Assembly: GCA_020891255.1 (NCBI GenBank)
Contig: BQFW01000014.1
Span: 2,108,001-2,172,000, forward strand
Reading direction: 5' to 3'
From: Entomortierella parvispora E1425
Taxonomy: Eukaryota > Fungi > Mortierellomycota
Length of the DNA: 64,000 nucleotides
Shown in pieces: positions 1-64,000 of this stretch. The translations under genes were made by a program, and so were the position numbers. Position 1 is the first letter of the stretch, and each line of letters opens with the position of its first letter. Below the pieces are notes generated by a model. It did no database searches and was not told the DNA's origin. It saw only the letters and a program-made list of their open reading frames with translations.

Positions 1-71
1 CGCTCCATGTTGGCGAGAGTCCAAGTCGCGCCGACCCTGAAAAACAAAACCAACTGCTCAAGAAGAAACGC

Positions 72-1838
72 TTGTCTGCGGGTTCCATGGGACTCTCTGT
101 CCCTATTGGCGCCTTTCTGTCCCAAACCTTCCGCCCAAAACATCAACAGAAAGAACAGCAGCAGCATCATCATCATCATCAGCAGCAGGAACAACAACAA
201 CAACAACAACAACAGAAAACCCGGTCGACAGATCCACCGCAGCGCAAGAAACGGAGGAACCTTCTCCCAAAGCTTCCCAGGCTCGATACCAGGCCCAAAA
301 TCATTGTTTCTGCAGAAACCACAACTGCCAGCACTACTTTCCCGTCAGGAGGTCCTATCCGCAAAAGATTCGCAAAGGCCACAGCCAAGAAAACCAAGGA
401 GTCACAGGAAATAGAGATTGTCGCTTCGCCGGAGCAACGTGACATTGAGGAGAGTACGACTCCTGGAACAGACGAGGAAGGAGGTGTACTTGCTGCCAAC
501 CCAGCTTCTGTGGATTTGCTTTCACCATTCTATCTTTTGTCTCAGTTCCGTCCTGGCTCTTCTATTGACTTACGGAAGCAGCTTAAAGTCACCCCGGACA
601 GCCAGCAGTCACCGCCGTCACCTACAGAACCTCTGGAAGAAGAGTTCCGAGACTGGAGTCGATTTAGTCAGGTCTATTACGACGACCGATGGGACCGAGC
701 TTCTGTTCGAACAGTTGATTCAGAGACAATGCGACTCTCTACAGATGACCCCAACTTTCCAGGGTACCCGGAGCGCAACGACTACTGGCAACAGCATTGC
801 AGAATCAGGGAGCGCCGTTGGAAGCAGCAGCTCCATAAACACCAGCAGCAACAACAGACAGAGGCCAGATCTCCAGCCAGTTGGGTTAACCGCGCACGTG
901 GCAACACAGAGGAGGAGACCGATTCAATTGTGGAAGAGGACGACATTAACGGTGAACTCTCAGAGAGACTTCAGGAAGCGACTCTTCTTTCACATGTAGC
1001 TACCAAGGATCGTACTGACCCAGCTCAACATCCGTTTGACTCGCCGGGGTCCAGACAGCCGATCTCAGACAATCAGAGTCGTGGTCGTCAACAGCGAGTT
1101 CGGTACACGAGCTACAGTGCCTATGCGGCGGCGATGCAGCTGAAGTCCAACAGTAGGACAGATCGCAAACAGTCAACGAACGCGTTAATTGCCGGCGTGA
1201 GTGGTGGAGACGACTCTACTGGAGCACCGACCAAACTATTACAAGATGTCAGCGTACTTCGGACCAAATCTTTGGGTCAGCCTCATGTTGGGCCGAAGAC
1301 GGATCAACCCAAAGAGGCCGCATTGAAAGATACCCGCATCGAAAATGGCGATGAGAATAGAACGGACATCAGTGCCCACCGACGACGACAAACAGATAGT
1401 GGAATCCTGTTTGTTGCTTCAGCCGCAACTACAGCCCAGGTTTACCCAGCGCTGCATCATAACCCACAGGAGCTTTTCAACAGGATTTCTGGATCGAACC
1501 TTAAGAAGGACCTTTGTAAACGTAATAATGCGATCCTTGGAGCAGGCGTGTTGAGCGAGGATGAATTGATGGTAGGATGCCTGGTGGCATCTTATTTTGA
1601 TAAAAGGGTGTTGAAGAGGGTGGAGAATGAGTACCACACCAAGTTGAAGCACAATGGAGTGGACGTAGCAGGGCAGATGAAGGAGGAGTTGATCGACGAC
1701 AAAGATGAGGACGATTTGGTGGGGAATGGGTTCATGATGCTCCAGTCGTCGTTTGGCGACCACGGATTTTATAAGAGACTGAACGCGCCTCATAAACTCT
1801 CCACTTGTAGGGTCACTCGACGCCCTCAGCGGTCGTAG
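72..1838 (+). CDS. Low-complexity Q/H/S-rich hypothetical protein; possibly the 5' part of one gene continuing into 2017..3882
   Basis: 588-aa ORF with poly-Q/H tracts and no recognised domain. The frame of the next ORF is already open from about 1801, with a candidate acceptor ttgtag at 1805-1810. Confidence 0.55.
   Translation: MSAGSMGLSVPIGAFLSQTFRPKHQQKEQQQHHHHHQQQEQQQQQQQQKTRSTDPPQRKKRRNLLPKLPRLDTRPKIIVSAETTTASTTFPSGGPIRKRFAKATAKKTKESQEIEIVASPEQRDIEESTTPGTDEEGGVLAANPASVDLLSPFYLLSQFRPGSSIDLRKQLKVTPDSQQSPPSPTEPLEEEFRDWSRFSQVYYDDRWDRASVRTVDSETMRLSTDDPNFPGYPERNDYWQQHCRIRERRWKQQLHKHQQQQQTEARSPASWVNRARGNTEEETDSIVEEDDINGELSERLQEATLLSHVATKDRTDPAQHPFDSPGSRQPISDNQSRGRQQRVRYTSYSAYAAAMQLKSNSRTDRKQSTNALIAGVSGGDDSTGAPTKLLQDVSVLRTKSLGQPHVGPKTDQPKEAALKDTRIENGDENRTDISAHRRRQTDSGILFVASAATTAQVYPALHHNPQELFNRISGSNLKKDLCKRNNAILGAGVLSEDELMVGCLVASYFDKRVLKRVENEYHTKLKHNGVDVAGQMKEELIDDKDEDDLVGNGFMMLQSSFGDHGFYKRLNAPHKLSTCRVTRRPQRS
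160..215 (+). repeat. CAG/CAT/CAA trinucleotide microsatellite encoding poly-Q/H
   Basis: Runs of cagcagcag, catcatcat and caacaacaa seen directly. Confidence 0.85.
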
Positions 1839-2016
1839 CTCCACTCCTCCGAACCCTGTATGTCCCAGTTGCACCCCATCCACCACCACCATCACCACCA
1901 CCTCCAACAGCAGCACCACCATCCCCAAGAACACCAACAACAACTACATCAGTAATAAAGCCGCCGTCGATCTCTGCCTCAGCCAACCTGGCCAATACGC
2001 TTCCCACAACCATATA

Positions 2017-3882
2017 ATGCCCTTGCACCAGTTACTGGAGCAACAGGAACAGGAGCGACAAAGACTGCAGCGACAAAAGCTAGAACGACAACATTCTGAC
2101 ACAACCCAGTCGCCGGGCCACGGCAAAAACGTTTCTAGCTCCTCGGATGACTCGACAGCAACAAGTCGGCCAAGCACTCCATCCTCCCCTCTTCTCTTTG
2201 GGTCCACCGCTAGCTCGTCTACCTCCTCTTCAATCTCGCCTACGGTACCCAAACACGGGTATTTTGAAACATTAGCCCTTCCACAAGAACAGGCAGGACA
2301 TTCAAACTCGGTAGGCGATAGAGGCAACGGTGGTTACATGCTACTCATGCTCTGCGACGGTCGGTTCCAATACTACAAGAATGGTACACGAAAGCGAGGA
2401 CCCCAGTGGGACGACGAATATGATATGGCAGGTCCAGGAGACAATGCTGCCTTCACTCATGAAACCAGCATGATACTGGAGGAGGATGAGGAGGGGAACT
2501 ATGGTGGCTATGACTACGAGCACAACGAATCACAGGCAGATAGTTCAATGGAGAAGATTGAGGGAGTAGATCAACCTTTGCATGAAACAGACGATCGGGC
2601 TGAGGACCATCTGCCCGAAGGACACGAAAAGTCCCATGAAAGCGAGCCTATCTCGGCAGTAAACAGCCCTTCCTTAAATACCGCTGAGCACTCCAATGCT
2701 CCATCAACATCGTCTGGATCCAAGTTCTTGTCCACAAATACGTCGTCCCGAAGAGCCTCGACATCCTCGTACACATCGCCTCCACCACGGTCTACTGCCA
2801 CCTCAAGCAGACTTGCTACTTTTGGTGCTGTTCGAGGAGCAAAATCTCGTCCCTCGGTTTCATACTCTGTCCCGCCGACACTGGCCTTAGTTACTACGCC
2901 TACCTCTTTGAGCTCACTTGCGTCTGCGAACGACAGCTCCACCTTAATTTCCTCAAGCTCCTCACAACATGCCCAATCTCTGCGCCACCAATGGTCTTCT
3001 GGAGCTATGACCATTCGGACCATGGCTACTCTCAGTACGGGCACCAATGCGGCTGGTACACCGACCACGGGCCTCTCTTGGTCCAATTTAGCGCAGTACC
3101 CAACCTCTGCATCAAGTTTGCTTTTGGATGCTCTCGCTAAACCCACGACGGTCGCTTTTCTTCAAAGTAAGCACCAGAGACAGAGCAATGAGACGCTTCC
3201 TCAGAGAACGCTCCCACTGTCAGTGAACGCACCCAGTGAACTGGATGATGCTGTTGCCAATAGTGACAGTAGTCAGGAATCTGAGGCCGCGGTTTTGGCG
3301 GCGACTCGATTCCCTTCGGGACTGTTATCCCTCCCAGGATCAGCAACGTCCTCTCTATCCCTTACACCTGCGCCTTCTCCAAAGGAATGGCTTAGGAGGG
3401 CTTTCCCTCGGCGACAGGGTAGTGCCAGGTCCACGCAATCATCACCTGCCTCTTCTCCTTCTCAAAGGTCGACAGTGGCCTTGATCGCCAAAACGACCAC
3501 GCTTCTCGCCGCTGCCGCTGCGACCAAAGACTTGCTGGAGACTAGGATGGCCGATGAGGAGATGGAGCAGGACCTTTGGGAGGCTGTTGAAGAAGATATC
3601 CAGGAGAACGAAGGTGTCTTGGGTGGAGAGGAAGGAGGGAAGGATGGGGCTCGATCTCGGGCTCAATTGCGACGAGCCGATCATTCTTTTTCTCTGCCGC
3701 AGGTATCGCGACCTAAGCACCAACCTCGAGCATTGTCTATGGTCGAGCTATCGATGTCCAAGCCATCTCCGACCACATCTCGACAGTCCTGCAAGGCTGA
3801 CGCTCTAACATCCACCTCCACCGTAGCTACATTGGAGTCGTCGCACGGCCTCTATCAATGGAATGAGTTCTTTGACATGTAA
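2017..3882 (+). CDS. Ser/Thr-rich low-complexity hypothetical protein (possibly exon 2 of the 72.. gene)
   Basis: 621-aa ORF followed by an AT-rich 3' region with aataa motifs; no recognised domain. Confidence 0.6.
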   Translation: MPLHQLLEQQEQERQRLQRQKLERQHSDTTQSPGHGKNVSSSSDDSTATSRPSTPSSPLLFGSTASSSTSSSISPTVPKHGYFETLALPQEQAGHSNSVGDRGNGGYMLLMLCDGRFQYYKNGTRKRGPQWDDEYDMAGPGDNAAFTHETSMILEEDEEGNYGGYDYEHNESQADSSMEKIEGVDQPLHETDDRAEDHLPEGHEKSHESEPISAVNSPSLNTAEHSNAPSTSSGSKFLSTNTSSRRASTSSYTSPPPRSTATSSRLATFGAVRGAKSRPSVSYSVPPTLALVTTPTSLSSLASANDSSTLISSSSSQHAQSLRHQWSSGAMTIRTMATLSTGTNAAGTPTTGLSWSNLAQYPTSASSLLLDALAKPTTVAFLQSKHQRQSNETLPQRTLPLSVNAPSELDDAVANSDSSQESEAAVLAATRFPSGLLSLPGSATSSLSLTPAPSPKEWLRRAFPRRQGSARSTQSSPASSPSQRSTVALIAKTTTLLAAAAATKDLLETRMADEEMEQDLWEAVEEDIQENEGVLGGEEGGKDGARSRAQLRRADHSFSLPQVSRPKHQPRALSMVELSMSKPSPTTSRQSCKADALTSTSTVATLESSHGLYQWNEFFDM

Positions 3883-4355
3883 ATAAGAAAAATATTGTTA
3901 TCAATAATAATAAAAACAGAGATCGCGTCCCAGTTCCCATCAATCACCAAGCTCAAAGTTCGCTAAATGGAAGCGTGTAATGGAAGCGTGTTGTGCAATG
4001 CACGTTATTTTATTTTCATTAAGCGTCGTATGGGTAATTGGAAATAACATGGGGGTTATTTCGGGTAGCTTGGGGATTACTGGGAACAGCGTGAGGGTTA
4101 TAAGGTATATAAGAATGGAGAGGGTAGGCAGGATTATGGGGATTACGAGTGTCGCGGTCAGGGATCTGTATCGCAGCTATTTGCTGGATTAACTCGGGCG
4201 GCTAAGGATTGACAAACGGTGATGAAAAGAGCGAGAGCGATATTTAGTAAAATCTGCCCATGCTGTGTAAACCTGTAACTTTTGTTGTCGGGCCCTATGG
4301 ATAAGAGGAGAAAGGGATCGGGTAAAAAAAAATCGACTTGCCTCATTGATAGTTT

Positions 4356-4843
4356 CTAGTTCGGATTTGAAGGAGCTGTAAGCGTACTGAGAACGTGGAG
4401 AAAGAGTCCAGCTAAAGCACAAAGAAACACGAGACCTCCTCCAATTCCACCAACAATGGCACCAATGGTGGACTTGCTATTGGATTTGCCTCCTCCACCA
4501 CCTACTACATTGCCCCCTCCACTGTTGTCTCCACTGCTCCCTCCACTGCTACCCCCACCACTGATAGGGGTAGGAGTTACATAGGGGGAAGGAAATGGAA
4601 ATGGCTTGGTAACTGGATAGACTCTACTGACCCATAAGTTGGTTTGTAGGTCAAAAAGTCCCAGCTCCCCATACATCGATCCGGCAGCAGGATTCAAACC
4701 ACCGTACAGAAAAGCAATATTTGTTCCGGGCATAGTTGCCGCACAAGCGTAAATAAAAGGGTTTAGTGAATGAATGCATTGATGATCGCCGGCGCCAACA
4801 GGAAGGTGAGTAAGAGGACCAATATAGTCTTTGTAGAAGACAT
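4356..4843 (-). pseudogene. Relic of a secreted Kelch-like / Gly-Ser linker / single-TM receptor-like gene
   Basis: A signal-peptide-like MSSTKTILVLLLTFLLAPAIINA (ATG 4843) is out of frame with FLYGG...GLFDLQTNLWVS, a Gly/Ser linker and the TM segment STIGAIVGGIGGGLVFLCALAGLF. Only about one Kelch-like blade remains. Confidence 0.55.
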
Positions 4844-5060
4844 GAATATGAGATGTGAAGGCCGAGGAAACGTCAGAACAAAGAGGGAATAGAAAAGAGA
4901 TCTGGAAAAGACAAAGGAAAAAAGTGAAAGAACAAAGGAGGGGGACGATCGACGCCTGGCAAAAAAAACAAAGGCAAAGCAGTTGCGGTGCCACACGCCA
5001 GAGCTAAGCTTAAGCTTAAGGCCCGACCTCAAAAGTGTAAACACAGAGTGGCAAAAGAAG

Positions 5061-5132
5061 CTCCTCGACCGGGAATTGAACCCGGGTCTTCCGCGTGACA
5101 GGCGGAGATACTCACCACTATACTATCGGGGA
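5061..5132 (-). tRNA. tRNA-Asp (anticodon GTC), intronless
   Basis: Reverse complement TCCCCGATAGTATAGTGGTGAGTATCTCCGCCTGTCACGCGGAAGACCCGGGTTCAATTCCCGGTCGAGGAG. Anticodon arm TCCGC-CTGTCAC-GCGGA, T-loop GTTCAATTC, discriminator G. One C:A mismatch in the acceptor stem. Confidence 0.95.
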
Positions 5133-5342
5133 TGTTCAGATATCGACTCAAGTTTTAGATCTTTTTTCACTCCGCTCATCGGAAATTGGTGGCGTCAAAA
5201 TCTGGTGGCAAATGGTGGCAAATTTTATTAAGGGTTTAATTGAGTGCCTTCATCTGCGCGTTAAAGTCTGTGCTTCGTTTTTTTTTTCTTCCTTGCTTTC
5301 CTTCCCACCCACTCAGATTCATCGTTCTTTCATTCATTGACA

Positions 5343-7340
5343 ATGGTTAAAATCACGCTGGAGTGCCTCCTCGAGGGCGACAATTACAACCAGTCCTTCC
5401 CCATGAGCTTCGAAAGCACCAATCAAAACATCACTATGGTAAAACCTCTCTAAATGCATTTGTGTAAATGATATCCCGTGCCAAGTCTAACGATTTTTTT
5501 TTTTTTTTCAAGGCTGGAAGGAATATGAGGCATCTGATAAAAAAGTCGTCTCCCTACCTTCGTTGTGGATCGACATTCTGAGTAGCACCGAGTTTGTACC
5601 CGCACCGCGATGGAAATTCAGTCACCTAAAAAACGACCTTCAGGTGGGCCAGTCCATCGAAATCCCCAGCCTGGGTCAAATCCCAAAGGACTTTGGATTG
5701 CACGGTAATGGCCAAAGTTTTTTCGTCACTAAGCAAATGCTCAAACTGTGGAATGAAATGTATGTGGACCAACTATATACGTACGGTCGAGTCCTGTTTG
5801 GTCCAACGGGTGTGGGCAAGTCATACTTGTCCTACTTTCTCGCAGCAAAGGCGTATGCTGAGGGATGGCTCGTACTCTACATTTCTGATGCAGGAGTCCT
5901 GTGTAACAAACGTCCGGAGGAGTCTGCCCTGGAGGTTTTTCGGCAATCAATAAGGATATTTTGACTGGCGCTGAGCTGCAGGCGCTTCAAAATGATTACG
6001 CTGGCGTGCAGAATAGTTTATCGCAGGCTGTTTCTAGAATCTTTGGCAAACTGCTCATGTCAAGGAATCGAAAGACTCTACTGCTCGTTGACGAACATGG
6101 AAAGCTGTTTGAAAAAAAACCTTATGTTACACACGAGTTCTTGTTCTTAAGCCATCTTTCTTCTTGGAGCCGCTGGGGAGAGGACACCAGAGGATCTAGG
6201 GTGATTTTCACTGGAACGTCACACGCTAATTACAACATGACCGCGCAAATGAGTCGATGGAAGAGAGTCTCTTGAAACTCATCCTCGGTGAGATTGCCAC
6301 TACAAATACGAGCCCTGACATCCTTTGCGAGGGGAGCTGTCTTCAGCAAGTTCAGTAGAGCCTTTTGAGCAGGGCGGCACAAAACGATGCAATGCCCGTA
6401 GATATCCCTGCCTTGATAAGTAAGCCCTAGATCCATGAACCCAGAACTGAACCTGTGTATGCCTTTGCGGCCAAGGAACATTTGGCAGAGGCCCTTGCAG
6501 AATAGTGCCTTGCTATAAAAATAACTGGCATCTAGACCCTCGTAGTACTTTGTCACGGTTGGGACCAATTCTTGGCTTCGCTTTTGCACCCACTCTTGGA
6601 GACTGCCCATAGAAATCGGATCGGGCGAGCTTGCAACGAAGGCACCGAGGTGCCCAAGCTCCCTTGGAGTGCAGTTTGTGATTTCTATCACTATTTCCTT
6701 GGTGGCCTTTGCGGCTAGGCGAGGGTATGTGTCCACTAACTTGGAGAAGACCTCTCTTGACAAGGGACCCACAAAAAGCAACGATCTTTGACGATAAACT
6801 TCATCCATGGTCAGACCAACTGTGTTAAATGCCACGGATCTCAACAACCAGAATCCTTCGACTGTGACACTGGATTTCGAGGACTATGATGTCCTCAAAG
6901 CAGGCAAGACTTCTCTTGGACGAGATCATGAAAAGGTCCTATGTCATGACAGTGCAAGACAACCGGTATTCGACTATATGCTTGGGAAGATGTTTATCCA
7001 GGTCTCTGTCAGCACCTTTGACCAACGCAATAAGGATTCTGCCAGTATCGAGAGGGCATTTCAAAAGGGATTCAACAATGACCCCAAGAATCGAAACCAG
7101 ATTGAGTGCTACTTGGATGAGACGTACGGCCCAACACATACTGCGGAAATAAGCAATACTGGCCACTTTGAAGTGAGAAGGAATGGTATTGCTGTGACCG
7201 GATTTCGTATAATCTACATTCATGGTACACCTGGGAGACCATCATACTGGAAGGTGGTCAAGGCACTCCGAGATGTTGCATTCATCAGCTACGAAGAAAT
7301 CAAGGAGAAACTCCTCCTGGGCAAGTGCCTTTCCGACTAA
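5343..7340 (+). pseudogene. Crinkler (CRN)-family P-loop NTPase/nuclease-like gene, disrupted by a frameshift (~5940) and an internal inversion (6243-6808)
   Basis: CRN-like header MVKITLECLLEGD; Walker A GPTGVGKS; Walker B LLLVDEHG; C-terminal FDYMLGKMFIQVSVS. The middle of the protein reads on the minus strand. Confidence 0.8.
6243..6808 (-). other. 566-bp inverted internal segment of the CRN gene bounded by 5-bp inverted repeats TGACC (6238-6242) / GGTCA (6809-6813)
   Basis: Re-inverting gives ...NYNMT-MDEVYRQRSLLFVGPL...FHRLICA-VRPTVLNATDL..., in frame at both junctions. Confidence 0.85.
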
Positions 7341-7861
7341 AGTCATTAGTCGCACCATTTCAAAGTACGATCGACCAAGGGATGCTCGTACCAACTTCAA
7401 AGCCTCCAGCTCCAACCGAACTGTTTACGTCGTAGTTATCGCCTGCCGTTTGCAGGCCATCATACAAAATAAATTTCGTACCTCTGAGAGTTCTTTGCAA
7501 GAAAGAAATTGTAGGTTGTAGCTGTCACTAGGGTGCGCTATCATCAGAAGACAAAGGGTTCTTTCCGAAGCAATGCTTGCACCTTGGAGGCCTGCCAGTC
7601 AGCAGAAGACTGCATACAAAAAGAGCGCACAGCGATTATCCTCTGGATCAAGATCGCGACAAGACTCAAAATCACACTCAAATTTCCACAGTCACGGGGC
7701 GCGGGCGATCATCTCTTTTAAGCAAGGAAGGTCCGAGCTTCCGGACTCTTCTTCCCCACCCTTCTTTCCTCTCCTCTCATCTCCTCAACTCTTCCCCCTC
7801 GTCAGAACAAGACTGAAGACCGACCCAGGGCGACGACTCTTTTCTACTTTTTCTGCACAGC

Positions 7862-10800
7862 ATGTCCTTCCTTAAGGTACCTGAATCAGATACGGCTCTT
7901 CTCACTCTACGACCGTTTCCAGTCCTAGCCGTGTTTTCTAATCGTTTACCTCTCATCTTTATCTTTACCCCAACACTACCGGGCGACAATCGACACAACA
8001 AAAAGCCATTAGCACATACATCTAGAAGATGGGCAGGTTCATCCCCCAGTGGGCTTCTGACTAGATCTCTTGCCTCCACGGCATCCACAGTACCCACCAA
8101 GAACTGCACCAGGATCACACCCCCATACGCAAAGTTGGTTTCAAATCTGGAGAAGGTCAAGCGGGTTCTTGATCACCGGCCCCTGACCCTCTCTGAGAAG
8201 ATCCTCTACTCCCATCTTACAGAGCCAGAGGAGGTCAAGCCCGTGCGAGGTCAGACCTATCTGAAGCTGTCGCCAGGTAACTTTTTTTTTTTGATTTTTT
8301 GATTCTGTGACTCTTTTTTTTTCTGGAGGATATATCGCGTTTGTGCAGAAAGAGAGCCAGATCGCTTTTTTGGGTCCAATCACATCGGATCCATCTCGAT
8401 ATGATTAGGAGACAGCACTGATTTGTATCTGTCCACTCATCTCTTCATCTTTTTGTGCCATGTTGCTTCGTCGATAGATCGTGTTGCTATGCAAGGTAAG
8501 AAACTGGAGCAGAGGGGCGAATAGGGGGGTCGACCCTCTTGATTTCTTGCACATTCCTTTGATTGCCTGACCTGACTCTTAACGAACTCTTACACTATGA
8601 AAAACAAACCAATTAGATGCATCTGCACAGATGGCTATTTTGCAGTTCATGCTCGCAGGTATGCCCACGACCGCTGTTCCAACCTCCATCCACTGTGATC
8701 ATTTGATTGTGGGCCACAAAGGAGCAGATCAGGATCTGGTCAACTCGATCGAGAACAACAAAGAGATCTTCAACTTTTTGCAGAGCGCAGCAGAGAAATA
8801 CGGCATGTCCTTCTGGAAGCCAGGCAGTGGTATCATCCATCAGATCGTGCTCGAAAACTACGCTGCCCCTGGTCTGTTGATGCTCGGTACAGACAGTCAT
8901 ACACCCAACGCTGGCGGCTTGGGATCCATCGCCATCGGTGTCGGTGGCGCCGATGCTGTCGATGCCATGGCCAACATCCCATGGGAATTGAAGGCTCCAG
9001 AGGTCATTGGAATCAAGTTGACCGGAAAGTTGAATGGTTGGACCTCGCCAAAGGATGTTATCCTCCATATTGCCGGAAAGCTCACTGTTCGCGTAAGTAT
9101 AGGAAGGTTGTGGCCTTATGTGCCCCAAGTGAAGTAGCGCTGATTCCTGTGTACTCATTCTCCCATTCTTTTTGTGGTCACGATATAGGGTGGTACCGGT
9201 CACATTATTGAGTACTTTGGACCTGGAATCGAGACGCTCTCTTGCACAGGTATGGGCACTATCTGCAACATGGGAGCTGAGGTTGGAGCTACAACCTCGC
9301 TGTTCCCTTTTGTTCCCAGCATGGCTTCATACCTTCACGCAACCGGCCGAGGACCTGTCGCAGAGGCTGCTCGCCAACATGCTCAGTTTTTGCAAGCGGA
9401 TGCAGGCGCAGTCTACGACAAGGTCATTGAGGTGAACCTGTCTACGCTGGAGCCTCATATCAACGGACCTTTCACACCTGATCTCGCAACACCCCTTTCC
9501 AAGTTTGCCGACGTGGTTCGCCAGAACGGTTGGAAGGATGAGGTCAAGGTTGGATTGATCGGAAGCTGTACTAACAGCAGTTACGAGGATATGGACAGAG
9601 TCACTAGTTTGGCCAAGCAGGCGGTTGAGAAGGGCATCAAGTCCAAGGCTGGATTCTTCATTACCCCTGGCTCAGAGCAAATCAGGGCCACCATTGAACG
9701 CGATGGACAGACTGGCGTTCTGGAGCAGGTTGGAGGTGTTGTCCTTGCAAATGCATGCGGGCCATGTATTGGACAGGTAAGCGGCGTGGTTTCCACTGTC
9801 CTCCCATTGGCAGTAAAGCATCCCTGAAAGCTGGCTCTAAGTTTTTCTTGTTCTTTAACTTCAACAGTGGACTCGCGACGACTTGAACGAGAAGGAGGAG
9901 AATGCCATCTTGACTTCATTCAACAGAAACTTCAAAAACCGCAATGACGGCAACGCCACCACCATGAACTTTTTGACTTCACCAGAGGTAATTGGACTCT
10001 CTTTATTTTTTTATTTCTGTTGTTGTTGGTCTCCCAACTATGAGCTGACATTGACACCCCCCATTTACCCTTCCTGTCAAAAATTAGTTGGTAACGGCCA
10101 TGTCCCTTTCAGGAAAGCTCACTTTCAACCCAATGACAGATCCTCTGGTGGATGCTTCCGGAAACGAGTTTATGCTGCAGCCCCCTTATGGCGACAATCT
10201 CCCTCTCAATGGATTCATTCCAGGAAACTTGAGTTATACACCTCCCGATGTCAGCGAGCCTAATGGAGCTATTGAAATCAATGTCGATCCAAAGTCAAGT
10301 CGACTCCAGGTCTTGGAGCCCTTTGGACCAGGACCTGAGGGAGAGTTTGAGGATCTTCAGGTGATGCTCAAGGTCAAGGGCAAGTGCACAACCGATCATA
10401 TCAGTGCTGCAGGTCCTTGGTTGAAGTACAAAGGTCATCTGGAGAACATTGCCCACAATACTTTGAATGGTGCCTTGAACGCCGACAATGAGAAGGTCAA
10501 CGTTGTCCAGAACGTCTTTACTGGCAAAGAAGGCGCCATCCATGAGGTTGGACGCGATTACCAAAAGCTTGGAAAGCCATGGATCGTCGTTACTGATGTA
10601 GGTTGAAGTTACAGCAACCCCCAGGCCGCCCTTTTTTCATCATCTGTTATTGACATCTCTTCATCTCTTCATCTCTCCATCTCTTTTTATTATTTTCAGC
10701 ACAACTATGGTGAGGGATCAGCTCGCGAGCATGCCGCTCTTCAGATGCGTTATCTTGGTTGCCCTCTTATCCTGGCCCGCTCCTTTGCTCGTATTCATCA

Positions 10801-11080
10801 GACAAACTTGAAGAAGCAGGGAGTCTTGCCCTTGACGTTTGCAGACCCAGCCGATTGGGACCGGATGCACGGCGGTGATGTGATCGAGTCCACAGTCGGA
10901 GTGGCGGATCTGGTCGCTGGCCGCCCAGGCAAGAACGATACTCCAGAGGGAGGTGAGATCACGCTGAAGGTCCGTCGACCCAACGGTGAGCGGTATGAAA
11001 TCAAGGCCCTCCACACCATGAGCAAAGATCAGGTCGAGTGGTTCAAGAAAGGAAGCGCCTTGAATGCAGCACGCGGATAG
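7862..11080 (+). CDS. ACO2: Mitochondrial aconitase family, ACO2-type (homocitrate dehydratase-like), multi-exon
   Basis: [108 protein letters not shown]. These resemble yeast Aco2 more than Aco1. The exact 5' exon is uncertain. Confidence 0.85.
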
Positions 11081-11215
11081 AATAAGAATAAATGAAAACA
11101 AGCATCTGCATGGTCAAAAAAGAAGACTGTTGATTTTATGATAAAATTACATGGTGATATGAGAAGGAGAAGGAGAATGAGAGAGAAAAAGAGAGAGAGG
11201 GACAGTATTACGGAT

Positions 11216-13839
11216 TTACAAGCTAGCAACCTTCAATCCAGCGTTGTTGCCAACATGGGATCCTGGAGGTGGTGACGAAGGCAAAGCAGCCTGGATAGTC
11301 TCTTCAACGGGCTTCACAACAAGTTCTGGGTATTGCTGACTCTTCATCACTGCCAATGTCTCCAAAGCCCTATCCAGCATTCTGTTCTCGAGGTAAGCAG
11401 ACACCATACTATGGTAGCTGGAAGGCTCCTTCACAATGACACCGGGGCCCTTGGCCGAGTAAGGGTCCATCATTGAATTAAAGACAGCCTCTGCAGACTT
11501 GATGTCTCCTGCAAGACCAAAACCGCGGATCATTGTGTTTTCAATATAGGTGTTCGATGGCTGGCCCTTGGACTGGAGTTCATCCCGAAGTTCAATCGCC
11601 CGTCTCAAGTTTCCATTGGTAATATAACCCTCGATCAATGCCTGGTATGCTGGTCCACGAGGAGTAATACCCTCGTCAAGCATCTCCTGGAAAACCTTTT
11701 CCGCTGTGGCCACATCCCTGTGCTCTACTCCATAGGCATGAATCAAAGCTCCAAACTGAGGCTCATCAGCTCGAACAGGTCCCTTCTTCATGGAGCGAAG
11801 GAGTCGGTTCGCTTCCGACAAGTTATAGGGCTTGATGCAAGCAAAGGCCTCGATCAGGATCGTGTAGGTGTGTTCAGTAGGAAGGAGTCCACGCTGGAGC
11901 ATGTCCTCGTAGTACTCCAAGGCAGTGGTACGGTTCTTCTTTTGGCGGACATAGAATTGGATCATAGCATTGTGGGGGCCTTGACGGGGGTGATATCCTG
12001 GCAAGCCGACCATTTCCGTGAATAGACTGCGCGCCATATCCTCGTTGCCAACACGAGTGCAGGCGCTGATGAGGGTTCCATAAGTGATCACATTAGGACG
12101 GATCTTTTGAGTGATCATATCCTCGTAAACTTCCAGCACACGTTCAATCTTGCGTCCCCTCGACAGTTTGCCAATGACAACATTGTAGAAAAAGATGTTG
12201 GGCTTGATGTTGTGGCGCTTGACTTCCTCCAGAATCTTCAGGGCATCCAGGGCCTCATCCACAGCTCCAGTGGTTGTGGCAAGCAACAGTGCAGCATATC
12301 CAGAGGCGTCAGGGAACTGTCCAAGCTTGACAATGTCGTCATAGTTCTTTTTGGCGCTCGCCATGTCACCGATCGTGGCATTGGCAATTAGCATCGAGTT
12401 GAAGACCTCATACTCTGCTGCGCGACGATGAGTCTTGTCCTTGATGGCACTCAACGAAAGTTCGGCAATGTGGAAGAGCTCCTGATAGTTTCCTGGCACC
12501 TTTTTCTCGCGCTTTGAGCAAGCGTAAATGATCTCCGCAATGGCCTGAGGCGCTGGTACTTGGTGCTGCTTGGTCATTTTGGTGAGTTCTTCCAGGGCCA
12601 CTGCCACATATCCTGACCGACATGCGCGAATAATCGTCTCTGATGGGTCACCCTTTCGCAGCATAACCTGGGCGTTACTGTTTTTAGCACGGCGACGCTG
12701 GTCATTGGAGGATTGGTTGGAGGATTGGGCATTGTTAGGAATTTTGGGTGTGAATCCAGGGTAGATTTCCTGTACAGCGGTATCCCAGGCGAGCTGTCCA
12801 GCATAGTCGCCTAGTTTGGTGAAGGACGCAGAGACTTCGGAGCAGATCTTTTGACTGGGCACAATGTTCATTTCCTTGGAATCCAGCAAGATCTCGATAA
12901 GCTGTTTATAGCGAGAGCTGGTTTTTTCCAGGGAGGCCTGCAAAGAAAGCAGCATCTCAACGTCAGAGCTGCCGATAAACTCTTTGATGCCTGCCAGACC
13001 CGATGTGGACTTGAACAGGCGATAGTTTCTCAAGGTGCCGTCTGCGAATCCTGCCGAGGCCAACAGTCGATGCCTACGAAGTGAGGAGTGATGTTTAGTT
13101 CTTTGTTCTACACTATAAACGACAAAAACATGAAAACAAAAACAAAGAGTGTTTACCTTTGCAGAAGCCGAGCAAGCGAAATTGACTGCGCAAAGTCTTG
13201 ACTGTAATTGGCAATGTCCTTGGCAAGGGCGGTGTAGGTGTTTTTCTGGTTAAGCGACAGGACCCTGCCCAGGTTCCTGTGACAATCCATCAACATGGAG
13301 AGCGCCTTTTCCGCATCCTTGGGGCTGTTGAGGACCAAAAGCTTGCCTACAATCTCGGAAGAGAGTGCAGAGTCGGCATATTGACCACGCTGGAGCATTT
13401 GTTGAAGGAGTGGGAACAGGTTGCGACCATCCTGGCCCTGAATAGACGCTAAGGCGTCCTTGGCGAGCTCACTGCCCCTGGGCACCACCAGGCTCGGCTC
13501 TTTGTGATGCTGCTTGGGGTTAGGGGTTGTTTGTTGCTGAAAGTTGAGGCTGGAGGCAATGGAGCTCTTGAACCGCTGGGTGTTGTTTGTGCCGCGGAAG
13601 GTGGAATTGCCATGGACCAGGGTGGTGCCATTCTGGTTGGTGTTATTGCTGTTGTTGTTGCTGGCCTGAGAAGACGAGAAGGAGCGAACGGGGTTCGCAG
13701 GGGTATTGGCACTGACGGGTTGAGCAGAACGTTGCGACAGGGTCAAGACCGAGTTTTTCGAGTTTGAGAGAGGGAGCAGCTGCTTGGAGACATTTTGGCG
13801 GGCGATGTTGCCGAGCAGGGCAGTTGTTTTGAGGTGCAT
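11216..13839 (-). CDS. Mitochondrial pentatricopeptide-repeat (PPR) protein, 2 exons
   Basis: Tandem ~35-aa PPR motifs (KPNIFFYNVVIGKL, RPNVITYGTLISACTRVG, PTEHTYTILIEAFA); Arg/Ser/Leu-rich targeting-peptide-like N-terminus; GT-AG intron at about 13155-13078. Confidence 0.9.
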
Positions 13840-13859
13840 CGGGCAAGGCTACCTGCTCT

Positions 13860-14135
13860 ATGACAGAGAGAGTGGGAAGAATCAGATGGAAGAACGGGAG
13901 AGAGGAAGATAGAGGAGAGAGGGGAGAGGAGAAGGAGGAAGGAGGAAGGAGGAGAAGGAAGGAAGAGAAGAGAGGATGGAGGGAAGGAAGGAAGGAAGGA
14001 AGGAAGGGGGAGGAATGGAATAAATGGAGAGGAGAGGGAGGTGTGAGGTGTGAGGTGTGAGGTGTGCAAATGAGATAAACAATCAAGAGAAAAAAAGGAA
14101 GGAAACAAAGAAAAAAAAAAAAAAAAAAAAAAAGT
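13860..14135. repeat. Purine-rich simple repeats (GGAA)n, (GGTGTGA)x4 and poly-A in the divergent promoter
   Basis: Seen directly: gaaggaaggaagg..., ggtgtgaggtgtgaggtgtgaggtgtg and a long A-run. Confidence 0.8.
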
Positions 14136-14141
14136 AAAATA

Positions 14142-14151
14142 ATCACGTGAT
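14142..14151. promoter_or_regulatory. Palindromic E-box / CDE1-like ATCACGTGAT in the bidirectional promoter
   Basis: Exact RTCACGTG bHLH (Cbf1-type) motif between divergent genes; function inferred. Confidence 0.35.
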
Positions 14152-14865
14152 ATGCCCCTTAAGTAGATGGAGCGAAGAGCGAACAAAACGAACAAAAACG
14201 GACAAGGCTGTGTTCAGCCAGAACCCAAAGAAAAGACCTGCTCTCCCAGGAAGTGCTCACTGTTCTGTGTCCAGCGTGTTCTTGTGCCACTGCACTGGTC
14301 CCCCTTCTCTCCCACACCACCACCACCACCACCACCCAGACTGCACCACAAATCAAACGTCGTTCTCTTTCTTCACCCAGGGCGGACTTATTTTTTTTTT
14401 TTTTTTTTTTTTTTGTACCTTGCACCGCTTCTTTTCCCTTCCCTTCTTTTCCCTTCCCTTCTTCCTCTCCTTCCTCTTTTCTTTTTTGTTTTTCTTCTCC
14501 AGCCGTCGTCCCCTTACCTCGCCTGCAGCACTTCAGCGCACTCGTTCCAGGTACTTTCCACCTTCTTGTTCGCTTGTTTCTCTCGTTCTCCCGCTCTGGT
14601 CATCATCTCATCTTGAATCGATCTCCCACCTTCTTCCACAACTCGTCATCTCATCATCGCCCCTCCTCCGTTTCATCATCTGTGACGAATGACCCAGCCT
14701 TCCCCTTCGCGCTTGTTCTGTCGTGTCATGCTGGAGAGTGAATGAATGCATGAAATTCTGACTCAGTTACAAATCGCCTCTTCTTTTCATAGATCGCCCG
14801 TTCCTTAACCTGCCCCTGTCTCGCTCGCCTCTCTTTTTTCTGTTTTCTCTATCGGATTCTCGGTC

Positions 14866-17864
14866 ATGGATATCATCAACCCTACCACAGCTACCCTGGT
14901 GGTCCTCGTTGCAGGAGCTGGCGCTTACTACGTCTATCTGAATGTTGTCGAGCCCCAGAACAAGCTTCAGCGTGCCATCCTTGCAGAACAGGCCCAAAGA
15001 GAGCTCTTGGAGGAGCATGAGAGCCAGTCCAAGCGCGGAAGCAACAAGCAGGCCAAGAAAAAGTAAGCATGGCATCCTTTGATTCGCGTTTCCTCCTCTC
15101 CTCTCTCCGCCTTCCCTTTCTTCTTTTTTTGCTCACAAAGCGTGAGTGTAAAAAAAAAAAAAAAAAAAAAAAACACCAACGGGCGAACACAAGCATATTC
15201 CGCCCTGACAGGGAGGACAGACATCTTGGGACTCTCTCCCCTTGTTTTTTGGAAATGACGCACGGCAAATGCACCTCTTACTTTTGTGCGTTTAGCACGC
15301 GAGACGACCGTTCGCGGCATCATGCCCGATCTGCAAAGGCAGCCCGACTTGCATAGTTTCTTAATGCGCGGGAAGGAGTGTGCCTTAAGCGTGTCACTCA
15401 TCTTTAAGAGCGATCTCTGACCTTTGATCTTTTTAATCTTTGTTCTAGACCTGTCCAGGTTGCTCCACGTGCAAAGAAGGCCCCATCCATCGAGAAGGAG
15501 TCTAGCTCATCCTCATCGTCCGAGGCTGTTGACGCAAGAGTTGTGTCTTCCAACCCCTATGATCTTTTGGATGATACCCCTGTCAAGGTTGTGAGCAAGA
15601 AGGAGGCCAAGAAGACTGCTGCCAAGGCTGCCATTCCAGCCAAGGTCGCTCCTGCTCCAGTGAAGGCTGCCAGCCCTATTGTCGCACCTGTCACAGCTGC
15701 AGTAGAGGTTGCCCAAAAGATTGAGGAGCCCAAGGTGTCATCAAAGAAGACTAAAAAGGCCGCCAAGGTCGCAGAGACTATCGAGCAGCCCAAGCCTGTC
15801 GAGGCACCCAAGCCCGAGGCTTGCATTCAAGTGACCGAGTCTATTGAGATGCCCAAGCCTATTGAGGCAGTCAAGGTCGAGAAGGCCAAGGTCGAAAAGG
15901 CCAGGCCTGTCAAGGAGCAGCCCAAGGCCGCTATTGCCACACCCGTGGTGACCGAGCAGGTCGTTTCAAACCACGAGTTGGAGACTCTTCGTGCCCAGTT
16001 GCATGCCAAGGAGCAGGAGGTCGCCGCCGCAGTATCCCAGACAGAGAAGACAATTCGCCAGGTGAAGGATCTTCAGACACAGTTGGATGCCAACGCTGAG
16101 ATTGTCAAGTCAGCCAAGAAGGCTGAGCGTCTGCGTCAGTCGGTGGACTCCAAGGTTGAGTCGCTCGAGTACACCAACAAGCTCTTGTTTGAGCAATTGA
16201 GCGTCGAGAAGGAGAACACAAAGGTTGCACAGGAGCAGGCTCGCAAGGCATCGGAAAAGTCCACTGTAGTCACCCAACTTGAGCAGCAAATCCACGAGCT
16301 TCACCAGAACCGCGCCAATCTCGGATCCCAGCTGGATCACATGGACAAGGCTCACCGTGAACTTCAGCAACAGCTCATCCATGCCGAGAATGATTCCAAG
16401 CAAATGTCCCGCAGCATTCTCGAGGCAGAGCATCGCGCCGAGTCTTCATTGAGGGAGCTCCAGGAACTTCACCACAAGTGCTCTATGATCTCCATGTTGT
16501 TGTCAGAGAAGGATACTAGAATTGCCACCTTGGAGAACGATTTCAGATCATTGGAGGGTGAGCTCGAGTACGCAAAGTCCCAGGAGGAGCAGTATGCTGA
16601 AGCGGTCAGACAGGCAGAGGAGGTCTCCCACAGCCAAGCAGAGACTTTTGAGGGTGAAAAGCACTCCTTGATCGAGGAGATCGATATTCTTCGCAGTCAG
16701 CTTACCCAAGATTCCGAGAAGGTCAATGTTAAGGATGCCGAGATCAAGGCTGCCCAAGAGAGCATTAAGGATCTCACCGAGCGTCTTTCCAAGAGCCACG
16801 AGGAACACAAGAGCCTCTCCACCAAGCACGAGGAGCACGTTCATGCTTTGACGACCAAGGAATCTACCTTGTCTGCCAAGGAGTCTGAATTGGCTTCCAA
16901 GGCTGCCGAGTTGGCTGCTGCCCTCGAGAAGTTGGCTGCTGCAGAGTCCCTAATTTCCAAGGCTCAGGAGGATGTCAAGGCCTCGGAGACCAAGGTCGCC
17001 GAGCTTGAGGTTTCGCACACGAACCAGTTGAGCACTCAGCAGGAGCAATTCAGCCACCTTACCAAGGAGCTCGAGTCCTCGAACGCCCAGATCCTCACAT
17101 TGGTCGAGAAGCACGAGTCACTGAATGCCCGTATTGCCGAAATGACGGAGCGCTCGAACGAGAACACTGAGAAGGCCAAGGAGCAGTCTGCTGCCTTCCA
17201 GAAGAAAATCGAGGAGTTGCAAAGCGAGGTTGCTGCCAAGGAGTCTAGCCACAAGTCCATTTCCACCGAAAAGGAGACTGTCGCTGCTGAATTGGCCGCC
17301 CTTACCTTGTCATTCAAAGCAGCCAAGGAGGCTCACGCGACTGTCCAGAAGGAGCATGAGGTCTTGACCAAGCAGAAGGATATCCAGACCGCTGTCATTG
17401 CCGCCAAGTCTGCTAAAGCCGAGTCATTGAACAAGGAGAGGGAGGAACTCAGTGCATCGGTTGCCGCTCTTACCGAGAATGTTGCCACTTTGTCTGCCGA
17501 GGCTGTTAAGAAGGCCGAGGCCATTGTCGCCCTCGAGAAAAAGACTGAGGCTTTGAACGCCGAGTTGACTGCTGCTATTGAGGCTAAGAATGCCGTGGAT
17601 GCTGAATTGGAGGCTCTGATCGAGGCTTCGGATGTGACCAAGAGCGAGCTCGAGGCTGAGCAGGCTACTCTTCAGGCTCGTGTGATGGAGTTGGAGAAGG
17701 AGCTGGCATCAGCACAGGAAAAGGCACAGGCTGTTGTCGCAAAGAAGAAGAAGTCGAAGGGTGAAGAGGTCAAGATTGACGATGCCAAGTCGACTGTTGC
17801 TAATGGTGAGAAGAAGGAGTTTACGGTGCAGGAGCAGGAAGGCGTTGCGGTTGCAACTTTTTAG
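14866..17864 (+). CDS. N-terminally membrane-anchored, Lys-rich, long coiled-coil protein (p180/kinectin-like architecture)
   Basis: Exon 1 MDIINPTTATLVVLVAGAGAYYVYL is a TM segment, followed by KKK|gtaagc. Exon 2 (from ~15450) carries an AK/PK-rich linker and about 600 aa of heptad-rich sequence. Confidence 0.75.
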
Positions 17865-17964
17865 ATACACCCACGGCCACTGTACAGTACAGCGTCTGTC
17901 ACCAAAAGACAACATCACGTGGTTAATTTCCATGTTTACGGTTTCAGTAATTTGGGATAAAAAT

Positions 17965-20900
17965 TTAGGATAAAACTATTCCGCCTCGGATTGTGCTACG
18001 TGTTTGGTGGGGTCCAGAAGCTGGCTGGTGTTGATCGAATTTTTTTTCTGGTACAAGATATGGGCGGAATGGCGCCAAGGGGATCCTGTCGTCATCCTTG
18101 ATCGCAGAATATCCTGATATTCCTATGCATACACAGGCTTGTGTGTCTCGCGGCTGAGTCGTGTAGCCGTTCTTGTAGGCAGGACATGCCGTGTTGAAAC
18201 AGACTTTGGATCCGTTCACTGTTACTGTGTTGATGGTCCTGCCCTTTTCTGACCCCACAATTCGCCTTGAACGCGCCGAGTGGGTTTTCTCCAAGCAGAA
18301 GCAGCACCGCTGCGTTGACATGTACTCATCCGTGACTACAACAGTCCCGACCTGACGATGTTGCTTCCTGATGTTCTTACCACCTAGGCGATAATGGCCA
18401 CCAATCCTGGATCCAACACCAGTGCCAGCTGCACCCATAAATATCACATGGCGGACGACTGGGGTTGTCTTGACACAATGCGTAGGATGCTTATATGGAG
18501 CCGCGATGCTGGACTTGGATATCTCGATGCAACAACAATTGGAGCAATAGCCAGAAGCTGTGTCCACGCTTGGTTCACCACGTTTGTCTTCGGCCAATTT
18601 GTTGATGGTGTACTCCGCAGATTTTGCTCGCAAATTGCTTGCGACTTTGGCCCAGGCCCGTTTGGTCCGATGCCTACAGGTACGACGGAGTTTCACAAGG
18701 TCACGATCCCTGTTCAGCTCTCGTAGGCTGTTGTTTTCAGCAACCGAGTCGCGGATCTTGATGGCAATCTGGACGGATTCGATGGTTGAGGCCATAGCAA
18801 GAGATGCATCTGGATCCAAAAGTTTCTCCAGATCCGCCTTGGCTTGTTTGTGCTTGTCGGTCTCGAGCAAGCGCTCCCGTTTCCGACGAAGCTTGCGGCC
18901 AAAAGAAATGTCCTCTACTTGACGTGCTGTTATTCGATGAGCCTTCGGGAGTTTCATCTCTTGTGTGGCTTTTTTTGCTTGAATGCGCCTCTCCTTCGTC
19001 CAAGGTTCAGTAGTAATGTCAACCAGTTCCTCCTCTTGCTTAGAATAGTGCTCCTCCGGCGCAGCATGTTCAGTAGGCAAAAAAAGCTCCTCCGTTGTAT
19101 CAAGATCTACATGCAGGACATGAAAGATAGTTATTAGCATCAGGATTAACAATGTGTCAAAAACATTTGGACTACGGCTAATAATTTTGTAGAACTTACC
19201 TGCAAGAACTTGGAAACGGTTCATTGACTTTTCAATTCCCTCCACTGTCAAAAAGACGTTCTCCGACATCACTCGTACGCCAGGGTCCTCGCTACATATC
19301 GCCACAACCTGGATCCGTTTGGACCCTGGTAATGGTTTGAGATGTTGGTCAAATATTGGCTTGAGGTCCAATCGTTGCGGGATGTCCTCTGCTTGCGGCC
19401 ATTCCCAAGAAGGAGAGGTATGGGAGGGGTCCGTTTTTCTTGCCTTCAATTTCTTCTTCGGGTTATCCTTTGGCGCCTTTCGCTTTGCTATGGCCAGCAG
19501 TCGGTTCCAATAGTAGAGCTCTTTTTTGGCACGATCCCAGGCCATATCCAGCTGACTAAACCTCCTTTCCTTGATCCTAAGTATTGCCTGTTGTGCCTTG
19601 AGTTCAGACATTTGTTGTTTTTTCAAGGTGATGTTGCTCTCATTGTTGCTGATGGTCCAAGGGATTGCCCTGATGCCACTATTCAACGCGTTGCATTCTT
19701 TTCGAAGAGCAGCAAGCTCCTTGCGAGGGCCTTCCCGTTCCTTTGCCGTAAGCTCAACTTGTTTCGTGGCCAGTTCAACCTGATGCTCGACATCGTCCTT
19801 GGACATGCCTCTGCTTTCGAATTCCTTCCGCCAATGTGCATTTCTTCCGTTTTTTAAGCCTGAGCCCGCCTTCTTGCTTTCTTCGAACGCGCTATGGACA
19901 GGATGACGGGTATCAGACTTGGTCGTCTGCGGTCCCGATAAGTTGAGAGTATACTGGTCCACAAAGGTCATCCTACACAGTTTTTCAGATACGGACATCA
20001 GCTTTTTTTCCTCGTCTAAACTCAATTGTTGCTCATAACAGTGCATGAGGTGTGTACATACCGCATGCCAAACGTAAACCCATGTCTCTTGCATATGCCT
20101 TCAATTTTCTCGATGTCGAAAATGTTTGCAAACACTACCCGCTTTGCATTGAATGACGCAGTGCAGTCAGCAACGTTGGTCATGATGCCGGTTGCACCAT
20201 GTAGGTCATATCGGCCGGCGCTCTCTCCACTTAGCACTTGGTAGAGATGACCAGCGCCCAGCTGTAAACCGTGGATCTTTCCCGAGGAGATAGAGGGAGA
20301 GAGTCGTCTGGTGAACTCCGTTTGGCCCAACAATCGCAGCACCGCGTTGGAGATGAGTACAATTGGAGCGCGCAGGACAATGTGTGGGGTATGATGACGA
20401 TAATCCTCATCTTCAGCATCCCTCCAGCGGCGAGGAACATAGGGTCGCAGAAAATTAATGATCTTCTGTGCGACAAGGAGTTGCCGTTCAGTAAAGGAGG
20501 TTCCTTTGTATAACGAGTCCTTGATGTGATCCATGCTGAACGCTGGGGTCGGTAACGGGGACTCGAGCAACGTCCTGACGACGGTCTGCAGACGCCGAAG
20601 GGTCTTTCGACTCGGTTCCTTCTCCTTGAGGTCAGAGTTGAGAGTAATCGGACTACTTTGACTTGCATCATCTACATCCATGACCCACTCCGTATCGAGT
20701 TCGTCTGCGAAGGCTTGACTCTCAAAGAGGCACATATCGAGATCATCGTCTGAAGAATCCTCCTCCGAGAACACGTCTTCCATATTCTCATCATAGGCCA
20801 GGTCAACATCCGACGCTGAAAGTCCAGCCTCAGAGATCCTCTGAAATGACTTTTTGGATTCTTTGTCGGCTTCTGGCGGCTTTGTATCGTAGAGGGCCTT

Positions 20901-23061
20901 GAGCGGAGCAACAGAGTGATGAAGCTGATCGGTGCGACCACTCGAGTAATATTTCGCAACTTTGTTCAGAAGCTTGCTCATGGAGTGACGCCAGTGCGAT
21001 CGACTTGGTTTGTCCGAGCTGGAGTCTTTGGTGGCCTTTTGCTCGCTCTTTTTCTTGACTGCACTTGACTTCCGCTCCTTATTTGCCGCCATTCGATCCG
21101 GGGCCAACCAAGCCGATAAAAGATAGCGCAGGAGATAATCAAGAGCTTTTTCATAAATCTTCCCTTCCCACAAGTTACTGATGGCGGTTGCGCATTGACG
21201 AGTATGAGCCTCGACAACTTTGGAGTACCGGTCTTTGTGGGGGGCGATCAGACCCGGGACCTTACTGTCGATGGTCTTTGCCAACTCTAGCCATTTCGTA
21301 TGATTGCCAGACTCCTTCTCTAGCCAAGTTTTTCTGCGAGCTATTGGATCCTTTTTGAACTGTGTGTAGAGTTGGCTCAGGTGGTTTTGTGATAGAACGT
21401 TGCGGATGTCGCTATGGAGACTAGAGTTCTTGTTTTCGATGTCACTCTGCAGTGCGACTATTGGTGCCACGTTAAGTATCCTTTGTTCAGGCGGGATGAT
21501 GCATTCTGATGGTAAAATATCGCCCAAGCATAGGGTACCCTGTTGCCCTGAGAAGACACCGCCTGCTATCTGTAATTCAATAACAGATGAAGAGTATCAG
21601 CATCAACTTCGATATATGTAGTACAGTGCTACAACGTCAGACTCTGACATCCAGATTCAACTCACCAGGATCGTTCCAACTTGTGCCAGGAGGTAAAGCG
21701 ACTGTTCAACGTCCGTTAAGTGATCCTGTGCTTCTTGAAGAAGACTAATAATTCTGCTAAAGTCTTCGTGGTTCGAAAGACCGGGATGAAGGGCTTGCTT
21801 CATTGTGACCGTACATGTTCGCCATTCCTCAGTGTTCTCGTCATCGTCCGCAGTGTTGGGCTCAGGTTCCCTTCCTTCATCTGGACCACATTCCTTTCTC
21901 TTCTTTCCTTTTTCAGCCTGAAGTTGGTTGTCTGCCAGACTCTGCTCGGAATTTGTCCAGATTTCGTCAAACTGTCTTTGAACAACCTCGCACCAAACAC
22001 GAAGATTGTTGTTGCTGGTAGCTGCAGTGATGTCGCTGACGACCTGCATACGCGTCAAAGACTGGTTCCTTTGTTCGATGTATAAAGCAGCGGCATCGCT
22101 TAGGGGACCTCTTGGAAGACTCTTTAGATTGGAAAGTCGGGTTTTGAACTCTTCCTTCCCTTCGTGGTCCTCTTTCTTGATGCTTTCGCAGATATGGTCA
22201 TCAATTTTTTTCTTCAAATGCTCGATACTAAGAGATACAAACATGAACAACGTGCAGTCAGTCATTAAAAGTCTTTTTGTGAAATCACCCGCATAAGCTT
22301 CAGCATCAGTATCAGTCTTACCAAGACATTTCCAAAAATTCCAGTAACTCAGCTTTCCTAGTGTCGTCGGCGCCACTCCTTTTGATACGTAGTCTTTTGT
22401 TGGCCCGGAAAGTTGCCATGTTTGTGGGTAATATAACAGCACTGGATGAAGACATCTCTTCGATTGGTTGCGGTAAGGCCAACTCGCTCGCAGGAGCAAC
22501 AGCTAGTTCCTCCAACAAGTCTACTGTGTCCACTGGAGCGAGGGCCAGAAATTCGGAAAACTTAAGGTAGGAATCCACTCTGTGAAAGATTCCACAGACT
22601 GAGGGTGGAGACGATGCCTCTGTCCTGGGAGAGAATGTCCTCGGTGCGCCTCGGCAGGAAAACAAAAAGATATTGCAGTTGAGTCTGTCTGCCAGGTAGA
22701 CAAGCAAGAGTTGCGTTCTTGTGGGGACGATCATAGTCGAGTTGGTGCTGTTGACTGTAAGGTGCAAGTCGTACTTCCCTCCTGGCCTCAGAAAATGTTG
22801 GATTATGAAGTGGGCTAAGGAGTTGTTTGGGTCTGCAGGATTGACATCAACACGGAGTCCGCAGCTTCGAAGAGCTAGCAAAGCTTTCTCAGTCTGTTCT
22901 CTACAAGATTGTAGTCTGATGTCCTTGGCGGCATTTTCCAGACGAAGTCTAAAGTCGGATGGCGGCAGAGACCAGGAAGACCGGCGACTTTTGACAAGCT
23001 CGGTGAAGCTTTGAGGTGGGTCGGTACCAGGGCGCGCGACAATGTTGAATGAGAATGTCAT
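17965..23061 (-). CDS. Giant Fanzor1 / TnpB-like RNA-guided RuvC endonuclease, 5 exons (23061-22322, 22227-21666, 21569-20062, 19972-19200, 19106-17965), 1574 aa
   Basis: RuvC-I VVAICSEDPG (D at 19287-19285); Gly-rich GAAGTGVGSRIGG; RuvC-II TDEYMST (E at 18327-18325) directly followed by CCFC; CFNTAC Zn finger; RuvC-III PRDTQAC (D at 18147-18145). All four GT-AG introns are phase-compatible (4725 nt spliced). Confidence 0.85.
17976..18072 (-). ncRNA. Candidate Fanzor omegaRNA scaffold overlapping the 3' end of the ORF
   Basis: Minus-strand outer stem ATTCCGCC (18070-18063) / GGCGGAAT (17985-17978) enclosing an inner stem CCAGAA (18051-18046) / TTCTGG (18019-18014), ending in ...GGAATAG. Position and ~95-nt size fit TnpB/Fanzor guide RNAs. 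Confidence 0.5.
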
Positions 23062-23602
23062 GGCGATGGTATAAATGGTTGCTGATTTGGACGAGGTTCG
23101 AGTCGAGCGAGTGAATAGGTGCAATGTATGACTGACTGAATGAAAGAGAGACGGGTGAAAGCAGTGGAATGGAGCCAGGACGCGTTTTTACGTGGTCGTG
23201 GATGGATTTGGCTGACTCCTGAGCCACCACTCCTGATTTTTTCAGAGTGAGATTAATTTACTCTCAGTTAAGGGTCTGTAACACACACGCTTTTATTGCC
23301 AATGTCACATTGCGCACCAACTTCTTTTGTCAAGAGGACATCATAGTCTTATTTATTGTCTGCAGTCGCTCAAGTGTATGAAGCATTTTGAGCTTCAAGA
23401 CCGCTCTTACAAAAGATATTAGATTTTCAAACTATTTGTCGGGACTAGATGACTTGCACCATAGAAAATAAAATAATCACGTGCCCATACTTCATTTTGG
23501 TGGCGCTACGTACTTCAGCAAAAGAGAATTCGTAACGGCCTGTTGTTTGTCCATTGTCCTTCAGTCATCCTCACTGGACCCACCATTCTTGAGCAAAGAA
23601 CA

Positions 23603-26600
23603 ATGGCGCACCAGCCTAACCGAGATCAGGGACCTGGGGCCGGAACACGAGCAGGAACATGGACTGGCCAAGGCAGAGGACGTGGAATGCACAGTATGAA
23701 TGCGCATGGAACAAGCCAGTCCCTAGCTCAGGGTCAACGACGCGATTTTACCACAGGCGAGCGCAGTAGTTCCATTCAATCCAGCCATGGAAACCCACCA
23801 GAAGCCTTCACCAATATCTCGCAGGCGTTCGACGCTGGCTATTCGATCCCAACAGCCATGTTTAATACCGCAGCATTTGGAGATGTTGATCTGGCCACAG
23901 CAGCAGCGACCACGCGGGAGTCCACTGGACAAACCCTTCAACAACCTGCCGGCACGAAGCAAACACCTAACCTCAACAACCTCAACAACCCCTTGGATGC
24001 CTACTCGAATTCCAGCGATTCACTCGATGATGATTTAATTCTCCCGCCCGACTTTGACGACGATTTTGAATTGGAGCTTCGAACAGAAGAAGTAGCCCCA
24101 CCAGTAGCCCCACCGAAGCCAGCTGTGACTGTACAGCAGAATGTAGTTGTCGACAGCCAAGTCCTGAACGAGAACCAACTATTGAAACAGAGGATAGCGG
24201 AGGTACGAGAAAACAATAGATTTATGCAGTGTACTTTGTGATGTTCTAACGTACATATTCTTTTTTTGTCCTATGATAAAATAATGCAAAAAATAGATGG
24301 AAGCAAGGCTTAGAGAGAGCGAGCAAAAGATCCGCACCAAAGAAGAACTTCTCCGAAACAAGGAAGATCTCTTGAGCATCAAGTCTGGAGAAGCAGCGAT
24401 CCACAAAGCGAATCTGCATTCTGCCCTTTTGGAGCGTGACTCATTGCAAGAAAAGAATCGGAAGTCGGAAGAGAAACGCAAGCAGGAACGGGAAGAACTG
24501 GAAAACAAGTATCGCAAGGAGCTTGAAAACGCTGGTCTACACCATCAGTTTGAGGTACATTATTATTCGTATCTGCTAGCGTCAATCATTAACTGAATTT
24601 GGTCCTAATGGCTCTGTTCGATCCCGACCATTTAGCTTCACAACATGTTGATGAGTACATCAAAGGCCACGCCATTGAAGCCGCAAAAGGTCGTAAAGCA
24701 GCAGTCTGGTCAACCAACACAGCCTCCCATGGAGTTTTCGCGAATCTTTGCCCCTTCTCAGTCACAGTCAGCGGTCAGGGCTCCTGCAAAGATGGGTATG
24801 TGTTTTAGTAGGAGTACATCGTATCTCGTCTTTGCATGTAGCCTTTCTAATCCCCTTCTAATGACTTATTAGGCGATGGATTTCCTGTTAGTTTTTTTTC
24901 GGCACCTTCTGCCTCGCAGCGGAAAGTAGCAGTGCATCAAAATGCATCGGTCGCGCCTGTGGAGAAACCTCGTCCCACTTTCCCCCCCACGACGTCTAGC
25001 TCAGGCCGATCAGTAAAACCAACCACCTTCAACTTTCCAACAATGCCATCAGAGGAAGAAAAGGTATGGTCAAAGTTTTCATCTGCGCATTGGTTGATCG
25101 CGTGGACTATAGCTCATATTCACCTCCGCCTATTGCGCTTTGTAGATTCGAACCACATTACTTGGGGAGTCTAGAAGTGGCTTTGGCATGAGGCGCCTTA
25201 TGGAACTCAAATCAGATGAGGGGAACGAGGCTCCTCTCCCAGGTAATACTGTCGTATCATTCCCCAAATATCTTTCATAGTTCATTTATGACGATGTTAC
25301 TGAATTTGTTCATCTTGCGTTGTAGGATCTGTCACGTTTGAGCGCGACATGTACCTTGATAAGCTCAGACTCGCTTGTATTCAAGCGTTGAACAGCCTGA
25401 CAGTCAAAGTCAACACCGAGTCAGCCCATATGGCTTTAAATACGACTACCGGGCTGCTGAGGGAGAGTATCTATCGTAATAAGCCTCTTCATGTCGTCAA
25501 CACATTCAAGGTCCTGAAGATATTGTTCACCTCTTGCATGGATATTTCTGAAGCTATCTGCAAAGAGTCCGTCTCCTTCCTGGAGCCGAATTGTGGAGAC
25601 CCATTGAACGTTGCCTCCACGATCCGGAAGGGAGAGGGGCTGGAGCTGCCTTCGACCTTGGCTTGTATCTATTACCTCTTTATCACAAGGACGGCGCTCG
25701 AACGATCTAACAACCAACCAGAGCGGAACACCAAAGCTGCGGGCAGCTATGGACGCGAGAACCACGAGGTTGCTAAAGGACTTCACCACAACCCAGGAGC
25801 ATGGGATATACCCGAGGAGGCTGATAAGCAATTGGAGGCAGATCTCTTTGGAGTTTTGGATATGGTTGCACGGGACCAGATCAAAGCTAACAATGTCTCT
25901 CAGCTGGTTACTTTGATTCATTGGGGCGTCCTTGGAAATATCTTGACCAGATACCAGAACTTTCGTCTAGGATGTGGCACCAACTCTACAGACGAGCATC
26001 GACTAGGTGACAAGGACCTTGCATCTTGCAAAGCAGGGGAGCGAAAAGATTGGTTTGGTGTTTTGGACAAGACTCTTCAAGTGATGGATGTGATTACACA
26101 GGATCAACGATGTTGTCGCAGTCTCTGTGGGTGGAGTGTCACTCAGGGGAGCTGGAAGCAGGATTTTTCTTTTGAGCAAGTCAAAGCTTTGGCTGGACTT
26201 TTGGAGATACAACCAGCGCACTTCAAGCATATGACAGTACGTTGGATTGTTTGTGGGTGGTTATAGGATTGAAAGACTCGATCCAAAACGTGGACTAATA
26301 TCAACTGCTTTTCTTTTTTTTTTTTTCTTTTTTTTGTATTAGGATGGAGTCCTCTCTAAATTGCAAATCAAGGCAGTGGAGATCCTTACAAGAGTCATCG
26401 GCGTTGAGCTGGAACAGACCAAGAAACTGGTGCACGATACCAAGGTTAGTTTATTGGTCTTATTTTTCCCTTGTACTTTTCTCAAATTGCTTTCTTACGA
26501 CTATCCTGTTCTGTAATGCTATAGGTGGTACGCTCAGTCACCACATCAATGAGCTACCTTTTGAAACTGGCTCAACGCCTGGCTGGCCTCGAGACCAGAG

Positions 26601-27019
26601 CCAAGTTGCAGGTGGATTCATGTGGCAGCTATCGGCCAGCGCTGATCGGTCTCGCTGAATCTTCCTCAGGGCATTTTGGACCAAAGTTCCTGGACAACCC
26701 TGGATCCCCAGGAAAACGACGAGGACAAGGACAAGGAGGAGCGACCCAGAGGCCCGCAGACTTTTCAACTCTTTTGGGACTTGAGATGGAGTTTATTGAT
26801 CGTCTGGCTCGATCCCTGCCGGATTGGATCGGGAAAGAGTTGAGAGAAAGGGACTTTGGAGTCTACAACGAACTGGCTCATGTTATTTGTAATATTGCCG
26901 AGAACTGCAAGCAGCTTGGACTACCAGCGAATGCCGCGGCCTTGGCTCATGACATGTTGCGCACCATCATCCCCAGCGAAGACGAAGAGAACGAGATGAG
27001 GAAGATGTGTGCAATATAA
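23603..27019 (+). CDS. Multi-exon hypothetical protein divergent from the Fanzor gene (G/Q-rich N-terminus, coiled coil, helical C-terminal region)
   Basis: Coding-like ORFs 23543-24241, 24297-24596, 24599-24808, 24932-25174, 25349-26266 and 26525-27019, joined by plausible GT-AG introns; no family recognised. Confidence 0.6.
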
Positions 27020-27751
27020 ATAGACCTGTAGAATAAATAATAATAAAAAGAATACAACCCGCAAACGTTGCAATTTAGGCTCAGTTGTTGTTTTTTTTTT
27101 TGAATTTTTTTTTGTTTTGATTGGTTTGTAAAGAAGGATTATACCTTCGCCGGTTTTCCACATGAAGCATCGGCAGCTATGGCCTAACTCCACCTGGCAA
27201 AGAATGGCGAGTGCTGCTGCTGGGAGAGCAAGTCCCGAAGGACGAGCTGCGATCCCAGACGGATCGGTCTCGAAGTGGCCGGCCGCAGATATACATCACG
27301 GAAGAGGAGATCTTTCATGGATGAAAAACGGATGCCTAGTGCCGAGTGCTAGGGCCCAACACTGCACTGACTGAACGAATCCAGAGTGCAGAGAGGCCAA
27401 AGCCCACTACTGAAGATAAAGAAGAAGAGAAAAAATTATAAGATGGATGCAGTTTTTATAGTAAGGACGGGACTGCTTGTTTTTTTTTCTTTTTTTTTTT
27501 CTTGTTTTCATTTTCCGATTTGTTTATGCTCGAGACGGGGTTTCTTGCTTCCCCTGGACTTGGAGAGGTGAGAGCTTTTCAATTGGGACCAGAGATAGCA
27601 ACGGGGCGATTTCATTCTTCCAGAAAGTGACTGTTTGCTGCGTTATGTTTCTTTTTTTTTTTTTTTTTTTTTTCTTTTTCTTCGCAGCGTGGTTTTTCAG
27701 TTAGAGACTCAATACATCTTTACTACTTTTCATTCAATCCACATCATCATC

Positions 27752-30700
27752 ATGCCACCCCCATTCAACAGAGGAGGAGGAGGACGAGGAGGGGGACGAG
27801 GCGGAGGACGAGGTGGCCGTGGAAGAGGCCATGCTCGCTACGGCATCGCTCCTGGAGGCAGAGTCAAGACTAGCACCACTAACTTGCCATCAGCCCTGAG
27901 CGAAGAGATGGAGTCCAGTAATGTTCATTCCTTTTTATACATTTGCTATTGGTCATATTAAATTATAGAATGCTAACAACCCTTCCTAATATTAAACAGG
28001 CTCATCGGTCTTCTTTGCCGATGGCGATAATCGAAACTTCAACAAAAAGTTCAAGAACAAGGCTGCAGGTCGTAAAGTTCGCAGGAAACAGGAGCGTGAG
28101 GAAAAGAAGAAGCATCGTGCACCCACTCTCTCCAAGATTGAGATCTTGGCCCGTCAGCAACACATGGCTCCCGCAGTGACCAAAAACGGCACCGGCAACA
28201 AGGACGACAGCAGCAGCAGCAACAGCAAATCAAAGAAGAAGGGCAACAAGAAACAAAAGATCGAGTCTCATTTGGAGGTGGACATGAACGAGCACGAGGG
28301 CGAGACCTTGGTGACCTCCATCGCATCATCCAAGAAGGATACCAAAAAGTCTAGTGACGTTGCCGACATGGACGCGAGGCGACTGGAGAAGCTGGCAAAG
28401 TCCAACCCTGCATTCTATGCCATGTTGCAGGAGGATGGTGTCGTTGCCGGTGGTGGACCCGGATTGGAGGAAGCCATGGACGAGGACGAACAATATATCC
28501 GACATTACGAAAAGAAGTTGGGCATCAAGCGCAAGGATGCTGGAAAGCTTGCAGCCAAAAAATCGTTCTTGGATGACGGTCTTGGTGATCTTTTGGAGGG
28601 CATTGAGCTCGGGTCTAGAGGTCGGGGCGTCGCCAAGGCAAAACAGGCAGTGCTGGCACCTACTGCGTCAAGAGTGGAGACACCCGCTTCAAAGACGACT
28701 TTGGCAGCCTCGGAGAACAAGCGTAAAGCACGCGAGATCGAGAGCGACGATGAAGACGACGAGGATGCAGATGGCTACGGCAGCTTTGACGAGGAGCTGG
28801 AGGGCGTTGATTCGGAAGACATGGAGAGCTTTGACGAGGAACTGGAAGGTGTTGACTCTGAGGACGAAGATAGCTTTGATGAGGAGCTGGAAGGCGTCGA
28901 TCCCGAAGATATGTCGGATTCAGAACTGGACGACGGCGAGGAAGGCATGGAGAGCTTTGATGAGGAGCTGGAGGGTGTTGGTTCAGAATCCGAGGATGAT
29001 ATCAGCGGCGATGAGTCCGAGGGCATGTCGGTTGGCGACTCCGATGATGAAGAAGAGGAGAACACAGAGTCGGCAGAGGAGGCTCCAGCCAAGAAGGTTG
29101 ACGCGCCTGCTGCTCTCCACACTGGAAAATATCTCCCTCCTCATCTCCGCGCCGCCGCTGCAGCCGCAGCCTCATCTGAGAACAGTGCTTCGTCCATGGC
29201 GAAGGCTATCCCTCGACAGAACACAGAGGAGCTTCTTCGTCTTCGTCGTCAGCTCCAAGGTCTGCTCAACAAGCTGAGTGAGAGCAACATTGAATCTATT
29301 CTTATGGATGTTGAAGCCCTTTACCGTAAATACCCAAGAGCAGGTAAAGTTACACGATGGGAGCAGGGCGTGATTGAGAGTGACTTTGTCTTTTTTTGCA
29401 ACAGTCTTTGAACTCTACTAACCGGCTATCTTTTTTTTTTTTTTTTTTTTTTTCTGAAATAGACGTTACCGAGACCATCACGGAAATGATTTTGGCATCC
29501 ATTTCCTCCAAAGCCAACTTGCTGGACTCTTTTGTGATCCTCTATGCGACTGTGGTAGCCAGTTTGTACCGGTTGGTCGGAATCGAGTTTGCAGCCCATT
29601 TCCTTCAGACGTTGGTGGAGCAGTTCGATACTCATCACGCCCTGGCTTCGAGTACAAAGAGCACAGAGATGACAGACGAGACTCTGAGCGCTGTGAAGCA
29701 ATGTACAAACTTGATCGTCCTCGTTTCGGAGTTGTACAACATGCAGGTGGTTTCTTGCGTCATCGTATACGAGCTGATCCGCTGGTTCATGACTGAACTT
29801 TCAGAGCTGAACGTTGAGTTGGTGGTGAAGATTGTAAAGACCTCGGGATACCAGCTACGACAGGATGATCCCACAACGCTCAAGACTATCATTCAGGACT
29901 TTACAGTGCTTGCCAACCAAACGAAAACAGGAGCAACAGCACCCGTTTCCTCCCGCACCAAGTTCTTGCTCGAGACCCTTACCGCTCTTAAGGCTAACAG
30001 GATGAAGGGGCCCTCAGCAAACTCGACTACTTCAGGAACCATCGCGGAGAGCACGACGAGAATGAAGAAGTTTTTGTCTGGATTGAGCAAGAAGAGGACC
30101 ACCTTCCCAAGTGAACCCATGCGTGTCGGCCTCGAGGATATCCGACAGGTCAAGACCAAAGGAAAGTGGTGGTTGGTGGGCTCAAGCTGGAAGAACAACA
30201 TGGTAGGCGAAGAGTCCACAAGATCAAAGTCGGGTTCGAAATCAACAGCGGACGATATGCTCGAAGCCGAGGATGAACTGATCAAGCTTGCACGGAAGAA
30301 CAAGATGAACACGGACGTGAGGAGGAGTATCTTTGTGGTCCTCATGAGCAGTGAGGATTACATTGACGCTTTCGAGAGACTGATCAAGCTGAACCTGAAA
30401 GAAGTGCAGCAGCGTGAGATTGTTCGAGTTCTTTTGCACTGTGCCGGAAATGTAAGTTTCTTTGTTTTGTCCGACCATATGATGCATCCTTCATATCGAG
30501 TGATAAAGAAAATCAATACTAATATTCCTTGCTTTCAAATATTAGGAAATGGTTCACAACCCATACTACACTCTGGTTGGACAGCGCTTGTGCCAACACG
30601 ACCATTCTTTCAAGGTGACATTCCAGTACTCTCTCTGGGATCTGCTGAGAGAGATGGGCGCTACCGACGTTGGAGGAATGGAAAAGGTCAAGGGTGGACA

Positions 30701-31184
30701 GGTCATTGGGCTTGATGATGGAATTGACAGCGGCAACGGAACAAAGAAGGTGGCCCTGAGGAGAATCGTCAACCTCAGCAGGATGTACGCGTTCTTGATC
30801 ACGTCCCAAGATCTGAGCTTGGTGATGCTCAAGACCGTGACCTTTACCTCATTGCCAACACAACCAACTCTCTTCTTCCAGCTTTTGATGACCAACATCA
30901 TTCTGTCATCGCAGCCTCAGATCCATTCACCCCATCAACAAAAGCAGGAGGCTGCAGCTGCCTCCAAGGAGAAGCCAAAGATGAATGCACAGGCGCTAGC
31001 AGATATCTTTATTCGTGCGGCTGTGAACCCCACATTGGCTCAAGGAATCATCTTTTTCTTGCAGGCATTCGTGAAGAAGGGTCAGGTTTGCCAGACTGAA
31101 CGCGAGAAGGAGACGGTCAAGTGGGGATGCAGTACTGTCAGGGAGGTGCTTCAAGGCGCTGTGAACACTGGCGGTCGGTTCTAA
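27752..31184 (+). CDS. SGD1: Nucleolar MIF4G+MA3 domain protein Sgd1/NOM1, multi-exon
   Basis: RGG N-terminus; GRKVRRKQER; MIF4G LRRQLQGLLNKLSESNI; KGKWWLVGSSW; MA3 NTDVRRSIFVVLMSSEDYIDAFERL; YNPYY. Confidence 0.9.
28782..28990 (+). repeat. 45-bp coding tandem repeat (SFDEELEGVDSED..) x4 in the acidic region of SGD1
   Basis: agctttga(c/t)gagga(g/a)ctgga(g/a)gg(c/t)gt occurs three times in tandem, plus one copy after a spacer. Confidence 0.85.
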
Positions 31185-31690
31185 AAAGCCCACTTGTCTC
31201 CGTATCCACTCCGTTTTATTTTAGCATTTTCATATCATCCATCCACCAAGCATTTCTAGCATTCACACATTTTGCCATAATAGACGTAGACACACCTATT
31301 GTACAATGCGTTCTACCCCTGGGTTGGTTAAGAGAGCCAAGAGTGGAGAGGCCTGGATCCTGATTTGATCTTTTCTTTATTTTCGGATTGATCCGTTGTT
31401 CCTGTGTGGACCAACCTAACAGTCAGAAGAGCGAATGCGCCGTTGTGGGGCGGGTTGGAATGGTCGAATGAACGGACTGACAGATGGACGGATGGGCTAA
31501 CGGATGAATGATGAGGTGTTATATGCATTCCTCTGTCTCTTGTTCCCCTGTCTTTTGTCTCTCTTTTGTCCTCCTGTGCGTTGCCTACCTGCAGTTTCTT
31601 TTTGATTTTCGCCACCAACTCTCTTTTTCTTATTATTTTATTTTTCTTCCCCACTCTGCCTCCTTTGCACCAACCTCACTCCTCTTCTCA

Positions 31691-34600
31691 ATGATGCTCC
31701 GTAGCAAAGACTCAGGCTCACACCGGAAACTGGTAAACACGACATGGGGCCTTTCTTTCTACTCTAGTCTCTTCCTGCCTTCGTGGCTTACTCAACGCGC
31801 CCTACTTTGGAATGTCATTTAATACCATAGGTGAAAAAGAGCTCTGTTGCGCGGCCGCATCTCAAGATTGCAGCGGCAAGTCTCAGAGAGGCTGCCCTGG
31901 GGGCATCAAGGGACACCAAGAGCAATGTCGCCACATCCGAATCCCATATAAAGTCTGGGCCGTTCTTTGAATCGAGAGACTCCCATGACGATGAGATCAA
32001 AGACGTGTCGTCAAACCTGACGGGAGACACAAACACAACTACAACCACAACGTCGACCACAGCTACAACAACCACAGAAGAAAGGAGCTTTGCAAGATGG
32101 ATCCTCAACAACAAGGATGCGGCGACGGGATATGACGACGAGACCTTTGGATTGTGGATTCCTATCACGAGTCCAAGAAAGATGGTAGAGCCAATGCAAG
32201 AGCACAGTTCAAAGCAACCATCGCAGCATCATCAGCAGCGAATGCAGCAGCAGCAGGAAGAGTCGATGCATGATGCCGTTCAAAGAAGTGGATCTTATGG
32301 TGGCATGAGCATGGATATGGATATGGACCTGGACCTGGATGAGGAGCTCACCTCTGCGCCATCGTCAGAATCGTCTGTGCAGACAGAGCACGGTGAGGCC
32401 GTGCCAGAGCGAGCAGAGATGGAGGACATGAAGGTGTTACCAGAAGTGGTCAACTTTTGTAAGTTATCAGATCACCTTTTAAGCTTATTTTTCTTTATTT
32501 CTCTCTCACTAACCGCGGTTTATGTTTATTGGGTTCAGCGCTGGTGATCTTGATGCGGGCCTCTGCAAGTCTGTTCCCGTACGTGGCAGAAGCCGAGTCA
32601 AAGTCTGTCCCTCTCCGAGTACCCTGGGTGGATCTGGGCAACACCAAGGTATAGACTGCATATGACAAATGACCAAAGCTTGTTCATATCTTTTCCTTGC
32701 TAACAACAACGCGCACCATACCTCTTCTATTCAACAGAACGAAAAGTACATAATTGAGCGACCTGCCGACTATGCTACCAAAGTCATGGGCGATATCGGT
32801 GATGCACTCGTTGCAATGCGTGAGGTCTATGAGCAGTTGCGACGGCCCTTCGGTCATGCAGACAATCAGCGCAGGGACGTGAGACAGCAATTTGGACCCT
32901 ATTACGGAGTTGTGGTCTTTCCTCCACATAGGCCTCGTCGCCGACCATCGGATATTTGGGGCAGTAGTGGCACCACTAGCGGGGGAGGGGCTATGGACAA
33001 GTGCTCAAAGGTCAACAGCAGGTGGGGCCCCCAGTCCGCACGGGGCTTGACTCCAACATCCCCGGCTCCTCAATCGCCTTTTCACCAGCGCACTCTTTCC
33101 GTCTCCAGCGCCTCGCCTGCCACAAAGATCGCGTCCAGCTCACCTATCAAAAAACCAAAGATGAAGCATGCCAAGGCAGCCGGCTCGTTCCATCGTCTCA
33201 AAGAGAATTTCAACATCCCTACACTCCTCAGGTCGCTCTCATCGTCTAAGAGCAATGCTGACAAGAACGAAGATCCAATGTCCAGCGCGTCCTCAGCCCA
33301 TTGGCAAGGAGATTCTTCTCCTCAGCAACAGCATCATCCACTGAACAGACTGACACTTCAAGTCCCTGCTCACTCTCCCTTTGGATCCACCACTTCCACC
33401 AGCCCAAGCAGGGGCCTCTGCAGTGCTAACAGCTTTAGCAGTTTGAGTAGAGGTCTGTCGGCATTTTCAGCTCTTTCCTCAAAGTCAAAGGACTCTCGAT
33501 GGGGCAGCTTGATCTCTCCAGCTTCAGATCAAATGCATGGATCATTCCTTGATGCTGAGGCCGATGAGAACGGCACTGCACCTTCTGCGGCTGATGGCAG
33601 CAACGCCTGCCATACAAGCAAGGCCGAGAAGCTTTCTTATGACGATGATGACAAAGTGCAGAACGAAGAGTGGTCCATTGAGGAGCGAAAGTGGAAGGTG
33701 GACATTTTGAGAAGACAGGCGTATCTTCGTGCATGGGCTTGCCGCCGTTTCTTGGACCTGTACGAGTATTCTGTCAATTGTATACCCATGGACATGGGCT
33801 CGACCTCGATGTGGTCATCACAGACACCGTCGCCAATGTACCCAACATACCCGACTCTGGAGTCCGAGTTCCATCATCTGTACAGGATCATCAAGAGTGT
33901 GCTTGAAATCCAAGATACTGTCGTGAGCAACCGTGGCAGCAATAGCGGCTCACAGTCGCCCCCTGCCTTGTTCCAAGCCGCCTCTATGAATATGTTTTCT
34001 TTCAACCCTGTGACGATTCCGGAGCAGGCGCTCGAAAAGCTTCGCGAAATCATTACATGGGACAAGAAAGGCTACGAGGCCCCTCGTCCAGCTTACTCGA
34101 CCGTTTCCGTTGAAGAGATGGAAAAGACAAAGATGGAGACAGACAGTCAGATCGAGCACGAGTTCCGAGCGACTGTTATGCAGGACACTGAACAGGCTAG
34201 TCTACCGGCGCCTAAGCTTGGCTTGTGCACGACTCTGGAGAATGAAGTTGTGGAGAGCTCAAAGCGGAACTCGGCTTACAACAACATGAAGTACTTTGGT
34301 CTTCAGAACCACGGGATCTGGGAACCGCTTCTGGATCGCCTCGTCAAGTTTGATAGCACAAATCGTCGCCTGAATGCCGACAGCATCTATCAGTTCATTC
34401 ATAGAATGCACATTGACGAAGCTCCAGTTGTCTGCAAATACCGGGGCGCGCGCTCAGAGTCCTCAGCTTCGTTATCACCATCATACGCGTCGTCTATCCA
34501 CTCTGTGCAGAGCCAGACTAAGAAGTCCATTGGTCAATGGCTCCAGTTCCCTTCTACATCCATGATATCGCCGCTTTCAGCCTCCTCGTTCTCTCTATCG

Positions 34601-35746
34601 CCTCAAGGCGCCTCTCATCCACAGTATCAGAACCAGATCATGCAGAGAACTCCTTGTGCCTCTCCCCAATTGCCCCTCCAGCAGGATAGTATCACCCATG
34701 ACCAGCGTTTGGAGTTCCTGAGGGTACTTTGGGTTCTTGATCAATGTGTAGAAAAGAGGCCCGACAGAGAGCAGTCGTTGACTTGGTTCCGACTTTCCTC
34801 AAGCGCAAGCGCTGTGAAGTCGATCGTCGATTACGGCGGGATCCTACCCTATCTTCGAGCTCTCCGAGTTGCTGGCTCAGTTGCAGCAATGACCAATGGC
34901 CAAAGCCAAGGCCATGGTAATGTGGGCGGTAGCACCTTGTCCATACCCAGCAGTGTCAGGTCTGGGAAGGGTGGGGGATTCCTGAGCATCCATTCTAGTC
35001 ACCGCGGCGGGTTGGCAGCTTCAGCCTCCATCTCGGGATCTAATGGCTTTTTCAAGAAACCACAACAGTACCTGCTGCAAACTGATATGGGCGAAGGTCT
35101 TCGTAGCACGCACAGGATGGACAGCTCTCTTCGCTACAAGGATCCTATTATGTTACTACAGCCAGTGACGCTTACGGGCTACCTCAAGATGCTCCTTCGA
35201 CAAGTGAGCGGGCTTCTCTTAAAGGAGACCACCCTTTTGTTTGTCGAATTGACACGGCCTATTCCGACCTCTGTCGACAGCTCGAGTTCAGAAGATGATA
35301 GCCACTGTGGTACTTTCTCTGCTTCTGGCGCGACGGATGGGAGCAGCAAGGATACACCATCGACGTCCTCTTTTACTTCGGAATCAAGGTCCAATGTGAT
35401 TGCACCTTTGTTTTTCGACAAGCTTTTGCCCATAGATCACTCCTTGCTGGTTCGAGTTTTGTGCCTGGAGCCAGATCGGGGCACGCTGTTCTTAAAGTTC
35501 ACTCGGATCATGGGCAAGATCTTGAACAAGGCACCCCCCTGTATGGAGGTGGATGGTGTTGCTTTGGCAAAGATGGTGCAGGTGATCGAGCCCAATGGAG
35601 TGTTTGACTTGACCTCTTTGGCGAGATGGCATGTTGCGTGGTCGGCGCTGATCACAGCCTATGCCCTGAAAGCCAAGGAAGAGGAGATGCAAAAACTAAA
35701 GGAACGGGCAGCAGAGATCGGTCAAAGCAGCCAATACTTGGCGTAA
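31691..35746 (+). CDS. Large Ser-rich multi-exon hypothetical protein
   Basis: Exon 1 MMLRSKDSGSHRKL|gtaaac; exon 2 from 31831; a short exon at ~32539-32650; long final exon within ORF 32669-35746. No domain recognised. Confidence 0.7.
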
Positions 35747-36199
35747 AAAGAACGCGTGCTGCTTCTCCATCTGCAGGAACAAACAAACTGTCCGTCAAAA
35801 CAAAAAAAAAAAAAAAAAAAAAACGCGTTACCCAATAGTAGAACAATAAAACTTTCTGCGTGAATGATAAATCTGATTCAATGGTCTGGTTAGTTTGTAC
35901 TCTTTATTGACACGACACCTATAGTTTCTATACAACAGGGCAGATGCGTGCGAACTATCGATAAGGGATGACCGTGACCACATCCAGAGCTCGACGAGAT
36001 TCCCGTGGAAATAAAGTAAGCGCGCCCTGCACAGTGGCCTTTTTTGAATTTAAAGTGGTGTGGGCGAAGGCGAGGCAGTGCTTCGTGGATGGGGCGAAAG
36101 AGCGAAACCACCAAAAAAAAAAAAAAAAAAAAGGATGCAGGACGAAAGAGAAAGGCGGGCTGTCGAGAGAGGCTCACAGAAGTTCGTGTCGGTTGCAGG

Positions 36200-36231
<32 letters not shown>

Positions 36232-36839
36232 CATCCTCGGTTACCCTTCAAAGAACGCCGATTTCGAGACCCAGCGACATCTCCGTTTGGCATATGCCAT
36301 TAATTGGGGGATAACAAAAAAAAAAGAGCCCGGTGCACTGCCCCAGATGCGAAAGTTTGTTCTCAAGACTTGCCCTTTGCCGCGGGGAGCAGCTTTTTTG
36401 TCGTCAGCCCTGGAGGGTTGCTATTAGAGGGTGAAGCGTCTCCGCTATTCTGGGAGAAGAGTGCGCCTCCGAGTCGCGCAGGGCAATCAGTTTACTCTTG
36501 ACGACTCTTTTTCAGGTTGAAGGTTGAACCAATTGTGCTGACCCATTCTGATGGATTATTTCCCACTTCGAGGGACCTCACCGGGCCGAGGGGAAAGGGG
36601 GGAGTGCCTTTTTTCTTCCTTCAGAACGGGTAACATCGCAAAGTGATCGTAGATTCAAAAAAGATCATCTCGCGCGAACAAGAGGGCGCAAAGGAAGCGA
36701 ACCTCCATCGATGGGGTCGACGGTGCGCAACGAAACGAGTATAAAGAGGCAGACAGATCCCCTCCCTTTCCTCGATCCTCATCCAACAACACACCCAACA
36801 GTCTTCCTCTCCTTCCCCACAACATCCAAATCTCCAGCC

Positions 36840-37340
36840 ATGGTCAAGTTCATCTCTCTCGTCGCCATCGTCCTCCCCGCTGTCCTCAGCGTCGCGCAGG
36901 CCGCCTACATCCTCAGCTCCGGGCAGTTGAAGGGCACGCACATCATCCACAATGTCAACTGTGCTGGCTCTACCAAGTACACTCTTGCCACGGAGACTCT
37001 CAAGGCCGGTGGGGTCTTTTGCTCTTACCTCCCTGCCATAGACATGTCCCTTTGCCAGTGCCACCAGGCCGATGTGACCGCCAAGAACCTGGACGGATTC
37101 ACGGCTGACATCTTGGAGCACGTCCTGACCCTGGGTGTTTGCACCGACAAGAAGGGGGGTCTCGACTATGCTAGCGACGGTACCTGGATCAACGGGTTCT
37201 ACGAGGGACTCACCTTCATGAGCGCCGCCGGTTTCTCCAAGGGCAAGGTTACCATCAACGGATGCAAGCCCGTCGGTTGCACGACTGCTTCTCAGGGGCT
37301 GTCGTGGCGCAACCTCAAGACTGTCTCGGCCAACTGCTAA
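36840..37340 (+). CDS. Small secreted cysteine-rich protein (166 aa, 8 Cys), intronless
   Basis: Signal peptide MVKFISLVAIVLPAVLSVAQA; strong C-ending codon bias; TATAAA at about 36740 upstream. Confidence 0.85.
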   Translation: MVKFISLVAIVLPAVLSVAQAAYILSSGQLKGTHIIHNVNCAGSTKYTLATETLKAGGVFCSYLPAIDMSLCQCHQADVTAKNLDGFTADILEHVLTLGVCTDKKGGLDYASDGTWINGFYEGLTFMSAAGFSKGKVTINGCKPVGCTTASQGLSWRNLKTVSANC

Positions 37341-37660
37341 AAAAAAGTAGTGGTCCTTACGAGACCCCATAGAGAAATAAAAGAAAACATGAATGGTGTG
37401 GGTGTTTCCGCTCTCGTGCCATTTCTTTTTTACTCTCTAATTTGTACATGTATCATGCAACGCGTCGCGTGGCGTCACTACGTACCTCAATCCGTATTCA
37501 TTGATGGCATCCTCAGTATCATTCTGAACCCCTTCAGTAGGCATGTTTTTTCCCAAAGAGAAATGCTTGGTTTTATTATAGAATGCTGTGCGGTGAGATG
37601 AAATGAGATGGAATTGGATGGTATTTCAGAAAATGAGTTGAACGCCTTTGCAGTTTTTTT

Positions 37661-39463
37661 TTACGTGGCCTTCTTGTTGGTGTTGACATATCCAATTCCA
37701 ACACAGGTCATCAAGAGCGTATCTGGGGCAGCACCCAATACAGTCTTGTCCTTGTCCGTCTCCTGCGTGATCTTGAACTGCGAGCCAAAAAAGTCTTGCA
37801 AATCGCGCAAGTATTGAATTCTATGTTGTCAAAACAAGCAAAAGCAAATCACACGTCAGCAAGCGACCAAGAAAACGACGACGACCCAAAAAAGTCTTGG
37901 AGAAAATACAGACAAATAAAACTTACGTGAATGGGGTGAGTTCTCCAACGCGAACTTTGCTGACATCGTTAGGTCCCAAAACCATCATCAGCAACACCAA
38001 AGTCTGAGAAATGGAGTCAACACATCCACCCTTGCGGATCTCGGACAACAACATCTTGGCTGCCTGCAATCCAATGTCCTCGGGTGCTTGACCAGCGCCT
38101 CCGGCCAACTCTGCAGAGTAGAAAGCCGATGTTGTCGTCTTGGCCAATAATGAAATAGCAAATCCAGGAGAGAGTCCTGATTTATCTCCCTGGTAGTGTA
38201 CAGCGGCAATGTTGATATCGTTCACATAGTCCAAAAGACCACGAGCAGAGTCCACCATACGGTTTGAGAACTGAGGGGCCACTCGAGTACAGTAGGCAAC
38301 TCCACGGATTCTCTTAATACGACCTTCATCCGTGAACTGAATAGGCTTCAATGACCGCACAATTGGACATCTGAAAATGACCTTTCCTCCTCCGTTTGGT
38401 GGTGCTCCACGAGCGGGGATCTAGTAGTCAAAAAATAAATAAATAACCAGTCCAGTCAGAAATTTCGTGCTCGCTTGCTAAGGGTCATCCCTTTAGAAGA
38501 TCCAGGCCATGTTTCTACATACATCGAGTTCCAGTCCCTCTTCAATTCCGAACTTCTTGAGTTGTGGCAGCAAGACAGTTCTAATGGTATCAACCTACAA
38601 TAAAAATCAAATAGGTAAGCATAGTTTCCTCAGATATCATTATTTATGTCCGACACAGATTTCAAGGCAACAGGTCTAGAGTCATTTCTGCCCTAGTCAT
38701 CCTCCATCCTGTGGTTGAGCTGAAAGCTCGGAGATCCCAAAGTCGATCATCAAAACTTACAGAAATATCGACGTTGTCGTTGGTGATTCCGTTCAATGTG
38801 ATGTTCATGGGGTTCTTGGAAAAGGGTCCGAGACAGATCAAGGGTTCCAAGAAATATCCGATGGCTCGTGCTGATCCACAGTCATGGTAAACCTTGCCTC
38901 CAACAATGACACCAGGCTTGTAGACGATCGATGTACCTTGATTTCAGAATAATGAGACCATTCGTTAGTTACTTGTCAGCCGAGCTTCTAGAGCCTTATG
39001 TCTTGCATGTCCAGTTCCCAAGTCCAGGTGGTTTTGTAAATCCAGCTTCATCTCTTTGAGTTTTAGCCAACGTTTGATGATAGATCCTTGTTGGTCGCTG
39101 TTCATCCACTCCTGATCCTTGCTTCATGTATCTCGACTAATAGACGGCAGTGCGGCATACCAGTGTAGCTGATTTCAATAGTGGCTCCGTTGGTGACCTT
39201 CTCCAAAAGACGCAAAAAGCTGGCCTCAAAATCTACGATAAACAAAGGGGGGTGTTTAGCTCATCAAGGCTCTTTTCAGAAAAGGAGAAAAAGAGAGAGA
39301 ATATCTAAAATTCCATCCAACAGCTATAGTTTGTACCTCTCAGACCAGGGTTGGCATCGTTGTGGCGAATCTTTTCAATCTTCAGAACCTTTCCAGACAA
39401 GGTAGCCAGGACAAGGCGCTGTCTGAAGTAGTTGTGTCCTTCGAACCGGAGAACTTTGGACAT
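37661..39463 (-). CDS. RCL1: RNA 3'-terminal phosphate cyclase-like protein Rcl1, multi-exon
   Basis: MSKVLRFEGHNYFRQRLVLATLSGK; GYFLEPLICLGPFSK; EGRIKRIRGVAY; GLSPGFAISL; PEDIG; C-terminal CVGIGYVNTNKKAT. Confidence 0.92.
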
Positions 39464-41099
39464 GTGTGGAATGGATGAGGGTAGATGGGGGAAAGAGTTG
39501 ATGCCGATAGCGAGATAACTGTAGACGGTGTGATATGGTTCAGAATGGGCGATGTAAGGAGAGATGGGGATGAATGCACCAGAGACAGAGAGCGAGGTTC
39601 TTAAGTTTGCATGCAAAGACCTTTTCCTTTTTTTTTCTTTTTTTTTTTGAGAAGCTTGAAGGTCGATTCGTGGCTTAGCCCCAGTTCGTAAACACTTTTT
39701 GGGCCACGACCAAGGTTGCCCCTTTAATGATCACGTGATTATATCTCGGCTAAGCCTCCCACCCTTGCGCTGTGGCGCGTGCGCCTGGCTCAAAATATTT
39801 TTAGCCCGCCTCAAAGTCAAGGGCACGTTTTGTATATACGTATGTACGTTTTCCCAATTGGGCCTAATTGCGCTGGGATCAAGTTCTTCAAAAGGGATTT
39901 CGTGCCCACCTTGATTTGGAAAACGGAGCCTTCCTCCTTCCTTTACTGGCGAAACGAACCGTTCCACATAAACATGAGAATGTTCCAACAACAAAAAAAA
40001 AAAGAAAGAACTTAAAAGACCCGCAGCTTCGAGAGCACGCATCAGAGAGGGACAGGGGTCGTAGAGCGCAGGATTGGAACTTGAGCGGGGCTTTCCCCCC
40101 ATGAAGTGCTTTTTTTTGTCTTTGGTTAAAAGTTAGCAACCGGCAGCGAAAATACGAACGAGAAACTCTTTTGTCTGCCACCCATGCACGCAAAGCCCAG
40201 CCATCCATGCAATACAAAAGAAGAAGGTGCGATACCGCTCGTTGAAGAGCGCGCAGTGTGAAAAATTAATGTACTGCCTCCCATCTTTCGCCTCGTTCCG
40301 GATCCTCAGTCTCGTTTTCATCCTCGTCTCCGACCTCGCTCCATCCTCACCTCCCCAACTTGCCATCATCCCCCGGGAACAGCAGCCTACATGCCAAAAA
40401 GTAATAAAAAAATGAGGAGGGTTCGTCGTCCGAATCCGGTTTACCAAAACTCCACCCGTTATCTACGATCTACCCTGATGGTGGTGAGTGATACCCCTAT
40501 GTAGACGGTGCGATCTTGTTAAAACAAGTCCACAGCGAGCTCAGGGCAGTGGCTCTTCCTAGCTGTTGTTTATGAGTTTTGAAGTGAAAAAAAAAAAAAA
40601 AGGGCAATAGCTCGCATTGGTTAGAATTGATGAATGCCAAATGCATCAGATGTCATCCTCTATCTCCAGAGAAACAATAATAAAGGGATAACGATAGTTA
40701 CCTTCTATGGTGGCTCTACTTGCTGAGAAAACGAACGTTCTGTGGTCTTCTTAGCCGCGATATCGGCAGCTGCGAGTTCGAAAAGTCCTTGGTCCCAAGT
40801 GACGTTCCCTAACTTGATAGTTCATTCTATAAAAGTGGATCCTGTCCTGTCCAAGATTTTGGGATAAACCAATTTCCTGAAAATAGGGTCGAATGATGGA
40901 AGTCGACGTTGTGGATGCGGAAAGGGATCAGCGAAAACACCAAAGGCAAGTAGGGTGAGAAACAGCAGGGGTTTGAGCGTAGAGTTTTGTTGTCTTATGA
41001 ATGGGATAACTGAAGCGCTTTGATTTATGTTGAAGGTATTTGGTGAAAGAAAAGAAAGCGTAGGTCCAATGACATCTTTTCCTCCTCCTGCAATTCCTC

Positions 41100-42258
41100 C
41101 TCTTCCCCCTCCTCCTCAAGTAGAAGCCGCACTTCGTCCTTCATCCTCAATCCTGGTTCGATCGCCTGTGGTTTGGTGTGATACGTTCCTCTGCGCCATG
41201 TTGGTTTCGTAGGCTTGGCACTCTTGCGAAGCGCCGAGAAACGAGAAACAGTGTCCTTCACCACTACTTGAGCTGTCAGCAATGGAGGGAACATGACAAT
41301 GGTGGAGGCAAACGAGAAGCGTGACAGGACCAAGTTGAAGGCGCCCAACAGTAACAGCAGGTACAGAGGGTCCACACCTCCACTCTATGGCCCTGTGCGA
41401 GGATTCCGACAACTGGCCCGTCTACCCCTGCCTCCAAGAGACCATCCAGGCACATCTTCATCTGCGTAAAGAGTTTATGGCGATCCTTGTCGCACACCTC
41501 GTCGCTCTCATCGAACTTTTTCACCCCCCCACACCAACAACGTGTACTGAGGATTGGAAGTCGAACAGAGCATGAAATCTGGCTGCAATACTTCATCGTA
41601 GTGGACGTTGCCAGTCTCGATCCTGTCTCGCGTCCTATATGAAGGCAAATATAGGTACTCTCGTCTTAGTCGCCATAAAAACCAAACGTTGGCATGCTAT
41701 AAGGAGCACAATGCTTATCAGCAAAGCCGGTAGTCTCCAACGTATCCGAATACGAACTTAATAAATGGCCTTATGAATCTGGCAATGTGGCTGTCTTCAT
41801 TAGCTGCATTGAGGACGGTTCTTGACCACAACGCGCTGGTGCTGCACATCTCATTGAGGCAGCTGAAAACGGGAGACTTCAAAGCTCCTCCTTTTGCGAA
41901 CACCTCGCACAACACGGCCCTCGCATCGCATGCCTCAACATGGACTGCCAGCTGAGACCACTCGACAATTAGTGAAACTTCACTCGCCTCCAGGTCTATC
42001 TTCGTTTCCTTTTGATGCTGTTCACGGAGTGGATGAAGGCATTCCTTGAAGAATATGAAGTTGAGAGAGAGAAGATTCTCAACATCATTGTTATCGAGGA
42101 ACGAGCTATCATCGATCTGTTCCTGACGATATCGCATCCTGATGCCTATGTTGCATCCCCTATCGTCGATGTAGTCTGCATCGCCCGTCCGTGAACGCGA
42201 GAAAGTTCCGGGGCCAAGATATCGTCCCAATATTCGCGGTTGGCGCAAGGCGGGGTAA
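41100..42258 (-). pseudogene. Decayed PD-(D/E)xK restriction-endonuclease-like gene of a Mucoromycota repeat family
   Basis: LQPDFMLCS...LLV[G-run frameshift at 41524-41530]VKK, then DKDRHKLFTQMKMCLDGLL...GILAQGHRVEVWT, then a second frame change to LLGAFNLVLSRF. Confidence 0.55.
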
Positions 42259-42260
42259 TA

Positions 42261-42429
42261 GCCTGCCTCCTTTCTTGTGTGCCCAAGAGAATCACTTTTT
42301 GATTCTCTCTGGAAATCAACTCTTTTCTGCTTTCCAGCGAGAATCAAGTTACACAAAAACGGAAGAAGGGCCAATCAACTCAAAGAATTAAAAAAGTGAT
42401 TCTCTTGGCCTCGAAGAAAGGAGGCAGGC
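42261..42429. mobile_element. MITE-like 169-bp element with ~46-bp imperfect terminal inverted repeats, flanked by TA on both sides
   Basis: Left gcctgcctcctttctt..ccaagagaatcacttttt-gattct versus right agaatt-aaaaaagtgattctcttgg..aagaaaggaggcaggc; TA at 42259-60 and 42430-31. Confidence 0.5.
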
Positions 42430-42806
42430 TAATTGTAGCGGAAGTAATCTCGATGATTGATATCAGTCGCCTGGCGCCAGTTCTCGAAGTACTGCGGGTA
42501 AGGTACGTCTCGAAATACATGACGTCAAGTGGTCCTCACCCGAGCCTTCTTCTTCTTGGTGCGGTCTGATGTATTCACAGTCTGTCTCTTCATTTCAGCC
42601 ATGGTGACCGACGACGAATGGTGGGCCTTGAAATCGCGAGACTGGGAAAAACGCAAAACACATCAAAAAAATCATGCAAGGTGACCACCGTCGATCAAAC
42701 ATCCGTCACGTGCATAAATCAGGCTCTGAAAAGATTAGAGTCGCATGTTGTTTTCACCCATCACATTTATACTACACAGCAAACAGCAAACAGCAAACAG
42801 CCAGCA

Positions 42807-44032
42807 ATGTCAGGGCCAGGATCACTATCAGGAGGAGCATCCTTTGAATGCAGTTTGGCAGGAGTTGTCCTTCCAGGACAGTTTGGGCAGCTCTACGACC
42901 GATTGCTTGGCTTGTGTGAACACTCGGCGCATGCCAAGATGCTGGAGCATGAGCTTTTATTCTCGCCATCAGGTAGCGTGGACATGGAAGGACCTTTCAA
43001 AGCACCATGTGCTTCAGTCTCGGGAACTATTCACTAACTTTTCCTTGCGGGCCAAATGTGCCTTTCTTGACGACCATGTTGTCATAGTTCAACGGCCCAT
43101 GTACGCAGCCAGGAATGACGAAGTCCCTCTTCGCTTACGCGTCAAGCTGACAGTTCTGGACCAGGACAACAAGAAGAAGCGATCCGAAGAGCAGGATGGG
43201 ACAAGGAAGCTACAGAAAAGCGAATCCACTGGAAGTGTAGCAGCAGCAGCAGCAGGCACCACAGCTGAATCCGCCATGGATGTGGACTCTACCCAGGAAA
43301 CGGTTGAACGCGTGTCGAACGGTCCATCCTCGGCATCACATACACAGCATCCTTATCAGGGCTCAAGGACGATCGTGACTCGCCAGTATCAATTGTGTCA
43401 ATACGGACACCCAGAGCCAGGACGGAATCTGGTGGTGCGCTCAGCGATTCTTGTCAAAATTCATGGAGATGCCTATGGTTTCTTGTCTCTACTTGGATAT
43501 GGGTAAGCTGGTAGCAATGCAGAGCAGCGTCAGTCATGGTAGCAATGCAAAGCAGCGTCAGTCAAACAGTCTCATCCAGGATTCGATCTGTGTTCTTATT
43601 AACCATCGTTTCAATATGACCCTGCGGAATCCTAGATTTGAGGACGAGTTTGTTCGCCGAGGATTCAATTTTATGTACAACAACATTTGCAGGATATCAG
43701 TCTTTCGTAAATACAAGGTACCTGCATCACAACATGTTTTTGCTTGACTTATGAAGAACTGCAAGAATGAGGTAAAGAGTCTAACAAGGCACCCTCTCGT
43801 CCTTGTCTGTCCTGTTTCTTGTTTCTCTTCTCCATCTCAGCTTGCAAAACAGCACGACCCATTCTCTGCAATTGTGCCAGAGGGTGAGGCTGCTGGAGGA
43901 TCAGCTGCAGATGTGGCCTCGCCCTGGTTGGTCGAGATCACCTCCAGTTTTGTGTCTCAAGAGAACGTCAACTCCATGTCCGATGAGATCAATGTTGTAA
44001 GGAATCTGCTGGCAGGTTCAATCTCATATTGA
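42807..44032 (+). CDS. MED18: Mediator of RNA polymerase II transcription subunit 18, multi-exon
   Basis: FECSLAGVV...LYDRLLGLC...EHELLFSP; EVPLRLR; LCQYGHPEPG...VVRSAI; FLSLLGY; EFVRRGF; PWLVEIT. Confidence 0.8.
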
Positions 44033-44202
44033 TAAACAAGTTGATTGAAAAAAAAAAAAAAAAAAAAATCCAAAAATATACCAAGTTTGCATTTGCCAAA
44101 TGCTCGGCGCCAAAGAGTGGGTCCCTGACTCAACGTGAAGTGCATGCTTACTCAACTCTGCATGTCAAATTACATTTGAAAGTTATATATCTACACATCT
44201 TT

Positions 44203-46917
44203 TTATTCCGCATCAAGAGCAGCTTCAAGAGCAGCGACGGCCTCTTCGGTGGTCATGACGCGGGCAGTAGCAGGGGCGGAGGTTGGGGTGGAAGTCTCAG
44301 ACTCTGTCTCTTCACGAGAATCCAGCTCTGCGTCATCTTGTTTCCTCTTGAGCGGCGCTTTGGGCTTTCCCTCGACTGGCTTTGATGACTGTTGACGTTG
44401 TTGTTCACGTTGTTCACGTTGCTGAGCCAAGTGACGCTGCTGTTCCTCTGCCTGTCTCTGACGAAGCTGGTCCTGTTCAAGGATTAGGGCCTTTTGTGCC
44501 TCCCGGACCTGCCTCTCTGATGCCTCTCGCTCCAAGTACCAGCTCTTCCAGCCTACAATCTCGATCGCCGCTGCCTCCTCCACGGATTTCATTCCAAGGG
44601 AGCGACCCTTGTTGGCCAACTCTGAATCTCCCACCATAAGCGGCGTCACGTATTCTTCTCCCAGAGGGCCCAAAGGAACAGTCACTTCTGGTTCATCCAG
44701 CATGACCGAGCTTCTCAAAGTCTCTACAGGTTCGGCTCCTGCCTCGACTGGTGGTGGTGCAGGGAATCGGCTGATCAAAAGCCAGGCGGAGGTGCTGTCC
44801 ACTCTGTTGAATCTATAGGCGTTGAGGGGGCGGAACAGATGGAACAAGGTCGAGTTTGTGTAGTTGGAAGGCAGATTCCGGAGCAAGAAATTGAAGGGCC
44901 GGTCCTGTGGCTCTTCCTCTGGTCCTGCCAGGTTCATCACCTCGATGTCAGAGCGCATCATGTGCAGCAGGTTGTAGCAATCCTTGAGCTCTGCATTCTC
45001 CAGATATTGTTGCGTCGGGTTATCCAAAATCATTTGTTGGCGCTTTCTCAAAGTCTCCTCCTTTTCAAGTTCCGTCTCCACCACCTCTCCATCCTCCGAT
45101 ACGGTGTCCTCTGTAGCTTTGGCGACTTGGGCTGTTGATTCCTCAATGCCCTCAACCTCAATCTTTCTCTTTTTCCGAGAGGGAGATCCAACGTCGCCTG
45201 ATTCATCCGCATCCACTTCATCGCCATTATCGATCGTGCTCTGACGCTCGCGCTCTTTGAGGATAAATCCAGCAAAACGAAGGAATGCCTGTCCAGTGAT
45301 GTAGGCATCGTATCCAGCTTCATGATAGTTGGCCTCCTTAACTTCCTCCTGATTTCCGTTTTCCTTGGCAGGAGCGGGCGCAATGCCGGCAATAGCTGCT
45401 GTGTCTGCGGCAGCTTTGGCGGCCGCTACAGCTTTGGCAGCCTCCGCTGCATCCGCTGCAGCATTGGCAGGGTAGCGGTCGAATCCTTCCGCCATATCTG
45501 GGAAGCGGGAAAGAAAAGGCAAGATGAAATGAGTGCTCTGGTCTAGGAACAAGTGTGTATGCCTATTGAGATTGTTGACAACTTACAAATTTTGGGCCCA
45601 ACAGTCGAGAATGGGGTTTGTTGCACGCATTGCGATACGTTTTCAAGTCCACTGGTCACCAAGTGGGGGCTGATTAAAGGATGCGTCGCCAAGTATTTGG
45701 TATCGATAATACTAGTCATGTTTCACCAAAACAACATCCAAAGTGGGTTCTAGGTTAATAAAGATGCGTACTGATTCAACCCAGAATTGTCCAAAATAAA
45801 AAAAAACATAGGAGTTAATCTCAATTGCACATACGTCTTCCATTCCCCGAGCAATGCCTTCTTCCAGTCTTCCAGCTCAAACGGCAAATCCCACATGAAC
45901 TGAGACGAGATCTGCATCAAGTCCAAAAAGCAATTATGACCGATCAAGGGCTTCTTTGATTCCGAAATCATGTCCAAGACCCTCCTCAGATTCAGCTTGG
46001 GTGGCTGTGCCATCTTGGCCAATTCTTTGGCTGCCCTGATCTCATCCGTCATCTTTGATATGGTCATGGTCCTCTGCTGAGACTGAGAAGTCACATTGAG
46101 ATTGTCGTTGAACTCATTCCTGATCAGTTGGTGAACCAGTCTTCGGAAGAAACTGTTGTTGGCCTGGATGGTGAGCGTTGGCTCTGTCGAGTTTTGAAGC
46201 CATTCCTTGATTTGTTCACTAAATAGGAGAAAATGTAACGATAACTGAGTGACAAGAGTTCCCACCGACAAAGGCATCCAGAGCTTACTTAATGAACATG
46301 CGGAATCACTTACGTGGTACTCGTCATGAACGCTCGGTTGCGGTCATCGATCGGGATATCTCTCGAAGCCTCGTTCGAGGTAGCCCTCAAAGCCTCCTTC
46401 TCGGTCTTTCGAATCAAATAGGCATCTTCCTCTGGTCGAGTTAAATAGGGAATACCATGACGGATCCACTTGTTGAAATCAAAGCCGTTGTTGATCAAAA
46501 ACTCAAGACTGGTGCTCTGGCACTGAAAGAATCTTTCGCCAGCCTTGGCCTCGTCTGCACTTGAGGGGAAACAAGGAAAGTTGAAGGGGCGCGCCTCATA
46601 TCCAGCCTTGGAGTCGTTCCAGGTAAAAGTGCAAATGCCGAGCTGTATCACCAAAAAGTTGGATGCGCTCTTGGAAACCTTGGTATATCGTGTGACCAAA
46701 CTGTCCTGATCCCTGGGGATGTTCTGAGGCATTGCCAAACCTAGGAGCGAGGGCGTAGTATGAGTATGCAACTCTTCCGTTTTTGCAGAAAGTACAATGG
46801 TGCGTTTGACGCTACTCTACCAGTCATTTCAGTGTCCATGGCTACAAAGTCGCATTCGGCAATGGCCTTTTGCAGCATAGGCAGGCTCTCCTCGAATGAC
46901 TCCTTGAGAATCTCCAT
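44203..46917 (-). CDS. PARN: Poly(A)-specific ribonuclease PARN-like (CAF1/DEDD family with R3H), multi-exon
   Basis: CDFVAMDTEMTG; QLGICTF; PFNF; FLINNGFDFNKWIRHGIPYL; R3H NSFFRRLVHQ; KPLIGHNCFLDL; HEAGYDAYITG. Confidence 0.9.
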
Positions 46918-47504
46918 GGCTGACTTTTGTAAGAATGGGTGGGTGGATGGAGAAAAGGATGTCTTTCTGTCTATTGTTGTGCCTCCCCTGGCGTGACTGC
47001 GTGTTGGTGGCTGGAGGGGCGGGAGGCGCGTCGCGTTCGCGTTGCTTGCAAGGTCGTATTGCGGGAACAGCAGATGGCCTCGTACATGCATACCGTTCCC
47101 GCTGTTCCCGTCCTCTCTTCCCACCCGTGAATGCTTGCCTGCATGAATGATAGTGCTTGTATCTTCGTTTGGACCACGTCTTAGTATTTGCACAGAAAGG
47201 GTCGAAGCCTCCTCTCGGATGGCAGAAAATGATCTTCAAAACACAGTCGTGCGACCTCAATATCGCTGTAAGAATCGAGCCTGAAGAGGCCCTCATATCC
47301 GAGTATGAGTAATCCTCTGCTGGTTGCTGTACTCGTCTTTTTCCTCGAGAAAAGATGTCCAAGCATTGCCAACTTTTTTTAGTACAAAAATGTCCAAGTC
47401 ACGTGCTCCAGCCCTGGCTTTTTGATGCATGCATGCAGCAGATGGACAGACAGGCACCCTTTCTCCATTCTTCTCATTAACATTCACACGGACAAGGCGC
47501 CAAC

Positions 47505-48265
47505 ATGAGCTACTCAAACCAAGGGCAGACGGCCCCGACAACTTCCATTCCCGTTGCTGCTGGCAAGCATAGCCCCACATTAGGAGCACAGCCCGTCAAA
47601 GGCATTCTCAAACGACCCGCAACGCAGGCCCTGGACGAGCGCGCGCCTCGGTATGTCTTTTCTGATTTTAGTGAGCGTGTCAGGGCATCAGGAATGAAAA
47701 GGAAAGAAGAGACAGGAACAAAAAACAGTATCTCTCTCGATAAAAAAAATAAATTCTCTGGCTCACTCACATCCTTGTTCTGGTTTACTTTGATAGACTG
47801 AAGTGGGACGAGGAGAACCTGATTATCACGGAGGCTCAGAAGGACTCGACCATGAAGATTGACGAGCCCAAGACACCCTATGTCCACTATGACCATGAGT
47901 TGGACAAGATCATAGATATGGAAGGTAAGCCAAAAAAAAAAAAAAAAAAAAAGACAGGAATGGCTCATAGACGAGAATGATCAACTTGCACCTATTCGTC
48001 AAGTCTCGTTCCTGACCATTATCTGGTTGTTTAGAATCCTTTTCGTTGGACGGATCAAAAAAGAAACACGCGGCATTGGCGCATACACCACCCGTACCAT
48101 CATACATGCAAGGACTTCAAGATGAGGACGAAGAAGAGGACGAAGAGGAAGGAAGGGATGGTCAAGGAGAGGATCAGCCAGACGAGTGGGAAGATTCCGA
48201 TGAGGAAGAAGAAGAGGAAGAGGAGGAGACGCACCCTAAACGTAAGTCCGAGAACCCCAGAGAAC

Positions 48266-48298
<33 letters not shown>

Positions 48299-48604
48299 TT
48301 GGTACTACCGGTCCCTGAGAACCGATCACTGAAACTCGTTTTTTTTGGTTATGACTATTTTCATTTAGTGGACCACGACAAGTTTGCAAAGATGCGTGCA
48401 GAGCACTACAAAATGAGGGAGGCACTGAAATTGGGACATGAGCTCGCAGAGGAGGAACTTCAGGCGTTGGACAGTCCCAAGCCTGCCGGCACTTCTGGAC
48501 CCCCTGTTCCACCTTTACCTCAGTTTGCTCAACAATCAAATGTCATCAATGCCGCAGGATCCTCTAGAACAGATGATGATGGCCTTGAGACCATGGAGTT
48601 GTAG
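47505..48604 (+). CDS. GLC8: Protein phosphatase 1 inhibitor-2 (Glc8/IPP-2), multi-exon
   Basis: KGILK; LKWDEENL; [10 protein letters not shown]; FAKMRAEHY. Confidence 0.92.
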
Positions 48605-48714
48605 CAAAAGTAACCAGAGTTGTATTTTTGGATTTTTGGTATCTTGTCTATGAAGTGCCCATGTAGCCTGCTGCATGGGAGTTCTGGCGTAGTATGATTA
48701 AAAAGATGGCGTTG

Positions 48715-50581
48715 TCAGTCCAGGACCTTGAGCATCTCCTCCACAGTCAAGAACTTTTCTCTGGGCTTGCCAACTCTGGCTCCCAGCTCAAATTCCTTTT
48801 GTTCAATCTTTTTCCAATCTTGGTATGACACTGTCTTGTGTCCTTGGGCAGAGAGTTTCTCGAGGATGGCCTTGCCGCCAGCTTTAGGTGTTTCCTTGTT
48901 GGTGTTCAACATGGGTTCGCCACGGGTCCAGTCTGCGATGATGGTATCCGCTGTCTGGTAGGCATCGGCCATTGTCGTTGCAATCACGCCAATAGGTCCA
49001 CGCTTGAGCCATCCTGAGGCATAGAGTCCGGGAATCTGTATGGGCATATAAAAAAAGTGATCAGAAAGAGGTCCAACATAGGCATCGTGCCAGATTTGAT
49101 GACAGTAGTGTATCTTACAATATTTTGGTCCTTGTCCATGACCTTTCCGTCCATGTTTGGGACAATTCCCTTTCGTTCATCAAATGGCACTCCGTGAATG
49201 CCGATACTTTTGTAGCCAATACTTCTGAAAGCAAGTCCACACTTCAGGTTCTCCTGTTGCTCTGTAAGGATAGCCTTGCGGCTCTTGGCATCGCCCTCCA
49301 ATCTGTTGATACCTAATTGAATCGATTCCAACTCGTGCTGGTCGTTGCCATGGAAACCCAAAGGACTGCGCAAGAACATGAGTGTCCAAGATTTAGGTTG
49401 ATCGGGCTTTGATTCCTTGATACCCTTTTCCAGCAATCCCATAAGGCGCTTCCGAGGCCGATCCAACGACTTTCCAGCACGCTCCATCTCCGAGGCCAAC
49501 AGCTTTTCATCCATCCGGAAAGTGGTATTGGGTAACTGCAGCATTTCGCGCAGCTCCTTAGCAGTGAATGCGACCTATACAGAGATTGATTTGTTGATGT
49601 TATTGATTTGTTGTTTCTGTGGTACGCATAGTACCAAGCCATACACATGAATGCCATCCCAAAATCAAGAGGCGCATGAGAAGCAAAAAGTGCTTTTTCT
49701 TTTACCTCCAAGGGTCCGCGACGCCCAATCACGTAGACATGCTTGACAGCACTCTTTTCCAAGATCTTTACAGTCTTCTCGGTCAAGTCGGTCTTTTTCA
49801 ATTCCTCCAGAGGCGTCAACAAGATTCTCGCCACATCCAAAGCCACGTTTCCTTGACCGATCACGACGGCCGTGTCGCTGCGACTCAAATCAACGGGCAG
49901 ATCCTGCTCGCTGGGAAGACCATTGTAAAATCCAACAAAGGATCGGGCTGCCATGACACCCTTCAGTTTTTCTTCGTTAGAGACGCCCAAAATTCGATCT
50001 TCGTGGGCTCCATAGGCCAAGAGGACGGCGTCGTAGTGTGGCCGAAGATCTGCAATTTCAAGATTAGCCTTCCTGGATCCTGGTGTCACAAAAGTTCCCA
50101 CAGTGGTGTTGCCAATGAAAGTGAAGTTTGGGTTTTCTGCAACCTCGTCAAATGTGTTGATGACATTCTACAGGTATAGAAGGGCATAATAGGTGGATGA
50201 TAAGTTTAGGAGGATTATCGTAAAGAGAGAAAAACATCTTCCCAGGAGCATCCCGTTTGATACCTTCACTTCGGGATGATCAGGGGCCACGCCAAATCGG
50301 ACGAGACCGTGTGGGACTGGCAGAGCTTCAAACATGTCGACGGTTGCCTGGGGGACATGCTTCAAGATTCTATGGGCAGTGTAGAATCCTCCAGGGCCAC
50401 TCCCAATGACGGCGACCCTGAAAGGCCGCGAAGTCCTGTCGGTAGTAGCGGCGGCTGTGTTCTCGGTAGTGACTCGGGTAGAGGTGGACAGAGCCCTGAG
50501 AGAACAAGGACGTGCAGCACTGATGCGGGTCGAGTGACCGACGGCGCGGGCGATGAAGGAGAGTCGCATCAGCATCAGCAT
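48715..50581 (-). CDS. ARH1: Mitochondrial NADPH:adrenodoxin (ferredoxin) oxidoreductase, multi-exon
   Basis: VAVIGSGPGGFY; PHGLVRFGVAPDHPEVK; IGQGNVALDVARILL; GRRGP; SIGYKS; GWLKRGPIGVIATTM; KPREKF. Confidence 0.95.
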
Positions 50582-51000
50582 GCGCGGCAGATAAAAAAGA
50601 GGAGGGTGGAATGAAGAGAGAGGAATGAAAGGAACAACGGCACAAAGGAATGAAGGGAATGCGAGAGACAGGGGCAGGCAGGCAAAGGTGAAGATCAGCT
50701 CAGCTCAGCGCAGCACTGAAGGAAAGAAGGAAAGACGGAAAGAAAGAAGCAAGAAAAAGTGACTGCGTGGGGAAACAATTCAAAGAGGAACGAAATTCCC
50801 TTTTCTTCTGTCTCTCTTTCTCTTCTTTCTCTTTTTCTTCTTCTTCTCTTTTTCTTCTTCTTCTCTTTTTCCTTTTCCCGTTTTGATGGCCCAACCCTTC
50901 CTCTGCCTTTCGCTCAGTCTTTTGTCTGCTGTTCGCTGACACTTGCTCTTCTCTTCTTTCTTTCATTCTTTCACTCTCATCTACACTCTCACCACCCACC

Positions 51001-51654
51001 ATGCCTATCAAGGATTACCAGCGCGAGTTCATCCAGTTCGCCATCAAGAACGAGGTCCTCAAGTTTGGCGAGTTCACGCTCAAGTCTGGCCGTATCTCCC
51101 CTTACTTCCTCAATGCCGGTCTCTTCAACACCGGTGCCTCGCTCTCAAAGATTGGCAAGTTCTACGCTGCTGCCGTCCATGACTCTGGCATCGAGCACGA
51201 CATCATCTTTGGACCTGCCTACAAGGGTGTTCCTTTGGCCTGCACCACCGTCATTGCTTTGGCCGAGGCTCCCTACAACAAGGATACCCCTTACTGCTTC
51301 AACCGCAAGGAGAAGAAGGACCACGGTGAGGGTGGCACCATCGTCGGCTCGCCCTTGAAGGGCAGAGTCTTGGTGATTGACGACGTGATCACGGCCGGCA
51401 CCGCCATCCGCGAGTCTGTCCAGATCATTGAGGACTGCAAGGCTCAATTGGCCGGTGTCCTTGTGGCTGTTGATCGTCAGGAGACTGGCAAGAACGGCGA
51501 CATGTCTGCGATCCAGGAGGTTGAGCGCGACTTTGGAGTGCCCGTGAAGGCGATTGTGACCATGTCTCATATCATGGAGTACATGGAGGAGCAGGGCACG
51601 TATGGCGAGCACCTGGCCCAGATGCGCGCCTACCGCGAGAAGTACGGCGTTTAA
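51001..51654 (+). CDS. URA5: Orotate phosphoribosyltransferase, intronless
   Basis: [21 protein letters not shown]; [10 protein letters not shown]; [12 protein letters not shown]; PRPP motif [13 protein letters not shown]. Confidence 0.97.
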
Positions 51655-51934
51655 GCGAACACTTGTTCTTGTACAGATAATAAACCCCAAGTTTTGTCCA
51701 CACACATGCACCGCACGGTTTCTTTGTTTGTGTTGTGTTGTTGCAGGTGAATACATAAAGGCGGGGGATCAGACCAAAAAAAAAAAAAAGAGACGGCAAA
51801 ACAGAAACAAAACGCGGTCACACACCAAAGAAAACAAAAAAAAAACACTTGCCATTCCGTTCTTTCTTTGCTTTCTTCTTCTTCTCCATTCGTTCTTTCC
51901 CACACACCCATTCACCCATCCCCTCCTATCTACA

Positions 51935-53510
<1,576 letters not shown>

Positions 53511-53658
53511 ATAATATTCTTTTTTTTTGTATCGAAACCCCACCTTGTCCATAAATTTCATAAACATCATCTTTTTGCATACAAATTCCATCTCTTCCTC
53601 TGAAGAAGCGCCATGTGAGATACGCGGTTATGAGAGTGTCTGTGTTTATTCCTCATTT

Positions 53659-54952
53659 TTACAACTTGGCGAGAACAGCTGGGGCGCCAGACACGGAAAC
53701 ACCAAACCTATATGAGCCAACGAAAAGAAATGGACGCGATAGTTAGTATCTAAACAACACCGCATTTCTAGATGAGTAAAATGAGAAAGGGTCCTGCTGC
53801 TGCGCTCGTACTTTGTCTCAACACCAATGTAGGTGACCTTCATGTCCTCCACGACCATGGCGAAGCGCTTTGATCGGACGGCGCCCATGCCGACCTTGGT
53901 AAGATCTAGGTGACGAGAAATGATTGAAAAACAGGGGCCATAGTCAGATATACAAAAAAAAAAAAAAAAAAAAAAAAAATGCGGGTTGACTATTAACGTG
54001 GACTCGAGCTGTCAGTTTCAGCATCTCTTCCTTACCTTGGTCGAGTCCACAGGCCTTGACAAACTCTCCGTTGCCATCTGCAGCCATGATGACCTTGTCG
54101 CTCACGTTCGTGCGCTTGCCCCAAGCATCCATGACACTGGAACAGTATAAAGCATGAAAAAAATAAAAATTGTGAGTTGGGGATGCTCGAATCGAAGCTT
54201 TCTCAGCATCCGGTTGGCAGACACACAAGACAGAGGGTGGATGGTGCAGTCAAAGTCGTATAGAGATCACACGTACAAGGCGTCGGCGGTACTGATGCAG
54301 ACAACTTGCTCAATGCCCTTCTTGGCCAAATCCTGGTACTTGGCATGGTAACTAGAAATAGAGAAACAAGGTGAGGGAGGAGATTAGATCCTAATGTCGT
54401 CTTGACTGGCGGCTTTTCTCTAAATTCCTGATCGACGCTCTCTAAACTCCTGATCGCCGGTCTCTCTTACTCTGGAAGATGATCGTTGTTACAGGTGGGT
54501 GTGAATGCTCCAGGTACTCCAAAGATGACAACTTTCTTGCCCTTGAAAGAGTCGGTGCTCAAGTTCTGAGGGACACCGCAGGCATCCTTGAGCTCGGGGT
54601 CATAGGGGCTAGGTTGTTTGTGATCACAATAAAAAAAAAAAAGAGTCAGCGGCTGGACTCGGTACAGATCGATCCGGACAGTTGGCCTTTTTCTATTTTG
54701 CTGTATGGTTCCTTACCAGTACTTGAGCGTAACAGTAGGGAGAGTGTCACCGACCTTGATCTGCTGCAAAGAGACACGATAGACGATGGATAGTGGTTGC
54801 GAGTTTTGTCAATACCGATCGAGTAAAAGTAGCGGACAAAGGGGGAAGGTCGAACGGGAACCATTCCCATCCATTCGTGCAGCCATGAACGATGCACTGT
54901 GTTCATTCGAGTGATTAACAGGGATGAGAATGAGCATTCTTACTTGAGTCAT
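53659..54952 (-). CDS. AHP1: Peroxiredoxin-5 / Ahp1 / Pmp20-type (Redoxin), multi-exon
   Basis: MTQ|IKVGDTLP; KKVVIFGVPGAFTPTC; VMDAWG; ADGNGEF; RSKRFAMVVED; ends ...AVLAKL. Confidence 0.9.
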
Positions 54953-55316
54953 TGTGGAAGAGAGAGAGGAGAGAGGAGAGGAGAGGTATACAGCCAAGGG
55001 TGGAGAGTGGGGGTGAATAAGCAGCAGCAGAAGAAGAGAGTGAACCGAGAAGAAAGATCCGCACCCACTTTTTCCCCTTTGCCCTGTCCAACCTTGAATC
55101 GGTGTCTCTCCGAGCCCGCGCGATCACAGCCGAAATTGGCCGGCTGGACGCGTCCCGTCCCCGCCCCGCGGGCAAGGCCCTGGTTGTATGTGTTTGACCT
55201 GCAGTATAGTACCTAGCCTAGGGCAGATCTACAAAAGTGCTCATATCGACGTTCTCCACCTCCACAGCACATCTGTTTTCTAAAAGAAACTTTGTTGTAA
55301 AGACTAAGGGCTACTA

Positions 55317-56811
55317 TCACTCGCTGACAGACTTGAACCGGTCCTCCTCAGCATCCTCGCCTGGCTCCTCGTCTTCAGCCTTGGGTGTTACCAGTCCATG
55401 AGGATCCTGTACAATGTTCTCCATCCTGGCGAGGACAGCCTGGGAAACAAAAAGCAGGCATTTTAAGAAAGACTGTATTAGAAAGGCAGGACAGACAATA
55501 ACAAAAGTCGCGGCGCATGGATGCTTTTTGCTGGGTTGGGTGGTGCAGGTCGATGCCGCCAATATCACCGTTATCGCCCCTTATTTAATGAGTTTTTTTT
55601 TCCAAAGAGACATTGACATGCCCTTCCCTCCTTACTGTTTGGATGGATAAAGTGTCCTTGTCGCTCTTTTTTCTACTCTTCAATAAACCCTCCACATCTT
55701 TGACCTTGCTTCCTGATGACTCTCCTCAGTGAAAGCTTCCGAGTTCTGACCATTGTTCTCTGATGATCCAGTAGTTCCTGTGGACACATCCATGTTGGTA
55801 TCATGCCCTTCTTCCCGTCCACGTTTTCCCGAAACTGCAGACGTGTTGTTTCCATTGCCTTCTTGCTGCTGTTTTTGTGAGGCGCTAGCTCTTTCATTCC
55901 ACTGCTGGAGCATTACCTGTCCTTGTTCACTCAGCTCAAACTTTGCATCCGTCTCAGGGTTGCCAGTGTACCACTCTCCACTCTGCAAGTCGATGGCAGG
56001 CACTTGATCGACGGTATCATCAGAAGCCTCAGCATGTCCAATGGCGGTCGCACTGCTGGATTTTGGGATGTATCCTCCTTGAATATCTGCGTCGGCATAG
56101 AGACCCTCATGATCGTTCACATCATCATAGTAATCATCCTCGTCCATGTCATAATCCTGCTCTGCATCTTCATCCTGGTGGAGGGAAGCACAGTAGGAAA
56201 GGTTTTCGTATATGGTATCCACTATACAGCAAAAAGAAAATAATTGACGTGAATTTTTAAAAAAAAAAGTCAGTATTTGACGTTCAAGGATCGAAAAAAG
56301 GCAGTTCAGTTGAAATAGCTTACAAGATGACACGTCGGCAGGCACAAAGCTGAGCTCCAAAACAGCATCCTCGTCCATCTCTTCCTCGTCGGCATCTCCG
56401 TTTTGCTCAGATGTAGGTGCAGGTCCCTTGGAGGACTCGAAAGAGGTCAAAGAGCCTTCCAACTGGCAGTAGATACTGGGTCCCACATGAGATTCGCGTG
56501 CGATGGCGTGGATGATGATGGACAAGTAAGGGATAGCAAAGCCAGTCTGCGACACGGTCGAGTAAAAGTACAGGCACCTACAGATGATTAAGAGCAGTTA
56601 GCATCTCCAGTAGCCGAAAATAACAAGCGCAAGGTTAGGAAGCTAGCCAAACAAAAAAAAAGAAAGTGACCTACTCGTCAGCGATGTAAAGGGTGCCAGG
56701 GTTCTGGATCAGCTGGGATGCAGGCGTGACATGGAGCGTGACATTAGGCTGCGTGTGGCGGATATGGGCCTCTGTAGCCGATGGCTCCTGGCGGATGAGA
56801 GTGATGGTCAT
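55317..56811 (-). CDS. LOT5: pICln / Lot5 (Voldacs domain, methylosome subunit), multi-exon
   Basis: GTLYIADE; GFAIPYLSIIIHAIAR; IYCQL; ELSFVP; IYENLSYCASLHQD; acidic tail. Confidence 0.8.
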
Positions 56812-57195
56812 GCTGTGCGTGTGTGCGTGTGTGTGAGGTGGCGATGCGGATGCAGAAAGAGCAGAGAGAGAGAGAGGGAAGAGAGCGACCAGGAAGAGAG
56901 AGATCACCCCAGAAAGAGAAAAAGAAAAAAGAATAAAAAAGAGGTCACGTGTGTGATCTGCGCTCTGTTCGCTCTGTTCGCTCTGTTCGCTCCTGCTCTC
57001 TCTCGTCAATGTTCTCCCGCCGCTTCAACTCGCCTTCAACGGACGGACCCTTTCCTGTTCTTCTTTTCTTCTTTTCTTCTTTCTTCTGTGCCCTTTTCCC
57101 CATTCGCGTTTCTCCATCGGCTCATCGCCCTTCCATTCCTCTTTTCCCTCTTCTCATATTCTCATTCCCCGCTCTTTCCTCTCCTCTCTGAAAAA

Positions 57196-58938
57196 ATGAC
57201 CGTCTACACCCTCGACTACCAAACCTTCCTGAGTGACTCGTCCAAGGCACGAAAGCCCAGTGCCAGTAAGTCTGCTTGTCCTGCATACCTTGTTGTTGGG
57301 TGATCGCCACATCACCCTTTGCGCCTACTCTCGACTGACAGCCCTGTACTTGTTCACCTAGTCCGACGCCTCATCCCCTTGACAAAGCTGCCGGGAATGG
57401 TACAAAGCGCTCTTTCGTCAAGTCAAGAGCAAAGATCAGCAGTCATATCGTATCTTGATTGAATCTACGATTAACCCTGTTTGTTCGTTCCTTTCGGCTC
57501 TAGATCTCGCTCGGTGCTGGCGCCCCTAATTCGGATCTCTTTCCCTTCGAGGGCATCAGCATCTCTCTCAAGAACGGAGAATCCCTCAAGATTGACGACA
57601 AGGTCTTGAACGAATCCTTGACCTACGGACCTTCTGTACGTTAGATCTTCTTTTGACTATGATGTGTATGGGTTCCTCAATCACGCCACTCATATGCCCT
57701 TTCTTGCACTATTGATCGACACATTTATCATCCAGGATGGAATTCCCCAGTTAAACAACTGGCTCAGGGAGCTGCAAACACTCCAGCATGCTCCCCCACG
57801 AGCCTTTGGACTGACAATCGGAACCGGCTCGCAGGATTTGGTCACCAAAGGCCTTCAGATGTTGATCTCGCCCGGTGATAATGTCCTTTTCGAATCGCCT
57901 GGCTATGTGGGCGTCATTGCCTTCTTGAGGCATCAGCCCTGCAATCTCGTCGGTAATGCTCCTTTCCTTTTTGTTATTATTATTATTATGCTCGCCCAAA
58001 GGACATGTTCTAATCCGAGATATCGGTCATTGCCGCTAGACGTCAGTCTGGATTCACATGGAGTGATACCAGCCAAACTTCGGGAGCAATTGGACAACTG
58101 GCCTGCTGACAAGAGAAAACCCAAACTTTTGTACACGGTCCCTGTGGGAGGCAACCCAACAGGCGTGAGCCAGACACTGGAACGTAAGAAGGAGATCTAC
58201 GAAATTGCCAGACAGCACAATCTTTTGATTTTGGAGGACGATCCTTACTTTTACCTTCAGTTTGGAGAAAAGATCCCATCCTACTTTTCAATGGACGTGG
58301 ATGGTCGCGTCCTGCGATTTGATAGCATGTCCAAGATTCTGTCGTCTGGACTCCGCGTGGGATGGGCCACAGGTCCTGTCGAGCTGATCAATGTTATGAA
58401 CTTGGTCACACAGGTGAGCTGACGTTGCTTCAATGTGCTGTGTCTTGTCGTCCAGAGGTGAAGCTAACAGAACGTGATTTTTTTTGATGGTGCCCCGTTG
58501 TGTTGGCAGACCAGCAACCTTCAGTCGTCTAGCGTCTCTCAGGCTATTACATATACGCTCGTCGACTCTTGGGGTCACCAAGGATTTTTGGACCATGCTC
58601 AGAAGGTAGCATCGTTCTACAAAGACCGGTGCGCCAAGTTCTGTGGCTATGCATCAAAGCACCTGAAGGGTCTTGCTCAGTGGGTGGAGCCAGACGCGGG
58701 CATGTTTGTCTGGTTCTACTTGCAGGGGATTGAAGACTCACTGGACTTGATCTTGAACAAGGCCGTGGAGAAGAAGGTCCTGCTTGTGCCTGGCATCGAG
58801 TTCTTTTGCCATCCTCAAGAGAATGGACCCAGTGCCTTTGTCAGGGCTTCGTTCTCGAACGTCTCGGACCAGGAGATGGATCTCGGACTGGAAAGACTAG
58901 CCAGTCTTTTGAGGGAGCAGATTGAGCTGCAGAAGTAG
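57196..58938 (+). CDS. ARO8: PLP-dependent aromatic / 2-aminoadipate aminotransferase (Aro8/AADAT-like), multi-exon
   Basis: ARKPSAIR; ISLGAGAPN; GNPTG; ILEDDPYFYL; VLRFDSMSKILSSGLRVGW; PDAGMF; VRASFS. Confidence 0.88.
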
Positions 58939-59076
58939 TTGCGAGTCCAAATAAATCATGCTTCTCGAGCCAACGGTTCATTTGTGTCCTAAGCCACTGC
59001 GCGGCTGGGGAGGCGAGCTGGGTTTGGACCGTGCTGTCGCGTGGAGGATGCATGCATGTTGCACTAACAGCACCGA

Positions 59077-59996
59077 ATGCCATCCACTCCTCCATCTGAC
59101 GACCATCAGCCCCGTCTGCCTCATGGAGCTGGAGCAAGAGCACTGGATGCCTCCAAGGACAGCCATCCCCTGACTGGGACCAAGCCTAGCACAAGAGGAG
59201 ACGGAGCGGCCGCTCCCCCCACGGTGCCAGCAGGAACAGGAACAGGAACAGTAGCAGGAACGGGAACAGAAGCGGGAGCGGAGACTGCGGCTGGACCATC
59301 GTCACCGGAAACCATCTCCCCTTATAGTTCCTGGTCGGTACCCTCCCTTGAGAACCTCTTCTCGTCTCGTCGAGCATCCTCTTTTGGACTACGATACAAC
59401 TTTGCTTCCTCTGCTCAAGCTGCTGCACTTTCTGGGAACAGTAGCGGTGGAAGGATCTCACCGGCACCCAGCGGCATGTCCTCTATGATGGACGGAGCAT
59501 CTGGGTCCTCCATGCAGAGCAAGGCTCGAAAAAGTGAGTTGTGCTGAGAAACAGACCCCCCCCCCCCCGCCTTCTTTCAGCGCTTGAGATTTTACTTTTG
59601 AATTCTGACATTTTTTTTTGTCTGTTGTATGACTCGATAAGTGTCTGTTCATATGTCGGAGAGCGTTACCAGCGTATTGAACGATGTGTCGCTAGTGCTG
59701 TACAGAGTTAACGAACATATTCACAAGAAGGTGCCTATCCTCGTGCAAGAGAAGGTAAAGACAGGATGCGTGAAAGTGAGCTGGCAGGGTCTTTTTGGGA
59801 AGCAAGACACGAACCTGACATATAGCCCTTACATCCCATGCAGAGGGCTTTATCCAATCTAGGGGCCGATGTTGAACGAGCTAACCAGGACATGGAGGAT
59901 GCGCGGCTCACGCTGACCAGCCTGAGGCGGATATCTGAACTGGGCACAATCGAAGCCCTTGTCAAGCGTGCGCTTGTCGCTTCCCAGTCTCAGTAG
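59077..59996 (+). CDS. BORC subunit 8 (BORCS8/MEF2BNB)-like protein with a low-complexity N-terminus
   Basis: VLNDVSLVLYRVNEHIHKKVP resembles the BORCS8 core (SVALYRLQEHVRRSLP, recalled); final coiled-coil exon ends at tag 59994-59996. Confidence 0.6.
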
Positions 59997-60362
59997 TTGA
60001 GATGAGTCGAACTGAAATATAGGCTATTTACATGAACATCATACGGGTTTCTTTATTGACAGCCAGTGCAGTTTTTTTTTCTGAATCTGTTACGCTTGAT
60101 CCTTTGACACGTTTGAGGTGCGTTGATGTGCGATTTTTGTTTTCCCCATACGGCTTTCCCTTTGACGCTATCTCTCGATCTGGTTCCGCTGGTCAAACGA
60201 ACGTGTCGGTCGGTGGGTGGGGCGTTCAAAGGCTTCTTCGATATTCGCACTGTCGAGATTGAGACTTGATGTTGGGATGGTTTGCTCCAGTCATGAATTT
60301 CTCCAGCATCATGGCCTATCAGAGCCCAATACGCCACCCGATCCGACCTTATTACAACACAG

Positions 60363-63300
60363 CTAAAGAAGTTTCCTCAGCTCCTCGGCAATACCGGGTA
60401 AGGGTTGAAATAACATTTCCAGCATGGTTTCATCAATGTACATGACAACATCATCGCCTTCCACTCGACACCCACCTCGATCCGACCCGTCAGTACTTGA
60501 AGCCAGGCCAGGCAATACGAAATGAATGCGAAGGGAGCCTTGATGATCACTGAATCTATTCAGTTGCAGTAATTTGTCAACCAACTTCTGGCTACTAACG
60601 ATTCCTGTTTTCGCGTGGTAGGCCAAGGCCCATTTTGTGGAGTTTCTGTCATCTTCAATTGTGTTTGATCCTGACATCGGTGCGCTGAAGAACTTTGCAC
60701 TGAACAGTAGGGTCCAGTATTGGTTCAGAGGGCGACCGTTAATACTTCCAATGTACACACCATCAGGTCGCATGATATTGGCAGGCTGAAGAATATAGTT
60801 CCGGCGTGCCGGATCCCTTATCAGGAAGTCGATAATATCCACGTCGTCTTCATGAGGTACGTTATACATCTGATTGCACAGGTTAGCATCTCCAAAGGAT
60901 GACACTTTGAAAGTAGCATCTCGCATCCATCCCGGTAGTGCTGCTTGAACCAGAATCTTGGGTCGTGCTAGAAAATGTGATGAAAGCCTTCATGTTAACT
61001 AATTACAGAAAATTCATATTCAGATAACATCGCAATCAGGTACCTTGATCTTTCACTCTCATTATCTCATTGTCACTGTAAAAAATATGAACAAGGTCCG
61101 AGACACGCTTGCCGTCGTAGTCCAATAGTCGGGACATGATAAGGTATTCCCATGCTTTGCCTTTTGAAGTGTCGAGGGCTTTGGTGGATAAAGCCAATTT
61201 CGTGAACAGATTGAGAATGAGCGTTGTACTAGGTTGGAAGTACCGGGGGCTAAGCGCTGAAATGACTGTCCTGACCGCCACGAGTTCGTCGACCTTGATG
61301 AACAATCCGTTTGGCGAAGTCTTCACAAAGGCAATACCGCAATTCACAAGGCGGGTCCTATCATCATTAACTTCTCCTAATGGAACAGATCCCCCGAAAA
61401 ATCTGGATATCAAACTGGCAGTCAGTCTTCCATACTTCGTGCAACGAAATGCTATAATAAGAATTAATGCAGCATATACCGGCATGAGATGAAGAGGTCT
61501 TCCAAAATGCTTTTCATGGGACTGTCGCAAGGATCCTCCGAGTCGATGTATCTTTTAGCCAAATCTTGGAGACGGGTGGTCAACCGCCCTTCAACGGCCC
61601 TTAGCGCTGTTGAAACTGCCTTTTCCAATATCCACTGCTTCGTTTGAGACTTTCCATAATTCTTCTCTGCCTGTACAGTCTCTAGTAACAACCGAGAAGC
61701 TAGACGAGGACGGCCGGCAAGGTATTTCCACTCTTCAATCGCTGTGAAGTCACAATCCGAGAAGTCTAAGTACTTCTGTATGTAAGCTTCGACCTCAGCT
61801 ATCGACAGCGGCTTATAATCTGAAATGAAGTTCTCGGACACCCCCTTGCCAATGTCGCCCTTAACTTTCCGACCATGCTGGTGGGGCTGGTGGGTAGTTG
61901 AGGTGCCAGCAATAAGTACAGGAATTGGGTATGGTACGATATGTTTCAACAACGGTGCAATAATGCCTCTTCCGTGATCCTTGTGGTTCTTAAATTGTCC
62001 ATCAAAGAGGTTGCTACCGACAGTAGCTTCGTCAATCGCAATGGCAAACTGGAAATTTGTTACCGAGGCCTAAACATCACAGAAATAATTCGGTTATTTT
62101 GTATTATACGTAGCATTAAAATTATGAGATTCTTTTCACGATACCTTCAGCCGAGCGAAAGCCATTTCAAAGAAAATTCTTAAGGTATCGTAGTCCAACT
62201 CGTCTAGGCAATTACTGATCTCCATGATGGACTGTTGTCCATCGTTCAGTTGAGAGAGTAGATAATCTCTGGGAGTGAGGTCCTTCTTCTTTTCAAACAT
62301 CAGTATGAGATGGAGGATTCGAGAAGTGAATTCCAGAGCAATAAGTCGATCAGCCTCTGCCTGGCCGTTCTTTGTAGATAATCCGGTCGTCACTGCCAAG
62401 TGTTGCATCCTCCAGTATAATCTCATGAAGTTTCGGTCCCCTGTTGGCTCGTCTCCGCTGAACAAAGGACTTCCGTCGTTGCATTCAACATACATCAAGA
62501 ACACAGAACTCCCCTCCCGCAATGCTACATCGAAAATAGACCGAGTTTTTCCAGCGCCTGACACTGCAAAAATCACATGCACCGTGGTAAATTTGCATAG
62601 CTTGGTGAGTTCCTTGCCCATGTCGCAAGGTCGATCGTTGAGGCGTAAATCCACAAAATCTGTACCACTAAATGGCACTTGAGACCCTGCCTTGCGAAAA
62701 CGACCAACACACTCCTGCAGGTGTATAGGATAGAGTTCGGGAGGGTCCCCAATCTTCACGGTTGAGTGAAGTTCTTTGAGCCAATGCTTCCATGTGTGTT
62801 GGACAAGTCTTGATCGCTTGGATGGCAACTCGTCTAATAAGAGTAAACAGCGATTATTATATAAATATCATTGTTATAAGAATATCCGCGTACAAAGGAA
62901 TAAACAGATTACTCACTCATCTCATCGTCTTCTTCGTAGTTTCTTTTCTTGGCTATAGAAGAAAAGCGAAAACATGGTTGAATTAATGGACATTACAATG
63001 CCACTGGAGGTAGTTAACTACCCGAGAGAGCCCAAATTGCTCTTCAATAGGACTGACGCTGGCTAGTAAGTGCGCTCGGGCCACGGTGGCCAGAATGCAG
63101 AAGATTTTCTTTAAGAGCTACTCTGCAATCTGGCCTCCGGCTAAACTCACACGCGGCAATACGAAAAAACTTGGGGCATACCTTTAGGCTTCTCAACAAG
63201 GACATGGATTGTGTCTGGCAAAACGATTTTAAACATCCTGGAAAGAGTCTCTGTTCCTTTGAGGAGTTTTTTGTCATCAAAACCGGCCGCTGTAATGGTT

Positions 63301-63509
63301 TCATCTTCTGTATCGTCCTTGACCAGTATCTCGACTCGCCAGAGAATCAAGTCTACGGCTTTGATTTCTTCAGATGGATTTGAAATCACCTTGAAGATAT
63401 CATCCTTGAGGTCACTGACGTCCGCATCTTTGTCCACAATTGTGACTTCGAAGGCCTTGGACGTGGGCTCGCCGCTGATGAGACAGAAGAGTGCGAGTGT
63501 GTCTTCCAT
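60363..63509 (-). CDS. Crinkler (CRN) effector-like protein: ubiquitin-like header + P-loop NTPase + nuclease-like C-terminus, multi-exon, apparently intact
   Basis: Header LALFCLISGEPTSKAF...VSDLK...LILWRV...TIHVLVEKP; Walker A AVSGAGKT; Walker B FAIAIDEA; LAGRPRL; C-terminal PDGVY...LLFSAKF...HFVLP. Most introns are phase-compatible; exon 2 is uncertain. Confidence 0.8.
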
Positions 63510-63639
63510 GGATGAGTGATTGCTAGCGGAAGCAGTGTGTGTGAATGGGAGATGGTTCCCCATTTCTTGGCGTCGCGTTAATACATATCGTCACGTGATA
63601 AGCACTGCCACACGACCACAACATCAACCAAAATTTGAA

Positions 63640-63890
63640 TCGACCTACTTCTGGTCCGACAAGGACCGAAAAAAAGGGTCTCCAGACCGAAGCCACGAAA
63701 GGAGCAGCGAGAACTCTCACAGATTCTTTGTGTCTGTGGATGGACCGTACAAGAACGAGTACTCCAGCTACAGGGAGTCGGCGGCGTTCCTAAAGGCTTA
63801 CGGCTCTGTTCTTGCAAAAGAGCGGTGTTTTTCGAGCAGATCCGTGAAGGCCAGGCCTGCAAAGAATACTACGACATCGACTGGACACTT
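63640..63890 (+). pseudogene. Frameshifted fragment of an archaeo-eukaryotic primase (PrimPol-like) gene
   Basis: FFVSVDGPYKNEYSSY...AFLKAY...ERC[F, frameshift in T5]FEQIREGQACKEYYDIDW, matching the AEP motif I pattern hE.h.e..pck.yfDxD/E. Confidence 0.55.
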
Positions 63891-64000
63891 GCTTTACCCT
63901 GTAGGTCCTTGTCTTTTTTTTTTTGCCGCAGCTTCATCCCAAGATGTCACAGAGGCAGAAAGAAGAATAGGCCCAAGGCCTTGCCCTCGATCATGTCCTG

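What the first reader, a model, noticed from the sequence alone, without database searches (positions are those of the whole stretch)
17965..23061. Giant, intron-containing, catalytically intact Fanzor1 RNA-guided nuclease
Five ORF pieces splice through four canonical, phase-compatible GT-AG introns into one 1574-aa protein. Its C-terminus has the TnpB/Fanzor signature: RuvC-I D (SEDPG), the Gly-rich loop, the rearranged RuvC-II E directly before the CxxC (DEYMSTQRCCFC) typical of Fanzor1, CxxxxC and RuvC-III RD. It is more than twice the size of characterised Fanzors (SpuFz1 is about 640 aa, as I recall). There are no stops or frameshifts over 4.7 kb, suggesting recent activity or domestication. 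This is the best candidate for an undescribed eukaryotic programmable DNA-targeting system in the window.
Basis: partly seen in the sequence, partly recalled or inferred. Interest (0 to 1): 0.92.

Follow-up and report, generated by a model that had tools for sequence, protein, structure and literature searches.

The report
Giant mobile Fanzor1 nuclease gene
A 5.6-kb jumping element in this Mortierella-type soil fungus carries one spliced, expressed gene for a 1574-residue Fanzor1 (eukaryotic TnpB/Cas12-like) nuclease, about 2.5 times the usual size, with an extra N-terminal domain that looks like an OTU deubiquitinase.

Summary
Five exons (23061-17965, minus strand) join through four GT-AG introns into a 1574-aa ORF. 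A spliced 5.1-kb transcript contig from a strain about 92% identical removes these four introns.

It is mobile, not domesticated. Two related strains have an empty site here, lacking about 17866-23461, and carry the gene elsewhere. The copies share ends at 23460 and 17888. A sister subfamily has at least 8 near-identical copies in one genome.

No omega RNA, TAM or transposase was shown. Other agents noted different Fanzor fusions (FEN1-type) in this genome. I rate this a new variant of a known kind.

The parts
17888..23460 (-). Mobile element (about 5.57 kb) carrying only the giant Fanzor1 gene
   Evidence: Strains S3 (X5/X4) and S2 (X3) have an empty site joining about 17865 to about 23462 (S3) or 23572 (S2). 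Their own copies of the gene match the window up to 23460 and down to 17888, then diverge. The L001 copy's similarity starts and stops at the same points.
23432..23460 (-). Left-end terminal sequence (GGTGCAAGTCATCTAGTCCCGACA...)
   Evidence: The terminal sequence plus the TCTAT before it is 29/29 nt identical to L001 5590-5618 (element part 24/24), although this upstream region is otherwise about 75% identical. The related GGAGCAAGT core lies at the left end of the GBAus27b copies.
23461..23465 (-). 5' flanking motif TCTAT, a candidate target or TAM-like motif
   Evidence: It lies directly before the left end in the window, in L001 and in 2 of 3 GBAus27b copies. TCTA is present in the empty site of strain S3. 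This is an inference only.
22322..23061 (-). Exon 1 (aa 1-246 plus 2 nt)
22492..22944 (-). OTU-like alpha/beta domain (about aa 40-190; C53, H160, D163)
21666..22227 (-). Exon 2 (aa 247-434): helical linker with basic KGKKRKE cluster
20062..21569 (-). Exon 3 (aa 435-936): helical REC-like region, acidic disordered insert (about aa 640-735) and the N-terminal part of the WED/REC lobe
19200..19972 (-). Exon 4 (aa 937-1194): roughly 100-residue coiled-coil hairpin and RuvC-I (D1166, codon 19285-19287)
   Evidence: AF2 model of the window sequence. D is conserved in 54 of 57 aligned family members.
17965..19106 (-). Exon 5 (aa 1195-1574 plus stop): helical RuvC insert, Gly-rich strand at the canonical RuvC-II position, shifted E1455, zinc-finger TNB, RuvC-III D1515
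   Evidence: Profile alignment to SpuFz1 E541 and D606 (PMC10432273). E is conserved 119/119 and D 116/119.
18184..18306 (-). C4 zinc finger (TNB): C1462, C1465, C1497, C1502
   Evidence: Cysteines are conserved in 109-115 of about 118 members. 13 of 32 family members hit Pfam PF07282 Cas12f1-like_TNB.
17888..17940 (-). Conserved right-end block after the stop codon (...CACGTGATGTTGTCTTTTGGTGACAGACGCTGTA)
   Evidence: It is kept in L001 (26 nt at 92%), in strain S3 (a 333-nt contig matching only 17888-17930) and in X3, while sequence on both sides diverges. Its function was not shown.

Best explanation
This is the single gene of a low-copy, recently mobile DNA element of a Mortierellaceae fungus. 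The gene encodes an unusually large Fanzor1 protein, and one spliced mRNA carries all five exons. The C-terminal roughly 1190 residues form a Fanzor1 core. That core has an expanded REC/WED lobe and a RuvC nuclease with the Fanzor-type shifted glutamate (D1166, E1455, D1515). It also has a C4 zinc-finger TNB domain. By homology (inferred, not shown), the protein binds a guide RNA transcribed from the element's 3' end. It would then cut double-stranded DNA next to a short motif, which serves the element's maintenance or spread. The first roughly 380 residues are an addition specific to this family and contain an OTU-like (deubiquitinase-fold) domain of unknown activity. The element encodes no recognisable transposase, so it probably moves with help in trans or by a route not yet defined.
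For: Gene model and a single spliced transcript.
Homology: the family profile hits SpuFz1 (E 7.5e-4) and PpFz1 on the E..TS..CxxC..C..C..RD stretch, and 13 of 32 members hit PF07282.
Selection: the triad and zinc cysteines are nearly invariant in up to 119 relatives. 29 of 38 listed strain differences in exon 5 and 23 of 34 in exon 3 fall on third codon positions.
Mobility: two strains have empty sites and carry copies elsewhere with the same ends. The window, L001 and L002 share no synteny. Mortierella sp. GBAus27b has at least 8 copies at 90% identity or more, and four loci are 98-98.7% identical over 5.4 kb.
Literature: most Fz1 proteins are 600-700 aa (PMC11423790), and Fanzors carry the shifted glutamate (PMC10530073).
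Against: No guide RNA was found. The 235 nt at the window's 3' end fold no better than shuffles (z +0.65). The two-sequence consensus structure is weak, and Rfam gives nothing.
The window protein alone hits no Pfam, NCBIfam or PDB sequence.
The D-to-E spacer (286-291 aa) slightly exceeds the published Fanzor1 motif ranges, and the N of RDxxxxxN is C here.
The equivalence of the RuvC-I Asp with SpuFz1 D383 rests on strand position in the model, not on a residue-level alignment.
No transposase, TIR or TSD was identified.
The RNA evidence comes from a related strain, not the window's own.
Confidence: 0.78

Rival explanations
1. It is a domesticated Fanzor-derived host gene. On this reading it has a fixed locus and a cellular function, and is no longer part of a mobile element.
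For: It has a long intact ORF under purifying selection. It appears single-copy in the related strain, where contig depth is about 500 against about 590 for the neighbouring gene. No transposase lies in or beside it.
Against: Two strains of the same species label have an empty site at exactly this place and carry the gene elsewhere with different flanks. The three full-length loci compared share no synteny. The terminal sequences are better conserved than the coding DNA. A sister subfamily is multi-copy at 98% identity.
Confidence: 0.07
2. It has a Fanzor-like fold but no longer acts as an RNA-guided nuclease. For example, it could be a guide-independent nuclease or a DNA/RNA-binding factor whose main activity lies in the added N-terminal domain.
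For: No significantly structured RNA is detectable at the window's 3' end. The architecture is very unusual, with about 940 residues before the part folded from the window. CrFNuc-1 in PMC10530073 formed an RNP but showed no cleavage, so not every Fanzor tested is active.
Against: The catalytic D/E/D residues and the zinc finger are nearly invariant across a family diverged to 25-30% identity. The REC/WED lobe that holds the guide-target duplex in PpFz1 is retained. The GBAus27b sister subfamily has a significantly structured 3' end (z -2.64, 0 of 200 shuffles) that ends in a hairpin at the shared element boundary.
Confidence: 0.13
3. The N-terminal and C-terminal halves are two separate genes, as the E. 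parvispora annotation has it (595 aa plus 785 aa), so the 'giant' size is an artefact.
For: The public annotation of the related locus L001 calls two genes.
Against: One transcript contig spans all five exons with the frame kept. The spliced protein aligns colinearly over aa 1-1570 to L001. Independent annotations in M. alpina, Actinomortierella, Mortierella sp. AM989 and GBAus27b call single proteins of 1543-1823 aa that are colinear from about aa 30 to the end.
Confidence: 0.02

Closest known systems
Fanzor1 nucleases with solved structures: SpuFz1 (8GKH/9CEY, 638 aa) and PpFz1 (9CF0/9CF1)
   Different: It is 1574 aa, against 600-700 aa for most Fz1. It has about 380 extra N-terminal residues with an OTU-like domain. 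It has an acidic disordered insert of about 95 aa, a coiled-coil hairpin of about 100 residues before RuvC-I, and a longer RuvC-I to RuvC-II spacer (286-291 aa). The residue after RDxxxxx is C, not N. Sequence identity is only 12-17%. Its omega RNA and TAM are unknown.
MCi-2 Fanzor1 elements of Mucor circinelloides (Bao and Jurka 2013, PMC3627910)
   Same: Both occur in Mucoromycota. Both have a roughly 6-kb conserved 3' part encoding the Fanzor and a sharply defined 3' end. Both have a variable 5' region (L001 and the GBAus27b copies here), no TIRs and no transposase of their own.
   Different: MCi-2 has 11-12-bp TSDs (ATAATTNNNN), and none was seen here. I made no sequence comparison with MCi-2, so relatedness is untested.
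Bacterial IS200/IS605 and IS607 TnpB with omega RNA
   Same: The RuvC-TNB core is homologous. By analogy, a guide would be derived from the element's right end, and a short motif would lie 5' of the left end (TCTAT here).
   Different: The element has no TnpA. The gene is spliced and eukaryotic. The protein is about 4 times larger, and the catalytic glutamate is shifted.
OTU-family cysteine proteases and deubiquitinases (yeast Otu2, OTUD3, nairovirus vOTU)
   Same: The N-terminal domain has a similar predicted fold, with 97-110 of about 155 residues aligned. A Cys lies at a helix N-terminus (C53) and a His in a late beta-strand (H160-x-x-D163).

Membership tests
Fanzor1 (eukaryotic TnpB homologues) | Bao-Jurka motif D-X(125,275)-[TS][TS]-X-X-C4 zinc finger-X(5,50)-RD (PMC3627910) | tested here: met
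   D1166 ... S1458 T1459 Q R C1462 xx C1465 ... C1497 xxxx C1502 ... R1514 D1515 are all present and in order. The first spacer is 291 aa, 16 over the published empirical range.
Fanzor1 (eukaryotic TnpB homologues) | Fanzor1 expression DPG-x(120,280)-E-x6-[CH]xxC-x(10,65)-C-x(5,50)-RD(xxxxxN) (bioRxiv 10.1101/2023.08.09.552727) | tested here: inconclusive
   DPG, Ex6CxxC, C and RD are all present. Other family members do have N.
Fanzor1 (eukaryotic TnpB homologues) | Canonical RuvC-II Glu replaced by Gly or Pro, with an alternative Glu about 45 residues downstream just before the zinc finger (PMC10530073) | tested here: met
   The strand RHVIFMGAAG carries Gly at the canonical place. E1455 lies about 40 residues later and aligns to SpuFz1 E541 in the profile alignment.
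Fanzor1 (eukaryotic TnpB homologues) | RuvC plus TNB fold like solved Fanzor1 | tested here: met
Fanzor1 (eukaryotic TnpB homologues) | WED/REC lobe N-terminal to RuvC | tested here: met
Fanzor1 (eukaryotic TnpB homologues) | Omega RNA encoded at or overlapping the 3' end, with the guide taken from the flank | tested here: inconclusive
   A conserved right-end block exists. However, the fold z-score is +0.65, covariation from two sequences is weak, and no small-RNA data were available. The sister subfamily's 3' end has z -2.64.
Fanzor1 (eukaryotic TnpB homologues) | RNA-guided, TAM-dependent double-strand DNA cleavage | not testable with these tools
   This needs biochemistry.
Fanzor1 (eukaryotic TnpB homologues) | Carried by a eukaryotic mobile element | tested here: met
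   Two strains have empty sites, the copies share ends, and a sister subfamily is multi-copy.
OTU cysteine protease / deubiquitinase clan | OTU fold | tested here: inconclusive
OTU cysteine protease / deubiquitinase clan | Conserved catalytic Cys and His (plus Asp/Asn) | tested here: inconclusive
   The window has C53 and H160-R-V-D163. His is kept in 6 of 8 family sequences and Asp in 7 of 8, but Cys in only 3-4 of 7.
OTU cysteine protease / deubiquitinase clan | Match to the OTU sequence profile (PF02338) | tested here: not met
   No Pfam hit for any of 9 members at E up to 10. No PDB hit with the domain profile.
Helitron (as the carrier element) | 5' TC, 3' hairpin followed by CTRR, insertion at A|T, RepHel protein | tested here: not met
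   In the window, the 5' end can be read as TC(TAT), but the right end stops at ...TGTA with no CTRR, and there is no RepHel. The GBAus27b sister elements do end in hairpin-11 nt-CTAG|T and start with TC. One of them lies just downstream of a PIF1-helicase ORF fragment.
IS200/IS605 or IS607-type element | TnpA (Y1 HUH or serine recombinase) beside TnpB | tested here: not met
   There is no second ORF in 17888-23460, and no Pfam hit other than the Fanzor part.

The most novel reading that the evidence does not exclude
The N-terminal OTU-like domain is an active ubiquitin (or ubiquitin-like) protease that is physically coupled to the RNA-guided nuclease. It could, for example, strip ubiquitin marks from chromatin or repair factors at the cut, or protect the enzyme from degradation, and so steer repair towards copying the element. 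That would make this the first natural RNA-guided nuclease fused to a ubiquitin-system enzyme, and its single protein might be all that the element needs for spread by homing.
Probability: 0.15. Interest if true: 0.8.

Novelty: new variant of a known kind. Interest (0 to 1): 0.6.

Why it matters
Fanzors are the only known eukaryotic RNA-guided DNA nucleases, and the characterised ones have 600-900 residues. This family shows that the scaffold tolerates a doubling in size. It keeps its catalytic centre under selection, is transcribed and spliced as one mRNA, and still moves between loci within a species.

The conserved additions could reveal how such nucleases are adapted to eukaryotic chromatin and repair. 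These additions are the OTU-like domain, the long coiled-coil hairpin and the expanded REC lobe.

The clean empty-versus-filled site and the conserved ends give a defined system in which to ask how transposase-less Fanzor elements move.

For genome editing, the size is a drawback, but the accessory domains may be of interest.

Tried and rejected
Single-sequence searches of all four ORF pieces against Pfam, NCBIfam and PDB gave nothing. Homology appeared only with a family profile.

Inverted and direct repeat searches around the gene found only poly-A/T runs and no TIRs.

No RNA run was listed for the window's own strain. The RNA evidence came from a same-label strain found with kind 'any'.

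I looked for synteny with the E. parvispora and M. alpina loci and found none.

I tested the 3' end as a structured omega RNA by MFE z-score, two-sequence alifold and Rfam. There was no support in the window.

I looked for TSDs at the window, L001 and GBAus27b insertions and found none that were convincing.

I considered a Helitron carrier. The termini fit the GBAus27b sister subfamily but not the window.

I considered whether the 5' regions of L001 or L003 encode a transposase. They hold no ORF of note.

I tested the OTU idea at sequence level with Pfam on 9 members and a PDB profile search. Both were negative.

The left-end motif search in the M. alpina locus L002 found no left end in the right orientation.

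I did not verify which species the window comes from.
Full report
**Observation**

The minus strand between 23061 and 17965 contains four long ORF pieces. These join through four GT..AG introns (22321-22228, 21665-21570, 20061-19973, 19199-19107; 94, 96, 89 and 93 nt). The result is a 4725-nt reading frame of 1574 codons with a single terminal stop.

The splicing is supported by RNA:
- No RNA run was listed for the window's own strain. A search of any kind found runs under the same species label.
- In one of them (X10), a 5153-nt contig about 92% identical to the window covers 23131-17980.
- Its joints are exactly at 22227/22322, 21569/21666 and 19971/20061.
- At intron 4 the joint is 19097/19202, with 14 diverged letters that account for the exon ends.
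- DNA contigs of the same sample (X5, X4) retain the introns.

So one mRNA carries all five exons, at least in that close relative. The copy in the Entomortierella parvispora assembly (L001) has introns 1-4 at the same positions, although its public annotation splits the gene into products of 595 and 785 aa.

**What it is**

Alone, none of the pieces hits Pfam, NCBIfam or any PDB sequence. An exhaustive HMMER search of 1.84 billion representatives gave 402 relatives at E up to 1e-3. Many of them are 1300-1800 aa long. The named ones all come from Mortierellaceae: Mortierella alpina (three divergent members), Actinomortierella ambigua, Linnemannia hyalina, M. antarctica, Gryganskiella and Mortierella spp..

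A 32-sequence profile of the C-terminal part has as its only significant PDB hit the Fanzor of Spizellomyces punctatus (8GKH, E 7.5e-4). Next comes Parasitella parasitica Fanzor 1 (9CF0, E 0.12). The alignment runs over tdEyrTSktCxxC ... hGxxxCxNxxC ... RD. After subtracting the 394-residue MBP offset of that chain, the family's Glu and Asp fall on SpuFz1 E541 and D606. Saito et al. report these as metal-coordinating catalytic residues, together with D383 (PMC10432273). Thirteen of the 32 members individually hit Pfam PF07282, Cas12f1-like TNB.

I folded the window's own sequence from the start of exon 4 to the end, with 150 relatives as the alignment. Intron 4 is read through in frame in this sequence. 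The AlphaFold2 model has mean pLDDT 85 and pTM 0.84, and the intron-coded loop is disordered.
- The seven best Foldseek PDB matches are all Fanzor1 structures (SpuFz, PpFz, GtFz; best E 3.5e-4, probability 1.0). Cas12 proteins follow.

The putative triad is D1166 (ICSEDPG), E1455 (DEYMSTQRCCFC) and D1515 (PRD). These residues are conserved in 54/57, 119/119 and 116/119 aligned relatives, and the four zinc cysteines in 109-115 of about 118. At the canonical RuvC-II position the strand reads FMGAAG, and the Glu lies about 40 residues downstream. This is the rearrangement described for Fanzors (PMC10530073). The DPG motif of the published Fanzor1 expression is present. The D-to-E spacer (286-291 aa) is slightly longer than the published ranges.

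Differences between the window and the 92%-identical strain fall mostly on third codon positions: 29 of 38 listed in exon 5 and 23 of 34 listed in exon 3. This indicates purifying selection on the protein.

**Where the size comes from**

The N-terminal 940 residues are conserved and colinear across the family. For example, aa 32-940 align to residues 28-933 of an 1823-aa Mortierella protein. No Pfam domain is found in them.

Because the window's exons 1-3 cannot be given as one reference, I folded residues 1-1000 of the colinear family member P0007 (Actinomortierella). The 32-row alignment included the window's exons. The model has pLDDT 70.6, with confident blocks at 80-230, 400-700 and 800-990.
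- An acidic disordered segment (window aa about 640-735) interrupts this lobe.
- A coiled-coil hairpin of about 100 residues follows (model 1, helices 58-101 and 111-163).
- AlphaFold DB clusters show the same helical region in uncharacterised proteins of about 600-1150 aa (E down to 4e-16).

The truly additional part is the first roughly 380 residues. Evidence on its alpha/beta domain is as follows:
- An ESM-Atlas OTU cluster matches with TM 0.46.
- By language-model features of the window's own residues 1-190, 74 of the 100 nearest named clusters carry OTU-clan families, though at low scores.
- The window has a Cys at a helix start (C53) and a conserved FFHxVD (H160, D163).
- The Cys is missing in several relatives, and no sequence profile supports OTU membership.

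I treat the OTU-like fold as likely (about 0.65) and enzymatic activity as open.

**Mobility**

The gene is not at a conserved locus. Neither the E. parvispora locus L001 nor the M. alpina locus L002 shares any flanking gene with the 64-kb window.

Laying contigs at 85% likeness gave the decisive result. In strain S3, a 15-kb DNA contig runs from the neighbouring coiled-coil gene (up to 17865) directly to 23462, with 14 other letters between, and then on into the next gene. This is an empty site lacking 5596 nt. A second strain (X3) is also empty (17862 to 23572).

Both strains carry the Fanzor gene elsewhere. Their copies match the window up to 23460 and down to 17888, then continue into unrelated sequence.

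L001 shows the same limits:
- Its left end, together with the preceding TCTAT, is 29/29 nt identical to the window's (TCTAT|GGTGCAAGTCATCTAGTCCCGACA). The upstream region beyond that is only about 75% identical.
- That left end lies 1.85 kb upstream of the ATG, against 0.4 kb in the window, so the 5' region is variable.
- A right-end block at window 17888-17940 is conserved in L001, S3 and X3, while its surroundings diverge.

The element is therefore about 17888-23460, and the Fanzor gene is its only ORF. I found no TIRs and no convincing TSD.

TCTAT directly precedes the left end in the window, in L001 and in two of three copies of a sister subfamily. TCTA is present in the empty site. That makes it a candidate target or TAM-like motif, which is an inference.

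The sister subfamily in Mortierella sp. GBAus27b has at least 8 full-length copies at 90% protein identity or more on different contigs.
- Four loci are 98-98.7% identical over 5.4 kb.
- They share a sharp common 3' end 163 nt after the stop, which ends in a hairpin followed by CTAG|T.
- Their 5' regions are modular.
- Their 3' region is significantly structured (z -2.64).
- One copy lies just downstream of a PIF1-helicase ORF fragment.

These features are Helitron-like and recall the unclassified MCi-2 Fanzor elements of Mucor (PMC3627910). The window's right end does not fit a Helitron terminus.

**How it most likely works**

Shown here: a spliced, expressed, selectively maintained protein with a Fanzor1 fold and a complete catalytic set, on a polymorphic insertion with conserved ends.

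Inferred from the family (PMC10432273, PMC10530073, PMC11423790): it binds an RNA from the element's right end, recognises a short motif and cuts DNA, which supports the element's persistence or spread.

Not shown: the RNA, the motif, cleavage, the means of transposition and the role of the N-terminal domain. The window's 3' end gives no thermodynamic or covariation signal for a structured RNA, and Rfam has no match.

**Comparison and novelty**

Fanzor1 is known to be widespread in early-diverging fungi, and a 677-aa Mortierella protein is in Saito et al.'s table. Published Fz1 proteins are mostly 600-700 aa. I found no paper that mentions Fanzor together with Mortierella, and the search for Fanzor with OTU or deubiquitinase listed none among its top-ranked papers.

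Other agents of this scan report different fused Fanzors (FEN1/XPG-type) in the same genome, and name the genome as E. parvispora. I did not verify either point. If the species is right, L001 is a paralogue in the same genome. This is a new, unusually large variant of a known kind, not a new kind of system.

Noticed in passing
L003:9184-9346, also L004-L006: The GBAus27b sister elements end in a 7-bp hairpin (CCCGTGA GCAA TCACGGG), 11 nt, then CTAG followed by host T. They begin with TC. These termini are Helitron-like. The last 197 nt fold with z -2.64.
   Followed up: partly
L006:763-1875: An ORF encoding the C-terminal part of a PIF1-like helicase (PF05970 E 1.5e-30, Pif1_2B E 4.8e-20) ends about 90 nt before the left end of a giant-Fanzor element. 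It may be a Helitron RepHel remnant or just a neighbouring insertion.
   Followed up: partly
L001:7441-12489: The public annotation of the E. parvispora copy splits one colinear 1570-aa reading frame into two genes (595 and 785 aa). This is probably an annotation error.
   Followed up: yes
window 17913-17922 and 23476-23484: An ATCACGTG (E-box / Cbf1-type) motif occurs in the conserved right-end block and again in the host DNA just outside the left end. Its meaning is unknown.
   Followed up: no
window 22514-22526: The related strain S3 has 77 letters in place of 11 here, an in-frame +66 nt indel in exon 1. It is present in both its DNA and RNA contigs.
   Followed up: no
window 17980 and below (strain S3 transcript): The S3 transcript contig continues 247 nt past 17980, while the right end lies only about 92 nt further on. 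The mRNA may therefore read through the element's end into flanking DNA, which a flank-derived guide would require. It could also be a contig artefact.
   Followed up: no
window 15543-17864 (+): The convergent neighbour is a long coiled-coil protein whose stop codon lies only about 24 nt from the element's right end. The element inserted into its 3' UTR region.
   Followed up: partly
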